Part shown: piece by piece, positions 1 to 64,000 of the stretch
Layout: each line of letters starts with the position of its first letter
Numbering within the stretch: the stretch's first letter is position 1
Source of the DNA: Bdellovibrionales bacterium
GTDB lineage: Bacteria > Bdellovibrionota > Bdellovibrionia > Bdellovibrionales > UBA1609
Length of the DNA: 64,000 nt
Direction of reading: 5' to 3'
NCBI GenBank assembly: GCA_965261545.1
Contig: CBDHDF010000007.1
Location: forward strand, 96,001-160,000
Notes under the pieces: model-generated
Database searches by the model: none
The model's input: the letters and a program-made list of their open reading frames with translations, nothing else
What the model was told of the DNA's origin: nothing
Program-made: the position numbers and the translations under genes

Positions 1-2
1 TG

Positions 3-860
3 TCGCAAAAATCTTATCTCACCCAAGTGGGAGACTATGTTTTTAGAAATGCTTTGACAAGTCAAATATTGGTTCGACATTTGGTCCAGAATGCCATGGT
101 TCACAGGGGAATGAAAAGGTTTGCCATCCTTTATCCCAATGATCCTTATGGAATCGAATACGCCAATCTATTTTGGAACGAAGTTTCTGCAAGGGGAGGC
201 ATGATTGTGTCCGCTCAATCCTATCGACCTAAGGAGGCAGACTTTAACAATGTTGTAAAAAGACTTGTTGGAACGTTCTACCTTGAAGATCGCAAAGAAG
301 AGTACAAAATCAGACTCAAAAAATGGATGAAGCAGCAGAGGTCTCGCCGTGCTCGCCTCACACCTCCCAATGACCTGCTCCCCCCCATCGCGGACTTTGA
401 CGGAGTTTTTATTCCTGACAGCACACGAGCTGTGGGTCAAATTGCCCCCATGTTGGCCTACCATGATGTGAAGGGGCCCGTACTATTGGGGACCAACCTT
501 TGGAATCATCCTTCTCTCATCCGACGAGGGCAGAAGTATGTAGAGGGGGCATTGTTTGTGGACGGACTCTCAACTTCTGATGATAATTTTAAAAAATCTG
601 AGTTTTTTCGTAGATATCAAAAAACTTTTGGTGAAGAGCCCGATGTTTTTGCAGCTCAGGCTTACGATGTGGGGTCTTTGCTTAAAAAAATTATTGATGA
701 CAGTGAAGTTGTTTCTCGTGTGGGTTTAAAAGAGAATCTCATTCATATTGAGTCCTTTCAAGGAGTTCTAGGTACTATGAATATGAGTGAGCAAAGGGAG
801 TTTAGAAGACCTATTCTTACCTTTGAGGTAGTAGAAGGAAAGGTTAATAAAAGCTTTTAA
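3..860 (+). CDS. LppC-like / periplasmic binding protein type 1 (penicillin-binding protein activator-like), 5'-truncated by the window edge
   Basis: Frame is open from position 3 (SQKSYLTQVGDYVFRNALT). Motifs AILYPNDPYG, DGVFIPD, LLGTNLWN and AAQAYD are typical of LivJ/LppC folds. Confidence 0.75.
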   Translation, partial: SQKSYLTQVGDYVFRNALTSQILVRHLVQNAMVHRGMKRFAILYPNDPYGIEYANLFWNEVSARGGMIVSAQSYRPKEADFNNVVKRLVGTFYLEDRKEEYKIRLKKWMKQQRSRRARLTPPNDLLPPIADFDGVFIPDSTRAVGQIAPMLAYHDVKGPVLLGTNLWNHPSLIRRGQKYVEGALFVDGLSTSDDNFKKSEFFRRYQKTFGEEPDVFAAQAYDVGSLLKKIIDDSEVVSRVGLKENLIHIESFQGVLGTMNMSEQREFRRPILTFEVVEGKVNKSF

Positions 861-861
861 T

Positions 862-2016
862 ATGAAAAGCCATATCTATTGGCCCTATATTTGTGTGGCC
901 TATGTCTCCCTTTTTGCCCTAGGTCTTTTAGACAACGCCCGTGGCCCTTATTTACCTGATATCACTAAAGACTTAGGTTTTACAGACACCCAGGGGGCCC
1001 TTCTTTTTGCCATTCCCTCCTGTTTTTCCTTTATAGGATGTCAGCTGTGCAAAGCCTTAGTCTATCGAATGTCCCCTGTCCATGGAATCTGTTGTGGCTT
1101 GTTTCTTATGGGCTGTGGCTTTATAGCTCTGGCTAATATCCATGACCTGGTGGGGCTAGCTCTGGGGGGTGGAATTTTTGGTCTTGGCTTTGGTCTTGTC
1201 AGCGTGTTTGAGCATGTGGTGGTTCAAACAGGCTCTCCTCTAAGTGTTCGAAGAAGGCTCCTTGCTGGTTTGCACTCCATGTATGCCTTGGCTTCTCTCA
1301 CCTCACCCCTGCTCATCAAGCAATTTTATGTGTTTGGTTGGACTTGGAGGCAAGGTTTTTTCTTCGTGGCCTGTGTTCCCCTTATGGCCAGCTTTTTGCT
1401 CATGTTTCTTAAAACAGATGGATCCATGCCTGAAGATACAAGACCCTCCCATAAAGATCCTTTGAGCTATTTGCTTCATTACATTTATATGGGTTTGATT
1501 TTGGCTTTCTATGTCGGGGGAGAACTCGTAGTGTCCAGCCGCATTATCCTTTATGTGCGACGGTATACAGAGACCACACCAGAGCAGGCCACATATTATT
1601 TAGCAACATTCTTTTTATTGCTGCTTTTGGGGAGAGTTTTCTTTATAATCTTTGACTCAGGGCTCTGGAAGAGTGAAAAAATCTTGATGTGGAGTCTCTC
1701 TCTGAGCTTCTTGTCATTTGCTTGTGGTCTTTGGTGGTCGCCCTGGTGGATGAGTCTCTGTGGGCTCTTTATGGCTCCTTGCTTTGCTACTCTTATGGAG
1801 TATATATTTGAAATTTTTCAAGATAGAATTCCCCAAGCCATGACCTATGTCATGGGAATTGGTTCTCTTCTCGTGTTTCCCATGCACTATATGGTGGGTG
1901 TTGCCACTGACTTGGTGGGTTTGCGGTGGGCCATGACCATAGGTCCAATTTTTCTGATCTTGTCTATATTGATGTTAAAATTGAGAAGGCATATTTTTAA
2001 GGAGGCTCTCACATGA
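862..2016 (+). CDS. MFS transporter (FucP/TsgA-like)
   Basis: 384 aa with ~12 hydrophobic segments and an N-terminal GLLDNARGPYLP motif. Confidence 0.85.
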   Translation: MKSHIYWPYICVAYVSLFALGLLDNARGPYLPDITKDLGFTDTQGALLFAIPSCFSFIGCQLCKALVYRMSPVHGICCGLFLMGCGFIALANIHDLVGLALGGGIFGLGFGLVSVFEHVVVQTGSPLSVRRRLLAGLHSMYALASLTSPLLIKQFYVFGWTWRQGFFFVACVPLMASFLLMFLKTDGSMPEDTRPSHKDPLSYLLHYIYMGLILAFYVGGELVVSSRIILYVRRYTETTPEQATYYLATFFLLLLLGRVFFIIFDSGLWKSEKILMWSLSLSFLSFACGLWWSPWWMSLCGLFMAPCFATLMEYIFEIFQDRIPQAMTYVMGIGSLLVFPMHYMVGVATDLVGLRWAMTIGPIFLILSILMLKLRRHIFKEALT

Positions 2017-2822
2017 ATCAAAATTATATCCATGGATATGATATCTCTGAGCAGAAAAGGTTACTTGAGCAAGCCCGTCAACTGGAAGAATATATTTATA
2101 CCGATATTGATATGAAAGATATTCATACACTGCTTGAAGTTGGTTGCGGTGTTGGAGCTCAAACAGAAATTCTTTTAAAGAGATTCCCTCATATTCAGTT
2201 GACTTCCATTGATATTTCGGAAAAACAACTGGAGACGGCGCAATCTCGCCTGAAGCCCTATATTGACCAAGGGAGGGTTCAATTCATTCAACTCAATGCT
2301 GTAGAGCTTCACAAGCTCGGGGAGTCAAAATTTGATGGTGCATTTATCTGTTGGTTTTTGGAGCATATTTCAGACCCCTGCGCTGCTCTTCTGAATCTGA
2401 GAAAAGTATTGAAGGAAGAAGCACCTCTTTGGATAACAGAAGTTAACAATGCCTCTTTTTTTATGGACCCTTACAGCCCTCACATTTTAAGATACTGGTT
2501 TGAAATGAATGATTATCTGTGGTCTACTAAGGGCCACCCTTTTATTGGTCTTCAGTTGGGAAATTATCTTTTAGAAAGTGGCTATCATAATATTAAAACA
2601 GATTTGAGAAATTTTTATTTTGATTCGCGAGCCCCCGAAGATCGCAATGAGTTTATGAAGGCTTTCTTAAAACTTCTCAAGAGTGCAAGCCATAAACTTA
2701 TTCAAGATGGACGGGTTTCCAAAGAACTTGTAGAAAAGATGGACTTGGATCTTGACCAAGTTTTTAAGGCCAAGCACAGTGTGATTAAATATGGATGGGT
2801 TCGTGCTCAAGCCCTCGCTTAG
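2013..2822 (+). CDS. Class I SAM-dependent methyltransferase
   Basis: LEVGCGVG motif I and N-terminal YIHGY...EQKRL. ATGA overlap with the upstream gene. Confidence 0.9.
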   Translation: MNQNYIHGYDISEQKRLLEQARQLEEYIYTDIDMKDIHTLLEVGCGVGAQTEILLKRFPHIQLTSIDISEKQLETAQSRLKPYIDQGRVQFIQLNAVELHKLGESKFDGAFICWFLEHISDPCAALLNLRKVLKEEAPLWITEVNNASFFMDPYSPHILRYWFEMNDYLWSTKGHPFIGLQLGNYLLESGYHNIKTDLRNFYFDSRAPEDRNEFMKAFLKLLKSASHKLIQDGRVSKELVEKMDLDLDQVFKAKHSVIKYGWVRAQALA

Positions 2823-2863
2823 TTCCCTTAAAAAAACCCTTTTAGTTTTTTTGATCTAAAGAC

Positions 2864-3709
2864 CTACGGATAGTCATCCTCATTGGAGGATGGGGAGTTA
2901 CCATCGGTCACCCCACGGACCTCATCCATCAAACCACGATCTTCTTCCTCTAAGGAAGCACTTGGAGTCCCACCAACTTCTATTTCTAGTTCCTGAGTGG
3001 CGGCAAGAAAGCTTTTTCTGGTGGACAAGTCACTTTTGAGCACTTCTATGAATTTATTTGAAAAAGGCGATATAAGTTCCCTGATATATTGCTCAAGCTT
3101 TCCTTCTGAAAGAATTGTTTTACGAACCTGAATTTGTTTCCAAAACAAGAGGTAGTGATAACGACAAAAAGATTCCACAGACATAACCTGGTCACAGTCG
3201 GAGACACTACAATACCGACGCCCCTCTGCATCTGTGAGAATGACCTCTGAATGAGCTTCCGTCGGCTCTTCTGTTGTTGTGTTAGGGTGTTCGAGACCAG
3301 GCTCCAAGGGATTTTCCTTTGGCGCATGGGTTTTAGTGGGTTGAGGTTGGGGCGCTGTCTTCTTCGTAGCTGGCTTTGTGGCCTTCCCTGCGGTGGCTTT
3401 CTTCGCAGCTGGCTTTGTAGCCTCCCCTGTGGTGGTTTTCTTCGCAGCTGGCTTTGTGGCCTTCCCTGTGGTGGCTTTCTTCGCAGCTGGCTTTGTGGCC
3501 TCCCCTGTGGTGGCTTTCTTCGCAACTGGCTTTGTGGCCTCCCCTGTGGTGGCTTTCTTCGCAACTGGCTTTGTGGCCTCCCCTGTGGTGGCTTTCTTCG
3601 CAGCTGGCTTTGTGGCCTCCCCTGTAGAGACTTTTACCCCAGGGAACTTCTTCCTAGAAAGTTGTTTGGAGGCATTTTTCCTTGTTGTCACTTTCTTTTT
3701 ATCTGCCAT
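2864..3709 (-). CDS. Histone H1-like Lys/Ala repeat protein with a C-terminal Cys/His (putative Zn) domain
   Basis: About 7 repeats of TTGEATKPAAKKA, followed by C-x4-C-x8-C-x2-H and an acidic tail. Confidence 0.7.
   Translation of the reverse strand: MADKKKVTTRKNASKQLSRKKFPGVKVSTGEATKPAAKKATTGEATKPVAKKATTGEATKPVAKKATTGEATKPAAKKATTGKATKPAAKKTTTGEATKPAAKKATAGKATKPATKKTAPQPQPTKTHAPKENPLEPGLEHPNTTTEEPTEAHSEVILTDAEGRRYCSVSDCDQVMSVESFCRYHYLLFWKQIQVRKTILSEGKLEQYIRELISPFSNKFIEVLKSDLSTRKSFLAATQELEIEVGGTPSASLEEEDRGLMDEVRGVTDGNSPSSNEDDYP
3356..3625. repeat. 39-bp in-frame tandem repeat (~7 units)
   Basis: Unit ggctttcttcgcagctggctttgtggcctcccctgtggt repeated with few substitutions. Confidence 0.9.
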
Positions 3710-4032
3710 AGCTCATTAAAATCAGCTATTTCCAAAGAGAGGTCAAGTAGTGGTTGTAAAATTTTAAGTTGAGTGACTTGTCATGTGGTTATTTTTCAAA
3801 AAATAGACCTAAGTATTCGAATTTACTATGAAACAAATCAAACATAGGTCTTGAAAAGCATGACACATTAATACAAATTCTTTACGGACCGTCATTATTA
3901 ATGATATCATATCTATCGTTGTCAGTAAGTTTAGGAATTTAAGCCTACACTACTTTATATTTTATATTGAAAAACCCAATACGACGGGGTTTCTTAGCAC
4001 TATCTGACATGGGCGACTTTCCTTTGAGAATA

Positions 4033-5259
4033 TCACTTTGATCCGGTTTTCGACTGAGTTTGTTCCTGCTGATATCGTTGGCGCCAGGATTTCCCCTTGC
4101 GATTTTTAGAATTGAGTTGCCATGTTTGAACGGCGCGGTTGTGTTCTTCAAGAGTTTTTGAAAACACATGGGTTCCATCATTACGGCTGACAAAGAAGAG
4201 GTGATTTGTGGAGGCAGGGTTAACAGCGGCCTCCAAGGATTTCTGGCCCGGATTGGCAATGGGTCCATAGGGAAGAGCTGCCACTGTGTAGGTATTGTAT
4301 CGGGTGGGGTTTAAAATATCTTGCTTGCGAATATTGCGAGGCATGATTCCCCCATTGAGTTCAAGCATTCCATAGAGTATGGTGGGATCACTTTGGAGTT
4401 TCATTTTTTTCTTAAACCTGTTGTGAAAAACAGAGGCAATCATGGGCCTTTCCCTTGGATCCCCCGTTTCTTTCTCAATGATACTTGCTAGCGTAACGTG
4501 GTCGTGCATAGCCATGGGAATTTGAGCAGAGGATTTGACGAGATTGTAAACCGCCTTAAAGCGTTTGACCATGGTTTTAATAAGAGTCGAAGCATCTGTG
4601 GATTTTGTGACAAAATAAGTTTCTGGGAACAGGTAGCCCTCCAGTGAGGCGAGAGTTTGAGCTTGGGTTTGAGTTTGAGTTTGATCCTGGGTCTGACTTT
4701 GATCCTGGATTTGATTTGAAGTCTGGCTTTGGGCTTGATTGTGACTTTGACCTCGATTTTGAGTTTGGTTTTGGCCTTGACCACCTAGAAGCTCTTGAAT
4801 GAACGCCTTATCTCGGCAAAGCTTTAAAAACTCATTTTTAGAACCAAGCCCCTGCCTTTCAAAAAGTTCGGCGATTTCATACATATTAATGCCCTCTTGA
4901 AAGGTGATGGGATACTCAATGCTTTTCCCAGCGGCAAGAATTTTTAAAATTTCAATGGGAGACATTCTCGTATGAAGCTCATATTCACCGGCCTTAACTT
5001 GTGTGGAGATGCTGGAAAGACGAGTGACAATCTTAAATTTAATGATGCTCGTAAGAAGTTTCTTTTTGTAAAGCCTCATGGACACTTCATTGAAACTCTC
5101 ACCGGGAGAGACCTGAAAAACCACTTTATTCTGTGTCTTCAAAGCCGGAGAGGTGATAAATCGAGCCAAAGTCCAGGCCCCTGCAATCGACAACACAAAA
5201 ATAGCGAGTATAGAAAGCAAGACATATTTTCGCATAAAACCTCCTAAACGGGCCCCCAT
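4033..5259 (-). CDS. mltG: Endolytic transglycosylase MltG
   Basis: LEGYLFPETY, LASIIEKET, LQSDPT, YNTY and LPYGPIANPG motifs plus an N-terminal TM. Contains a Q/T-rich insertion. Confidence 0.95.
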   Translation of the reverse strand: MGARLGGFMRKYVLLSILAIFVLSIAGAWTLARFITSPALKTQNKVVFQVSPGESFNEVSMRLYKKKLLTSIIKFKIVTRLSSISTQVKAGEYELHTRMSPIEILKILAAGKSIEYPITFQEGINMYEIAELFERQGLGSKNEFLKLCRDKAFIQELLGGQGQNQTQNRGQSHNQAQSQTSNQIQDQSQTQDQTQTQTQAQTLASLEGYLFPETYFVTKSTDASTLIKTMVKRFKAVYNLVKSSAQIPMAMHDHVTLASIIEKETGDPRERPMIASVFHNRFKKKMKLQSDPTILYGMLELNGGIMPRNIRKQDILNPTRYNTYTVAALPYGPIANPGQKSLEAAVNPASTNHLFFVSRNDGTHVFSKTLEEHNRAVQTWQLNSKNRKGKSWRQRYQQEQTQSKTGSK

Positions 5260-5287
5260 AAATCACCCATGAGGCCGCCCGACTTAG

Positions 5288-6871
5288 TTAATCACCCATG
5301 GGACTGTAATCAATACCTGGCATTTGCTGCTGCCCGGGTGCAAAAGGGTTTGTATCTTCAAGGCTTGCAACAGGGCTTGTGCAATACTGAACGGCGTAGT
5401 GAGCGGAAGGGCGATCATTTCCAGATTTGCCTAGACCCCCGAAGGGAAGCCTTGAACTCGCTCCATTTGTGGTTCGGTTCCAGTTTAAAATACCCACCTT
5501 GGCTCCGGCAAGGACTTGTTCAAAAATACTTCGATCCTTGGAAAACACAGACATGGCCAAGCCAAACCCCGACGAATTGTTGATCTCCACAGCCTCTTCA
5601 ATATCTTCAATTTCATAAATTCCCACATTGGGGCCAAATATCTCACTCTTTTGATAAACTGAATCTGGATTGTGCTTTTTAACGAGAGCGATGCTAGGGG
5701 TGACATAATGACCCTGGGGAGTGAGTTCCAAGACCTTGCCTCTCATGAGCAATTCACAGTCTTCACGCTGGGCAATTTCTTGAAACCGAAGGTATTTTTC
5801 CATGGCGTATTCGCTAATGATGGGCCCCATAAAGTTTTTCTCAGACCAATGGCCCACTTTGATTTTTTTAGCTGTTTCGTGGAATTTGTCCACAAAGGCA
5901 TCTTTGATATCTTTGTGGAGTATGATCTTGCTTGTGCAAGAACACCTTTGCCCCGTGCTGAGGTAAGCCCCTAAAATATTTTCGTAAACAGCCTTGTTCA
6001 AGTCAGCATCTCTCCAAACCACGGAGCAGTTCTTACCTCCCATTTCTAGGGCCAAGATTTTCCAGTGATGCTGAAGAGTTTCTTGTTGGATCTTCAAACC
6101 CACATCGTAGGAGCCCGTAAACAAAACACCATCCACTTTTTCGTGGCCCACGAGGCGACGCCCTGTTTCCGCTTGGCCTTGGACGAGGTTGAAAACTCCA
6201 GGGGGAAACTCTGCTTTTTTAAACATCTCAGCGATGAGTTGGCCCACAGCGGGGGTTTTATCCGAGGGCTTAAAAACAATGGTGTTTCCCGTAGCGAGAG
6301 CGGGAACAAAGTGGCCATTGGGGAGGTGGCCAGGAAAATTAAAAGGCCCTATGACAGCCATCACTCCTCGTGGCCGGTGTCTAATAAATCCGTCCACATG
6401 GGGCAAGGCATTTTCAACCCTCTCCTCACCAACAAGATTCATGGAATGGTTAAGGGTAATATCAATCTTACCCACCATGGCCTTAGCTTCAGACAAAGAC
6501 TCCCACAGGGGTTTTCCCGTTTCCCTGGAAATAACTTCGGCCAGCTGCTCTTTGTGGTCTTCATAAACCTTCTTCAGGCGCAAGAGATATGAGTTTCTGT
6601 CTGTGTCTTTGGATTGCCATGGCTTGTAGGCTTTGGAGGCCGCTTCACAGGCCGTGTCGATATGCTCATAGGCGCATTTCACGTCAATAACCCTATCTTT
6701 GAAATCAGCAGGACTGTGTATATGCCACTCACCGTTGGGCTGCGACGGCTTTATAAAGGCACCTTGGATAAAGTCACCTTGGTATAATATGGGTGACATC
6801 GTTTTTGGTATCGTTTCTGACATCGTTTCTGGTATTATTTGTGACATGGGTTGTGGCACGGTTTTTGGCAT
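5288..6871 (-). CDS. astD: Succinylglutamate semialdehyde dehydrogenase
   Basis: GPFNFPGHLPNGH, LALEMGGKN, GQRCSC and GASSRLPFGG...SGNDRPSA motifs; adjacent to astA. Confidence 0.9.
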   Translation of the reverse strand: MPKTVPQPMSQIIPETMSETIPKTMSPILYQGDFIQGAFIKPSQPNGEWHIHSPADFKDRVIDVKCAYEHIDTACEAASKAYKPWQSKDTDRNSYLLRLKKVYEDHKEQLAEVISRETGKPLWESLSEAKAMVGKIDITLNHSMNLVGEERVENALPHVDGFIRHRPRGVMAVIGPFNFPGHLPNGHFVPALATGNTIVFKPSDKTPAVGQLIAEMFKKAEFPPGVFNLVQGQAETGRRLVGHEKVDGVLFTGSYDVGLKIQQETLQHHWKILALEMGGKNCSVVWRDADLNKAVYENILGAYLSTGQRCSCTSKIILHKDIKDAFVDKFHETAKKIKVGHWSEKNFMGPIISEYAMEKYLRFQEIAQREDCELLMRGKVLELTPQGHYVTPSIALVKKHNPDSVYQKSEIFGPNVGIYEIEDIEEAVEINNSSGFGLAMSVFSKDRSIFEQVLAGAKVGILNWNRTTNGASSRLPFGGLGKSGNDRPSAHYAVQYCTSPVASLEDTNPFAPGQQQMPGIDYSPMGD

Positions 6872-6874
6872 AAA

Positions 6875-7900
6875 TCACTCCGCTGTAACATACAGCTTGT
6901 CTGAAGCCGTGAGATCATATGTGCTGCATACTTCCTCGGGGAGACGTAACTCTTCATTGTCAACTTCGTAGGGAGAATAACCCCCATAGAACTCCCCGGA
7001 TCTGACAAAGCCAAAATACCCCTTTTGGGTCAAGACGTGACTTCTCTCCATGGAGATGGGTTTAATTTTGTTATAAAAGGAGCCATTTTGTATCATAGGT
7101 ATTTCGTCACATAAAGCTGCGATATGGGGGCCCCCATCAAAGGGGTCTACCTCATTGTTATAACTAAATCCAAGTCTTTTCAACAACCGATAAGCAGGCT
7201 GGGTTTCAAAACCAACCTTACCTATAACCAATCGAGCTTTGGAGTTCAAGAGGCACACATAAATATCTTCTGAAGGAAACAAACTACTGATAAACTTCTT
7301 ATCTTGGAGGCTGAGCTGATTGGCCTCTTGATAGGACATCCCTGTAAATTTGCGACCCAGTGACTCCCAAAAGTCGCTTCGCTTGTTGTCAACAAGGGGT
7401 GGAGCCATTTCTGCATAAAGTTCTCTTTTAAATTTTTTTCTGAACATTCCAATATACACGAGTCGCATCAAACTGAGGATTTTTCCCACCTTCTCTGGGC
7501 GTCCTCTGTAATTGGGAGTGAGAATCAGCCCTCCCAGCTCTGTGGGTCCATCTGTGGTCGCTTTCATTCTCAATATTCGATGAACAAAGCCCACACCTAA
7601 CTCTTGGCTAAACCGCTCTGTGGTGAGCACCTCAAAACTATAGGAGGGGTTCTCTGTTGTGCCATGTTTTCCGATGATTTGAGAGCAACCCACTGTCATC
7701 TGGTGCTTTGTATCTTCCACCACAAAGATGTATTTGCCCTTGTCATCTTCCACTTCTCCACGAAAGGAGTCTTGACTCCATTGAATCATTTTTGCAATGC
7801 GTTTTTTATCAGGAGGTAAATTAAGGAGGTCAAACGTATGGGCAAGATTGTAGATATCATCAAGGTCTTCGGGGCGAGCCCCTCGTGCTATAAATCTCAT
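6875..7900 (-). CDS. astA: Arginine N-succinyltransferase
   Basis: GPTELGGL, FWESLGRKFTGM, DKKFI..LFP and VDPFDGGP motifs. Confidence 0.9.
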   Translation of the reverse strand: MRFIARGARPEDLDDIYNLAHTFDLLNLPPDKKRIAKMIQWSQDSFRGEVEDDKGKYIFVVEDTKHQMTVGCSQIIGKHGTTENPSYSFEVLTTERFSQELGVGFVHRILRMKATTDGPTELGGLILTPNYRGRPEKVGKILSLMRLVYIGMFRKKFKRELYAEMAPPLVDNKRSDFWESLGRKFTGMSYQEANQLSLQDKKFISSLFPSEDIYVCLLNSKARLVIGKVGFETQPAYRLLKRLGFSYNNEVDPFDGGPHIAALCDEIPMIQNGSFYNKIKPISMERSHVLTQKGYFGFVRSGEFYGGYSPYEVDNEELRLPEEVCSTYDLTASDKLYVTAE

Positions 7901-7924
7901 AGATTCACTCTCATAGATTCGTTC

Positions 7925-9313
7925 TCATAAATTCACTTCCAAAACCGACTTCTCAAGAATTTCTTTTGCCACCTGAATATCATCTTTAGTAAGAATCCCA
8001 GGCAGCAGAAACCTCAAGCGATGGGGGCCTCTTCCACAGCCAAAAGTCATGAGGCCATTTTTGTAAAGAGTCTTCACGAGTTTAAGTGTCTTTTCCTTGG
8101 AACCATCCAAAGGTGTGACAGCCACCATAAGGCCCAGCCCCCCGGCCTCTTGAAGTAAGCCTTTACATGTTGATGCATTCAGTTCATTTAACATCCCAAC
8201 AAAATCCCTATGGATTTGATGAATTTTTCCTTTCTCACCCATAAAAGATTGCTTATCTAGAGTATTTAATATCTCATAGCCTGCCACCAATGCAACACTA
8301 GACCCCGCAAAGGTCCCTGCAATAAGACCCGGCCGAGGGTTGAGTTCTTTGGTAAACAAAGTGGCAGCATTTTGCATGGCTTTGGCGACAGTGCAAACAT
8401 CCACATATTCGCCAATACCTAGGGTTTCATAGGCAAAAAATTCACCCGTTCGACAAAAGGTTTGGACTTCATCGACCCAAATAGGAATTTCTCTTTCGCG
8501 ACATAATTCGAGCATGGGTAAAAAGAACTCCCTAGGGGCGACGTTGTAGCCACCTTCACCCTGCATGGGTTCAAATGTAAAGGCACAAATATCCTTTCCG
8601 TGCTCATCTAAGTATTTTTTAAGTTGATTTAAACTTTTTTCAGAGCTGCGAGGATCGCTCTTTTTATAAAAGGGAATTCTGAGAACTTCATTGTAATCGG
8701 GTTGCCTGACCTTAAAGTTAGGGTTATCTGTCACCTCGGCCATCATGACGGTACGACCGGCAAAAGTCGCTTCCATGGCTATGATTTTTCTTGCTGGAAA
8801 TCGTTTTTGGCGGCAGATTTTAAGGGCATTTTCATTGGCCATAGAGCCTGATGTGGTGACCCATGCATGCTCCAAGCGACTGTTTCGACTTGCCAGCTCC
8901 ACAAGCTTTGCATTGAGTTGGGCGTACTCCTTATTGGGCTGTAAGTTTCCCTGGATGATGACATCGGACAAAGCTCCTTGAAGGGCGGCTTTCACGACTC
9001 GGGGGTGGCTATGGCCCAAAACATGAACCCCAATTCCATTGATGAGGTCAAGTTTGACACTCCCATCTTCAAGTTCCACATAGGCTCCTCGACCCAACCC
9101 CGTTCCCACATAGGAAAAAAATAGAGGTCGCCCACGGTGTTTTCCAATGTCATCCACGAGGGAAGAAAAAGTTTTGCCATGGGCGGAGGGCTCCGAGGGC
9201 TCTGCCGGAGCCTTGATGTTTGAAGAAAGTACATCCACCTTTTCCACCAATTCTTGAATAAGTTGAGAAACCTTTGGGTCCTCTAGCAATTGGTGCCCCC
9301 ATAACTTTGACAT
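7925..9313 (-). CDS. Class III PLP aminotransferase (succinylornithine/acetylornithine transaminase-like, AstC position)
   Basis: SGSMANENALK, EPMQGEGG, DEVQT and catalytic Lys in TVAKA. First gene of the ast cluster. Confidence 0.85.
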   Translation of the reverse strand: MSKLWGHQLLEDPKVSQLIQELVEKVDVLSSNIKAPAEPSEPSAHGKTFSSLVDDIGKHRGRPLFFSYVGTGLGRGAYVELEDGSVKLDLINGIGVHVLGHSHPRVVKAALQGALSDVIIQGNLQPNKEYAQLNAKLVELASRNSRLEHAWVTTSGSMANENALKICRQKRFPARKIIAMEATFAGRTVMMAEVTDNPNFKVRQPDYNEVLRIPFYKKSDPRSSEKSLNQLKKYLDEHGKDICAFTFEPMQGEGGYNVAPREFFLPMLELCREREIPIWVDEVQTFCRTGEFFAYETLGIGEYVDVCTVAKAMQNAATLFTKELNPRPGLIAGTFAGSSVALVAGYEILNTLDKQSFMGEKGKIHQIHRDFVGMLNELNASTCKGLLQEAGGLGLMVAVTPLDGSKEKTLKLVKTLYKNGLMTFGCGRGPHRLRFLLPGILTKDDIQVAKEILEKSVLEVNL

Positions 9314-9509
9314 ATATAGCTCCTTTATAGCTCACCTAAGCTTATCTCTAAACTCATCTGACTTATGCCTAAACTTATTAAACTTAATTGTGTCTCTATA
9401 CTTGTGTCTCATTGTATGGAAGAAACCTCTCTAAAGTCCATACTCAATCATAGTTCGGTGCGCTATGGTCATAAAGAGGGAGACATGAAACAAAAGTTTT
9501 TCTATAATT

Positions 9510-10493
9510 TTGGCTGTGAAAAATCTTTTTACTGTTTTTATCATTCTTGTATTCCTTGTCCCTCTTGTATTTGCTTCGCTCTTTGGGGTTTTTGGGCCAG
9601 GTAGAGCTTTGGGGTCAAACGAAGCTTCGAGGCCAAGCAAAGTCTCGAAATCAAGTAGATCTTCGGCCGAAACTTCTTGCCGCCAAGGAACTGATCATAA
9701 AGGAGCTGATCGTCTATGTGAAGAATTTCGTCCTACGACCCAGTCTCTTTACATTCAAGGAGTTCATGCCTATCAACAAGAAAATTGGGATGAAGCCCAA
9801 AAACTTTTTCAACAAAGCCTTGGTGGGGAGCCTCTCAATTCCCTCATCCTTTACAATCTTGGCCTTGTGGCCTACAAAAAAAAGCAGTTGGGAATGGCTC
9901 TCGCCCTATGGCGTCACGCCCTCTCTCTCAACCCTTACTTGGGAGAGGCTCAAAGAGCCCTTTCATTTGGCCTCAAACAAGTGCCAAGCCTTTCTCAAAA
10001 CTCTCATGGATTTTTCACCACCTACCTTGGCAAGATCGTAGACCGTACCTTGCTAAGGGATGTTCTTTTGGCATGTGCTATTTTAATTCCCCTCAGCGGG
10101 GGCCTTTTTTTCAAGTATTGGGGGAGCAGAAAAAGGGCGCTCGCCATGGAGATTCCCCTGCCTCCTCTACCTAGCTTCACTATTTTCTTGTCTGCTTTAT
10201 GTGTCTTATGCCTCCTACTAGGGCTTGCAAAAGCTATTTTCCAGTTCAGTGAAAAGGCCACAGTGATCGTGTCTCAGGCCAAACTCCTTCTCCACCCTTC
10301 TCCAGATGGCATTACCATAGGAGAGATTTTGGAGGGCGCAGAGGTTCGGGTCAAAAAAAGGTCTGAGGGCTGGGTCCAGATCATGGCTCCCAATAAATCT
10401 GTAGGATGGCTCAGTGAGTCAGAGATCTACCCACCCACCCTTTTTTCAATCACCCAAGAAGAGGTCAAAAATACCATGAAGGAAACTCCTTAA
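9510..10493 (+). CDS. TPR + TM + SH3 domain protein (BatE-like)
   Basis: YNLGLVAY...ALWRHALSLNP TPR repeats, two TMs and a C-terminal GWVQI...VGW SH3-like domain. Start uncertain. Confidence 0.75.
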   Translation: MAVKNLFTVFIILVFLVPLVFASLFGVFGPGRALGSNEASRPSKVSKSSRSSAETSCRQGTDHKGADRLCEEFRPTTQSLYIQGVHAYQQENWDEAQKLFQQSLGGEPLNSLILYNLGLVAYKKKQLGMALALWRHALSLNPYLGEAQRALSFGLKQVPSLSQNSHGFFTTYLGKIVDRTLLRDVLLACAILIPLSGGLFFKYWGSRKRALAMEIPLPPLPSFTIFLSALCVLCLLLGLAKAIFQFSEKATVIVSQAKLLLHPSPDGITIGEILEGAEVRVKKRSEGWVQIMAPNKSVGWLSESEIYPPTLFSITQEEVKNTMKETP

Positions 10494-11024
10494 ATGATGA
10501 ATCTTCTGTGGGAAAACCTCTTTAGGGGGCGAGAAAGAAAAGAAGTCACAAAATTACTGAGAGAAAACTACTTGTTTCTGCAACTCGGTCCTGGGGAGTT
10601 GAACTTTCTTGAAGATTTTGTTCACTCAAGGGAATATCGGTCTGGAGAATTTTTGTTTAAACAGGGAGACATCGGCCTTGGAATGTATATTATTTCTTCA
10701 GGAGTCATTGAAATTGCTGTGGGGCCACCCCACGACGGACAAACTCAGGAAGAAATTTGGAGCACCCGCTTGAAAGAAGGCGATTTTATGGGAGAGATTG
10801 CGTTGACGGAAGAAAGAGGAAGAAGAACGGCCTCTGCTAAAGCTCTTGAAGATACCACTGTTGTTGGTTTCTTTAAATCTGATCTCATGGAAATCACGAA
10901 AAGAAGGCCCTCTCTTGGAGCCAAGATTTATGGAAGATTGGCTCAAATTCTAGGCAAGCGTCTCAAAGAAACAACCAAACATGTGATAGACTTAAAAAGA
11001 GAACTTCTAAGAAAAGATGTTTGA
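10494..11024 (+). CDS. Cyclic nucleotide-binding domain protein
   Basis: FKQGDIG..MYII.SG, GDFMGEIAL and RTASA motifs. Confidence 0.9.
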   Translation: MMNLLWENLFRGRERKEVTKLLRENYLFLQLGPGELNFLEDFVHSREYRSGEFLFKQGDIGLGMYIISSGVIEIAVGPPHDGQTQEEIWSTRLKEGDFMGEIALTEERGRRTASAKALEDTTVVGFFKSDLMEITKRRPSLGAKIYGRLAQILGKRLKETTKHVIDLKRELLRKDV

Positions 11025-11038
11025 AAAAGGAGTAATTT

Positions 11039-12100
11039 TTGAATCTCCCTCATAATCAAGATAAATATTTAAAAAAAATGAATCGAATTAAACTTTTTGT
11101 CTGTTGTATTATCTTGGTCGCAGGATTATGGGTTCTTCTCAAGGTTGAGAACATGATGATCTCATGCCTTTTAGCTTTTACAATTCACTATTTGTTTTCT
11201 CCATGGGTGAATTATTTCGAACACCTTAAGCTCAATCGACTATGGGCAACCACTCTAACTTTGACCATCTGTATCGTGGGTCTCACTCTTTTTATTCTCA
11301 CCATGGCCCCTCTTATTTCTCAACAGGTGATTACTTTTCAAGAGGAGCTTCCCAAGTACATGACAGGAATTTCTGATCGCATTGGACAAATCGAGGATAA
11401 AATCAGCGAGACTCTCGGTGATTCCTTTGACCTGAATCTAAGTAGTAAAGTCGAAGAACTCTTGACCCATTGGTCCTCTTCTCTTTTTGAAGATTTGGCA
11501 AGCTTTCTCTCTCACTCTTTGACCACTCTTATGTTGACTCCATTCTTTGCCTTCTTCTTGCTTAAAGACGGACGCCGCCTTTTTAAGAGCATGTTTTATT
11601 TTGTGCCCAACCACTACTTTGAACTCGTGCTAAGCTTACACCACCAAATTCATGAGCAAATAGGTCTTTTCATTCGAGCCAGGCTGCTTGAAGCCGCCAT
11701 TGTGGGCCTTGTGGTTTGGTGCGGTTTGATTGCGATCCAGTTTCCCTTTCCTACAATCCTAGCTCTCTTTGCCATGTTGACCAACCTCATTCCCTATGTG
11801 GGGCCTTTTATTGGAGTTGTACCCGCAGTCATTATTGCATTTATCAATGGTCAAGGATATTTTGATTCCGTACTCATGCTTAGTGTTTACGGCTTGGCTC
11901 AACTCATTGACGTTCTCTTTATCATTCCCCTTGTTGTTGCTAAAATTGTAAACCTTCACCCTGTGACAGTAGTGGTTTCCATTATTATTGGCGCCCAACT
12001 CATGGGCATTGTGGGCATGATCATATCCATACCCATGGCCAATGCCATTAAGGTCACCACCACCAGTATCTACCATCACCTTATTCACTTTAGATCCTAG
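11039..12100 (+). CDS. AI-2E family transporter
   Basis: FFLLKDG, NLIPYVGPFIG and LHPV...G.MGIVGM..SIP motifs. Confidence 0.9.
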   Translation: MNLPHNQDKYLKKMNRIKLFVCCIILVAGLWVLLKVENMMISCLLAFTIHYLFSPWVNYFEHLKLNRLWATTLTLTICIVGLTLFILTMAPLISQQVITFQEELPKYMTGISDRIGQIEDKISETLGDSFDLNLSSKVEELLTHWSSSLFEDLASFLSHSLTTLMLTPFFAFFLLKDGRRLFKSMFYFVPNHYFELVLSLHHQIHEQIGLFIRARLLEAAIVGLVVWCGLIAIQFPFPTILALFAMLTNLIPYVGPFIGVVPAVIIAFINGQGYFDSVLMLSVYGLAQLIDVLFIIPLVVAKIVNLHPVTVVVSIIIGAQLMGIVGMIISIPMANAIKVTTTSIYHHLIHFRS

Positions 12101-12450
12101 AGATATCCCTTCACAGTTTACGATCAAATCTCAAATTATTATGGACTAAACGGGTCCTAATAAGTCTCTCAAGTGGCAACGTATTGGGTCGTAACAGGTT
12201 CTTATTTTGTTGTGGAATTTTTCTTATGTTATACTTATGTTATGTGCGCCAAGCGAAGCTGGCTTTGTTAGTAAGTTACCTGAAATCCCCTTCAGTCAAC
12301 AACTTGCACGTGCTTCCTTAAAGTACAACAGACTCACATTTTTTATCAAAGATACGTAGATGATATCATCATTCTCACAAATACAAAAAATTTTTTACTT
12401 TTTTTGAAGAGCCTTGATTTCGTCTTCAGAAAACTCTGTCACTGTAGTTA

Positions 12451-14595
12451 GTTCCTGTCCAGGGAAGAAAGTTAAGTAGTTTTAAGTATTTACATGCCTT
12501 CCCTTTAGATTTTATGCTTTAAAATGGAGTCCATCAAACATAATCCGTGTAAATTCAGTTACTTACATAAAACGGAAAAATAAAATAAGTTCCCCCCCCT
12601 CTCTTGACGAACCTTTCACAGCCCCTCCCTTTCAGTGACTTATGTGGCTATCAACTGGTTACTTGATATGAGAGGAAGAGTTGGATCAACCTGTGTTTCC
12701 ACCGTGGTGATTTCAAACCTCCTTCAGGGAAATAACATTACGTTGCGCATCAACTTCAAAAAATACTTGACGTGTTTTTTCAGAGAAATAATTTTTGATA
12801 TTTTATTCTTCATTTATTTTTTATGTAGGTTTTAGGAGGCGTGGGAACCTCTCTATGAGGTAGAATTCTTATCCATGTTCTCCGAGAACCTCTCTGATTT
12901 TTTTCTTCTTAAAAGACATCCTTGCTCACTTTTTTCCCTCAAAAAAACGTATGTTAATATAAAAATTAAAGAGAAACTTTCACCAAAGGGGGGACTATGC
13001 GCCATTTGAAGAAGACACAGTTGGGACTCTTTTCCCAATATCCTAACCACCAACTCAGTACAGAATTGCAGCAAATTAATAACATCATTGATCGCCATCC
13101 AGAGTTTGCCCATATGGTTCATGAAGACCTTGTTAAAGAAAAGAAAGATTCTGGTGATATTGGTATGACATCGGAGCAAGTTCTCAAGGTGGCTATTCTT
13201 AAATCCATAAGAGGTCTTTCCTATCGTGCGTTAGCCTTTAATCTTGTCGATTCAGTATCCACCAGAGCTTTTCTGGGCCTTGAATTGGAAGAAAATTACG
13301 CTCACTCCACCTTACAGGACTTGATTGTTCAAATAAGTGAAGAAACTTGGGGAATTATTAGCGCCTCTTTAGTTTCAGATGCAAGAGATCAAAAGATTGA
13401 GCCGTGTAAGAAAATGAGATTGGACAGTACAGTGACGAAATCAAATATTCATCATCCAACGGATGCATCCCTTTTATATGACTGCATAAGAGTTACAGAA
13501 AGAGAATTTAAAAAAGTTCGTAAAAATGTCATGAAAGATTTTTGGCGACTTATTTCAAGAGAAGATCTTAAGAGAGCAAAAACCTTGCTTTACAAAATTA
13601 ATAATTCCAAAAATGATGCGGAAAGACTACCTTGCTATAAGGAGCTTTTAAAAATCGCTACCAAATTGAACAAAGGATTACCTGATACCATCAGAAAGAT
13701 AAAAAAAGAACAAAAATGTGTGAAGATGAATGCTTTGAAAAAGAGTCTAAAACAGTTAGAAAATGTTGCCTTCTACCTGGAAAAAATCATCTTTCAAACT
13801 CAAAAAAGAGTTATTGAGGGGAAAAAAGTATCTTCTGAAAAAAAGGTCCTATCCATCTTTGAACCGCATACAGACATTATTGTAAAGGGGCAAAGAGAAG
13901 TCGAGTTTGGGCATAAAATCTTTTTGACCTCAGGGCAAAGCAACATGATTTTAGATTGTCAGATCCCTGATGGCAACCCCGCAGACTCTGATATGTTTTT
14001 AAAAGTTATGAATTCAGTGACACAAACCTATGGGGCTTGCCCTGTAAAAGTAAGTGCAGATGGTGGGTTTGCTTCAAAAGAAAATCTTGAAGAGGCCAAA
14101 GAGATGGGGGCTAAAGATGTTTGCTTCCCAGAAAAAAAAGGAATGAAAATATTAAAGATGGTTAAAAGTGCTTGGGTCTTTAAAAATCTTCTCAATTGGA
14201 GAGCCGGAATAGAGGCTGTTATTTCATTCCTTAAGAGATGTTTTGGTATGAGAGTTGCTTACTGGAAAGGGCATGATGGTTTTAAGAGGTATGTAAAGAA
14301 TGCCGTTTGTGCCTATAATTTTGTTGTCTTGGCAAGACATGAATTATCAACTGTCACCTAAATTTATCCATTAGGAATAACAGCAATGGACCAGGTCGAA
14401 GGTGCTAAAATCTTCCAAAGGTAGGGGTGCGTCTTCAAATCGAAAAAACTAGGGCGCAAGTCGCTTAAAGACCTTTTTCCCCTTAATCTGTAGAGTTTGT
14501 GTGGCAAATCTCCAACTCTCACTCCCCCATTGAGGCATTGGGAGGCTCAATGGGGAGTGTCAGAGAACAAAAAATGGGCCTTTCTGGACAGAAAC
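12451..14595 (+). mobile_element. ISNCY-type (IS5-like DDE) insertion sequence; transposase 12997..14361
   Basis: IRs gttcctgtccag / ctggacagaaac and a 6-bp TSD TAGTTA (12445-12450, 14596-14601). Protein motifs RLDSTV..IHHPTD, EFGHK, ADGGF and RAGIEA.IS.LKR. Confidence 0.9.
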
Positions 14596-14825
14596 TAGTT
14601 ATAACAGGAGCCTCTATACCTTCTGAAAGTAACTTTAAAACAAAAGCCTCCCTCTCCTCCCTTCGCCCTCTTTCAAGCCCTTTTTCAAGCCCTTCTTCAC
14701 GTCCTCTTTCAAGCCCTTTTTCAAGCCCTTCTTCATGGCCCCGATGGGCGGGTTAAACCAGGCCATTTGTGGGCGGGCAAACCAGGCCATTTAGGGCGAT
14801 CTGACAAGATGGGCTCACCCTACCT

Positions 14826-15596
14826 TTAATTTTTTATCTTGACAAGTCGGTTTGAAGCTTCCTTCAATCGGTAGCTTTTTCCCTCAAATTTTAATAGTTG
14901 GCTGCAGTGGAGAAGGCGATCCAGGATGGCAGAGGCCACGGTATTATCGCCCAAACACTTTCCCCAGTCCTCAATAATGCGATTGGAGGTAATAAGAGTG
15001 CTTTTTCTCGCTGAGTATCGATCCAGAATGATTTCCTGGAAGTCATCGCAAGCCTCTGGCGGAATGCGCTTTCTAAGAAAAAGATCATCAATGATCAACA
15101 GGTCCACATGGATGAGTTGGGTGTAGAACCTCTTTCTGCGCCCCAGCTGCCTGGCCTCAAAGAGATTTTCAAAGAGCTTGTGAGCTTCCTGATACAAAAC
15201 CTTGTAATTTGATATGGAACAGACCTTGGTGGCTATAGCTTTTGCAATGTGGCTTTTTCCAGTTCCAGGGGAGCCAATAAGCAAGGCTCCCTCCCCCTGC
15301 TTGATGAACTTCAAGTTCATTAATTCCAAGATCATTGGCTTAGGTATTTTTGGGTTAAAATTCCAATCAAAGCCGGTGAGGGTGGACTCTTCCGTGAGCT
15401 TGGATGCTTTGAGGAGCCTCTCACATTTTTTGCTTTTCTTGAAGTCCTTTTCATCCTGTAAGAGCAATGAGAAGGTCTCTTGGAGGCTTTGTTGATTCTG
15501 TGTGTGTTGGTAGCTTCGAGCCTCAAATGTTTCAAACATGCCTATAAGCTTAAGGCTTTTGAGAGTCTCTTGTATTTCTGTGGGTGACATTGGCAT
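14826..15596 (-). CDS. istB: IS21 helper ATPase IstB
   Basis: FDWNFNP, Walker A GSPGTGKSH, LLIIDD, ITSN, AILDRLLH and GKSYRL motifs. Confidence 0.95.
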   Translation of the reverse strand: MPMSPTEIQETLKSLKLIGMFETFEARSYQHTQNQQSLQETFSLLLQDEKDFKKSKKCERLLKASKLTEESTLTGFDWNFNPKIPKPMILELMNLKFIKQGEGALLIGSPGTGKSHIAKAIATKVCSISNYKVLYQEAHKLFENLFEARQLGRRKRFYTQLIHVDLLIIDDLFLRKRIPPEACDDFQEIILDRYSARKSTLITSNRIIEDWGKCLGDNTVASAILDRLLHCSQLLKFEGKSYRLKEASNRLVKIKN

Positions 15597-15638
15597 TGTG
15601 ATTGCTCCTTTCCTCTAGAAGAGGGGTTGGGGGGTGGA

Positions 15639-17571
15639 TTAAGTAAGGTTGGTGCTAGGCTGAGGGTGTAAGGGTGAGTGGTGGATTTCGTTGTTGGCAT
15701 GTAAATTCCAGTAGATGGCATACTCTGATGGTGGTCGAATGATGTCGTGGTCTTGGGTGAGGTGGGATTCGATTTTTTTCTCATCCACAGGGGGCTGTAG
15801 TTCCTCAACAAGTCTTTTAAAGACCCTAAGAGATAAGACCCCTCTGCTCACAGCCTGAATGGCTGCTTTTTCAATAAGATCAGAGTGATATTTTTTAGCC
15901 AAGGACACCACCCCACGCATCTGCCTGTTTCCAACTCTCTCATCCACCCTGAGTAATGACTGACAAAAAGCTTTTGTTTGAGGGCCAATCTGACCCGCAT
16001 CAGCTAAAATATTTTCTACATGGCGAGATGGATTATAAACACGATCTTTGTCTAGCAAAGAGAGACTCCCCGGGAGAGTGGCTTTTTGGTGGCGGCGGAT
16101 AACACTCATCGTGGCAGGGTCCATAATCTCTATGTCTTTATCATAAATACGCACAATGACTTGGCTCTTTAGATCAGAAGGGTAGGCGCAATAGTAACTG
16201 TTTCCCACTTGAATGAGCCCATCGTCTGCAACTGTTCGTATCTCTTGTTTAAAAAAATCAAATTTCTTTTGGGGGAGCTTTTTGAGAAAGGGGCTCTCTT
16301 CTTCAAACATCTCAGAAACGACCCGCTTGGTGCGACCATGGACTCGAGGGCGAGCCCAAGTGTGCTCCCAGTGCATGAGCCACTCATTTTGCTCCTCAAT
16401 GGTTTTAAATGAACGACCCTTCAGTGCTGTGTCTTGGGTGTGGTGAATGGCGTGCTCAACGGTTCCTTTCCTATCAGGATCACGAACTCTTGCCGGGTCA
16501 GCAACGACCCCGTAGTGAGTCAGTACAGCGCCATAAACGGCGTTCAGCGTTGGCTCATAGATATCTGGCTTAATAACACCTTCCTTGAGATTGTCTAAGA
16601 CGACATATTGAGGGCAGCCCAAAAAATAATGAAAAGCCTCCTCATGGAGTCTGCTCCACGTCTCTTGGCTGGACTTCCAAACAACCTTGCGAAAAGAGGC
16701 ACGAGAGTACTTGAGGGTCATCACAAAAAGGCGAGGCCGCCTATATTTGCCTGTCCGGGGGTGAACAGTCAGAGCCCCTTGGCCATAATCCACTTGGGCT
16801 TCCTCTCCGGGGGGAAAATCCAAGCGATCATAGCGTTTGGGAGTACTCTTCTTCAGCTTCCTTACAAATTTTTTCACGCTGTCGTAGGAGTGAGAAAAAC
16901 CAAATTTCTCCACTAAATCTTGGTAGATGGCCATTCGATTGCGCTCTAAGTTCAAAGCCTGATTTTCAATCCAAGCCCTGTGGGGCTCACAAGCCGACTG
17001 ATGACATAAGGGGCGTTGAGAGGTTTTATCTTTAAGAGATTTTTTCAATCCAGGTGGTTCTATACAGTCCGTGGATCCAGTTTCTGTGGGAGCAGCCATC
17101 GGTTCCACCATGGTTGTGGATGGGCGCGTGAGGCAGGCGGAGGAGTGCATGGAAGCCCCATCAGACACGACAAGACATGCTGAGCCTGATCCTATAGGGG
17201 AAGATGGAGGCGTTTCTAAGGGGGGGGGTGGCTTCCCCTAGAAGAACCTGCTGATTGAATTCTGTGGAGGAGACCGAAACTTCCTTGGGCTTTTCGAACT
17301 GGGCCACAGGAAGGCTTGGAGGCTCCGCAGAGCAAATTTCAGGAGAACATGAAGATGAACATGACTCTGCTTCTGAGCACACCGAAAAGGCTGGAGATTT
17401 TGGCTCTATACCTCCTGTACGCCCCTTTTTGGCAATGACCCTATGGGCTTTCGCATACTCTGAAACCGTAGATCGACCTACATGTAGCCTTTTCGCTATT
17501 TTACGAAATGAGTGACCTGCTATAATTAATGTTAATATCTCTTCTTGTTTTTGTTTATTCAAGACGTTCAT
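15639..17571 (-). pseudogene. istA: IS21 transposase IstA, frameshifted in a C9 run (17220-17228)
   Basis: HTH lies in 17161..17571. PGEEAQVDYG, DNLKEGV and KGTVE core lies in 15639..17168. A C8 run would fuse the two. Confidence 0.85.
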
Positions 17572-18424
17572 CCTTCCCTCCCAGGTTGTTTTCTAGAAGG
17601 TATTTTACAATACGCCTTGTCAGATATTAAATTTTAAATGGCCTGGTTTGCCCGCCCACAAATGGCCTGGTTTGCCCTCCCCTCCGGGCATGGGCTGTGT
17701 CGATCTGTGATAAACGATCTCGACGCTGCTTATCTTCAGCTTCAAGTCGCTCTCGCATAAGTTCGTCTTGAGACAAATTCCACAAATTTTTGACGGCTCT
17801 TCCCATGTCCCTTCCTTTTTTGGCTAGCTCTTGGCTGGTTTGTTGATCCAACTCATCCGATCTCTTTAAGAAATAGCACCATGCTTCACGCTGGTCAACA
17901 AGGCTGTCTAATCTGCCAATGAACTTGTTCAATTCTACAATGACAAATTGCATACCATCGGTGAGCCTCAAATGAGGGTATCTATCCTGCCTCATGCTGC
18001 ATGTGTGGTAATAATCGTTGTCCTTGCGTAGCTCAGGAAGGTCCACAGTACTGAAAACAAGGGAATAAACAGTTCTTAATTTCTCGTATCTTTCTCCTTC
18101 TTTCACTTGATTGGAGTAGACCCGTCCAGCATAGGCAAGAAGGCGATTTGTGAAGTCTCTTTGAGAGACGGTTTGCATCTCCACATTAACAGTTTCATTT
18201 TCGACCCACTCCCCACTGGATAATTGTCGAGAAATGCGAAGCTTCATGTCCAAGATGAAGGTTTTTCCCGAAGGCTTGCTCGCCTCTGAAGAGTTTTCTT
18301 CGGTATCCAAAAGTTGAACATGTTCCACCCGACAACCGGGTGGCAAAGGAAGAAAATCCTGCAACAAAGGCTTGAGCAATTCCTGGTCATGCTTAAAAAA
18401 TGCTTTAAAAGTGTTATCAAGGGT

Positions 18425-19841
18425 CAATGCCGTTTCCTTAAGCCACCACACCCCTCTGCCTCTGCGTTAAGCTATTTCTTTTAAAAGAACTCCCAGCCCT
18501 TTTGATAGACCTTTCATAGCTTCTTTTGAAGTGCCTCCTCTTCTCCATTGAAATCTTCATCAGCAACTTTATCTGCTTCCTAAATTTCTGATAGAGCCCC
18601 GCAACAAAAAGGGGGATGCTATCCATTATGAAATCAAGAATCAGTTTAAAGTTAGGTTTTTTGTAGTCATTTTTTACCAACTGATTCACACTGTCTTCAT
18701 CCTCATTTATGCTCATTTGAATCTTTGTATAATTGAAGAGCCAAAAATAAGAATACAGCTCTTGCAATATTCCATTAAGGCTTGTTGAGTGCCACTGCTC
18801 CATTTTCATTGTCGATGTAAAATCACGAAATGTCGTTTCTATTTCCCAACGACGAGAGTAAAGAGCAACCATATCCTTCTTGTCCAAGGAGCCATGCGGA
18901 AGATTAGTGGCCAAAACAGAGAACTCCCCAGTCTTTGGGTTTTTATACTTATAGAGATGAATGACCACCCCCTCAATAACCATTTGTGAATACCAACCTG
19001 GGCCATTAAATAAATTTACGATGGGGATAAAAGTAGAGCCTCGCTTACAACGCGCAATAAAGAAGTTACTGGCTTGAGCATGGGCCTTAATAATCTCTGT
19101 AGATAAATAAAGCCTATCGTAGAGAGTTATGCTATTACTCTCAAAACTACCTATCATTTGAATAGCATTGGCGATTTCGTTGAGAGCGGGAGAATAGCAA
19201 AGATTCTTTGTCACACCCGATAAAACGTCATAAGCATGAGATAGATACATACGTAAGAAATGAGTTTCCATCTCATTTGGGCAAGGGTACCCACAATAAC
19301 CCTCCTTTAAAAGATCTTTAGAGCGAGGAAGTGCTAATTGGTCGCCATCTATGGCATAGATATAAAAGCCATGAAACGTTTTTCTCAATGGTTCGTAGTC
19401 TGTAATCAGAGATTCAAAGATATTTTTAAAAAATAGGTAAGAAATACTTTGACGTATCTTGCTGAGACTGCTTTTGACTGGCATGAGAAGCAGGTCACCA
19501 AAATGAGTCCATACCGTCTTAAGAGCGATTTGGTAGCCTTCGTAATTTGTTCCGGAAATAAGATAGATAATAGTAAAAAAGAAAATTTGAGGATTAAATT
19601 TTCGATTCCTTTTTTGTTTTTCTGGATCGACAAGGTGCTCTGGCTTGAAGGAAGAATCAAGTTTTGGTAGAATAAAATGGTCATCTGTGACGCGAACTCG
19701 TCATTTGGGGGCTTTCGAGATCAATATTGGATTGCATGTGACTTACTCCTTGGTTGAGGGTTGGGTGTAAAATAAAACAAGTCTTATTCTTGTCGATTTA
19801 TCTAATAATTTCAAGAGATTTTTCTTAAGGAAACGGCATTG
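18425..19841 (-). mobile_element. IS4-family element copy 1 (1417 bp); flanks do not match
   Basis: IR caatgccgtttccttaag at both ends. DDE motifs AIDG, YDRLY and Y-x2-RW-x-IE (YREK). Confidence 0.92.
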
Positions 19842-20373
19842 ACTCCAGACTATACCTGGAATTGACGAATTAAGTGCAGCGCTTTTGATTGCAGAAATAG
19901 GAGGCAATGTGAAGTCTTTTAAAAATAAAGGAAATTTTTGCTCCTGGATGGGGATTTGCCCATCCAATAATGAGAGCGCAGGAAAAAAAGTCTTCACGAA
20001 CGAGGAAAGCGAACACATATGTGAAATCGTTGGTATGTGAGATGGCCAATAGTGCTATTAAGACGAATTCACAATTCAAAGGCAAATACCAATCACTTGT
20101 TATAAGGCGTGGGCACAAGAGATCAGTGATTGCCGTTGGTCACAAAATGATGGGAGTTGTTTATTCAGTCATAAGTAATGACACCCCCTACAAAGACCCT
20201 GGAATTGACTATGAAAAGCTCATGGTGAAAAAAAATGCACCAAGGTGGATTAGAGCGTTAAAAAAGTATGATTTCATGTAATGTAGGATGATTTAAAAAC
20301 TCGGACATTTGAAAAAATTCGAAGAACGGATAGTGGATTCGTGCGTCCAAACTACCCCGGAGATTCATAGTAA
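19842..20373 (+). mobile_element. IS110 3' fragment, truncated by IS4 copy 1
   Basis: Matches the 3' third of the full copy at 20374-22078 (A7 allele). Confidence 0.9.
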
Positions 20374-22078
20374 CATTCATGGGGGCGCCTTGCTTCCCCA
20401 CCCACGCCCATGAATCTTATCTAGGCCCCCACTTCTTTGCACGAAGCAACTCGGTGGACAGCTTCGCTGGTCTATATAATTGGCCTCTTTTAGTTACTCT
20501 GGACTTTTGATTGTATTTTTGTCATGTATGATTCCGATACAATAAAGGATAAAGCAATAACATTATTGGAAGGTGATAAGATGAGTGGCCGTTGAATAGA
20601 TTGGTAATTTTAATTCCGTGAAGTAACATGGTCTTGAGCTTTGGATCGAACCCACGCATGTACCTGCACTCTGAGTGTATGGACGTATAGTAAGTTGACC
20701 TATTTTCGCTTTAGAATTTATGGCAAAATCCCAAGGCTCTAGTTTTATCACCTTCTTTTTTTCTAACAGAAAGGAGGAGTCATGTGGATATTATTTATAG
20801 TTCTGTTTGTGGAATAGATGTTCATCAACATATGTTGATGTGTACGATTGTCAAAGTGGAAGACGGTAAGAAGAAGTTTTTCACAAAAGAGTTCAAGAAT
20901 TTTCCAAAAAATTTTCCTAGAATGCGCTCTTGGATGAAGCCACATAAGGTTGAGAGAGTTCTTTTTGAGAGCACAGGGATTTATTGGAATTCTTTATACG
21001 ATGATTTGACAGAAAAAGGTTATGAAGTAGATGTTATCAATGCCTTTCATGTCAAAAATATTACTGGTAAAAAAACTGACGTGTTGGATAGCCAGTGGAT
21101 TGCAGAGCTTGGTGCTTGTGGTCTTCTAAGAGCTAGCTTCATTCCTCCACGTGAGATTCGTTCTATTAGACTTTTGGCTCGTTATCGTACAAAAACGATC
21201 CGCCAAATATCTTCGGAACAAAATCGTATGTATAAGGTTCTTGAATATTCAGGCATTCGTTTAACCTATGCAATGTCTAAAGCTGACTGCGTATCTGGTA
21301 TGGCCATGATTCGTGCCATAGCTAATGGAGAGAGATCAGTTTCTAAATTGATGTCTCTTGCCAGAGGGTCTTTACGTCAAAAGACCGAAGAATTTTCTTA
21401 CGCCCTGTCGGGAAAGATGACGGAAGAAAATCGTTTTGTTCTTCAACGCATTCTTGATCGAATAGATTTTTTGAAAAAAGAATGCTCTCAAATTGAAGAA
21501 GAACTTTTCATTCGTATGAAACCCTATGAAAGGCAGTGGCATCTACTCCAGACTATACCTGGAATTGACGAATTAAGTGCAGCGCTTTTGATTGCAGAAA
21601 TAGGAGGCAATGTGAAGTCTTTTAAAAATAAAGGAAATTTTTGCTCCTGGATGGGGATTTGCCCATCCAATAATGAGAGCGCAGGAAAAAAAAAGTCTTC
21701 ACGAACGAGGAAAGCGAACACATATGTGAAATCGTTGGTATGTGAGATGGCCAATAGTGCTATTAAGACGAATTCACAATTCAAAGGCAAATACCAATCA
21801 CTTGTTATAAGGCGTGGGCACAAGAGATCAGTGATTGCCGTTGGTCACAAAATGATGGGAGTTGTTTATTCAGTCATAAGTAATGACACCCCCTACAAAG
21901 ACCCTGGAATTGACTATGAAAAGCTCATGGTGAAAAAAAATGCACCAAGGTGGATTAGAGCGTTAAAAAAGTATGATTTCATGTAATGTAGGATGATTTA
22001 AAAACTCGGACATTTGAAAAAATTCGAAGAACGGATAGTGGATTCGTGCGTCCAAACTACCCCGGAGATTCATAGTAA
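20374..22078 (+). mobile_element. IS110-family element with intact recombinase 20784..21986
   Basis: DEDD RuvC-like motifs (GIDVH, FESTG, KTDVLD), TIPGI, AEIG and catalytic-Ser region NESAG. No terminal IR/TSD; AA core at the junctions. Confidence 0.95.
20568..20756 (+). ncRNA. Candidate IS110 bridge/seek RNA
   Basis: Lies in the non-coding left end. Closing stem gaaggtgataa/ttatcaccttc and inner stem cttgagctttggat/atcccaaggctctag. Contains atagtaa, identical to the element's right end. Confidence 0.6.
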
Positions 22079-25000
22079 CTATTCAGGGGGTGCTGCATTA
22101 ATTCGAACAATTTTTTTAAAAAAAGTATAAAAATTCTTGACAAGTTTTTGAAGCAAACGACCTCTTTCATTTGTTCTTTATCGAATATGTTCCTGCATAT
22201 GCCTTAAACTCTCTGAGAGCCATAGTATTGAAAGATTGTGAAACATAGGTCGCGGGGGGCACTTCTCATTCCTTTTGCTTCTTAGAACGAATCCTAGTGC
22301 ATTTTTTTTAATGAAAAAAAGGCATGTTAATATTTTCATAAGGTAAGTATGAAAATAGAAAATATTGACGTGTCTTCAGCCATAAATAAAATCAGGAAGC
22401 TTCTTAAGAAAGAGAAGTCCCTTTCTCCCGCTTTTATTGTGGCCATTGAGTTGTTGATCAAAATCATCACTATTCTAGTAAATCAAAAAAAATTAAATAG
22501 TCAAAACAGTAGTATTGCCCCTTCTCAAGATCCGAATGGCCCTAAAAAGAAACCTAAGGAAGAAACTGGTAAGAAGCCAGGAGGACAACCCGGACACGAA
22601 GGAGCTACTTTAAAACCCGTGGATACTCCAGACAAGGTGGAGTTCATTTCTATTAATAAAGAGGAACTTCCTCCAGGTGATTACATTTCTTCTGGAGTTG
22701 AAAAGCGTCAAGTATTTGAGGTAGACCTTTCTGTGCATGTCACGGAGTATCAAGGAGAAATCCTCGAAGACCAAGATGGGAATCAGTGGGTTGCAGGTTT
22801 TCCAGAAGGAATCAATAACCCAACTCAATATGGCCCTTCTGTGAAAGCTCACTCAGTTTATATGTCCCAGTTTCAGTTAATCCCTCATCTTCGAGTCGCA
22901 AGTTACTTTAATCAATGGGGTCTATCGCTTGCTGGATCTACGGTACACAATTTTAACAAATCTGCCTTTGAGGCTCTGGAAGCTTTTGAGGAGTGGGCAA
23001 AGGAAACTCTTCTGAACTCACCTTTGATTCATGCTGACGAAACTGGAGTGAATGTTAATGGGAAGAGGCTGTGGTTTCACCTCTTGTCCAATGATACTGT
23101 GGTTCTCTATCAGGTGGACGAAAAAAGAGGCGCAGAGGCTATGGATCGCATGGGAATTCTTCCAAAATACACAGGGATTGTTTGTCATGACCATTGGAAA
23201 CCTTATTATACATATACTTCCTGCATTCATGCCCTTTGCAATGCGCACCATTTAAGGGAGCTTCAAAGAGCTTGGGAGCAAGATGATCAAAAATGGGCAA
23301 AAGAAATGAAGTCTCTTTTAGAGACAATAAACAAAGAGGTGCACGATACGCAGAACCAATGCCTTTCACAAGACCGAATTGAATATTACAAAGAGAAATA
23401 TCGAAATATTCTCTTCGAAGGGGAAAAGGAATCTCCATTAATGGAGAGGACAGAGAAAAAAAAGAAGGGAAAGGTTAAACAATCCAAATCTAGAAATTTA
23501 CTAGATCGACTGAGAAACTTTGAAGATGATACCTTGCTATTTATGAAGGACCCCATAGTTCCATTTACGAATAATATAGCAGAAAATGATCTGAGAATGA
23601 CCAAAGTTCAGCAGAAAATATCTGGGTGCTTTCGTTCGTTGATGGGAGCCAAGACATTTTGTAGAAACCGAAGCTTTCTCCTGACTTGCCAGAAAAATGG
23701 CATAGAACCTAAAGATGCTCTAAATATGCTATTTCAAGGAAAACTTCCCTCATTTATGACTCGAATTCGCCCACCCCCTGAATCAATGCCGTTTCCTTAA
23801 GAAAAATCTCTTGAAATCATTAGATAAATCGACAAGAATAAGACTTGTTTTATTTTACACCCAACCCTCAACCAAGGAGTAAGTCACATGCAATCCAATA
23901 TTGATCTCGAAAGCCCCCAAATGACGAGTTCGCGTCACAGATGACCATTTTATTCTACCAAAACTTGATTCTTCCTTCAAGCCAGAGCACCTTGTCGATC
24001 CAGAAAAACAAAAAAGGAATCGAAAATTTAATCCTCAAATTTTCTTTTTTACCATTATCTATCTTATTTCCGGAACAAATTACGAAGGCTACCAAATCGC
24101 TCTTAAGACGGTATGGACTCATTTTGGTGACCTGCTTCTCATGCCAGTCAAAAGCAGTCTCAGCAAGATACGTCAAAGTATTTCTTACCTATTTTTCAAA
24201 GATATCTTTGAATCTCTGATTACAGACTACGAACCATTGAGAAAAACGTTTCATGGTTTTTATATCTATGCCATAGATGGCGACCAATTAGCACTTCCTC
24301 GCTCTAAAGATCTTTTAAAGGAGGGTTATTGTGGGTACCCTTGCCCAAATGAGATGGAAACTCATTTCTTACGTATGTATCTATCTCATGCTTATGACGT
24401 TTTATCGGGTGTGACAAAGAATCTTTGCTATTCTCCCGCTCTCAACGAAATCGCCAATGCTATTCAAATGATAGGTAGTTTTGAGAGTAATAGCATAACT
24501 CTCTACGATAGGCTTTATTTATCTACAGAGATTATTAAGGCCCATGCTCAAGCCAGTAACTTCTTTATTGCGCGTTGTAAGCGAGGCTCTACTTTTATCC
24601 CCATTGTAAATTTATTTAATGGCCCAGGTTGGTATTCACGAATGGTTATTGAGGGGGTGGTCATTCATCTCTATAAGTATAAAAACCCAAAGACTGGGGA
24701 GTTCTCTGTTTTGGCCACTAATCTTCCGCATGGCTCCTTGGACAAGAAGGATATGGTTGCTCTTTACTCTCGTCGTTGGGAAATAGAAACGACATTTCGT
24801 GATTTTACATCGACAATGAAAATGGAGCAGTGGCACTCAACAAGCCTTAATGGAATATTGCAAGAGCTGTATTCTTATTTTTGGCTCTTCAATTATACAA
24901 AGATTCAAATGAGCATAAATGAGGATGAAGACAGTGTGAATCAGTTGGTAAAAAATGACTACAAAAAACCTAACTTTAAACTGATTCTTGATTTCATAAT

Positions 25001-25216
25001 GGATAGCATCCCTCTTTTTGTTGCGGGGCTCTATCAGAAATTTAGGAAGCAGATAAAGTTGCTGATGAAGATTTCAATGGAGAAGAGGAGGCACTTCAAA
25101 AGAAGCTATGAAAGGTCTATCAAAAGGGCTGGGAGTTCTTTTAAAAGAAATAGCTTAACGCAGAGGCAGAGGGGTGTGGTGGCTTAAGGAAACGGCATTG
25201 CCCCCTGAATAGTTAC
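22075..25216 (+). mobile_element. IS66-family element (single-ORF type); transposase 22349..23800
   Basis: 18-bp IR gtaactattcagggggtg. Motifs NSSIAPS.D, GGQPGH.G, HADETG, CNAHHLREL and PFTNN.AE.DLR. The right IR is split by IS4, and its terminal ttac is displaced to 32200-32203 by the IS110 array. Confidence 0.9.
23784..25200 (+). mobile_element. IS4-family copy 2, inserted in the IS66 right IR
   Basis: 10-bp TSD ccccctgaat (23774-23783, 25201-25210). Confidence 0.95.
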
Positions 25217-28200
25217 TATGAATCTCCGGGGTAGTTTGGACGCACGAATCCACTATCCGTTCTTCGAATTTTTTCAAATGTCCGAGTTTTTAAATCATCC
25301 TACATTACATGAAATCATACTTTTTTAACGCTCTAATCCACCTTGGTGCATTTTTTTTCACCATGAGCTTTTCATAGTCAATTCCAGGGTCTTTGTAGGG
25401 GGTGTCATTACTTATGACTGAATAAACAACTCCCATCATTTTGTGACCAACGGCAATCACTGATCTCTTGTGCCCACGCCTTATAACAAGTGATTGGTAT
25501 TTGCCTTTGAATTGTGAATTCGTCTTAATAGCACTATTGGCCATCTCACATACCAACGATTTCACATATGTGTTCGCTTTCCTCGTTCGTGAAGACTTTT
25601 TTTCCTGCGCTCTCATTATTGGATGGGCAAATCCCCATCCAGGAGCAAAAATTTCCTTTATTTTTAAAAGACTTCACATTGCCTCCTATTTCTGCAATCA
25701 AAAGCGCTGCACTTAATTCGTCAATTCCAGGTATAGTCTGGAGTAGATGCCACTGCCTTTCATAGGGTTTCATACGAATGAAAAGTTCTTCTTCAATTTG
25801 AGAGCATTCTTTTTTCAAAAAATCTATTCGATCAAGAATGCGTTGAAGAACAAAACGATTTTCTTCCGTCATCTTTCCCGACAGGGCGTAAGAAAATTCT
25901 TCGGTCTTTTGACGTAAAGACCCTCTGGCAAGAGACATCAATTTAGAAACTGATCTCTCTCCATTAGCTATGGCACGAATCATGGCCATACCAGATACGC
26001 AGTCAGCTTTAGACATTGCATAGGTTAAACGAATGCCTGAATATTCAAGAACCTTATACATACGATTTTGTTCCGAAGATATTTGGCGGATCGTTTTTGT
26101 ACGATAACGAGCCAAAAGTCTAATAGAACGAATCTCACGTGGAGGAATGAAGCTAGCTCTTAGAAGACCACAAGCACCAAGCTCTGCAATCCACTGGCTA
26201 TCCAACACGTCAGTTTTTTTACCAGTAATATTTTTGACATGAAAGGCATTGATAACATCTACTTCATAACCTTTTTCTGTCAAATCATCGTATAAAGAAT
26301 TCCAATAAATCCCTGTGCTCTCAAAAAGAACTCTCTCAACCTTATGTGGCTTCATCCAAGAGCGCATTCTAGGAAAATTTTTTGGAAAATTCTTGAACTC
26401 TTTTGTGAAAAACTTCTTCTTACCGTCTTCCACTTTGACAATCGTACACATCAACATATGTTGATGAACATCTATTCCACAAACAGAACTATAAATAATA
26501 TCCACATGACTCCTCCTTTCTGTTAGAAAAAAAGAAGGTGATAAAACTAGAGCCTTGGGATTTTGCCATAAATTCTAAAGCGAAAATAGGTCAACTTACT
26601 ATACGTCCATACACTCAGAGTGCAGGTACATGCGTGGGTTCGATCCAAAGCTCAAGACCATGTTACTTCACGGAATTAAAATTACCAATCTATTCAACGG
26701 CCACTCATCTTATCACCTTCCAATAATGTTATTGCTTTATCCTTTATTGTATCGGAATCATACATGACAAAAATACCATCAAAAGTCCAGAGTAACTAAA
26801 AGAGGCCAATTATATAGACCAGCGAAGCTGTCCACCGAGTTGCTTCGTGCAAAGAAGTGGGGGCCTAGAAAGATTCATGGGCGTGGGTGGGGAAGCAAGG
26901 CGCCCCCATGAATGTTACTATGAATCTCCGGGGTAGTTACTATGAATCTCCGGGGTAGTTTGGACGCACGAATCCACTATCCGTTCTTCGAATTTTTTCA
27001 AATGTCCGAGTTTTTAAATCATCCTACATTACATGAAATCATACTTTTTTAACGCTCTAATCCACCTTGGTGCATTTTTTTTCACCATGAGCTTTTCATA
27101 GTCAATTCCAGGGTCTTTGTAGGGGGTGTCATTACTTATGACTGAATAAACAACTCCCATCATTTTGTGACCAACGGCAATCACTGATCTCTTGTGCCCA
27201 CGCCTTATAACAAGTGATTGGTATTTGCCTTTGAATTGTGAATTCGTCTTAATAGCACTATTGGCCATCTCACATACCAACGATTTCACATATGTGTTCG
27301 CTTTCCTCGTTCGTGAAGACTTTTTTTCCTGCGCTCTCATTATTGGATGGGCAAATCCCCATCCAGGAGCAAAAATTTCCTTTATTTTTAAAAGACTTCA
27401 CATTGCCTCCTATTTCTGCAATCAAAAGCGCTGCACTTAATTCGTCAATTCCAGGTATAGTCTGGAGTAGATGCCACTGCCTTTCATAGGGTTTCATACG
27501 AATGAAAAGTTCTTCTTCAATTTGAGAGCATTCTTTTTTCAAAAAATCTATTCGATCAAGAATGCGTTGAAGAACAAAACGATTTTCTTCCGTCATCTTT
27601 CCCGACAGGGCGTAAGAAAATTCTTCGGTCTTTTGACGTAAAGACCCTCTGGCAAGAGACATCAATTTAGAAACTGATCTCTCTCCATTAGCTATGGCAC
27701 GAATCATGGCCATACCAGATACGCAGTCAGCTTTAGACATTGCATAGGTTAAACGAATGCCTGAATATTCAAGAACCTTATACATACGATTTTGTTCCGA
27801 AGATATTTGGCGGATCGTTTTTGTACGATAACGAGCCAAAAGTCTAATAGAACGAATCTCACGTGGAGGAATGAAGCTAGCTCTTAGAAGACCACAAGCA
27901 CCAAGCTCTGCAATCCACTGGCTATCCAACACGTCAGTTTTTTTACCAGTAATATTTTTGACATGAAAGGCATTGATAACATCTACTTCATAACCTTTTT
28001 CTGTCAAATCATCGTATAAAGAATTCCAATAAATCCCTGTGCTCTCAAAAAGAACTCTCTCAACCTTATGTGGCTTCATCCAAGAGCGCATTCTAGGAAA
28101 ATTTTTTGGAAAATTCTTGAACTCTTTTGTGAAAAACTTCTTCTTACCGTCTTCCACTTTGACAATCGTACACATCAACATATGTTGATGAACATCTATT

Positions 28201-31200
28201 CCACAAACAGAACTATAAATAATATCCACATGACTCCTCCTTTCTGTTAGAAAAAAAGAAGGTGATAAAACTAGAGCCTTGGGATTTTGCCATAAATTCT
28301 AAAGCGAAAATAGGTCAACTTACTATACGTCCATACACTCAGAGTGCAGGTACATGCGTGGGTTCGATCCAAAGCTCAAGACCATGTTACTTCACGGAAT
28401 TAAAATTACCAATCTATTCAACGGCCACTCATCTTATCACCTTCCAATAATGTTATTGCTTTATCCTTTATTGTATCGGAATCATACATGACAAAAATAC
28501 CATCAAAAGTCCAGAGTAACTAAAAGAGGCCAATTATATAGACCAGCGAAGCTGTCCACCGAGTTGCTTCGTGCAAAGAAGTGGGGGCCTAGAAAGATTC
28601 ATGGGCGTGGGTGGGGAAGCAAGGCGCCCCCATGAATGTTACTATGAATCTCCGGGGTAGTTTGGACGCACGAATCCACTATCCGTTCTTCGAATTTTTT
28701 CAAATGTCCGAGTTTTTAAATCATCCTACATTACATGAAATCATACTTTTTTAACGCTCTAATCCACCTTGGTGCATTTTTTTTCACCATGAGCTTACTA
28801 TGAATCTCCGGGGTAGTTTGGACGCACGAATCCACTATCCGTTCTTCGAATTTTTTCAAATGTCCGAGTTTTTAAATCATCCTACATTACATGAAATCAT
28901 ACTTTTTTAACGCTCTAATCCACCTTGGTGCATTTTTTTTCACCATGAGCTTTTCATAGTCAATTCCAGGGTCTTTGTAGGGGGTGTCATTACTTATGAC
29001 TGAATAAACAACTCCCATCATTTTGTGACCAACGGCAATCACTGATCTCTTGTGCCCACGCCTTATAACAAGTGATTGGTATTTGCCTTTGAATTGTGAA
29101 TTCGTCTTAATAGCACTATTGGCCATCTCACATACCAACGATTTCACATATGTGTTCGCTTTCCTCGTTCGTGAAGACTTTTTTTCCTGCGCTCTCATTA
29201 TTGGATGGGCAAATCCCCATCCAGGAGCAAAAATTTCCTTTATTTTTAAAAGACTTCACATTGCCTCCTATTTCTGCAATCAAAAGCGCTGCACTTAATT
29301 CGTCAATTCCAGGTATAGTCTGGAGTAGATGCCACTGCCTTTCATAGGGTTTCATACGAATGAAAAGTTCTTCTTCAATTTGAGAGCATTCTTTTTTCAA
29401 AAAATCTATTCGATCAAGAATGCGTTGAAGAACAAAACGATTTTCTTCCGTCATCTTTCCCGACAGGGCGTAAGAAAATTCTTCGGTCTTTTGACGTAAA
29501 GACCCTCTGGCAAGAGACATCAATTTAGAAACTGATCTCTCTCCATTAGCTATGGCACGAATCATGGCCATACCAGATACGCAGTCAGCTTTAGACATTG
29601 CATAGGTTAAACGAATGCCTGAATATTCAAGAACCTTATACATACGATTTTGTTCCGAAGATATTTGGCGGATCGTTTTTGTACGATAACGAGCCAAAAG
29701 TCTAATAGAACGAATCTCACGTGGAGGAATGAAGCTAGCTCTTAGAAGACCACAAGCACCAAGCTCTGCAATCCACTGGCTATCCAACACGTCAGTTTTT
29801 TTACCAGTAATATTTTTGACATGAAAGGCATTGATAACATCTACTTCATAACCTTTTTCTGTCAAATCATCGTATAAAGAATTCCAATAAATCCCTGTGC
29901 TCTCAAAAAGAACTCTCTCAACCTTATGTGGCTTCATCCAAGAGCGCATTCTAGGAAAATTTTTTGGAAAATTCTTGAACTCTTTTGTGAAAAACTTCTT
30001 CTTACCGTCTTCCACTTTGACAATCGTACACATCAACATATGTTGATGAACATCTATTCCACAAACAGAACTATAAATAATATCCACATGACTCCTCCTT
30101 TCTGTTAGAAAAAAAGAAGGTGATAAAACTAGAGCCTTGGGATTTTGCCATAAATTCTAAAGCGAAAATAGGTCAACTTACTATACGTCCATACACTCAG
30201 AGTGCAGGTACATGCGTGGGTTCGATCCAAAGCTCAAGACCATGTTACTTCACGGAATTAAAATTACCAATCTATTCAACGGCCACTCATCTTATCACCT
30301 TCCAATAATGTTATTGCTTTATCCTTTATTGTATCGGAATCATACATGACAAAAATACCATCAAAAGTCCAGAGTAACTAAAAGAGGCCAATTATATAGA
30401 CCAGCGAAGCTGTCCACCGAGTTGCTTCGTGCAAAGAAGTGGGGGCCTAGAAAGATTCATGGGCGTGGGTGGGGAAGCAAGGCGCCCCCATGAATGTTAC
30501 TATGAATCTCCGGGGTAGTTTGGACGCACGAATCCACTATCCGTTCTTCGAATTTTTTCAAATGTCCGAGTTTTTAAATCATCCTACATTACATGAAATC
30601 ATACTTTTTTAACGCTCTAATCCACCTTGGTGCATTTTTTTTCACCATGAGCTTTTCATAGTCAATTCCAGGGTCTTTGTAGGGGGTGTCATTACTTATG
30701 ACTGAATAAACAACTCCCATCATTTTGTGACCAACGGCAATCACTGATCTCTTGTGCCCACGCCTTATAACAAGTGATTGGTATTTGCCTTTGAATTGTG
30801 AATTCGTCTTAATAGCACTATTGGCCATCTCACATACCAACGATTTCACATATGTGTTCGCTTTCCTCGTTCGTGAAGACTTTTTTTCCTGCGCTCTCAT
30901 TATTGGATGGGCAAATCCCCATCCAGGAGCAAAAATTTCCTTTATTTTTAAAAGACTTCACATTGCCTCCTATTTCTGCAATCAAAAGCGCTGCACTTAA
31001 TTCGTCAATTCCAGGTATAGTCTGGAGTAGATGCCACTGCCTTTCATAGGGTTTCATACGAATGAAAAGTTCTTCTTCAATTTGAGAGCATTCTTTTTTC
31101 AAAAAATCTATTCGATCAAGAATGCGTTGAAGAACAAAACGATTTTCTTCCGTCATCTTTCCCGACAGGGCGTAAGAAAATTCTTCGGTCTTTTGACGTA

Positions 31201-32199
31201 AAGACCCTCTGGCAAGAGACATCAATTTAGAAACTGATCTCTCTCCATTAGCTATGGCACGAATCATGGCCATACCAGATACGCAGTCAGCTTTAGACAT
31301 TGCATAGGTTAAACGAATGCCTGAATATTCAAGAACCTTATACATACGATTTTGTTCCGAAGATATTTGGCGGATCGTTTTTGTACGATAACGAGCCAAA
31401 AGTCTAATAGAACGAATCTCACGTGGAGGAATGAAGCTAGCTCTTAGAAGACCACAAGCACCAAGCTCTGCAATCCACTGGCTATCCAACACGTCAGTTT
31501 TTTTACCAGTAATATTTTTGACATGAAAGGCATTGATAACATCTACTTCATAACCTTTTTCTGTCAAATCATCGTATAAAGAATTCCAATAAATCCCTGT
31601 GCTCTCAAAAAGAACTCTCTCAACCTTATGTGGCTTCATCCAAGAGCGCATTCTAGGAAAATTTTTTGGAAAATTCTTGAACTCTTTTGTGAAAAACTTC
31701 TTCTTACCGTCTTCCACTTTGACAATCGTACACATCAACATATGTTGATGAACATCTATTCCACAAACAGAACTATAAATAATATCCACATGACTCCTCC
31801 TTTCTGTTAGAAAAAAAGAAGGTGATAAAACTAGAGCCTTGGGATTTTGCCATAAATTCTAAAGCGAAAATAGGTCAACTTACTATACGTCCATACACTC
31901 AGAGTGCAGGTACATGCGTGGGTTCGATCCAAAGCTCAAGACCATGTTACTTCACGGAATTAAAATTACCAATCTATTCAACGGCCACTCATCTTATCAC
32001 CTTCCAATAATGTTATTGCTTTATCCTTTATTGTATCGGAATCATACATGACAAAAATACCATCAAAAGTCCAGAGTAACTAAAAGAGGCCAATTATATA
32101 GACCAGCGAAGCTGTCCACCGAGTTGCTTCGTGCAAAGAAGTGGGGGCCTAGATAAGATTCATGGGCGTGGGTGGGGAAGCAAGGCGCCCCCATGAATG
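25213..32199 (-). mobile_element. Tandem array of four IS110 copies (25213-26914, 26937-28638, 28795-30496, 30497-32199) with 22-bp and 156-bp right-end fragments between them
   Basis: 1702/1703-bp units, each with the recombinase split into 319-aa and 103-aa ORFs by an A7 allele. Junctions read catagtAAcattc. Confidence 0.93.
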
Positions 32200-32203
32200 T
32201 TAC

Positions 32204-32890
32204 CATTTGAATAGCATTGGCGATTTCGTTGAGAGCGGGAGAATAGCAAAGATTCTTTGTCACACCCGATAAAACGTCATAAGCATGAGATAGATACATA
32301 CGTAAGAAATGAGTTTCCATCTCATTTGGGCAAGGGTACCCACAATAACCCTCCTTTAAAAGATCTTTAGAGCGAGGAAGTGCTAATTGGTCGCCATCTA
32401 TGGCATAGATATAAAAGCCATGAAACGTTTTTCTCAATGGTTCGTAGTCTGTAATCAGAGATTCAAAGATATTTTTAAAAAATAGGTAAGAAATACTTTG
32501 ACGTATCTTGCTGAGACTGCTTTTGACTGGCATGAGAAGCAGGTCACCAAAATGAGTCCATACCGTCTTAAGAGCGATTTGGTAGCCTTCGTAATTTGTT
32601 CCGGAAATAAGATAGATAATAGTAAAAAAGAAAATTTGAGGATTAAATTTTCGATTCCTTTTTTGTTTTTTTGGATCGACAAGGTGCTCTGGCTTGAAGG
32701 AAGAATCAAGTTTTGGTAGAATAAAATGGTCATCTGTGACGCGAACTCGTCATTTGGGGGCTTTCGAGATCAATATTGGATTGCATGTGACTTACTCCTT
32801 GGTTGAGGGTTGGGTGTAAAATAAAACAAGTCTTATTCTTGTCGATTTATCTAATAATTTCAAGAGATTTTTCTTAAGGAAACGGCATTG
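32204..32890 (-). mobile_element. IS4-family copy 3, 5' half only (cut at an IS66 terminus)
   Basis: IS4 sequence stops at ...attcaaatg, followed by gtaac. IR intact at 32873-32890. Confidence 0.9.
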
Positions 32891-32899
32891 AGTCAGGGG

Positions 32900-35800
32900 T
32901 CATTGAGGAATACATTTGATTATGCATGCCATTTCCCGGGGAAGCTCTAACGCGAGATAGGACGATTTTGTAACACCAAGGGCCTTGCATGTTGATATAT
33001 CAGTGGCAGAAGGTACCCGAGTGCTGCTTTCACCAATGCCTTTGGCCGCTTTGAAGCTGTGCCATGAGGAGGATCGGTTGTAGGAGCACTTTGCCCCCCC
33101 AGGATAAGTCTTTGAGGGATCTTAAGACTAATGAATAGCTAAGAGGATAGGTTAAGGAAGCTCCCTTGTTGACGTATTCAAAACCGCTAGCCTCAACTAA
33201 TAGTGCTTTTGGTGGGCACATAACCGTTATCCCATAATTGTCTTTTGTGCAACCTGCTGCTGATGAATGGCCGAGCCTGTAAACTATTTTGTGTAACTGC
33301 CGAATCATATTAGGATGAACTATCATCCTGAAAGGAGAAGGCAAAATGGATATCAAGACAATAGGCAAGGAACTAGCGAAGAACGTCAAGACCCAAAAGG
33401 ATTTATCCGACATAACGGGTCAACTGATGAAGGTTGTTTTAGAGACAGCTCTTAATGCGGAAATGGACGATCACCTAGGTTATGAGAGGCATGAGAAGTC
33501 TGAGACCCGCAAATCCAACACTCGCAATGGTTACAGTAGAAAGACCATAAAGGGAGAGAAAGGCGAGGTGGAGCTTCAGGTCCCCCGTGACCGAAGTGCC
33601 TCCTTTGAGCCCCAAGTCATTCCCAAAGGCAAGACTCGTCTTGAGGGCTTTGAAGACAGTATTCTGACCCTCTATGCGAGGGGAATGACGACCAGGGATA
33701 TTCAAGGAGCTATCAAAGACCTCTACCATGGTGCAGAGATATCCCACTCAGTGATAGCCAACGTGACGGATGCTGTTATTGATGAAGTTACGGCTTGGCA
33801 GAACCGCCCCTTGGATAGCACTTACCCTATCGTATTTTTGGACTGTATCGTGGTGAAGGTCCATCAAGACAAGAGAGTTATTAATAAGGCGATTTACCTA
33901 GCTCTTGGTATTACAGAGGAGGGTCAGAAAGACTTGTTGGGCCTATGGATTTCTGAAAATGAGGGTTCAAAGTTTTGGTTGAGTGTTTTGACTGAGCTGC
34001 AAAATCGAGGGTTGAAAGACGTATTTATATTTTCTGTAGATGGTCTTACAGGTTTTCCTCAAGCCATTTCAGCGGCTTTTCCCAAGTCTAAAGTACAACT
34101 GTGCATTGTCCATATGGTCCGCAATTCCCTTCGCTATGTTCCTTCCAAGGATATGAAAGCTGTCGCCCAAGACCTCAAGTCCATTTATGGCTCTACGACT
34201 CTGACAGAAGCTGAAAAGGCCCTTGAGGAATTTTGTACCAAGTGGTCTTCAAAGTATCCGAATATTGAAAAGTCTTGGCGTAGGAATTGGGACAATCTCA
34301 TCACTATTTTCGATTATCCGGATGAAATCAGAAAGATTTTTTATACCACAAACGCCATAGAGTCGTTAAATAGCGTGATCCGCAAGGCGATCAGAAATCG
34401 TAAGATATTTCCCAGTGATCGGTCGGCTTTAAAAGTTGTATATTTAGCGATAAAAATGGCCTCTAAGCGATGGACACGACCATTACACAACTGGAAGCCA
34501 GCCATGAACAGGTTTGCCATTGAATACGGTGACCGTTTTGACAACTAAGTTTTTTAATAAGGTCCACCACCTGCCTTATAAGGGGGCTTAAAAGCCCCTC
34601 TAAGGCGTTGACAGAAGTACTGGAATACCGAGACTATGGTTAGGGTAATATAGTATGGGAACCTAAATACATGCCCTCTTGGTGCAGATTTGGGTTCCCA
34701 TTTTTTTTCATATTTCATCCCAATTCTGGTATTTCTCGAATATCCTAAGTTAAAAAAAATAAAAAAAAGGGGGTAATATAGTATGGGAACCTAAACACAT
34801 GAACCCTTTGATGAGATTGGAATTTCCATTTTTTTGAGAGAGCCATTGCTGATTTTTTTTCAACCAAGATGATAATTATTTATTTGAGTTCTTTCCAGTT
34901 CTGATATGATCCCATTACGGCTCCATAATACAATCAAAAGTCCAGAGTAACTAAAGAGGCCAATTATATAGACCAGCGAAGATGTCCACCTCCCCATTAA
35001 CTTATAATGCATTGTGACTGACAAAATCGCTTGAAGGAAAAAATGTCAATTATACATTGACGAATAATATGGGACTGTGCTTTTTACCAGGAGTGGAGCC
35101 ACATAAGTGGCTTTAAGATTTAAGAAAAAAATTGCAGTTACACAATTATTTTTACAGTCCCGAATGGCCATGCTCGCCAGCACATATAAACTCCCGTCTT
35201 GCACATTGTCTAGCATAATTTAGGTTCTTTAATCTCGGATTATGATAGTGGTACACTCCTTTGAGTTGATTGTCCGTATAAAGTTTGTATTTGTAAATAG
35301 CATTGCCTGATGGTGTTGTGTTAGCTGCTGCCACAGTGACTCCACAATGACTTATCGGCCTTGCTTCGGAGTGCCGCTGGCGGTATCAACGGAAAGAAAA
35401 AGATCAACGATCGCTGGCCTTATCTGTCTTGTGGGTGAATTAAAATCAATGGTGAGTTCTGCTTTATATTCACCAGCAGTTGTCGTCTTTACAATGTTTC
35501 TTGCCATGATTGATTTTGTGGTAAGTTGTGCTGTATTTCTAATGGGTGTATTCGCCGCCACAATGATATTGTCAGTTCCTGTAAAGTCACAACTTGTGCG
35601 AAAACTTCCTATGTTGATATCTTTAATCGGCTGATTTAATCTTGTGTCGATAGTGAAGGGACCCAAGTTGGAACCGACAGGAGTTGTTTGTTTGAAATGA
35701 CAATCACAGGTGTCGGGGTTTTGTATAGTTTGCAGAACAAATTGTTTTATATTGGCACGCACGAGTTGTTGTTTGATAGATTGAAGTTCTCTATGCTGAA

Positions 35801-36038
35801 ATGAAAGCATACTTATTACAGCAGATATGCTCAAACCCACAATGAGCACAGAGACCAGCGCAGCAGTGAGTGTGAAACCTTCACTCGATTTTATTTTGAA
35901 GGGTTGTGAGAACTGCTGCTGAATTATTTGTAAATTAATTATAAGATTTCTTTGAATACAGAAAATACGGGTATATCCGAAAATACGAAAGATCATCATC
36001 ATATTATATATGATTGTATCTATTTGTTTTTTTGTCAA
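32900..36038 (-). pseudogene. Prepilin/type II secretion pseudopilin-like gene, frameshifted and split by IS256
   Basis: GFTL + hydrophobic helix, then a frameshift near 35365 (GTP/EARPISHCG). The frame continues across IS256 (GHS|SAAGCT), with a probable second frameshift near 33095. Confidence 0.65.
33273..35161 (+). mobile_element. IS256-family element copy 1; transposase 33346..34548; long 3' cargo
   Basis: IRs gagcctgtaaactattttgtgtaactgc / gcagttacacaattatttttacagtccc and an 8-bp TSD gaatggcc. Motifs RNGY, VPRDR, DGL.GF, QLCIVH and YTTNAIES. Confidence 0.95.
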
Positions 36039-36380
36039 CTATTTCATCGAATTGGGCGCGAATTTGGTCAAAAATAACGACCGACACCAAGACGCGGCCC
36101 CGACACGTCTCAGATGGTCTCATCCACCACCTCCTTAAGCCTTGGGGGTCTCATTACTTGGCAATGAAGCAATGTAGATAGTACAAGATTCTTAGATTAG
36201 ATAGATAGGTATCAAGTTAGTTGTGGCCTTTTGTCAGATATTTTTTTAAAAAACACAAATTTTTATCAATGTCTGTTAAAATATATACGTAAATATTAAG
36301 TAAAGTAGATAAAGAAAAATAAGCTAGAAGCAAAACCCTTTGAGTTTTTAAGCATAAACATTGAGAGTCAACGAGGGTGA

Positions 36381-36989
36381 ATGAGTAAGGTGCCATATAT
36401 TTTGAATCCAGAAAATTTTTTCCGGGAAGAGGTTGCCAAGGCCCTTCAACAGTGTGGTATTGAGGCCATCCCCATGATCTCAGAGTACTTGGTGGGTCTC
36501 CTTCAATTTTATATGGATATAAATAATCTCTACGAAGAGGGGGATCCTAAAAATGGTGGCAAGAAATTGGACAAAACTCTTGCAGAAAGATTTTTCATGG
36601 CTCATTCTTCAACGCCCCATATTAAAAAGGATCTCTTAAAGCGCTTGGGAGATTCTAGCTTATACATAAGTGGTTTTTTTGGAGATTCTCTAAAGAGAAA
36701 GGTCGTTGATATTGATTATTATGCAAGCATTGGTGGACTTGCTTATGGAAGTCTCGCAGCTCAAACCCATGAAGATACCATAGCCAGAGTGTATGATGAA
36801 TTTGCTAATAGATTCTTAAATTATGTGGATGTTTTGACAGTTATAAGTCAGCAAGCCTCTATTCAACCCAAAGAAGATATATTGAGACTTTATGATAAGT
36901 ATATTGCCACCGGCTCTAATCTAGCCAAAGAGCAGTTAATAGAAATGGGCATGCTCAATGTCTCTGATTGTAAAAAAAGTTGTCAATAA
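36381..36989 (+). CDS. Conserved hypothetical protein
   Basis: 202-aa ORF with an RBS. LKRLGD..LYISGFF.DSL....VDIDYY...G..AY motif recognised from deltaproteobacteria-like proteins. Confidence 0.7.
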   Translation: MSKVPYILNPENFFREEVAKALQQCGIEAIPMISEYLVGLLQFYMDINNLYEEGDPKNGGKKLDKTLAERFFMAHSSTPHIKKDLLKRLGDSSLYISGFFGDSLKRKVVDIDYYASIGGLAYGSLAAQTHEDTIARVYDEFANRFLNYVDVLTVISQQASIQPKEDILRLYDKYIATGSNLAKEQLIEMGMLNVSDCKKSCQ

Positions 36990-37013
36990 AGAAAAACGTA
37001 TCTATTCAGGGGG

Positions 37014-37103
37014 CAATGCCGTTTCCTTAAGCCATTTTGGGCATATGGAAACACGCTCATAGGGGGTTAGGAGTCAAAGAGTGAGCTTAAGGAAACGGCA
37101 TTG
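37014..37103. mobile_element. 90-bp MITE with the IS4-family IRs
   Basis: caatgccgtttccttaagc...gcttaaggaaacggcattg, TSD attcaggggg, unrelated internal sequence. Confidence 0.9.
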
Positions 37104-37583
37104 ATTCAGGGGGTGTCACGTCCATTCAAATCTAAACTATTGAGTAATAACGTTCTTGGAAGGTGATAAAAGAGCTTCTCAGGATTTTGTGTTTTTGACT
37201 TTTTTACGCAGCTTTTCCACGTCTTTGGAAGTGAGTCTAGTACATAGACAAATCGCTTCTACCTCAAAGCCATTTTGAATCATTCGTAATGCCGTCTCTT
37301 CACGACCCTCTTCGCGACCCCTCTCGATACCCTTCTTAAGGCCCTTTCTCATTCCCTTTTCCTCAGCTTCATCCAAAGAACATTGCAATGCTGACATAAC
37401 TCTTTGATCCTCCTCGATACTTTTTTTTCAATCTTACTGAGTACGTTTAGAGTGAAATCTGAATCGTTTCGGTGGATATAATCCACCGCTTTTTGAATAA
37501 GGAACTTCTGATCCTTCTCACCTAAGTTTGTACCCATCTGAAACAACTCCACAATGGTCTCATGGCGAAGCTTCCAGATACTA

Positions 37584-39482
37584 CCTGAAATCCCTAAAAG
37601 TTGTAACTAGGTTTAATGTATTGCGTTAACTTTCCTCTCTTCCTATGGAATTGGCTGCTGTCAACGGTTTGAGAGGTTTAATAGTATTAATATATTTAAT
37701 ATGATTCATAAGAATTTGCTGCGAAAGGTCCTCTTCGTCCCCATTGGATAGATGAGGCATAGTGGTAGCCACAGCCACCGTCACATTTGAAACAGATAAA
37801 AAACATCATTTTGTCTTGGGAAGCCCATCTATTTGGAAGGCTGAAAAAATATCCTTTTGTTTTTTAGACAGCTCTCCAAGCATCAGATCACCTGTAGCTA
37901 ATTCATAAAATTTTAATCGGTCCATCATTTTGTAAATTTCTATTTTAGACATTTTTTTATATAACTTCTTATCTTTCATAACAGTATCAATATGTGAAAT
38001 TAAAATTAAAGAGAGAAAATTAATAAAGATGCTTCCCCTCATATTCATGAGAGAATGAACTCGACTTCTCCTTCCATTAATATCATGCTTGAATGAGAAA
38101 AATACTTTCTCAATGATATCTTTGTTTCGATATAAACTCAATATATTTGTTTTCTTTAAATCATGACTATTTGTAATTAATATCATAATACCCAGCGTAG
38201 AAGATTCTTCATTAATATTTTCTTCATTTAAAGAAATCTTAAATGGAGTGCAATCAGAGATATTGAGAAACCTTTTTTTATTTCCTAAAGTTTCTTTCAT
38301 ATAGGAACTAGCTTGTTCTTCTGATTTCAAATCTTTCTCAAGAAAGAGTTTCATAAAATCAAGCAACTCTTTCATTAACACAGATTCCTCATAAACCCTT
38401 CTTTCTTTGTCTAAGAAAATATGAGCCGTACAATCAAATCCTCCGATTTTTATTGATTCTTTGCAATGCGAATAAATTTCCTCATTAAAAGTAAAAGAGC
38501 ATGATGGAGATTTTATTTTCTCATTTAAAGCCACAGCAAGCTCTCTTGAGAGTTTTGTTCTAAAACTCATGGGTATCAAATACTTCAATTCCTTACGATG
38601 CAGTCCCTTAATATTTTCTACACTAGAAAAACCCTTATCCATAACTAAACAATCTAAATCTAATTTATAACTTGTTATGATCTCAATAATATTCGATAAA
38701 GTTTTGACATCCGGTATACTTCCAGGATAGATTCTGTACGCTATAGGCGTATGAGTTTTATTGTCTTCAGATTTCCTACTTATCAGACCTAAGTTTATTT
38801 GTTCGAGATTCTCTCCATCTCTGTTGTAACCTTTCTCTAAAAATTCATTATTCATAGAGTAGGAAGAAAAGGATGTGATGTCAAACATTACCGTACCAGA
38901 ACCCTTCACTTGATTTATCCATTCGCTAAAGAAAGATTCTATCTTTTTTTGATCTCTCCCAAGATCACATAAGAGATTGCTTATTTTTTGTGACGACATA
39001 AAATTTTTCTTTGAAACATAAGCTTCTTGACACCACATATCGTAAAGATAAAAGGGCTCTCTTTTGATTATTTTAAAAAAAGCTAAATGCAAATAATGTT
39101 CGTAATTATCTGGATAAATTTTAGACAATGTTTTTAGAAGATTTAGTTGTTCGCATATTTTCTCTAAGAAAAATAAGGCTCCCACATTATAGGAGCCTAT
39201 GGGAATCTTTTTTCTTTTGGTCTTAATTTGACCTGTAAACTCATCCTTTCTTCCAAGGTAGATGCGTTTTTGCCTGGCCTGCTTTTTTTCCTTGTCCCAA
39301 AAGCTTTCAACTTTATAGACATAGGTTTTTCCCTTATTTTTTTGCTCAAAAGTGTATGACATCGTTAATATTGTAACTATGCTTTTGAAGAGATGACAAT
39401 CTCTTAATCAAAGTGAAGGCCTTCTCAGACAATAATCAGGACTTAAGTCCTACACCTAGTTACAACTTTTAGGGATTTCAGG
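37584..39482 (-). mobile_element. IS1634-family element; transposase 37806..39362
   Basis: 28-bp perfect IR cctgaaatccctaaaagttgtaactagg and a 6-bp TSD atacta. Motifs FDITS.S, GYNRD, MDKGF and Y..KD.IEK.F. Confidence 0.92.
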
Positions 39483-39546
39483 ATACTACTCATTATAAGC
39501 AAAATCGGCCTAGAAAGCAAATTCCTGCCAACTCCACGGTAAAGGT

Positions 39547-42500
39547 CGAATTGGGTCAAAAATAACGACACCAAGACGCATCACATTAAAACACCTTCGT
39601 GGTGCCCGGGTTATGGTCCTCCACCTGGCTGGCTCATTATTCCGACACCGAGTTCCCACTTTTCTCTTTTTGAGTCAAAAATGTGCGTTGAGGAGACTCC
39701 CTCACTCAATAAGACACCGGTTGTTACGCCTTCTAAAACAGATCAGCCGAGCTACCCCTCTGTTGATCCTCTCAGTAAGATTGATCTTTGGAAACAAACA
39801 ATCAACGAGGGGGTCTTCAGTGAGGGAGTCGGCTGTTAATGCTTACTTAACTGCAATTTCAGGCTTATATCAACAAAGTTCTAAGGCTAAAAAAGGGGAG
39901 TTGCTAGATCATGCGGAACTGGTCACAAACCTCTCTAGGAAGCGACTCATAAGGAGATTAAACGAGATTCAACAAAATAATGGCTCTGTGCCACTCAAGC
40001 GGTCAGGGAGGCCTCTGGCTTATTCTCAAGAGGAGTTACGACCCCACATCAAATATTTGTGGGAACAAATGGAAAAAATCTCGGCTGTACGAATAAAAGC
40101 CGCTCTACCGGATTGGCTCCCCAATTATGAGTCGTGTCCTCCCCACTTAAAGCTTCAGTTAGAAAAAATGAGTGCCAGCACCTTGAAGCGTTATCTGAAG
40201 GAAATTCGCTTGGCTTCATTGGTCTCTAAGGGATTGTCCACAACCTGTCCTGCCCAATATATGAAAAATAAGGTTCCCATCAATACACTGGACTCCAAGG
40301 TCACAAGGCCTGGTTATATACAAACAGATACGGTTGCTCACTGTGGAACGAGTGCCCAAGGCCCTTTTATCAGCTCTCTTACAGTGACCGACATTAACAC
40401 CACATGGACCAATGCCGTTTCCTTAAGCCACCACACCCCTCTGCCTCTGCGTTAAGCTATTTCTTTTAAAAGAACTCCCAGCGCTTTTGATAGACCTTTC
40501 ATAGCTTCTTTTGAAGTGCCTCCTCTTCTCCATTGAAATCTTCATCAGCAACTTTATCTGCTTCCTAAATTTCTGATAGAGCCCCGCAACAAAAAGAGGG
40601 ATGCTATCCATTATGAAATCAAGAATCAGTTTAAAGTTAGGTTTTTTGTAGTCATTTTTTACCAACTGATTCACACTGTCTTCATCCTCATTTATGCTCA
40701 TTTGAATCTTTGTATAATTGAAGAGCCAAAAATAAGAATACAGCTCTTGCAATATTCCATTAAGGCTTGTTGAGTGCCACTGCTCCATTTTCATTGTCGA
40801 TGTAAAATCACGAAATGTCGTTTCTATTTCCCAACGACGAGAGTAAAGAGCAACCATATCCTTCTTGTCCAAGGAGCCATGCGGAAGATTAGTGGCCAAA
40901 ACAGAGAACTCCCCAGTCTTTGGGTTTTTATACTTATAGAGATGAATGACCACCCCCTCAATAACCATTTGTGAATACCAACCTGGGCCATTAAATAAAT
41001 TTACGATGGGGATAAAAGTAGAGCCTCGCTTACAACGCGCAATAAAGAAGTTACTGGCTTGAGCATGGGCCTTAATAATCTCTGTAGATAAATAAAGCCT
41101 ATCGTAGAGAGTTATGCTATTACTCTCAAAACTACCTATCATTTGAATAGCATTGGCGATTTCGTTGAGAGCGGGAGAATAGCAAAGATTCTTTGTCACA
41201 CCCGATAAAACGTCATAAGCATGAGATAGATACATACGTAAGAAATGAGTTTCCATCTCATTTGGGCAAGGGTACCCACAATAACCCTCCTTTAAAAGAT
41301 CTTTAGAGCGAGGAAGTGCTAATTGGTCGCCATCTATGGCATAGATATAAAAACCATGAAACGTTTTTCTCAATGGTTCGTAGTCTGTAATCAGAGATTC
41401 AAAGATATCTTTGAAAAATAGGTAAGAAATACTTTGACGTATCTTGCTGAGACTGCTTTTGACTGGCATGAGAAGCAGGTCACCAAAATGAGTCCATACC
41501 GTCTTAAGAGCGATTTGGTAGCCTTCGTAATTTGTTCCTGAAATAAGATAGATAATGGTAAAAAAGAAAATTTGAGGATTAAATTTTCGATTCCTTTTTT
41601 GTTTTTCTGGATCGACAAGGTGCTCTGGCTTGAAGGAAGAATCAAGTTTTGGTAGAATAAAATGGTCATCTGTGACGCGAACTCGTCATTTGGGGGCTTT
41701 CGAGATCAATATTGGATTGCATGTGACTTACTCCTTGGTTGAGGGTTGGGTGTAAAATAAAACAAGTCTTATTCTTGTCGATTTATCTAATGATTTCAAG
41801 AGATTTTTCTTAAGGAAACGGCATTGCCACATGGACCAATGCCGTTTCCTTAAGCCACCACACCCCTCTGCCTCTGCGTTAAGCTATTTCTTTTAAAAGA
41901 ACTCCCAGCCCTTTTGATAGACCTTTCATAGCTTCTTTTGAAGTGCCTCCTCTTCTCCATTGAAATCTTCATCAGCAACTTTATCTGCTTCCTAAATTTC
42001 TGATAGAGCCCCGCAACAAAAAGAGGGATGCTATCCATTATGAAATCAAGAATCAGTTTAAAGTTAGGTTTTTTGTAGTCATTTTTCACCAACTGATTCA
42101 CACTGTCTTCATCCTCATTTATGCTCATTTGAATCTTTGTATAATTGAAGAGCCAAAAATAAGAATACAGCTCTTGCAATATTCCATTAAGGCTTGTTGA
42201 GTGCCACTGCTCCATTTTCATTGTCGATGTAAAATCACGAAATGTCGTTTCTATTTCCCAACGACGAGAGTAAAGAGCAACCATATCCTTCTTGTCCAAG
42301 GAGCCATGCGGAAGATTAGTGGCCAAAACAGAGAACTCCCCAGTCTTTGGGTTTTTATACTTATAGAGATGAATGACCACCCCCTCAATAACCATTTGTG
42401 AATACCAACCTGGGCCATTAAATAAATTTACGATGGGGATAAAAGTAGAGCCTCGCTTACAACGCGCAATAAAGAAGTTACTGGCTTGAGCATGGGCCTT

Positions 42501-43891
42501 AATAATCTCTGTAGATAAATAAAGCCTATCGTAGAGAGTTATGCTATTACTCTCAAAACTACCTATCATTTGAATAGCATTGGCGATTTCGTTGAGAGCG
42601 GGAGAAAAGCAAAGATTCTTTGTCACACCCGATAAAACGTCATAAGCATGAGATAGATACATACGTAAGAAATGAGTTTCCATCTCATTTGGGCAAGGGT
42701 ACCCACAATAACCCTCCTTTAAAAGATCTTTAGAGCGAGGAAGTGCTAATTGGTCGCCATCTATGGCATAGATATAAAAACCATGAAACGTTTTTCTCAA
42801 TGGTTCGTAGTCTGTAATCAGAGATTCAAAGATATCTTTGAAAAATAGGTAAGAAATACTTTGACGTATCTTGCTGAGACTGCTTTTGACTGGCATGAGA
42901 AGCAGGTCACCAAAATGAGTCCATACCGTCTTAAGAGCGATTTGGTAGCCTTCGTAATTTGTTCCGGAAATAAGATAGATAATGGTAAAAAAGAAAATTT
43001 GAGGATTAAATTTTCGATTCCTTTTTTGTTTTTCTGGATCGACAAGGTGCTCTGGCTTGAAGGAAGAATCAAGTTTTGGTAGAATAAAATGGTCATCTGT
43101 GACGCGAACTCGTCATTTGGGGGCTTTCGAGATCAATATTGGATTGCATGTAACTTACTCCTTGGTTGAGGGTTGGGTGTAAAATAAAACAAGTCTTATT
43201 CTTGTCGATTTATCTAATGATTTCAAGAGATTTTTCTTAAGGAAACGGCATTGCCACATGGACAGAGTGTCGGGCTATGTTTACCAAGAAAGGGACGGAG
43301 GTGAGAAGGCAAATCAACAACATTAACCAAGCTATACCTTTTAAACTACTGGCCATGAACTCAGACTCAGGAAGTGAGTTCTTAAACAAGCCTGTCCTTC
43401 AATTCACCCAATTATCTAACATCAAGTTCACTCGTTCTCGCCCCTACAAAAAGAATGACAACTGCTACATTGAGCAAAAAAACTTCACCCACGTCAGAGA
43501 ATTGTTTGGCTATGAGAGGTTTGAAGATCCAAGGCTAGTTCCTTTAATGAATGACATTTATAAAAACCACTGGAGTCCCCTCCAGAACTTCTTTCTCCCC
43601 ACATTTAAACTTCAGGAAAAGGTACGAGTGGGAGCCAGAATCAAGAAAAAGTATGGCACCCCTAAGACTCCCTATCAGAGAGTTATTGAAAGTGGGGTAT
43701 TAAACCATGAGGAGGATGAAGCACTGAGGAGGCGTAAAGCTGAACTCAACCCCTTTGAGCTAAAGAGGGGACTTGAACTAAAACTTAAAGAGTTTTTCAA
43801 ATTAGTACGACAGGAAAATATCAAGGAGGTGGCATAAGATGAGCAAAATGACAAACCGCTCCTTGGTGTCGTTTACTTATGACCCAATACG
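39547..43891 (+). mobile_element. ISNCY/IS481-like element with an rve-type DDE transposase, split by two IS4 copies
   Basis: IRs cg(a/t)attgggtca...acgacaccaag and a 5-bp TSD aaggt. Motifs DTVAHCG, DSGSEF and FTRSRPYKKNDN..IEQKN lie across 39613-40409 and 43264-43837. Confidence 0.85.
40410..43253 (-). mobile_element. IS4-family copies 4 (40410-41826) and 5 (41837-43253) in direct tandem
   Basis: TSD ccacatggac occurs three times (40400, 41827, 43254). Confidence 0.95.
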
Positions 43892-44588
43892 AAGGTTTAT
43901 ATCATGGATATTCAACAACTTACAACGAAAATTGAGGATATTTTTCCCAAATTTTTGTCTTAAAACGGGAGTGAGTCCATCCAGAGAGTCTTGAAAATTC
44001 AGGGGACCCCTCCAGTGTTTTTGTCGTCCGTGATAGACCAGTATGGGAATGACCGGATAATTCCAGCGATTGTAAACAAGGGTCTGGTACCTCAGAATTT
44101 GTTGGAGAACTTGAGAATCCTGATGACTTTTGTGTTCGAGCAGAAAAAAAAGACGTACCCGTTTTTGGGACCCCTTGACTTGAACTGAGAATAAAAGGTC
44201 AATGCGCCGCTCATTGCCCTCTTCATCTGTAAAGACAGTTATTTCTGGTTTGAGAGTTTTCCAGTTAAAGAGCTTAAACTCCTGTGTCGTCAAGACAAGA
44301 CGGAAAATGTCTAGGCAATATCTCTCATTCAGGAAAGTTTCATTGAATAGAGCATTATGGGACTGAGACTGTTGTTTTCTTTTTTCTGAGATTTTCTTTG
44401 GTGGCAATGTCAGTGGAGTCCTCGCAAAGTCTAGGAATTCAAGTTTGTACTATTTTGTATCGACAATCACTCAGTGACATAAGTAAAGTCAAGTAGGTAG
44501 GCTTGAGTCAATGAGGCTAAGGTTGTTCAGATAGTGGGTGAGTTTATGGCTTCAAGTCAATGGCTAAAGAGGGCAAGAGTTAAGTAAA

Positions 44589-46482
44589 GTGCCGCCAAAG
44601 CAAAAAATGAAAGGAGATCAAAAAATGAAAGGAATGAAACCCATAAGGTCCATGAGACCTTTATTGCTTTTGTGGTTATTGTCACTGTTGATGGTTCTGC
44701 CTTCATGTGCCTTTTTGAGCAAAGAGGGCCGAGTGAGCCAAGAGGGCAAAGAGAGCCGAGAGAGTCAAGACAAAGGTCTGAATCAGAACCAGAATCAGAA
44801 TCAGAACCAGAATCATACAAATCCATCAGGGGACTCTTCTGCATCTCTATCTGCATTTTTATCTACATCATCTACATCAAAAGATCGTGCCGCTTCCTAC
44901 AAGGCTGTGGTTCGTAAGCATGAAGAAAAGATGAGGCGAATCACCCTAAAATCAGGAGGCCGACTCCAGTTACCCCATGGATCTGGCTTCCAAGGTCGTT
45001 ATAGTTCCCATGGCGGCCATGGTTCCCACAGCGGACCTCGTGGATCTCGTCCTCATGGTACGAAAAGAGGTGATAGTGATAAGAGGGGTGACAAAAGAAG
45101 GCCCTCTTCTGTGAATCTTGTAGGCCCCGATGGTGATGTGATTTTATTTTATAAAGAGAAAAGCCAACAAGGAGAAGATAAGATTGTGATCCAAGAGTGT
45201 GAAGTGGGTCCTGCTATAGATAAGGTGAGTGATTGCCAGCGGCCCCATGGTGCATTTATAAGAAAAGTCCCTGTGAGTGACTTTAAGCGTCGCCTTCAAT
45301 CCGTGCTAAGAGTTAATAAGCTTCCTACCCTAGGTCCCAAAGAGGCTCGGCAGGTCAAAGCCTATAGAGAGGGCATAGAGGGCATGGAAGCTCCAAGTCA
45401 TGACCTTGTTCGACAAAGAGATGAGGCGCAGGAAAAGGTCTCAGGCATAGAAAAGTTCATAGAGGCCTATGGAGAAGAAAATGCAGGATCTCTTATAAAA
45501 AAATTAGCTACCTTAAGAAAAAACCTTGAGGAACTTGACTCAAAAATTGACAGCAAGCAGGAGTTCGCTGATGCCGTGAGTGCTCTGAACGGAGTCATTG
45601 AAAGCTTGGTGGATGAAGTGATAGGAAGCCCTCGGGTGAACACACGTCTTTATTCAAAAGACAAAACAGGCATTGAATACAGTGTTTTGAGAGCCTATGT
45701 GAGACTAGCATTGTCTCAATATGGTTTTGTCCCCGTGTCTGCAGGTTCTTTTATCATGGGGAGCCCTAAGACTGAAAAAGTTCGAGGTTCGGATGAGACC
45801 CCTCATAAAGTAACAATTTCTAAGCCCTTTGAAATAGGCACCACAGAGGTGACTCAATGGCAGTGGTTTGTTGTGATGGGGACAAATCCTTCAAAATTCC
45901 AAGAAAAAGAGCATTGCCCAGAAAGTTATATGGAACAAGATGGAGTTTCAATGTGCGCCGATCATCCTGTGGAGAGAGTGTCTTGGGAGGACGTCCAAGA
46001 ATTTATAAATGAGTACAATCGCAGGGCGAGAGAGTCCCACGGTGACAAATATGAATACCGTTTGCCTACGGAAGCGGAATGGGAATTTGCAGCCAGGGGT
46101 GGTGCAAAAGCAGGCACAAAAACAGCCTACTCCTTTGGTGACAATCCTTCAGAACTTAAAAACTATGGTTGGCATCAGGGGAACTCTGGATCTGGTAACC
46201 AAAGCCGACAATCAAGGTCCGTGGGATTGCTGAGCTCCAATCCCCTAGGGCTTTATGATGTTCATGGAAATGTGTGGGAGTGGGTCGAAGACTGGTATGA
46301 GAGGGAGTATCCTGAAGGTCCTGTCACAGACCCTAGAGGTCCGAGAAGTGGCTCTTACCGTATTGCGTGGTGGCGGTTGGAGCGGCAACGCTCGCTTCCT
46401 GCGCTCTTCCGATCGTATCAGCGATCGGCCTGATTATCGCTGGAGCGGTATCGGTTTCCGCCTTGTGAGGACGCCTATGTAA
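44589..46482 (+). pseudogene. Lipoprotein with a C-terminal FGE-sulfatase (SUMF1/CLec) domain; 2-nt frameshift near 46360
   Basis: Lipobox-like LPSC, F.MGS, TEVTQ.QW, HPVE.VSW, RLPTEAEWE.AARGG and GLYDVHGNVWEW. VLRGGGW...GFRL lies in another frame. Confidence 0.85.
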
Positions 46483-46695
46483 CCCCTTTGCCCTTTTACA
46501 CTTTTACCCTTTTCCAGGCGAAGCGAAGCGAGCCTCAGCGTGCCAGCCGTCAGGCTGGGCACAAGGCAAGAAGGAAGGAGAGGGAAAGGCTGAGCCCGCG
46601 GAGCGTGGCGAAAGCCACCCCTCTCTCCGTATTTAGTTTTTGTACTTAAGTATTGCCCGGTGATTATTCTGACTGAAAAAATGGAGGAGAGCTTT

Positions 46696-48084
46696 ATGGA
46701 TTTTCGTAGAGAACAGGATAGTATGGGTGAGGTTCAAGTTCCTGCCCATTGTTATTGGGGGGCGCAAACTCAGCGTTCCATACAAAACTTTAAGATTGGT
46801 GGGGATCGTTTTCCCAGGGAAATGATTCGTGCCCTTGGAATATTAAAGAAGGCGGGGGCCCAGGCCAATGCCCAGTTGGGACTCCTCGATGAAAAGAAGC
46901 TGCCGGCCATTGTTCAGGCCGCCTCTGAGGTCATTGAGGGAAAGTGGGATGAGCATTTTCCTTTGGTAGTTTGGCAGACGGGAAGTGGCACTCAGACAAA
47001 TATGAATAGCAATGAAGTGATTGCCAACAGGGCCATTGAGATTCGAGGGGGGCAGTGTGGTGATAAAAGTATTCACCCCAATGATGATGTGAATAAGGCT
47101 CAGTCCTCCAATGATACCTTTCCCACGGCTATGCATATTGCTGTTGGCGAACAACTTTATAAGGTTTTGTTGCCCCAAATGGGCAAGTTGTTTAAGGCTT
47201 TGAGTGAGAAGTCCATGGAATTTAAAGAGATTGTTAAAATTGGGAGAACTCATTTGATGGATGCGACTCCTTTGACCTTGGGGCAAGAGTTTTCTGGTTA
47301 TACCACTCAAGTGGAGCAAGGCATGATTCGAGTCAAGGGAGTTCTTCCAAGGGTTTATCCTCTGGCTCTTGGTGGAACAGCTGTGGGGACGGGTTTAAAT
47401 ACCCATGTTGAGTTTTCAAATATGGCTGTAGGTTTTATTGCTCGCGAGACAGAACTTCCCTTCGTGAGTGCCGAGAATAAGTTTGAGGCTTTGGCAAGTC
47501 ACGATGCTTTGGTGGAGGTGAGTGGTGTTTTAAAGGTGATTGCTTGTAGTTTAATGAAAATTGCCAACGATATTCGTCTTATGGGAAGCGGACCTCGTTG
47601 TGGTATTGGGGAGTTGATCTTGCCAGCCAATGAGCCGGGGAGTTCAATTATGCCAGGAAAGGTCAACCCCACTCAATGTGAGGCTATGACCATGGTTTGT
47701 GCCCAAGTGATAGGGAATGATATGGCTGTCAGTGTGGGGGGGGCCAATGGTCATTTTGAACTCAATGTTTTTAAACCCATGATGGTTTTTAATGTTCTTA
47801 ATTCCATTCGTTTAATAAGTGACGCCTGTGAGTCTTTTACAAATCATTGCATTGTAGGTCTCCAAGCCAACGAGCCTCGAATTCGCGAACACCTTGAGAA
47901 TTCTCTGATGCTTGTGACGGCTTTAAATCCTCATATTGGATATGACAATGCGGCTAAAATTGCAAAACAGGCTTATGAGAAGGGCACCACTTTGAAAGAG
48001 GAGGCCATCGACCTTGGACTTCTCACGGCGGAGGAATTTGACGAAAAAGTTTGCCCAGAGAAGATGGTAAGTCCCTTTGGATAG
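46696..48084 (+). CDS. fumC: Fumarate hydratase class II
   Basis: [23 protein letters not shown] and [15 protein letters not shown]. An RBS favours the ATG at 46696. Confidence 0.97.
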
Positions 48085-48118
48085 TTCAGATAGTTCAATA
48101 AGGAACAACAATTTAAAA

Positions 48119-48982
48119 ATGAAGCACAACTATTTACATAAGATAGACTGGCTGGATGGGGAGAAAGTTCGGCCTTATGTATTTTTTCGTCAAGGAAACG
48201 AAGTGAAAGACCCTGGAAGTCGCTTTCATTGTGACTGGTTTCCCTTTGAACCCATGGGTTTGGATTCTCTAAAGATAAGTAGCCTTGATTTCTCCGAACA
48301 TATTCTCAATATGGAGCATAGAGCCTTTCGTAGCTCTCAAATGCCCATACCCCGGTGGGCCTTTTATGATTGTGCATTGATGCCGGGTTTTGTTTCGGGC
48401 TTTGCCCATAGAACCTCTATGTTATCCAAGGAATGGATAGAAGCCTTGGGAAATCGTTCTCAGATTGAGTGGACTCCCATTTCTCTTTTTATCATTATCC
48501 CCACCATGGGTGAGGGAGAGTGGATGGCTCATAATCTTTGCTCTATGAATACTTTGATAAAGAAAGAAAGCCGTTACTATGGGTTGGGATTTTTAACCAA
48601 GGCTTTTGGTCTTTGGTATGCCAATGTTGAAACCTGTTGTGGTGTGACTCAGTGGACTAGCCCCGCTCTTCGTCTCCATGCCCACTATGGAGATATGGAA
48701 ATTTTATCATCTTACACTCTAGTTCACGATTACGCTCATACCTTGACTTATCGCTTGAAGGTGAATGCAAACTATTGGGAGTCTTTTTTTACTGGCCAAT
48801 TTCATTCAGGTTTTACCAGAAAGTATCATAAACAGAATTTTGATCTAAACCATCAATCAGCGTCGAGTTTGATGAATCTTCAAGAAAAGATTGAGATGGG
48901 TGAGGGGCCTTTTTATCTCCATGCTTCAGACATGAGTCGCCATAAATTGGAGGGAGCACTCCCCCTTTATCAAATGGCATGA
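48119..48982 (+). CDS. Hypothetical protein
   Basis: Long ORF directly after fumC; no family confidently recognised and start uncertain. Confidence 0.6.
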   Translation: MKHNYLHKIDWLDGEKVRPYVFFRQGNEVKDPGSRFHCDWFPFEPMGLDSLKISSLDFSEHILNMEHRAFRSSQMPIPRWAFYDCALMPGFVSGFAHRTSMLSKEWIEALGNRSQIEWTPISLFIIIPTMGEGEWMAHNLCSMNTLIKKESRYYGLGFLTKAFGLWYANVETCCGVTQWTSPALRLHAHYGDMEILSSYTLVHDYAHTLTYRLKVNANYWESFFTGQFHSGFTRKYHKQNFDLNHQSASSLMNLQEKIEMGEGPFYLHASDMSRHKLEGALPLYQMA

Positions 48983-48991
48983 AAAAAAGCC

Positions 48992-50530
48992 CTATTGTGA
49001 TTGTTCAGGTTGTAATTTCTTCTTAGAAGTGGAATCGAATTTTTTGTGGAAAAGAAATTTGGAAGGTACAGCCTTCCAATTACCAGTGTTTAGAGAAATT
49101 CTATAGTCAGTAGGACATCCACCACGGCCTGTTCCTGCCACACGGTACAGCAAAGCCATCGCAAGATGAAATCTAGGACCCTGAAAATAATGAATTTCAA
49201 TACTTTTATTTTCAGAAGGTGCAAATACATAAGGCTGAGAGGTACAGCGCCACCTCGGAGAATGAAGAGAGTCATCTTGGAGAATAGTCTTTCCGTCGAG
49301 AATAACTCTCATTCCATCGTCAGAGACCATGGCAAACTCATAGGACTTTGATTTTGATCCATTGTTGGGCATAATAAATCCTGAAATACGCAATGAGAAC
49401 CACTCATAGAGTGTATCACCATTTAGGTCTTTAATAAGGGTTCCATCATTGGTTTGAAATCCGTCTTCAAAATATAGAAAAGGGGTATTGACTTGATTCA
49501 AATGGATAAGAGTTGGAATTCTCGTGCCATGTTTCAAATAGCCATCGAGTTTCTTATTATATTTGGTTTGAGAAGAATTCAGGTAATATATATATCCAGC
49601 AAGTCCGTTGGATGAAGTGGAGCATTGTGAATTTTTAAATGGATTACAGATAATTTCCACGGTGTTTACGTTCCAAGAATGACTTTTTTTGCTGGTATCG
49701 CCATTGTTATCAACAGCTACGACATGAAAACTATGTGTTCCAACACGAAGATTTGTTAGAGTTTCTGAGTGGGATGCTTGGCAGCTCCTAGGCTCTTCGT
49801 CATTCAATTGACATGTCACTGAACTCACGCCATCTGAATCTGTCACCAGTAGGCTGATAAGGGCGTCTTTATTTTCTGCATGATCTATAGGAGCTTGATT
49901 AAAATTAATGATAGGACCTTCTCCCGGAGTTTTTTTAAGTACGGGCTCTGGAGGAGGCTCTTTTTTTGGTGGACTTGCAGGTGCGGGCTCTGGAGGAGGC
50001 TCTTTTTTTGGTGGACTTGCAGGTGCGGGCTCTGGAGGAGGCTCTTTTTCTGGTGGACTTGCAGGTGCGGGCTCTGGAGGAGGCTCTTTTTCTGGTGGAC
50101 TTGCAGGTGCGGGCTCTTGAGGAGGCTCTTTTTCTGGTGGGCTTGCAGGTGCGAGTTCTTGAGGAGGCTCTTTTTCTGGCGGACTTGCAGGTGCGGGCTC
50201 TGGAGGAGGCTCTTTTTCTGGTGGACTTGCAGGCGCGGGCTCTGGAGAAGGCTCTTTTTCTGGTGGACTTGCAGGTGCGGGCTCTGGAGAAGGCTCTTTT
50301 TCTGGTGGACTTGCAGGTGCGGGTTCTGGAGGAGGTTCTTTTTCTGGTGGGCTTGGTGCAGGTTCTATTTTGGGAGGATCCAATTGCGTTGTCACAATGG
50401 GGTTTGGATTCAAGGGTTGTTGGGCCTCTTGCTCAGAACTTGGTTTGATGAACGCGCTTCTTTGTTCAAGGCAACCCACTAAAAAAAACAAAGATATTAA
50501 GAGTGTCAGTAGTGAAAAAGAAATTCTCAT
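48992..50530 (-). CDS. Lipoprotein with Pro-rich repeat stalk, Ig-like domain and PA14 domain
   Basis: Lipobox LVGC after MRISF, ~10 PEPAPASPPEKEP repeats, and PA14 motifs EWF, SDDG and IEIHYFQGP. Confidence 0.85.
   Translation of the reverse strand: MRISFSLLTLLISLFFLVGCLEQRSAFIKPSSEQEAQQPLNPNPIVTTQLDPPKIEPAPSPPEKEPPPEPAPASPPEKEPSPEPAPASPPEKEPSPEPAPASPPEKEPPPEPAPASPPEKEPPQELAPASPPEKEPPQEPAPASPPEKEPPPEPAPASPPEKEPPPEPAPASPPKKEPPPEPAPASPPKKEPPPEPVLKKTPGEGPIINFNQAPIDHAENKDALISLLVTDSDGVSSVTCQLNDEEPRSCQASHSETLTNLRVGTHSFHVVAVDNNGDTSKKSHSWNVNTVEIICNPFKNSQCSTSSNGLAGYIYYLNSSQTKYNKKLDGYLKHGTRIPTLIHLNQVNTPFLYFEDGFQTNDGTLIKDLNGDTLYEWFSLRISGFIMPNNGSKSKSYEFAMVSDDGMRVILDGKTILQDDSLHSPRWRCTSQPYVFAPSENKSIEIHYFQGPRFHLAMALLYRVAGTGRGGCPTDYRISLNTGNWKAVPSKFLFHKKFDSTSKKKLQPEQSQ
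49942..50362. repeat. 39-bp in-frame tandem repeat (~10 units)
   Basis: Unit gggctctggaggaggctctttttctggtggacttgcaggtgc-like. Confidence 0.9.
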
Positions 50531-50771
50531 TGTATCTCCAATTATTTTTCTTATAAATGAACCAACTTGGAGATACATGCAGTATATTTTACACATTGAA
50601 ATAAATTTCTTATTCTCTTGATCGGGAATATAAAAATAAACTTTAATATTAATTGGAAAATGTTGTACTTTAACGAGACATTCGCCAATTGTTGTTGGGT
50701 CCACTATTACATCTCTTTAAAATTATAACAATGATATGATATAGGACTTTTTTATGGTGGAGGGAGAGCGA

Positions 50772-50915
50772 ATGAGTGCAGGTTGGCAGTTTGGAATCGA
50801 CCGGGGGGGGCCTTTACCGATATTGTGGCGCGCAGGCCGGATGGTGGCTATGTGATTCGTAAGATGCTTTCCGACGCTCCGGAGGACGAAGACGATGCTG
50901 CACTCCAGGGCAGTG
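50772..50915 (+). pseudogene. 5' fragment of a 5-oxoprolinase/hydantoinase gene
   Basis: MSAGWQFGIDRGG/FTDIVARRPDG...KMLS...DAALQG, frameshifted in a G8 run. GC-rich compared with its surroundings. Confidence 0.75.
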
Positions 50916-52529
50916 ACTCCCCGGACACAATGGCAAACTTTTGGATGTTGGCACAACGTGTCGAACCACAATTTCATTTGTCTTAATGTTCAGCTCAACC
51001 TCCTTTACCAGTAGCCTTACAATCTCCTTTTTTTGCTCAAAACTCAATACCTTTAAGTTGGCACTCACTTTTTTTTGGAATTCTTGGAGTTGATCTACAA
51101 GCTGTAATTGTTGTCCTTCTTGCCTTTGCTCATACTCTAAAGATTGCTTTTCATTTTCAAGTTGCTTTATTTTGCCTCTTATTTTTTTTAATCGTGACTC
51201 TATTTCTGATAGATTTAGAGTTCCATTTTGATAAAGATCCAAGAGACGTTCCTTTTCATGTGTTATTTGACGAATCTCCTGAGCCTTTTTTGCAATTAAT
51301 TTTTCCAATGATTGTTGTTGGCCTTTTTGCTCATGAATTCTATTTGTATACTCATCTATAACTGCCTGAGGATTTTCAAGTAATTTAACTGTTTGTTCCC
51401 AAACTAAGTCATCTAAAACTTCAACTCTTACGGGATGAGATGAGCAAACTCTACCTTTAGCTGGCCATCTATGACCATCTTGTCCCATACAGCGATAATA
51501 ACAACGCTTATACCTTGAATTAGAAGCGGGTTTGCCATAGATCGAATAACCACACTCTTTGCATCGTAAAAGACCACTTAACAAATACTCATATTTTTTA
51601 TTATTCCGAGGGGAAAGTTTTTTGTTAGTTTCCAATTGACTGGATGCATCTTGAAAAGTTTTTGAAGAAATTATAGATGGAACGGGAATATATATCCAAT
51701 CCTTTTTATTTCGATCGGAAGAGCTTGATTTAGGATTTTTTGGATAAAAATTATTGTCTCTTGCTAACTTGGTTGGACGCAACCTTTCTACCTGGATAGT
51801 CTTTCTAAAAGCAGCTTGTCCATAATAAGCGGGGTTTTTAAGCATACACCAAACAGTTGAACGCTCCCAAATACCTTGTTGTTTTTTAGTAGGCACCCCC
51901 CTTATATTTAATTCCTTTGCAATTGCTCTAATACTTAGTTTGTTTCGGCAATACATTTGAAAAACATCTTTAACAACTTTAGACTCTTCTGGATGGACCT
52001 CATATCGTGCGTCAGCGGAGTCTGCTTTCGGAATATATATATAACCATAGGGAGCTCCACATAAAACGCTAACAAAGCCCTTAGAAGCCTTTTGAAGTTT
52101 ACCCCTTCGACTTCTTTCCATAATTTTTTCTCTTTCATATTCTGAAATGACTCCTTGTATTTGTAGCAAAAGCTGATCTTCGGGTGAATTTGTAATATCT
52201 CTATTAGAAAAAATAATTTCAACACCTAGCCTCTGAAATTCTTCAATTAGAATCAATTGATGGGCATATTTACGAGCTAATCTGTCTGGACATAACACAA
52301 GTACCTTTGTAACCTCCCCAGAAAAAGCTTTGTCGCGAAGGGAGTCTAAAGCAGGACGAACAAGGGTGGCACCACTCACACCATTATCCGTAAATATAAG
52401 ATCCTCCTCTACACAAAAGCTGTGTTCCTTAGCGAAATCGTGAAGACTAGAAATCTGTGAATCAATGGTTCCCTCTTGAGCTTGTTTATCTGAGGACACT
52501 CGACAATAAAGAGCTACTGATGTTTCCAT
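50814..52529 (-). CDS. Large serine recombinase (resolvase + recombinase + Zn-ribbon + coiled coil)
   Basis: YCRVSS..Q, D.GVSG..L.RPAL, DRLAR, EYERE.I.ER..RGK, PYGY, LLSGLLRC..CG and YYRC. Confidence 0.95.
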   Translation of the reverse strand: METSVALYCRVSSDKQAQEGTIDSQISSLHDFAKEHSFCVEEDLIFTDNGVSGATLVRPALDSLRDKAFSGEVTKVLVLCPDRLARKYAHQLILIEEFQRLGVEIIFSNRDITNSPEDQLLLQIQGVISEYEREKIMERSRRGKLQKASKGFVSVLCGAPYGYIYIPKADSADARYEVHPEESKVVKDVFQMYCRNKLSIRAIAKELNIRGVPTKKQQGIWERSTVWCMLKNPAYYGQAAFRKTIQVERLRPTKLARDNNFYPKNPKSSSSDRNKKDWIYIPVPSIISSKTFQDASSQLETNKKLSPRNNKKYEYLLSGLLRCKECGYSIYGKPASNSRYKRCYYRCMGQDGHRWPAKGRVCSSHPVRVEVLDDLVWEQTVKLLENPQAVIDEYTNRIHEQKGQQQSLEKLIAKKAQEIRQITHEKERLLDLYQNGTLNLSEIESRLKKIRGKIKQLENEKQSLEYEQRQEGQQLQLVDQLQEFQKKVSANLKVLSFEQKKEIVRLLVKEVELNIKTNEIVVRHVVPTSKSLPLCPGSHCPGVQHRLRPPERRKASYESHSHHPACAPQYR

Positions 52530-52571
52530 TTTTAACCTCCATTATTTTCTGTTGTTTTACTTTCTGCTTTA

Positions 52572-54112
52572 GTAACTGCTCGCACCTTACATAGGAATTT
52601 CTCCCTTGAGAGCCATATTGATGGCCTCTAAGGAAGAGAACCCCTTGTTTCTCATAGTCTTGACATAACTGGTAATCCGACAAAAGTGCTTTGCCATTTT
52701 TGCTGTCCTGAAGCAACCTGATACTTTCTTTTTCACCTTATTCATTCTCAAGTCTCGCTCGGCTCTGTTGTTGGTTGGGTCCACCTCTTTCACTTTGGCA
52801 AAGAGAAGGATTTCTGCTTCATATTTTTTAAAGCGGAGCCAAAGATTTTGAGCATCTGTATGTTTCACTCGTCCTTTTTTACCATTCTTCTCTGGAAAGG
52901 GAGGAAGCTCCTTTAAAGCCCTTGTGAGAATATTCCTATACCTCCTCTGAAGAGTTTGATACTCCTTTCGAGTCAATATCTTAGATTTTCTTTTTTGGAC
53001 CAATTCAACAGCTTCCTGAAGAAGTTTTTTCAGATTGGTGGCCCATTTCGAACCAGAGCTATCCTCCACAAATTTCAATTCCCTAAGAAGATGGGCAACG
53101 CACAGAGCATGAAGCATATCTGTATAAGAAAAATAGGGACTCCAACAGTCATGTACCAAGATACCTCCATACCTGTCCAATATGCCAATATCTTTGATGG
53201 CATCTTTTCCACGGGAAGGATGGATGAACTGCAATGTAAGATCACCACAGCTATAAGTATGAATCCAGTAGTTCTTCTTATTGACTCTCATGGAGGTTTC
53301 GTCAACATGAATGACCACAGACTCAAGGATTTGTTGTTTTGCCCATTGTTCCCACTCTTGAAGAGATTCGCTCAGTTGAGAAATATACTTCAACATGGTT
53401 GAGGGTGAGATAAAGCGGCCAACGAGACCCTTGTAGTGTTCACCAACACGCTGGAGAGACATCATTTGAATGACAATAAAATTAATAATTGAGGCCCTAA
53501 TTCCAATACCATATTGGATCGGTCCATCTATGCCCTCTGGGAATGGGCCTTTGTTTTCTGTACCACATTCATGGCACTCTTTGATTTCAGAGGTGACAGT
53601 GTGGGTGTTTATCTCATAGAGAATATCAATTTTTTTACGCTCTTCGGAGCCTTTCATCTCAGTTTCCTTCAAATCGGCCCCACATTTAGAGCAATTTGAT
53701 GGAGACACTGTTTCCTTGCTCTCTGTGTCCTTACTGTTATCGAGCCTTGATCCTTTCTTGCTGTCTTCCTCAGCCCCTTCCTTATTACGGTTCCCATTGC
53801 TACCAGAGTTCTGAGAAGGGGGCAGCCCACTATTGCTGGAGTTTTTACGAGTCTTTTTTTCCAAAAATAAAGTCACTACAACTGTGAGAATGGTCAGCAT
53901 GGACTGAATAAATAGTTTAGTCTCTCGTGGGATACTCTTGTCAGAAAGAATCTTCTTAGATTCCTTCTGGAGGTTTTCAATTTCGCTTCGTAAGGATTGT
54001 TTTCTTGTATTCACGAAAGAATTATTAAATGGGGAGGCTTGAGAATCAATACTTTAGTATAAAAATGGTCTTTAGGCTAAAAGTCTGGTGTAGAAGGGGT
54101 GCGAGCAGTTAC
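52572..54112 (-). mobile_element. Second, distinct IS66-family element; transposase 52587..54014
   Basis: IR gtaactgctcgcacc and an 8-bp TSD ctgcttta. Motifs NSSNSGLPPS, HVDET, CVAHLLREL and TNNRAERDLR. Confidence 0.93.
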
Positions 54113-54295
54113 CTGCTTTAATTGTTTCTTTATTTTTGGAACAACAACTTCGTATGTCTGTTGAACCCGTGTGGCTTGGTCGCTTTGATAGACACTTTTT
54201 AACTGAGCTGTCCATGGATTTTGATGTTTTGTTTGGTGGGCCATTATCATTCCTTTGACTATGGTTCGAAGCTAAATGGGAAGAATCCTCAGGTG

Positions 54296-55712
54296 CAATG
54301 CCGTTTCCTTAAGCCACCACACCCCTCTGCCTCTGCGTTAAGCTATTTCTTTTAAAAGAACTCCCAGCGCTTTTGATAGACCTTTCATAGCTTCTTTTGA
54401 AGTGCCTCCTCTTCTCCATTGAAATCTTCATCAGCAACTTTATCTGCTTCCTAAATTTCTGATAGAGCCCCGCAACAAAAAGAGGGATGCTATCCATTAT
54501 GAAATCAAGAATCAGTTTAAAGTTAGGTTTTTTGTAGTCATTTTTTACCAACTGATTCACACTGTCTTCATCCTCATTTATGCTCATTTGAATCTTTGTA
54601 TAATTGAAGAGCCAAAAATAAGAATACAGCTCTTGCAATATTCCATTAAGGCTTGTTGAGTGCCACTGCTCCATTTTCATTGTCGATGTAAAATCACGAA
54701 ATGTCGTTTCTATTTCCCAACGACGAGAGTAAAGAGCAACCATATCCTTCTTGTCCAAGGAGCCATGCGGAAGATTAGTGGCCAAAACAGAGAACTCCCC
54801 AGTCTTTGGGTTTTTATACTTATAGAGATGAATGACCACCCCCTCAATAACCATTTGTGAATACCAACCTGGGCCATTAAATAAATTTACGATGGGGATA
54901 AAAGTAGAGCCTCGCTTACAACACGCAATAAAGAAGTTACTGGCTTGAGCATGGGCCTTAATAATCTCTGTAGATAAATAAAGCCTATCGTAGAGAGTTA
55001 TGCTATTACTCTCAAAACTACCTATCATTTGAATAGCATTGGCGATTTCGTTGAGAGCGGGAGAAAAGCAAAGATTCTTTGTCACACCCGATAAAACGTC
55101 ATAAGCATGAGATAGATACATACGTAAGAAATGAGTTTCCATCTCATTTGGGCAAGGGTACCCACAATAACCCTCCTTTAAAAGATCTTTAGAGCGAGGA
55201 AGTGCTAATTGGTCGCCATCTATGGCATAGATATAAAAACCATGAAACGTTTTTCTCAATGGTTCGTAGTCTGTAATCAGAGATTCAAAGATATCTTTGA
55301 AAAATAGGTAAGAAATACTTTGACGTATCTTGCTGAGACTGCTTTTGACTGGCATGAGAAGCAGGTCACCAAAATGAGTCCATACCGTCTTAAGAGCGAT
55401 TTGGTAGCCTTCGTAATTTGTTCCTGAAATAAGATAGATAATGGTAAAAAAGAAAATTTGAGGATTAAATTTTCGATTCCTTTTTTGTTTTTCTGGATCG
55501 ACAAGGTGCTCTGGCTTGAAGGAAGAATCAAGTTTTGGTAGAATAAAATGGTCATCTGTGACGCGAACTCGTCATTTGGGGGCTTTCGAGATCAATATTG
55601 GATTGCATGTGACTTACTCCTTGGTTGAGGGTTGGGTGTAAAATAAAACAAGTCTTATTCTTGTCGATTTATCTAATGATTTCAAGAGATTTTTCTTAAG
55701 GAAACGGCATTG
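54296..55712 (-). mobile_element. IS4-family copy 6
   Basis: IRs intact; 11-bp TSD atcctcaggtg. Confidence 0.95.
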
Positions 55713-56005
55713 ATCCTCAGGTGGATGCCAACGATAGCGAGCATATTTACGACCAATTGCATAAAGTGAATGATTATATATATTTATGGAAATTTCAATG
55801 GAAAAGTTGTCTATTGTGTCCGGGGAGTTTGTCAGCCCCGTCCTTTCGAATATCTTTGCACACTACGCCTTTGACATTTGGTTCAAAGGTGCAGTCAAGA
55901 AGTACACGAGAGGACAAGTGGAAATGTATCGCTACTGCGATGACATCATATTCTGCTGTGAACTTCAGGAGGATGCTGAGAAGGTTTACAGATCACTCCA
56001 AGGAC

Positions 56006-59000
56006 CAATGCCGTTTCCTTAAGCCACCACACCCCTCTGCCTCTGCGTTAAGCTATTTCTTTTAAAAGAACTCCCAGCCCTTTTGATAGACCTTTCATAG
56101 CTTCTTTTGAAGTGCCTCCTCTTCTCCATTGAAATCTTCATCAGCAACTTTATCTGCTTCCTAAATTTCTGATAGAGCCCCGCAACAAAAAGGGGGATGC
56201 TATCCATTATGAAATCAAGAATCAGTTTAAAGTTAGGTTTTTTGTAGTCATTTTTTACCAACTGATTCACACTGTCTTCATCCTCATTTATGCTCATTTG
56301 AATCTTTGTATAATTGAAGAGCCAAAAATAAGAATACAGCTCTTGCAATATTCCATTAAGGCTTGTTGAGTGCCACTGCTCCATTTTCATTGTCGATGTA
56401 AAATCACGAAATGTCGTTTCTATTTCCCAACGACGAGAGTAAAGAGCAACCATATCCTTCTTGTCCAAGGAGCCATGCGGAAGATTAGTGGCCAAAACAG
56501 AGAACTCCCCAGTCTTTGGGTTTTTATACTTATAGAGATGAATGACCACCCCCTCAATAACCATTTGTGAATACCAACCTGGGCCATTAAATAAATTTAC
56601 GATGGGGATAAAAGTAGAGCCTCGCTTACAACGCGCAATAAAGAAGTTACTGGCTTGAGCATGGGCCTTAATAATCTCTGTAGATAAATAAAGCCTATCG
56701 TAGAGAGTTATGCTATTACTCTCAAAACTACCTATCATTTGAATAGCATTGGCGATTTCGTTGAGAGCGGGAGAAAAGCAAAGATTCTTTGTCACACCCG
56801 ATAAAACGTCATAAGCATGAGATAGATACATACGTAAGAAATGAGTTTCCATCTCATTTGGGCAAGGGTACCCACAATAACCCTCCTTTAAAAGATCTTT
56901 AGAGCGAGGAAGTGCTAATTGGTCGCCATCTATGGCATAGATATAAAAGCCATGAAACGTTTTTCTCAATGGTTCGTAGTCTGTAATCAGAGATTCAAAG
57001 ATATTTTTAAAAAATAGGTAAGAAATACTTTGACGTATCTTGCTGAGACTGCTTTTGACTGGCATGAGAAGCAGGTCACCAAAATGAGTCCATACCGTCT
57101 TAAGAGCGATTTGGTAGCCTTCGTAATTTGTTCCGGAAATAAGATAGATAATAGTAAAAAAGAAAATTTGAGGATTAAATTTTCGATTCCTTTTTTGTTT
57201 TTCTGGATCGACAAGGTGCTCTGGCTTGAAGGAAGAATCAAGTTTTGGTAGAATAAAATGGTCATCTGTGACGCGAACTCGTCATTTGGGGGCTTTCGAG
57301 ATCAATATTGGATTGCATGTGACTTACTCCTTGGTTGAGGGTTGGGTGTAAAATAAAACAAGTCTTATTCTTGTCGATTTATCTAATAATTTCAAGAGAT
57401 TTTTCTTAAGGAAACGAGCCTGTAAACTATTTTGTGTAACTGCCGAATCATATTAGGATGAACTATCATCCTGAAAGGAGAAGGCAGAATGGATATCAAG
57501 ACAATAGGCAAGGAACTAGCGAAGAACGTCAAGACCCAAAAGGATTTATCCGACATAACGGGTCAACTGATGAAGGTTGTTTTAGAGACGGCCCTTAATG
57601 CGGAAATGGACGATCACCTAGGTTATGAGAGGCATGAGAAGTCTGAGACCCGCAAATCCAACACTCGCAATGGTTACAGTAGAAAGACCATAAAGGGAGA
57701 GAAAGGCGAGGTGGAGCTTCAGGTCCCCCGTGACCGAAGTGCCTCCTTTGAACCTCAAGTCATTCCCAAGGGTAAGACTCGTCTTGAGGGCTTTGAAGAC
57801 AGTATCCTGACCCTCTATGCGAGGGGAATGACGACCAGGGATATTCAAGGAGCTATCAAAGACCTCTACCATGGTGCAGAGATATCCCACTCTGATAGCC
57901 AACGTGACGGATGCTGTTATTGATGAAGTTACGGCTTGGCAGAACCGCCCCTTGGATAGCACTTACCCTATCGTATTTTTGGACTGTATCGTGGTGAAGG
58001 TCCATCAAGACAAGAGAGTTATTAATAAGGCGATTTACCTAGCTCTTGGTATTACAGAGGAGGGTCAGAAAGACTTGTTGGGCCTATGGATTTCTGAAAA
58101 TGAGGGTTCAAAGTTTTGGTTGAGTGTTTTGACTGAGCTGCAAAATCGAGGGTTGAAAGATGTATTTATATTTTCTGTAGATGGTCTTACAGGTTTTCCT
58201 CAAGCCATTTCAGCGGCTTTTCCCAAGTCTAAAGTGCAACTGTGCATTGTCCATATGGTCCGCAATTCCCTTCGCTATGTTCCTTCCAAGGATATGAAAG
58301 CTGTCGCCCAAGACCTCAAGTCCATTTATGGCTCTACGACTCTGACAGAAGCTGAAAAGGCCCTTGAGGAATTTTGTACCAAGTGGTCTTCAAAGTATCC
58401 GAATATTGAAAAGTCTTGGCGTAGGAATTGGGACAATCTCATCACTATTTTCGATTATCCGGATGAAATCAGAAAGATTTTTTATACCACAAACGCCATA
58501 GAGTCGTTAAATAGCGTGATCCGCAAGGCGATCAGAAATCGTAAGATATTTCCCAGTGATCGGTCGGCTTTAAAAGTTGTATATTTAGCGATAAAAATGG
58601 CCTCTAAGCGATGGACACGACCATTACACAACTGGAAGCCAGCCATGAACAGGTTTGCCATTGAATACGGTGACCGTTTTGACAACTAAGTTTTTTAATA
58701 AGGTCCACCACCTGCCTTATAAGGGGGCTTAAAAGCCCCTCTAAGGCGTTGACAGAAGTACTGGAATACCGAGACTATGGTTAGGGTAATATAGTATGGG
58801 AACCTAAATACATGCCCTCTTGGTGCAGATTTGGGTTTCCATTTTTTTTCATATTTCATCCCAATGCTGGTATTTCTCGAATATCCTAAGTTAAAAAAAA
58901 TAAAAAAAGGGGGTAATATAGTATGGGAACCTAAACACATGAACCCTTTGATGAGATTGGAATTTCCATTTTTTTGAGAGAGCCATTGCTGATTTTTTTT

Positions 59001-60744
59001 CAACCAAGATGATAATTATTTATTTGAGTTCTTTCCAGTTCTGATATGATCCCATTACGGCTCCATAATACAATCAAAAGTCCAGAGTAACTAAAGAGGC
59101 CAATTATATAGACCAGCGAAGATGTCCACCTCCCCATTAACTTAATAATGCATTGTGACTGACAAAATCGCTTGAAGGAAAAAATGTCAATTATACATTG
59201 ACGAATAATATGGGACTGTGCTTTTTACCAGGAGTGGAGCCACATAAGTGGCTTTAAGATTTAAGAAAAAAATTGCAGTTACACAATTATTTTTACAGTC
59301 CCAAGGAAACGGCATTGCTCCAAGGACCAATGCCGTTTCCTTAAGCCACCACACCCCTCTGCCTCTGCGTTAAGCTATTTCTTTTAAAAGAACTCCCAGC
59401 CCTTTTGATAGACCTTTCATAGCTTCTTTTGAAGTGCCTCCTCTTCTCCATTGAAATCTTCATCAGCAACTTTATCTGCTTCCTAAATTTCTGATAGAGC
59501 CCCGCAACAAAAAGAGGGATGCTATCCATTATGAAATCAAGAATCAGTTTAAAGTTAGGTTTTTTGTAGTCATTTTTTACCAACTGATTCACACTGTCTT
59601 CATCCTCATTTATGCTCATTTGAATCTTTGTATAATTGAAGAGCCAAAAATAAGAATACAGCTCTTGCAATATTCCATTAAGGCTTGTTGAGTGCCACTG
59701 CTCCATTTTCATTGTCGATGTAAAATCACGAAATGTCGTTTCTATTTCCCAACGACGAGAGTAAAGAGCAACCATATCCTTCTTGTCCAAGGAGCCATGC
59801 GGAAGATTAGTGGCCAAAACAGAGAACTCCCCAGTCTTTGGGTTTTTATACTTATAGAGATGAATGACCACCCCCTCAATAACCATTCGTGAATACCAAC
59901 CTGGGCCATTAAATAAATTTACAATGGGGATAAAAGTAGAGCCTCGCTTACAACGCGCAATAAAGAAGTTACTGGCTTGAGCATGGGCCTTAATAATCTC
60001 TGTAGATAAATAAAGCCTATCGTAGAGAGTTATGCTATTACTCTCAAAACTACCTATCATTTGAATAGCATTGGCGATTTCGTTCAGAGCGGGAGAATAG
60101 CAAAGATTCTTTGTCACACCCGATAAAACGTCATAAGCATGAGATAGATACATACGTAAGAAATGAGTTTCCATCTCATTTGGGCAAGGGTACCCACAAT
60201 AACCCTCCTTTAAAAGATCTTTAGAGCGAGGAAGTGCTAATTGGTCGCCATCTATGGCATAGATATAAAAACCATGAAACGTTTTTCTCAATGGTTCGTA
60301 GTCTGTAATCAAAGATTCAAAGATATCTTTGAAAAATAGGTAAGAAATACTTTGACGTATCTTGCTGAGACTGCTTTTGACTGGCATGAGAAGCAGGTCA
60401 CCAAAATGAGTCCATACCGTCTTAAGAGCGATTTGGTAGCCTTCGTAATTTGTTCCGGAAATAAGATAGATAATGGTAAAAAAGAAAATTTGAGGATTAA
60501 ATTTTCGATTCCTTTTTTGTTTTTCTGGATCGACAAGGTGCTCTGACTTGAAGGAAGAATCAAGTTTTGGTAGAATAAAATGGTCATCTGTGACGCGAAC
60601 TCGTCATTTGGGGGCTTTCGAGATCAATATTGGATTGCATGTGACTTACTCCTTGGTTGAGGGTTGGGTGTAAAATAAAACAAGTCTTATTCTTGTCGAT
60701 TTATCTAATAATTTCAAGAGATTTTTCTTAAGGAAACGGCATTG
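56006..60744 (-). mobile_element. IS4-family copies 7 (56006-59317, IR split by IS256) and 8 (59328-60744) in direct tandem
   Basis: TSD ctccaaggac occurs three times (55996, 59318, 60745). Confidence 0.95.
57416..59302 (+). mobile_element. IS256-family copy 2, frameshifted (2-nt deletion near 57893)
   Basis: Same IRs as copy 1; 8-bp TSD aaggaaac lies inside the IS4 IR. Confidence 0.95.
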
Positions 60745-61247
60745 CTCCAAGGACGAACCGAGAGGTTTTCCCTTAAGATGAATGTAGAGAAAACCAAGCG
60801 TATCACCTTTTCTAAAGCCAAGGCTCGACGAGGTGAGAAGCAAGGTACCTTCGACTTCTTAGGTTTCACCTTCTACATAAGTAAACGCAGAGGGCGCATA
60901 CTGCCCAAGATTAAATCCAATGGACGTAGAATAAGGAAGAAGCTACAGGTAGTCAAAGAGTGGTGCCGAGCCAACCGTCACAGAGGTACATTGTGCGAGC
61001 TGTGGGAGAGGTTTTGCAAGAAGCTCAGAGGACACGCCCAGTACTATGCTGTCTCCGATAATTACAAAGGAGTGAAGAATTTCTTTCACTACGCCATTAG
61101 GATTTTCTTCAAATGGATGAACAGACGTAGTCAGCGAAGATCTTTTGATTGGAATAAGTTTAACAGGTTCCTTGCTAACTTTCCTCCACCAAGGGTTCGC
61201 ATAGTACACAAGCTGTATTGATATAGTTGAGTGAGTAGAGTTATCGT

Positions 61248-61320
61248 CCGCCTATTGCCTTAATTGGGCACGATGGGTGGGAACGGGGGTTGGGTCGGGT
61301 AACCGGCCCTTCTACCCAAT
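61248..61320 (+). ncRNA. Group II intron domains V and VI
   Basis: ccgcctattgccttaattgggcacgatgggtgg hairpin with a CGC triad and AC bulge, then gggttgggtcgggtaaccggcccttctaccc-aat. Confidence 0.8.
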
Positions 61321-63559
61321 AATGTTATCACATCTGTAATACTTCCCGGATATAATCTGTAAGCTATTGGAAGGCTAGCACTCTTAATATTGGAATCTAC
61401 TTTGAAGTTTTGACTTAAAATACCTAAATTGGTTTGAGCCAAATTCTCGCCATCTCTATTGTAACCTCTTTCCAAGAAGTCATTCTCAGAACCATAAGAG
61501 GAAATAGAAGTAATGTCGAACATGACGGCTTGAGAACTATCCTTATGGCTTTGAATCCAATTCATAAAAAAATTTTCTATAGCATCTTCATCATTACCAA
61601 TAATAGATAGAAATTTACTTATTAATTTTGAATTCAGATTATGATCATTTGAAACATAAGAAGCCTCACACCATAAAGGGCAATGCCGTTTCCTTAAGCC
61701 ACCACACCCCTCTGCCTCTGCGTTAAGCTATTTCTTTTAAAAGAACTCCCAGCCCTTTTGATAGACCTTTCATAGCTTCTTTTGAAGTGCCTCCTCTTCT
61801 CCATTGAAATCTTCATCAGCAACTTTATCTGCTTCCTAAATTTCTGATAGAGCCCCGCAACAAAAAGGGGGATGCTATCCATTATGAAATCAAGAATCAG
61901 TTTAAAGTTAGGTTTTTTGTAGTCATTTTTTACCAACTGATTCACACTGTCTTCATCCTCATTTATGCTCATTTGAATCTTTGTATAATTGAAGAGCCAA
62001 AAATAAGAATACAGCTCTTGCAATATTCCATTAAGGCTTGTTGAGTGCCACTGCTCCATTTTCATTGTCGATGTAAAATCACGAAATGTCGTTTCTATTT
62101 CCCAACGACGAGAGTAAAGAGCAACCATATCCTTCTTGTCCAAGGAGCCATGCGGAAGATTAGTGGCCAAAACAGAGAACTCCCCAGTCTTTGGGTTTTT
62201 ATACTTATAGAGATGAATGACCACCCCCTCAATAACCATTTGTGAATACCAACCTGGGCCATTAAATAAATTTACGATGGGGATAAAAGTAGAGCCTCGC
62301 TTACAACGCGCAATAAAGAAGTTACTGGCTTGAGCATGGGCCTTAATAATCTCTGTAGATAAATAAAGCCTATCGTAGAGAGTTATGCTATTACTCTCAA
62401 AACTACCTATCATTTGAATAGCATTGGCGATTTCGTTGAGAGCGGGAGAATAGCAAAGATTCTTTGTCACACCCGATAAAACGTCATAAGCATGAGATAG
62501 ATACGTACGTAAGAAATGAGTTTCCATCTCATTTGGGCAAGGGTACCACAATAACCCTCCTTTAAAAGATCTTTAGAGCGAGGAAGTGCTAATTGGTCGC
62601 CATCTATGGCATAGATATAAAAGCCATGAAACGTTTTTCTCAATGGTTCGTAGTCTGTAATCAGAGATTCAAAGATATTTTTAAAAAATAGGTAAGAAAT
62701 ACTTTGACGTATCTTGCTGAGACTGCTTTTGACTGGCATGAGAAGCAGGTCACCAAAATGAGTCCATACCGTCTTAAGAGCGATTTGGTAGCCTTCGTAA
62801 TTTGTTCCGGAAATAAGATAGATAATAGTAAAAAAGAAAATTTGAGGATTAAATTTTCGATTCCTTTTTTGTTTTTCTGGATCGACAAGGTGCTCTGGCT
62901 TGAAGGAAGAATCAAGTTTTGGTAGAATAAAATGGTCATCTGTGACGCGAACTCGTCATTTGGGGGCTTTCGAGATCAATATTGGATTGCATGTGACTTA
63001 CTCCTTGGTTGAGGGTTGGGTGTAAAATAAAACAAGTCTTATTCTTGTCGATTTATCTAATAATTTCAAGAGATTTTTCTTAAGGAAACGGCATTGCCAT
63101 AAAGGGTAAAGGTAATAGGGCTCTTTTGTAATGATTTTAAAAAAAGATAAATAAAGAATTTGTTCATAATCATCTGGAAAAGATTTTTTAAGTATTTGTA
63201 TCAAACCTAATCTCTTGCTAATGTATTTCAATAAATGGAGAGAACCAATATCTTGGGAAGATGTTGGAATACTGGGTTGAGATTTAGGAATTAGTTTACC
63301 TGTTGATGGGTCCTTTTTGCCAAGGTAAACCTTTTTAGAACGAGATTGTTTCTTCTCTTTGTCCCAAGAGCTTGTGGACCTATAGAGGTAAGTTTGGCCC
63401 TTTATTTCTTGCTCATATATAGAAGACATGACCACAATTATGGCTATGAATGCAACGCGTTGTCAAGACTTTAAAAGGATAAGCATTCAATATATTCGAC
63501 TTCAGAGCAAAAACTAGACTTTAATCCACAACCTAGCGATAACTGAAGAAGATTTCAGG
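61321..63559 (-). mobile_element. Second IS1634-family element, 5' half only; split by IS4 copy 9 and cut by the intron
   Basis: IR cctgaaatcttcttcag... at 63559. Motifs WDKEKKQSR, FDITS.SSY, GYNRD and YPGSI.DV. Confidence 0.85.
61681..63096 (-). mobile_element. IS4-family copy 9 (1-nt deletion frameshift)
   Basis: TSD ccataaaggg; gggtaccaca here versus gggtacccaca in the other copies. Confidence 0.95.
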
Positions 63560-63581
63560 AACGTATTGACTCATTTAATAG

Positions 63582-63998
63582 CTAGTTCAAGAGGTTTTCA
63601 CATACACGCTCGACTTTATTGGGGCTGTGGATGACGATTTCTGCGGAGTATAGGGGCTGGAGGTTTTCGCTGACGGGGCATCCTCTGGCGCCCACTTCAT
63701 AGGTGGAGCAGGGGCCTTTTTTATCACAAATGGATGCCTGAACATGCATGCCCAAAGAATCTTGTGGGCAGATATACCTTGTTTGTGGGTCGACCTCAAC
63801 CGTGGGAGATAATTTGCGAGAGTTTTCTATGCACCAAACCCAAATGGGTTGTCCATCCGTTTTGTTGTTGTAGGCACTGGAGGGACCGTGGTCAAGGGAG
63901 TCGTGTCGCTTTGTGTACTCCGTGTCGTTGGGGCCCTTTCCAGGGTCATTATAGGCTCTGGCCCAAGGGCCTGATGATGTTGTTATGCCTATTAAAAA
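63582..63998 (-). CDS. 3' end of a Cys-containing hypothetical protein (start outside the window)
   Basis: Open frame FLIGITTSSGPW...VERVCENLLN* read manually on the minus strand. Confidence 0.55.
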   Translation of the reverse strand, partial: FLIGITTSSGPWARAYNDPGKGPNDTEYTKRHDSLDHGPSSAYNNKTDGQPIWVWCIENSRKLSPTVEVDPQTRYICPQDSLGMHVQASICDKKGPCSTYEVGARGCPVSENLQPLYSAEIVIHSPNKVERVCENLLN

Positions 63999-64000
63999 GA

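Follow-up and report, generated by a model that had tools for sequence, protein, structure and literature searches.

The window (the whole stretch of 64,000 nucleotides that was analysed) carries a single-ORF IS66 element capped at both ends by copies of an IS110-family element, together with IS4-family insertions and a second, different IS66:

18425..19841, minus strand, IS4-family copy inside a second IS110; inversion breakpoint
19842..20371, plus strand, 3' part of that second IS110 copy, cut by the IS4 insertion
20372..20373, plus strand, AA core of a tandem right-end/left-end junction
20374..22076, plus strand, intact IS110-family element capping the IS66 left repeat
20784..21986, plus strand, IS110 DEDD recombinase ORF, 400 aa (Pfam PF01548 and PF02371, NF033542, alignments)
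22077..22078, plus strand, AA core at which an IS110 right end joins the IS66 left repeat
22079..23783, plus strand, body of the single-ORF IS66 (ORF 22349-23800, 483 aa)
23784..25200, plus strand, IS4-family element splitting the IS66 right repeat and flanked by the 10-bp duplication CCCCCTGAAT (23774-83 and 25201-10)
25213..25214, minus strand, AA core at which an IS110 right end joins the IS66 right repeat
25215..32199, minus strand, tandem array of four full IS110 copies and two partial right-end duplications
25215-26914, 26939-28638, 28797-30496 and 30499-32199, minus strand, the full IS110 copies of the array, all with a 7-A frameshift
26917-26936 and 28641-28794, minus strand, the partial right-end duplications
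32200..32203, minus strand, displaced IS66 tip (GT plus AA core) joined to an IS110 left end
32204..32211, plus strand, 8-bp target duplication of the IS66, CATTTGAA, within an IS4 copy; its partner lies beside the left tip at position 87044 of contig C7
52572..54112, minus strand, second IS66, an internal control, with ends GTAACTGCTCGCAC and 8-bp duplication CTGCTTTA

As a preliminary description of this DNA had stated, both terminal repeats of one IS66 are joined, at their AA, to an IS110 right end. Positions 22075-22091 read GTAACTATTCAGGGGGT directly after the IS110 right end (...GATTCATA), with the AA core at 22077-78, and 25200-25216 mirror this junction, with the core read as TT at 25213-14. 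The same description placed a displaced IS66 terminus at the far end of the array, against IS4 sequence that lacks gtaa there; TTAC is indeed found at 32200-32203, followed by CATTTGAA, which is IS4 sequence, and the IS4 copy at 19152, which is uninterrupted, lacks GTAA at that position. The IS66 left outer tip lies outside the window, at C7 87044, displaced by an inversion between IS4 copies; it and the 5' part of the second IS110 copy are at 81.5-87 kb of that contig, and the partner of the displaced tip's 8-bp duplication is, after the inversion, 41 kb away. Both partial right-end duplications in the array are fused at unrelated AA sites (26937-38 and 28795-96).

The host IS66 is about 1715 bp long, its protein scores above the NF033517 cut-off, and four free copies have exact 8-bp duplications. 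Its ORF is left intact by the IS110 insertion; the right repeat is split by the IS4 insertion, and the ORF runs 5 codons into the IS4 because its TAG sits in that split repeat. A single DDE ORF, GTAA-type repeats and an 8-bp duplication place it in the ISBst12 group of IS66, for which excerpts of PMC12898284 likewise give a single ORF, repeats starting GTAAC and an 8-bp duplication; we saw no difference between that group and the host, a member with the repeat GTAACTATTCAGGGGG.

The intact IS110 consists of a non-coding left end of about 410 nt, the recombinase and a right end of about 90 nt. The recombinase scores 245 bits against NF033542 (cut-off 140), and its D12, E62, D99, D102 and S299 align with the catalytic residues of IS621, so that the full catalytic set is present. 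A DEDD RuvC-like domain and a Tnp domain with the catalytic serine assign it to the IS110 family, as do the short core at both junctions and the lack of terminal repeats and of target duplication. The long non-coding left end and short right end are those of the IS110 group; an IS1111-group element would have its non-coding region downstream and 11-13-bp sub-terminal repeats near both ends, whereas here that region is upstream and the right end has no more than a 9-bp motif, whose partner lies about 40 nt into the left end. Of 40 left ends, 39 read TAAC. Right-left junctions are present as tandems, and a scan for sigma-70-like promoters found none at this junction (4 sites against 6.2 expected).

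Occupancy of IS66 ends across the genome

The second IS66, previously described as untouched, is free at both ends, and the count of occupied and empty repeats that had been proposed as a check strongly separates the two elements: an IS110 sits on 15 of 33 ends of the host IS66, on 0 of 21 of the second IS66 (Fisher 1.3e-4) and on 0 of 51 when every other scored GTAAC-type end is counted (p=7e-8). Occupancy after GTAAC depends on mismatches to CTATTCA, being 16/36 with none, 1/35 with one, 1/200 with two and 2/726 with three. Ends that carry CTATTCAGGG but have a changed core (GTAT for GTAA) are never occupied (0 of 13, with 8 distinct flanks; p=0.004, or p=0.018 on distinct flanks), and two of the three exact 11-mers outside IS66 are empty. 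The preliminary description had held that the idea would fail if most repeats of this IS66 were empty; a narrow majority are (18 of 33, 55%), and this does not refute targeting because the control ends show zero occupancy.

It had also proposed collecting the flanks of all copies. The AA core is present at every one of the 37 right-end junctions, and 15 lie on the host IS66 repeat (7 left, 7 right and 1 remnant). Ten others are on the IS110's own left end, and the remaining 12 are on neither, six of them within the element and most with a poor guide match; specificity for the IS66 repeat is not absolute.

Nine capped loci keep an exact 8-bp duplication, six in place and three with a displaced partner (66 outer ends examined), and these, with the junctions and the occupancy relative to control ends, strongly support targeting of the IS66 repeat. 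IS66 and IS110 haplotypes differ among the capped copies, and the hits must therefore have been repeated. A contig from a second study extends 13 bases beyond the core into the repeat; this is under our 31-base threshold and was not counted as support.

Predicted bridge RNA and choice of target

The left end of the IS110 contains the following predicted features:

20586..20721, plus strand, core of the predicted bridge RNA, target-binding loop and then donor guide (the model includes this sequence)
20593..20599, plus strand, predicted right target guide UGAAUAG, complementary without mismatch to CTATTCA (repeat bases 5-11)
20620..20627, plus strand, predicted left target guide GAAGUAAC, within which GUAAC matches repeat bases 1-5
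20686..20694, plus strand, predicted left donor guide UAUAGUAAG, which matches CATAGTAA in the right end of the IS110 itself
26568-26703, 28292-28427, 30150-30285 and 31852-31987, minus strand, identical copies of the predicted bridge RNA

Together the two target guides (UGAAUAG and GUAAC) spell the first 11 bases of the IS66 repeat, the right guide lying 5' of the left; the IS621-type architecture, in which the left guide is 5' and the right guide spans both core bases, is not seen. Among homologues, with self excluded, the left guide agrees with the flank at 64.7 positions against 31.3 ± 4.1 (0 of 20000 permutations, p<5e-5, n=19) and the right guide with the target at 60.3 against 43.5 ± 5.4 (p=0.0013, n=22), both tests being inflated by related sequences. 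The covariation of the right guide is moderate, in that a +1 shift is significant too (p=0.0002) and the match is poor in several homologues (L021, L031, L172 and L179). The helix closing the target loop is 97.8% paired with 5 double changes. By its consensus fold and by helix and guide-target covariation, the left end thus has, computationally, what is expected of a bridge RNA, a structured RNA with a target loop complementary to both target strands; folding of the left end alone is uninformative (z -1.35). The left donor guide tracks the right-end sequence across homologues by eye, and a right donor guide was not located in the predicted RNA. Directly after the right guide stands an A in place of the U that should face the core, a single mismatch, and the outer three left-guide bases impose no bias on the flank (0.53 against 0.50 matches). 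Since UGAAUAG occurs by chance somewhere in the 411-nt left end in 3.4% of resamples, the case for it depends on its position in the guide slot.

We consider it probable (roughly 0.85), judging from sequence, that an IS110-group bridge recombinase is programmed by the left-end RNA against the first 11 bases of the IS66 repeat (GT-AA-CTATTCA). Once expressed, the RNA would pair through its right guide with the top strand CTATTCA and through GUAAC of its left guide with the bottom strand of GTAAC, and a circular IS110 would recombine at the shared AA core; it would therefore land two bases in from the tip, oriented towards the IS66 interior, and would leave GT-AA and the IS66's 8-bp duplication outside. 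The same 11-mer is present at both IS66 ends, and both would therefore be struck, in mirror orientation. Because the sequence flanking the tip on its left is variable, specificity would come almost wholly from the long right guide. The tandem copies and the partial duplications would reflect the family's usual local expansion, perhaps aided by the left end as a near-target.

The preliminary description had suggested donor mimicry, in which the IS66 repeat is taken for a second donor because of its likeness to the IS110's own junction and donor-donor recombination follows. Junction GTAACATTCATGGGGG and repeat GTAACTATTCAGGGGG do agree at 13 of 20 positions, the ten junctions on the element's own left end would fit, and IS621 makes rare donor-like insertions (excerpts of PMC11208160). 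However, the donor guide corresponds to the right end of the IS110 itself and requires CATAGT left of the core, where the IS66 flanks are unrelated 8-mers, and an exact, separate guide for CTATTCA occupies the slot that covaries with targets. The left-end start AA(A)CA.TCATG is, moreover, common to homologues with unrelated targets, and tandem junctions also occur in homologues with other targets (L040, L102) and in a published case (excerpts of 10.64898/2026.08.14.744561). We therefore regard mimicry as very improbable.

Another alternative is that a few original insertions were multiplied by movement of capped IS110-IS66 units, the IS66 transposase accepting a new GTAAC...GGGGG end. The 8-bp duplications lie outside the IS110 left end at all capped loci, but either order of events would give them. 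Of four short elements bounded on each side by left-end-type termini, three show exact 8-bp duplications, and IS66-type ends converted to left-end sequence occur; the short elements are, however, explained as deletion scars between 9-12-bp direct repeats. The haplotype variation noted above speaks against such spread, as do the different IS110 variants on two right-capped IS66 that share a haplotype (C10 189588 and C11 865295), and capped ends are distributed over elements like independent hits (hand tally 5/5/4 against 4.0/7.0/3.0, p=0.29). A duplicated capped composite, sought by haplotype with low power (just 3 shared IS66 variants), was not found. Such spread would leave the guide match unexplained, and we think it very unlikely. 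Assembly artefact or gene conversion among repeats, conceivable in a very IS-rich long-read genome whose copies are >99% identical with mixed haplotypes, is extremely improbable given unique junction flanks with matching 8-bp duplications on 5 contigs and depths, from the contigs of a sequencing run, of 108 (IS110) and 55 (IS66), near the assembled copy ratio (the run probably derives from the source sample, and is not independent).

The preliminary description had also thought it probable that capping immobilises the host. The data do not show this: 18 of 33 ends are free, the insertion spares the IS66 ORF, capped ends are spread over elements like independent hits, and the new outer end of a capped IS66 still agrees with the repeat at 13 of 20 positions. 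With targeting by the bridge RNA as the preferred reading, a further and doubtful suggestion concerns the fate of the host. After insertion two bases in from the tip, the end reads flank-GTAAC-(6 nt)-GGGGG, which might be a usable IS66-type terminus. The IS110 might then rebuild, not disable, the host end, such that the IS66 transposase could carry capped composites and 44-51-bp left-end palindromes, and deletion of the IS110 could leave a working converted repeat. If true, this would be an RNA-guided parasite riding on, not killing, another IS, with reversed guide order and nearly one-sided targeting. Left-end-type termini with 8-bp duplications may reflect such composite mobility.

Homologues and known systems

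Close homologues of the recombinase (65-80% identity) were found as proteins only; none came with flanks, and the best matches among 61 relatives and 384 genomes from the order were 32-36% identical. Across 400 further genomes of the phylum none reached E<=1e-90, and a plasmid search gave at most 41% identity. A single-protein search of genome contigs yielded 12 stretches, none confirmed, and was redone with an alignment. A pattern search of 189 non-self loci found no right end on an IS66-type repeat, and the IS66-type right guide is absent from all bridge-model matches. IS66 genes lie near two of these loci (L004 and L119); at L004 the IS110 is divergent, with no junction seen. Neither an IS66-targeting IS110 nor the reversed guide order was found in the literature searched; subscription papers, ISfinder notes, figures (e.g. 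Fig. 6d of PMC11208160) and supplements may hold a case of either.

Parasites that home into transposon ends are already known, IS4321/IS5075 entering Tn21 ends. By excerpts of PMC8269217 and PMC11187229 these too are DEDD recombinase elements that use one fixed position in another transposon's terminal repeats, a self-propagating safe harbour. They belong to the IS1111 group with the non-coding region downstream, not upstream, and their host is a Tn3-family element rather than an IS66; the present IS110 inserts just two bases inside the tip and so, unlike them, has almost no fixed sequence left of the core.

IS621, in the portions of PMC11208160 and PMC11208158 drawn on here, shares the long left end with a bridge RNA, the 2-base core at both junctions, the DEDD and serine residues and an internal target loop of stem-guide-hairpin-guide. 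It differs in its core (CT, not AA), protein length (326 against 400 aa, with distant similarity, E 2.7e-15), targets (REP, not an IS end) and guide order (left guide 50-58, right guide 77-80); the present IS110 has the right guide first, 7 nt long, and only two fixed bases left of the core. ISEc21 is, in excerpts of PMC11187229, likewise an IS110-group element with an upstream non-coding RNA that targets another IS family, but it strikes the IS3 transposase coding region, whereas here the IS66 ORF stays intact, and its top-strand match is 3' of the bottom-strand match, not 5'. In the same excerpts, IS1111 seekRNAs have the top-strand match 5', as here. ISPpu9 with MITEPpu9/ssr9 (excerpts of PMC12288879), compared by description, shares a left end with an internal inverted repeat and short non-autonomous modules that carry both ends and stand either alone or next to the full element in tandem; it differs in its REP targets and AG core.

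The present case adds IS66 tips to the known IS110 targets, a new target for a known habit, and offers a natural test case of RNA-guided targeting of one IS by another, with 33 target ends, 21 near-target ends and 13 core-changed ends in the same genome. A bridge RNA that makes do with two constant bases to the left of the core and has its guides reversed relative to IS621, as predicted here, would bear on how these recombinases can be programmed. The clade of this IS110, with a 400-aa protein and an AA core, is widespread.

The doubly capped IS66 in the window

The genome holding the window (4.3 Mb, 11 contigs, C1 to C11) is dense in insertion sequences, and three of them are involved here: an IS110 (400 aa), a single-ORF IS66 (483 aa) and an IS4 (348 aa), the last with 83 near-full copies in the genome. 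The relevant window features are:

22077-78 and 25213-14: IS110 right end fused at the AA of GTAACTATTCAG, in mirror orientation
25215-32199: array of four full IS110 copies and two partial right-end duplications
32200-03: array terminus TTAC, then the 8-mer CATTTGAA

The preliminary description had reported IS110 fusions at the AA of both IS66 terminal repeats and a displaced IS66 terminus at the far end of the array, and both are read directly at these positions. The right repeat is additionally split by an IS4 insertion with a 10-bp duplication, and all four full array copies have an A run two bases shorter, giving a truncated protein. CATTTGAA recurs at C7 87044, where it flanks the left end of an IS110 and lies beside the other half of the IS4 that the IS66 had entered. 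The 5' part absent from the IS110 at 19842-20371 is found at C7 81.5-87 kb, where it adjoins another IS4 that carries the corresponding 10-bp duplication. From these matching 8-bp and 10-bp duplications we infer that IS66 entered IS4 (8-bp duplication), that IS110 then entered both IS66 tips, and that more insertions were followed by an inversion between IS4 copies.

IS110 copies at C1 12699, C7 115835 and C7 349058 are all cut at one position (about 1164-1180), where the copy in the window has an IS4. An IS21-type element at 14826-17571 (IstB by NCBIfam, an integrase-core ORF, 22-bp internal repeats at its ends) adjoins an Rpn-family gene cut by IS4 (17627-18451).

Occupancy of IS66 ends and its consequences

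All 37 IS110 right-end junctions in the genome are followed by AA; 15 lie in this IS66's repeat, 10 at IS110's own left end, 6 inside IS110 itself and 6 elsewhere. Three of these last six are within two mismatches of CTATTCA (one being an IS66 tip broken after 7 bases by another element), and two of the six are duplicates of a single event. GTAAC precedes 37 of 40 left ends, and TTAAC two. Counting occupied against empty ends bears out the proposed targeting of this IS66's repeat: 15 of 33 are occupied, versus 0/21 ends of the second IS66 at 52572-54112 (p=1.3e-4), which is thus untouched genome-wide as had been claimed for the window, 0/51 other GTAAC-type ends, and 0/13 ends that carry CTATTCAGGG in full but have GTAT instead of GTAA (p=0.004). 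Since one of three exact 11-mers outside IS66 is occupied, it is target sequence and not IS66 identity that determines insertion.

Capped copies carry differing combinations of the few variants, pointing to repeated independent hits. A hand tally of the 14 elements with both ends traceable gives 0, 1 or 2 caps in 5, 5 and 4 elements, in agreement with independent hits (p=0.29), and no second locus in the genome carries the same capped composite. Among 66 outer ends examined, exact 8-bp duplications are kept at nine capped loci; four cross-contig pairs with one mismatch each were dismissed as chance. IS66 target-duplication partners at C7 263190 and 311418 (48 kb apart, same orientation) and at C7 228466 and C11 10453 suggest IS-mediated rearrangement.

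Capping leaves the IS66 ORF and its stop codon, which lies inside the right repeat, untouched. IS110 left-end tips also occur without a full IS110, as GTAAC...GTTAC palindromes built of the tip or as IS66-type ends in which the tip replaces the repeat and joins IS66 or MITE interior directly:

C2 618569-618619, C6 99928-99978, C10 204619-204662, C2 273894-273941: palindromes of 44-51 bp
C2 345-384 kb: seven degenerate palindrome copies
C2 284804, C2 343-377 kb, C2 856131: converted IS66-type ends

The short palindromes may be what doubly capped elements left behind, or else MITEs mobilised by IS66. Mobilisation by the IS66 transposase of elements bearing IS110-left-end termini would accord with the exact 8-bp duplications at three of four short elements with such termini on both sides, and with the GTAAC and G run that a capped IS66's new outer end retains in register; it is not the simplest reading, and the short elements and converted ends would most simply be deletion scars.

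IS4 has repeatedly inserted just past the G run of IS66-type repeats (window 23784; C6 289762, C11 896705, C2 593662, C6 99217, C7 165145). These sites suit the 10-bp target bias of IS4, C-rich and then G-rich, so IS66 tips are a hot spot for both elements.

A predicted bridge RNA that spells the target

The 410-nt IS110 left end contains a scaffold common to homologues of 40-48% identity among 160 fetched loci: a GGUC stem, then a variable loop and a hairpin, followed by a second variable segment that ends in AA, a GACC stem and, farther along, sequence that matches the right end. Folding the alignment yields an internal loop, with a closing helix 97.8% paired and supported by five double changes in 23 sequences, a control that relatedness inflates. 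The alignment columns of UGAAUAG (right guide) and GAAGU (left guide) were scored in homologues only (48 loci above 39.5% identity, 40 past filters, 29 distinct RNAs; left flank n=19, right flank n=22). The left guide gives 64.7 matches to the left flank versus 31.3 by permutation (0/20000 as high); the right guide is weaker against the complement of the right flank (60.3 versus 43.5, p=0.0013) and is also significant at a +1 shift, the five other shifts being non-significant. By eye, homologue loci outside this test give left-guide matches of 4/5, 4/5, 5/5 and 3/5 and one right-guide match of 5/7; the right guide of L095 matches poorly.

The IS110's two guides together read GT-AA-CTATTCA, the repeat's first 11 bases, so this predicted RNA would direct the element to the IS66 tip; the second IS66 is presumably spared because three of seven right-guide positions differ. 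Judged from sequence, IS66-end targeting is real, well controlled and, through these putative guides, mechanistically explained.

The earlier suggestion that targeting works through mimicry of IS110's own junction by the IS66 repeat is not needed. The resemblance is real (13/20 positions), but the way the left end begins is typical of the clade and is seen in elements with unrelated targets, the donor guide UAUAGUAAG, which matches the IS110's own right end, could not base-pair with IS66 flanks of unrelated sequence, and tandem copies occur in homologues too (L040, L102). The resemblance may still make the IS110 left end a near-target; several tandem neighbours differ in haplotype. The available text of 10.64898/2026.08.14.744561 describes tandem copies as common, with left-donor-only duplications that fit the partial duplications in the array. 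At C7 226-233 kb and C7 311-315 kb, IS110 copies are duplicated with part of the upstream flank, the right end lying on a poor target, as in one-ended tandem expansion.

Related systems and small derivatives

The element belongs to the IS110 group and not to IS1111. Its right guide sits 5' of the left, an order opposite to that of IS621 (in the available text of PMC11208158) and ISEc21 and shared with IS1111 seekRNAs (both in that of PMC11187229). In habit it resembles IS4321/IS5075 in Tn21 repeats (PMC8269217, available text) and ISEc21 in IS3 genes. Insertion into transposon ends is thus already known; among the papers searched the IS66 target is new, and the guide layout is unusual. No IS66-targeting IS110 appears in the running text of the openly readable papers searched, and the term "IS66" is absent from the three texts searched for it, PMC11187229 and 10.64898/2026.08.14.744561 among them. 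The comparison also drew on PMC11208160, PMC12288879, PMC12898284, 10.1101/2025.10.25.684509 and 10.64898/2026.03.19.712850, and on Partridge and Hall 2003 as cited in these papers.

A 106-bp non-coding mini-element has both IS110 ends and an internal palindrome (C6 3544-3650, C3 20865-20972, C2 233515-233621, C2 289135-289236, C10 576451-576557, C11 725851-725958). Each copy lies either in another IS66-type repeat (GTAACTGCTCAG) or at the left end of IS110. The motif at the right end of the mini-element and the inner repeat at its left end covary with their counterparts in the full-length IS110, and a similar mini-element lies upstream of the homologue in L102. The recombinase-gene A run (window 21686-21694 and equivalents) has nine A, in frame, in 14 copies, seven in 18 and eight in 3; homologue proteins P0005, P0006 and P0015 change frame at the same spot, and copies with the frameshift seem to spread in trans. 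Within the IS110 left end, a 65-bp stretch (20453-20517) that contains TATAAT is 97% shared with 34927-34990, where an IS256-type element of about 65 copies has its 3' non-coding end. Finally, homologue locus L030 (Endozoicomonas) has an empty IS66-type MITE with ends GTAACTATTCAGCACCCC about 450-690 bases upstream of its IS110 gene, whose guides read another target.

Follow-up and report, generated by a model that had tools for sequence, protein, structure and literature searches.

A probable cargo-free large serine recombinase transposon of insertion-sequence size, mostly at one codon of group II intron reverse transcriptase genes, and its hybrid copy in a Bdellovibrionales genome

We consider it likely, with a probability of roughly three in four, that the analysed Bdellovibrionales DNA (a stretch of 64,000 nucleotides, hereafter the window) harbours a cargo-free large serine recombinase (LSR) transposon the size of an insertion sequence (IS), which inserts mostly at one codon of the group II intron reverse transcriptase (RT) gene, and that the window copy is a decayed hybrid. 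A more tentative extension, about which we remain doubtful, is that such widespread minimal LSR transposons are dedicated group II intron parasites for which the conserved RT codons serve as a universal landing pad, and that exchange strands independently of the core, switch direction through a tail and a small protein, travel in the ORF loop of the intron when it retrohomes with trans-complementation, and are open to retargeting through few recombinase-domain changes (subtype B, at a new RT site). The element and its surroundings are arranged as follows:

50772..50912, plus strand: left flank, a 5' fragment of a 5-oxoprolinase/hydantoinase gene (tblastn, weak Hydant_A_N match, short-read contig)
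50913..50942: element end on the LSR 3' side, a 2-nt core plus 1 nt (50913-50915) followed by an inverted repeat (50916-50942)
50916..52529, minus strand: LSR, 538 stop-free codons within the element, extending to 50814 in the window copy
52486..54244, minus strand: small conserved 69-codon ORF, overlapping the LSR start and split in the window copy by the IS66-family element
52572..54112, minus strand: nested IS66-family element with an 8-bp target duplication
54296..55712, minus strand: nested IS4-family element with an 11-bp target duplication
55713..55826, minus strand: conserved coding frame without a start codon, at the leader end, 38 codons long as far as the IS4-family element
55802..55830: leader-side inverted repeat (55802-55828) plus two bases (55829-55830), one base above the family norm
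55831..56000, plus strand: group II intron RT, 3' half, beginning at the V-S-P codons (its front half adjoins the reciprocal element copy on contig C10)
56001..60744: IS4 copies and one IS256, inserted in the RT 3' half
60745..61320, plus strand: remainder of the RT/maturase and intron 3' end

As the earlier note had recognised, removal of the nested IS66 and IS4 elements leaves 1936 bp, which differ by a single mismatch from an uninterrupted copy (C10:793054-794989). The remainder holds the two announced ORFs, the LSR and the small conserved ORF that precedes it, without cargo, mobilisation or conjugation genes. The proposed terminal inverted repeats (27 nt each, 89% complementary) were recovered, and they also bound the element elsewhere, i.e. 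in all 9 two-ended copies among the 11 that this genome holds. Equally borne out was the description of an LSR that lacks a stop inside the element and reads into the flank (571 aa with the flank included); the repeat at 50916-50942 codes for its last residues, LCPGS. The LSR carries Resolvase (PF00239), Recombinase (PF07508) and Zn-ribbon (PF13408) domains, all above the Pfam cut-off, keeps the invariant S12 and four cysteines, and its model and fold matches are to SPbeta, phiC31, Bxb1 and A118-type integrases; a Pfam match to DUF4368 was not found. By its domains, catalytic serine and central dinucleotide, it is thus classed among the large serine recombinases. The motif of the small ORF is present in 55 of 61 loci; its product matched no Pfam family, its Atlas matches were all under 0.8, and its mostly helical model (pTM 0.36) gave no fold match. 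In Bradyrhizobium, a small gene at the same position bears the RefSeq label ribbon-helix-helix (an annotation label only). The leader (about 320 bp) is protein-coding, and a promoter scan of it returned 2 weak sites against 1.4 expected.

The targeting of the family, which is widespread, was assessed in 80 metagenome loci, the best of 564, whose 160 ends comprised 44 that were not found, 11 with less than 30 nt of flank and 105 that were scored. A contig scan with a single protein as query yielded only 8 loci. RT junctions made up 87 of the 105 scored ends (59/68 per locus, 45/54 per 90% cluster; chance 0.083% per position) and, with other offsets allowed, every front-half end (43/43) sits 9 nt after PQG and every back-half end (44/44) 4 nt before SP. 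The remaining 18/105 ends and 9/68 loci fail the RT test, although several of them are, by eye, degenerate RT sites. A second sample, the read-through tails of database homologues, matched the RT site in 52 of 70 cases (28 sense, 24 antisense; chance 1.7%), and the same targeting was encountered at locus L001 and in 3 of the 6 plasmid loci examined; among seven more distant LSR loci (25-39% identity), none had an RT nearby. Hence, the enrichment of homologue flanks in RT sequence, which the earlier note proposed as a check, is present, and at one exact position.

An unlikely alternative is a transposon of relaxed, multi-target specificity with a short sequence preference, for which the RT excess would reflect harmless insertion in selfish DNA. 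It would accommodate the non-PQG targets in 3 of the 6 distinct sites of this genome (two of them at background under the family target matrix), the non-RT sequence in 18/70 tails and in the 9/68 loci mentioned above, and the tail-frame proteins that enter from transposase and Rep genes. Survival bias of this kind predicts a spread along introns and IS elements, yet all 87 RT junctions fall on one base.

To judge by its flanking sequences, the window copy itself has been rearranged into a hybrid; the gene to its left codes for an ordinary enzyme and is not the intron. The left flank matches residues 22-64 of a 5-oxoprolinase/hydantoinase from a relative (G029; tblastn, E 2e-11), is frameshifted in a G run near 50803-50810 and gives a weak Pfam match to Hydant_A_N; the rest of the gene lies at C10:793036-789618, and the two halves are colinear with the gene of the relative. 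The copy adjoining that remainder on C10 is the reciprocal hybrid, with the RT front half on one side and the oxoprolinase remainder on the other. The right flank belongs to a group II intron RT, of which it is the 3' half (best match TIGR04416; as fragments, both RT pieces score below the cut-off), and the empty RT site, which occurs three times in the genome, reads PQGSCVSP. We reason that one element copy resided in the intron RT and a near-identical one in the oxoprolinase gene, and that a crossover between them would have swapped their flanks, the window copy decaying through nested IS elements.

The same flanks could have been exchanged by the assembly, across a repeat, the cell itself having one copy within the RT and the other within the oxoprolinase gene. 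This seems improbable to us. In its favour, the window and C10 copies are only 1 base apart, GC skew is too noisy to reveal any breakpoint, and the short-read contigs (four runs of one sample, possibly the source of the assembly) never span the whole element; the one at 50600-50942 agrees with the window without differences and crosses the left junction by only 27 bases. The 11-contig assembly, however, gets through a great many longer repeats, and a swap would have to involve both copies. Under the crossover and the assembly swap alike, the left flank of the window is not RT. Because it is oxoprolinase and the copy a hybrid, the evidence that the earlier note drew from the window was mistaken: the flank join QGSVVSPVLSN is accidental (its S-V derives from bases that belong to the element ends), and the resemblance of the left flank to an inverted-repeat half-site is out of register, the site being at background under the family target matrix. 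The reported absence of a target site duplication is true but trivial, since the window flanks stem from two loci; unrearranged subtype B copies have the 2-bp core on both sides. The idea of a minimal LSR element parasitising intron RTs at the PQG codons thus stands at the family level and not on the window flanks, and it lacked the off-target sites (3/6 here), the free orientation and core, and the LSR C-terminus coded at the opposite end.

Across 87 ends, the junction consists of the element end, 1 nt and a 2-nt core (1+2+1), the inverted ends finishing in GG(A/C)GT plus one base, and the insertion point being positions 1 and 2 of the third codon that follows PQG, in either orientation; element length varies between 1645 and 2196 bp (45 loci). 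Many core dinucleotides are in use (in RT orientation, AT, CT and GT dominate, and GA occurs in 0/87); they are equal at both ends in 11/20 loci and unequal in 9/20, to which assembly chimeras may contribute, and core mismatches between ends also occur in this genome. In unrearranged copies, the 2-bp core flanks the element left and right if donor and target share it, as in subtype B. We propose that the LSR excises a circle, with a joint of end-N-core-N-end, which would then integrate at a pseudo-palindromic RT target (GGNGTN-nn-NWSNCC) supplied by the codons for Gly-Val and Ser-Pro in the RT motif, a sequence that the element ends would mimic. Both orientations and the unequal cores at the two ends would arise because strand exchange tolerates unmatched core dinucleotides. 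No circle joint was detected in 112 loci, viral contigs or the contigs of four runs (contigs drop rare forms).

Mixed flanks, seen in 3 of the 11 copies of this genome (the window, C10:794989 and C2:409443), and the two front or two back RT halves in 8 of 28 metagenome loci (which may be assembly chimeras) would also fit replicative movement of cointegrate or inversion type, leaving one donor flank and one new flank. We hold this to be quite improbable, as serine recombinases break and rejoin DNA without replication, homologous recombination between twin copies or mis-assembly gives an equal pattern, and the in-frame joint (see below) implies selection on the end-joined form.

The copies in this genome include a pair of 95%-identical LSR enzymes at different sites, and an intact canonical copy with the 4-nt spacer lies at C11:871158-873093. 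In subtype B the core is AC at either end, empty sites being present as well, and beyond the inverted repeat its leader differs from that of subtype A by 5 scattered bases. Subtype B may have been retargeted by few changes in the recombinase domain, or its five RT-site copies may instead descend from one insertion; a single insertion of this kind may have been carried along by the IS21 in whose end repeats that intron resides. Three of the four subtype-A copies that retain the leader end (the window copy among them) have an extra base, which would put the tail described below out of frame; those three are nonetheless at three different sites. The terminal 19-mer of the intron was found at 9 places with differing flanks, indicating a common, mobile 3' end, and Rfam covariance models gave no match to the group II intron ribozyme (domains V/VI).

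Within the preferred reading, the LSR stop codon is missing from the element because the C-terminus of the enzyme would lie in the sequence of the opposite end. Stops are absent from the leader-end frame over at least 30 codons in 59/62 loci (1 and 13 for the other two frames), with differences by codon position of 0.33/0.26/0.52, while the opposite element end is in the LSR frame in 51/51; computed end-to-end joints are stop-free in 40/42, and the start-less frame falls in frame with the LSR once the ends are joined via the family's 4-nt spacer. The att site therefore lies inside the integrase ORF and, at the sequence level only, free and integrated forms differ. With att splitting the LSR gene in this way, the protein made from the circle would be longer, the LSR being extended by a conserved tail of some 35 residues, and integrated copies would add a random tail instead. 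Among 25 and 36 matches to the tail, none was a full-length LSR fused to it, and tail-frame proteins run in from the transposase and Rep genes noted earlier. Tail exchange probably biases the direction of the reaction (a conjecture): the long form would integrate, and the short form, perhaps with the small protein, would excise.

Since canonical copies would give back an uninterrupted RT frame on excision (most cores yielding I, V, L or A codons), the element could be regarded as a domesticated switch that restores the RT on cue, akin to sporulation or heterocyst excision elements. Its patchy distribution (LSR in 0/60 of the relatives searched and in 1/400 in the phylum), the intact introns beside occupied ones, the use of either orientation and the decay by nested IS make this very improbable. 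Targeting by IS110 elements is guided by bridge RNAs, and a similar role for the leader, suggested by the IS-like size, the inverted ends and the about 320 bp available, has a next to negligible probability, given that the leader codes for protein and differs between the subtypes by the 5 scattered bases noted above. As a candidate RNA guide it was rejected, with mean longest matches to own, other and shuffled targets of 6.6, 6.5 and 6.4 nt (n=46).

Group II introns are usually described as the party that invades other mobile elements. In the present case, a DNA element inactivates the RT genes of introns, hitting the codons that are most conserved, in bacteria of very different kinds; this would restrict how far introns spread and skew surveys of RT genes (split RTs, LSRs annotated with spurious tails). 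Should any core be accepted and the far-end tail be needed, the system would break with the matching-core rule that integrase engineering relies on, and an LSR cloned from an integrated copy would be tested in the wrong form. The 95%-identical enzyme pair may be useful for specificity mapping.

The literature search, whose scope excluded most subscription journals and ISfinder, returned no paper describing such intron RT targeting; previous publications cover LSR transposons (TnpX/TndX) as well as att sites located within integrase genes (Mx8, rumA ICEs). The clostridial elements Tn4451/Tn4453 (TnpX), Tn5397 (TndX) and Tn6104 combine LSR excision and integration with a 2-bp target overlap and a circular form (PMC3158075), and TndX favours a conserved coding region, the Fic domain (PMC4430133). 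The likeness lies in the LSR that moves the element, the 2-bp overlap and the conserved coding target. These clostridial transposons, however, carry resistance, mobilisation or conjugation genes, whereas the present element has two genes, long inverted ends, both orientations and, as target, the RT of another mobile element; Tn5397 always has a central GA, in contrast to the variable, often mismatched cores found here. Durrant et al. describe diverse LSRs that converge on one position of a conserved gene, such as magnesium chelatase/protease or prolyl isomerase (PMC10083194); here, the carrier is an IS-sized element and neither a phage nor an ICE, and DUF4368 was not matched. The IS607 family is IS-sized and has a serine recombinase, a proposed circular intermediate and a 2-bp overlap (PMC4058570). 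Its TnpA is a small protein whose domains come in inverted order; it uses a fixed GG overlap, shows little target specificity and is accompanied by TnpB. Against the IS607 model our LSR scored 42 bits (cut-off 110), which places it outside that family. Finally, integration alters the integrase C-terminus where att lies inside the integrase gene (streptococcal rumA ICEs, myxophage Mx8 Int, archaeal SSV-type integrases), and in Mx8 Int 13 residues replace 112 and activity changes (PMC4701971, PMC6070905, PMC7253208). The enzymes of Mx8 and of the SSV type are tyrosine recombinases from viruses or plasmids, whereas ours is a serine recombinase, and the rumA elements are large ICEs with serine integrases and one fixed target; in the present element, the known LSR domains all remain intact and only a short tail is swapped, for a different random tail at each site.

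The large serine recombinase (LSR) element of the window carries two nested insertion sequences and abuts part of the reverse transcriptase (RT) gene of a group II intron:

50916-50942 and 55802-55828: inverted repeats of the element, enclosing the LSR gene, IS66 and IS4
52529-50916, minus strand: LSR gene, between the element's inverted repeats
52572-54112: nested IS66, inside the element
54296-55712: nested IS4, inside the element
right of the element, ending near 61320: 3' half of the group II intron RT, broken up by further IS elements

After removal of IS66 and IS4 (with one target duplication each) the element measures 1936 bp, one base off the uninterrupted copy on contig C10, and both IS skips are also present in short-read contigs. 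The window thus shows the element as a damaged and atypical hybrid copy. Since IS66 splits a 69-codon ORF and IS4 lies directly behind the conserved frame of the leader end (opposite the LSR 3' side), this copy is evidently decaying. Within the RT 3' half (55996-60744) an IS256 has two IS4 copies on its sides with an identical target duplication; the IS4 family shows about ten ends of each kind within the window and a very high read depth. IS1634-type transposase-like pieces (61260-61565 and 62998-63435, recognized by eye and giving no Pfam match) are where the intron apparently inserted. The window also encodes a predicted lipoprotein (48992-50704, 570 aa) in which a weak PA14 domain accompanies about ten Pro-rich 14-residue repeats with a 42-bp unit.

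The earlier note had joined the two window flanks into an RT motif (QGSVVSP) and proposed a minimal LSR transposon parasitising group II introns. The join turned out to be accidental, as the left flank codes for the start of a 5-oxoprolinase/hydantoinase (matching residues 22-64 of a frame that spans 1212 residues in a relative's genome, G029) and the true empty RT site, which occurs three times in the source genome, reads PQGSCVSP. Oxoprolinase residue 70 onward was found on C10, adjoining a twin copy of the element whose other flank is the RT front half missing from the window; thus, the two copies carry reciprocal flanks. The simplest cause would be a crossover between the twins that swapped their flanks. 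Less probably, the flanks were exchanged by replicative movement or swapped during assembly, for which there is room because the element is not spanned by any short-read contig (from four runs of one sample) and the left-junction contig extends 27 bases past the junction, short of the 31 bases required.

Although reached from a coincidental join, the family-level idea of an LSR element targeting intron RTs was right. By means of a 46-sequence alignment, relatives were found encoded in 564 of 600 metagenome stretches, and the best 80 of the 564 were kept; to find the element ends in them, a matrix was used that had been trained, with target information left out, on 55 inverted-repeat ends from those loci. 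From the 160 ends of these best 80 loci (44 not located, 11 short-flanked), 87 of the 105 scored were RT junctions, a test passed by chance at 0.083% of all positions. The rate was 59/68 per locus and 45/54 per 90% nucleotide cluster, and the offsets were exact (43 ends 9 nt past PQG, 44 ends 4 nt ahead of SP). Among 119 database homologues the end motif was present in 85, and (15 tails being too short) the RT site was found in 52 of 70 tails, sense or antisense. The insertion at locus L001 agrees with this target, as do three of the six plasmid loci examined (47 records matched), two others lying elsewhere and one being without clear ends. That the family targets the RT motif is, hence, well supported. 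In the vicinity of seven loci whose LSR identity was 25-39%, no RT was found. Two distant elements (L003:1144-3089 and L005:2153-4102; LSR identity 32-35%) have the same size and similar inverted ends, lack an RT flank, and by their sequences appear to be a sister group with another target. In three database proteins (P0127, P0139, P0140) transposase or Rep genes run into the leader-end frame, indicating insertions in other mobile genes.

The junction offsets imply a 4-nt spacer (element base, 2-nt crossover core, element base), the core being bases 1-2 of the third codon past PQG. The sequence logo shows that the element end GG(A/C)GT-N is the same as the target Gly-Val codons (GGN-GTN), with the mirror CC coming from the Pro codon; this pseudo-palindrome explains both orientations, which were split 10 and 10 among loci having one front and one back RT half. 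The core was identical at both ends in 11/20 loci, a metagenome count in which chimeric assembly could inflate the mismatches (like halves were paired in 8/28 two-sided loci). Together with one source-genome copy that has GC on one side versus GT in the empty site, and with the oxoprolinase insertion, in which target bases were neither lost nor duplicated, the differing cores suggest a conjectural strand exchange without core matching, the donor core being carried along.

The genome holds 11 element copies (nine two-ended, two partial) and one 13-bp end remnant, the latter outside the window (C7:526664), on an RT 3' half that has decayed and bears a small inverted-repeat insertion as well. Subtype A comprises five copies, located in the oxoprolinase gene and, in three different introns, at the PQG site. 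The six subtype B copies lie at:

C10:177069
C10:1015212
C11:547567
C6:254590
C2:454383
C2:409443

Their LSR is 95% identical to that of subtype A (28 changes in 538 residues, 17 of them within residues 156-310), with the changes concentrated in the recombinase domain, where pN/pS reaches 0.81 vs 0.43 and 0.26 elsewhere (nonsynonymous counts being upper bounds). Family-conserved positions are substituted, e.g. R342 (41/45) and W227 (41/45), the latter presumably in a DNA-reading helix. Five copies sit at another, non-PQG position of a fourth RT (own motif VQGSNISP), an intron that also exists in four empty copies. The element lies within an intron that itself lies within IS21 end repeats (three levels of nesting), so the five may stem from one insertion, and retargeting to a new RT site is only a possibility. 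The left flank of the sixth copy (C2:409423-409442) is an IS21-like end, namely 19 bases from the very start of an IS21-like element that occurs repeatedly, and no reciprocal partner was found in the source genome.

The LSR gene has no stop inside the element because its coding frame continues at the leader end. There, a start-less frame runs 30 codons or longer without a stop in 59/62 loci (other frames: 1 and 13) and is conserved as protein, with variability highest at third codon positions, while the opposite end is read in the LSR frame in 51/51 loci. Joined by the 4-nt spacer, the two are stop-free in 40/42 loci, so an end-joined form would encode a longer LSR, whose C-terminal tail might conceivably act as a direction switch. 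Neither a circle joint nor a full-length LSR protein was found among the metagenome loci, viral contigs, contigs of the four runs and database proteins. Three subtype A leader ends (the window's included), at three sites, have an extra base that puts the tail out of frame, which counts against a strict need for it; such copies may receive help in trans from others. The small ORF is conserved in 55/61 loci, gave no family or fold match, and could, as a conjecture, encode a directionality or repressor factor. The RT ORF of group II introns is located in a loop tolerant of insertions, and the element might speculatively hitchhike on intron RNA. By analogy with LSR biochemistry, the LSR would excise the element as a circle, followed by conservative integration.

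The element is real, recently active and part of a widespread family. It would work like the TnpX/TndX transposons but lacks their fixed GA and cargo (PMC3158075, PMC4430133), and it is not a member of IS607 (PMC4058570). LSR clusters converging on one coding site have been published (PMC10083194), RT targets being unnamed in the main text and the supplementary files examined of that work. Attachment sites inside integrase genes are described for serine (streptococcal rumA ICEs) and tyrosine (Mx8, SSV-type elements) integrases (PMC4701971, PMC6070905, PMC7253208), so the split gene by itself is not new. Within a limited coverage of the literature, no LSR element aimed at intron RT genes was found. 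Judged from sequence, the element would represent a new form among the LSR transposons; its target is striking and well supported, its mechanism putative.
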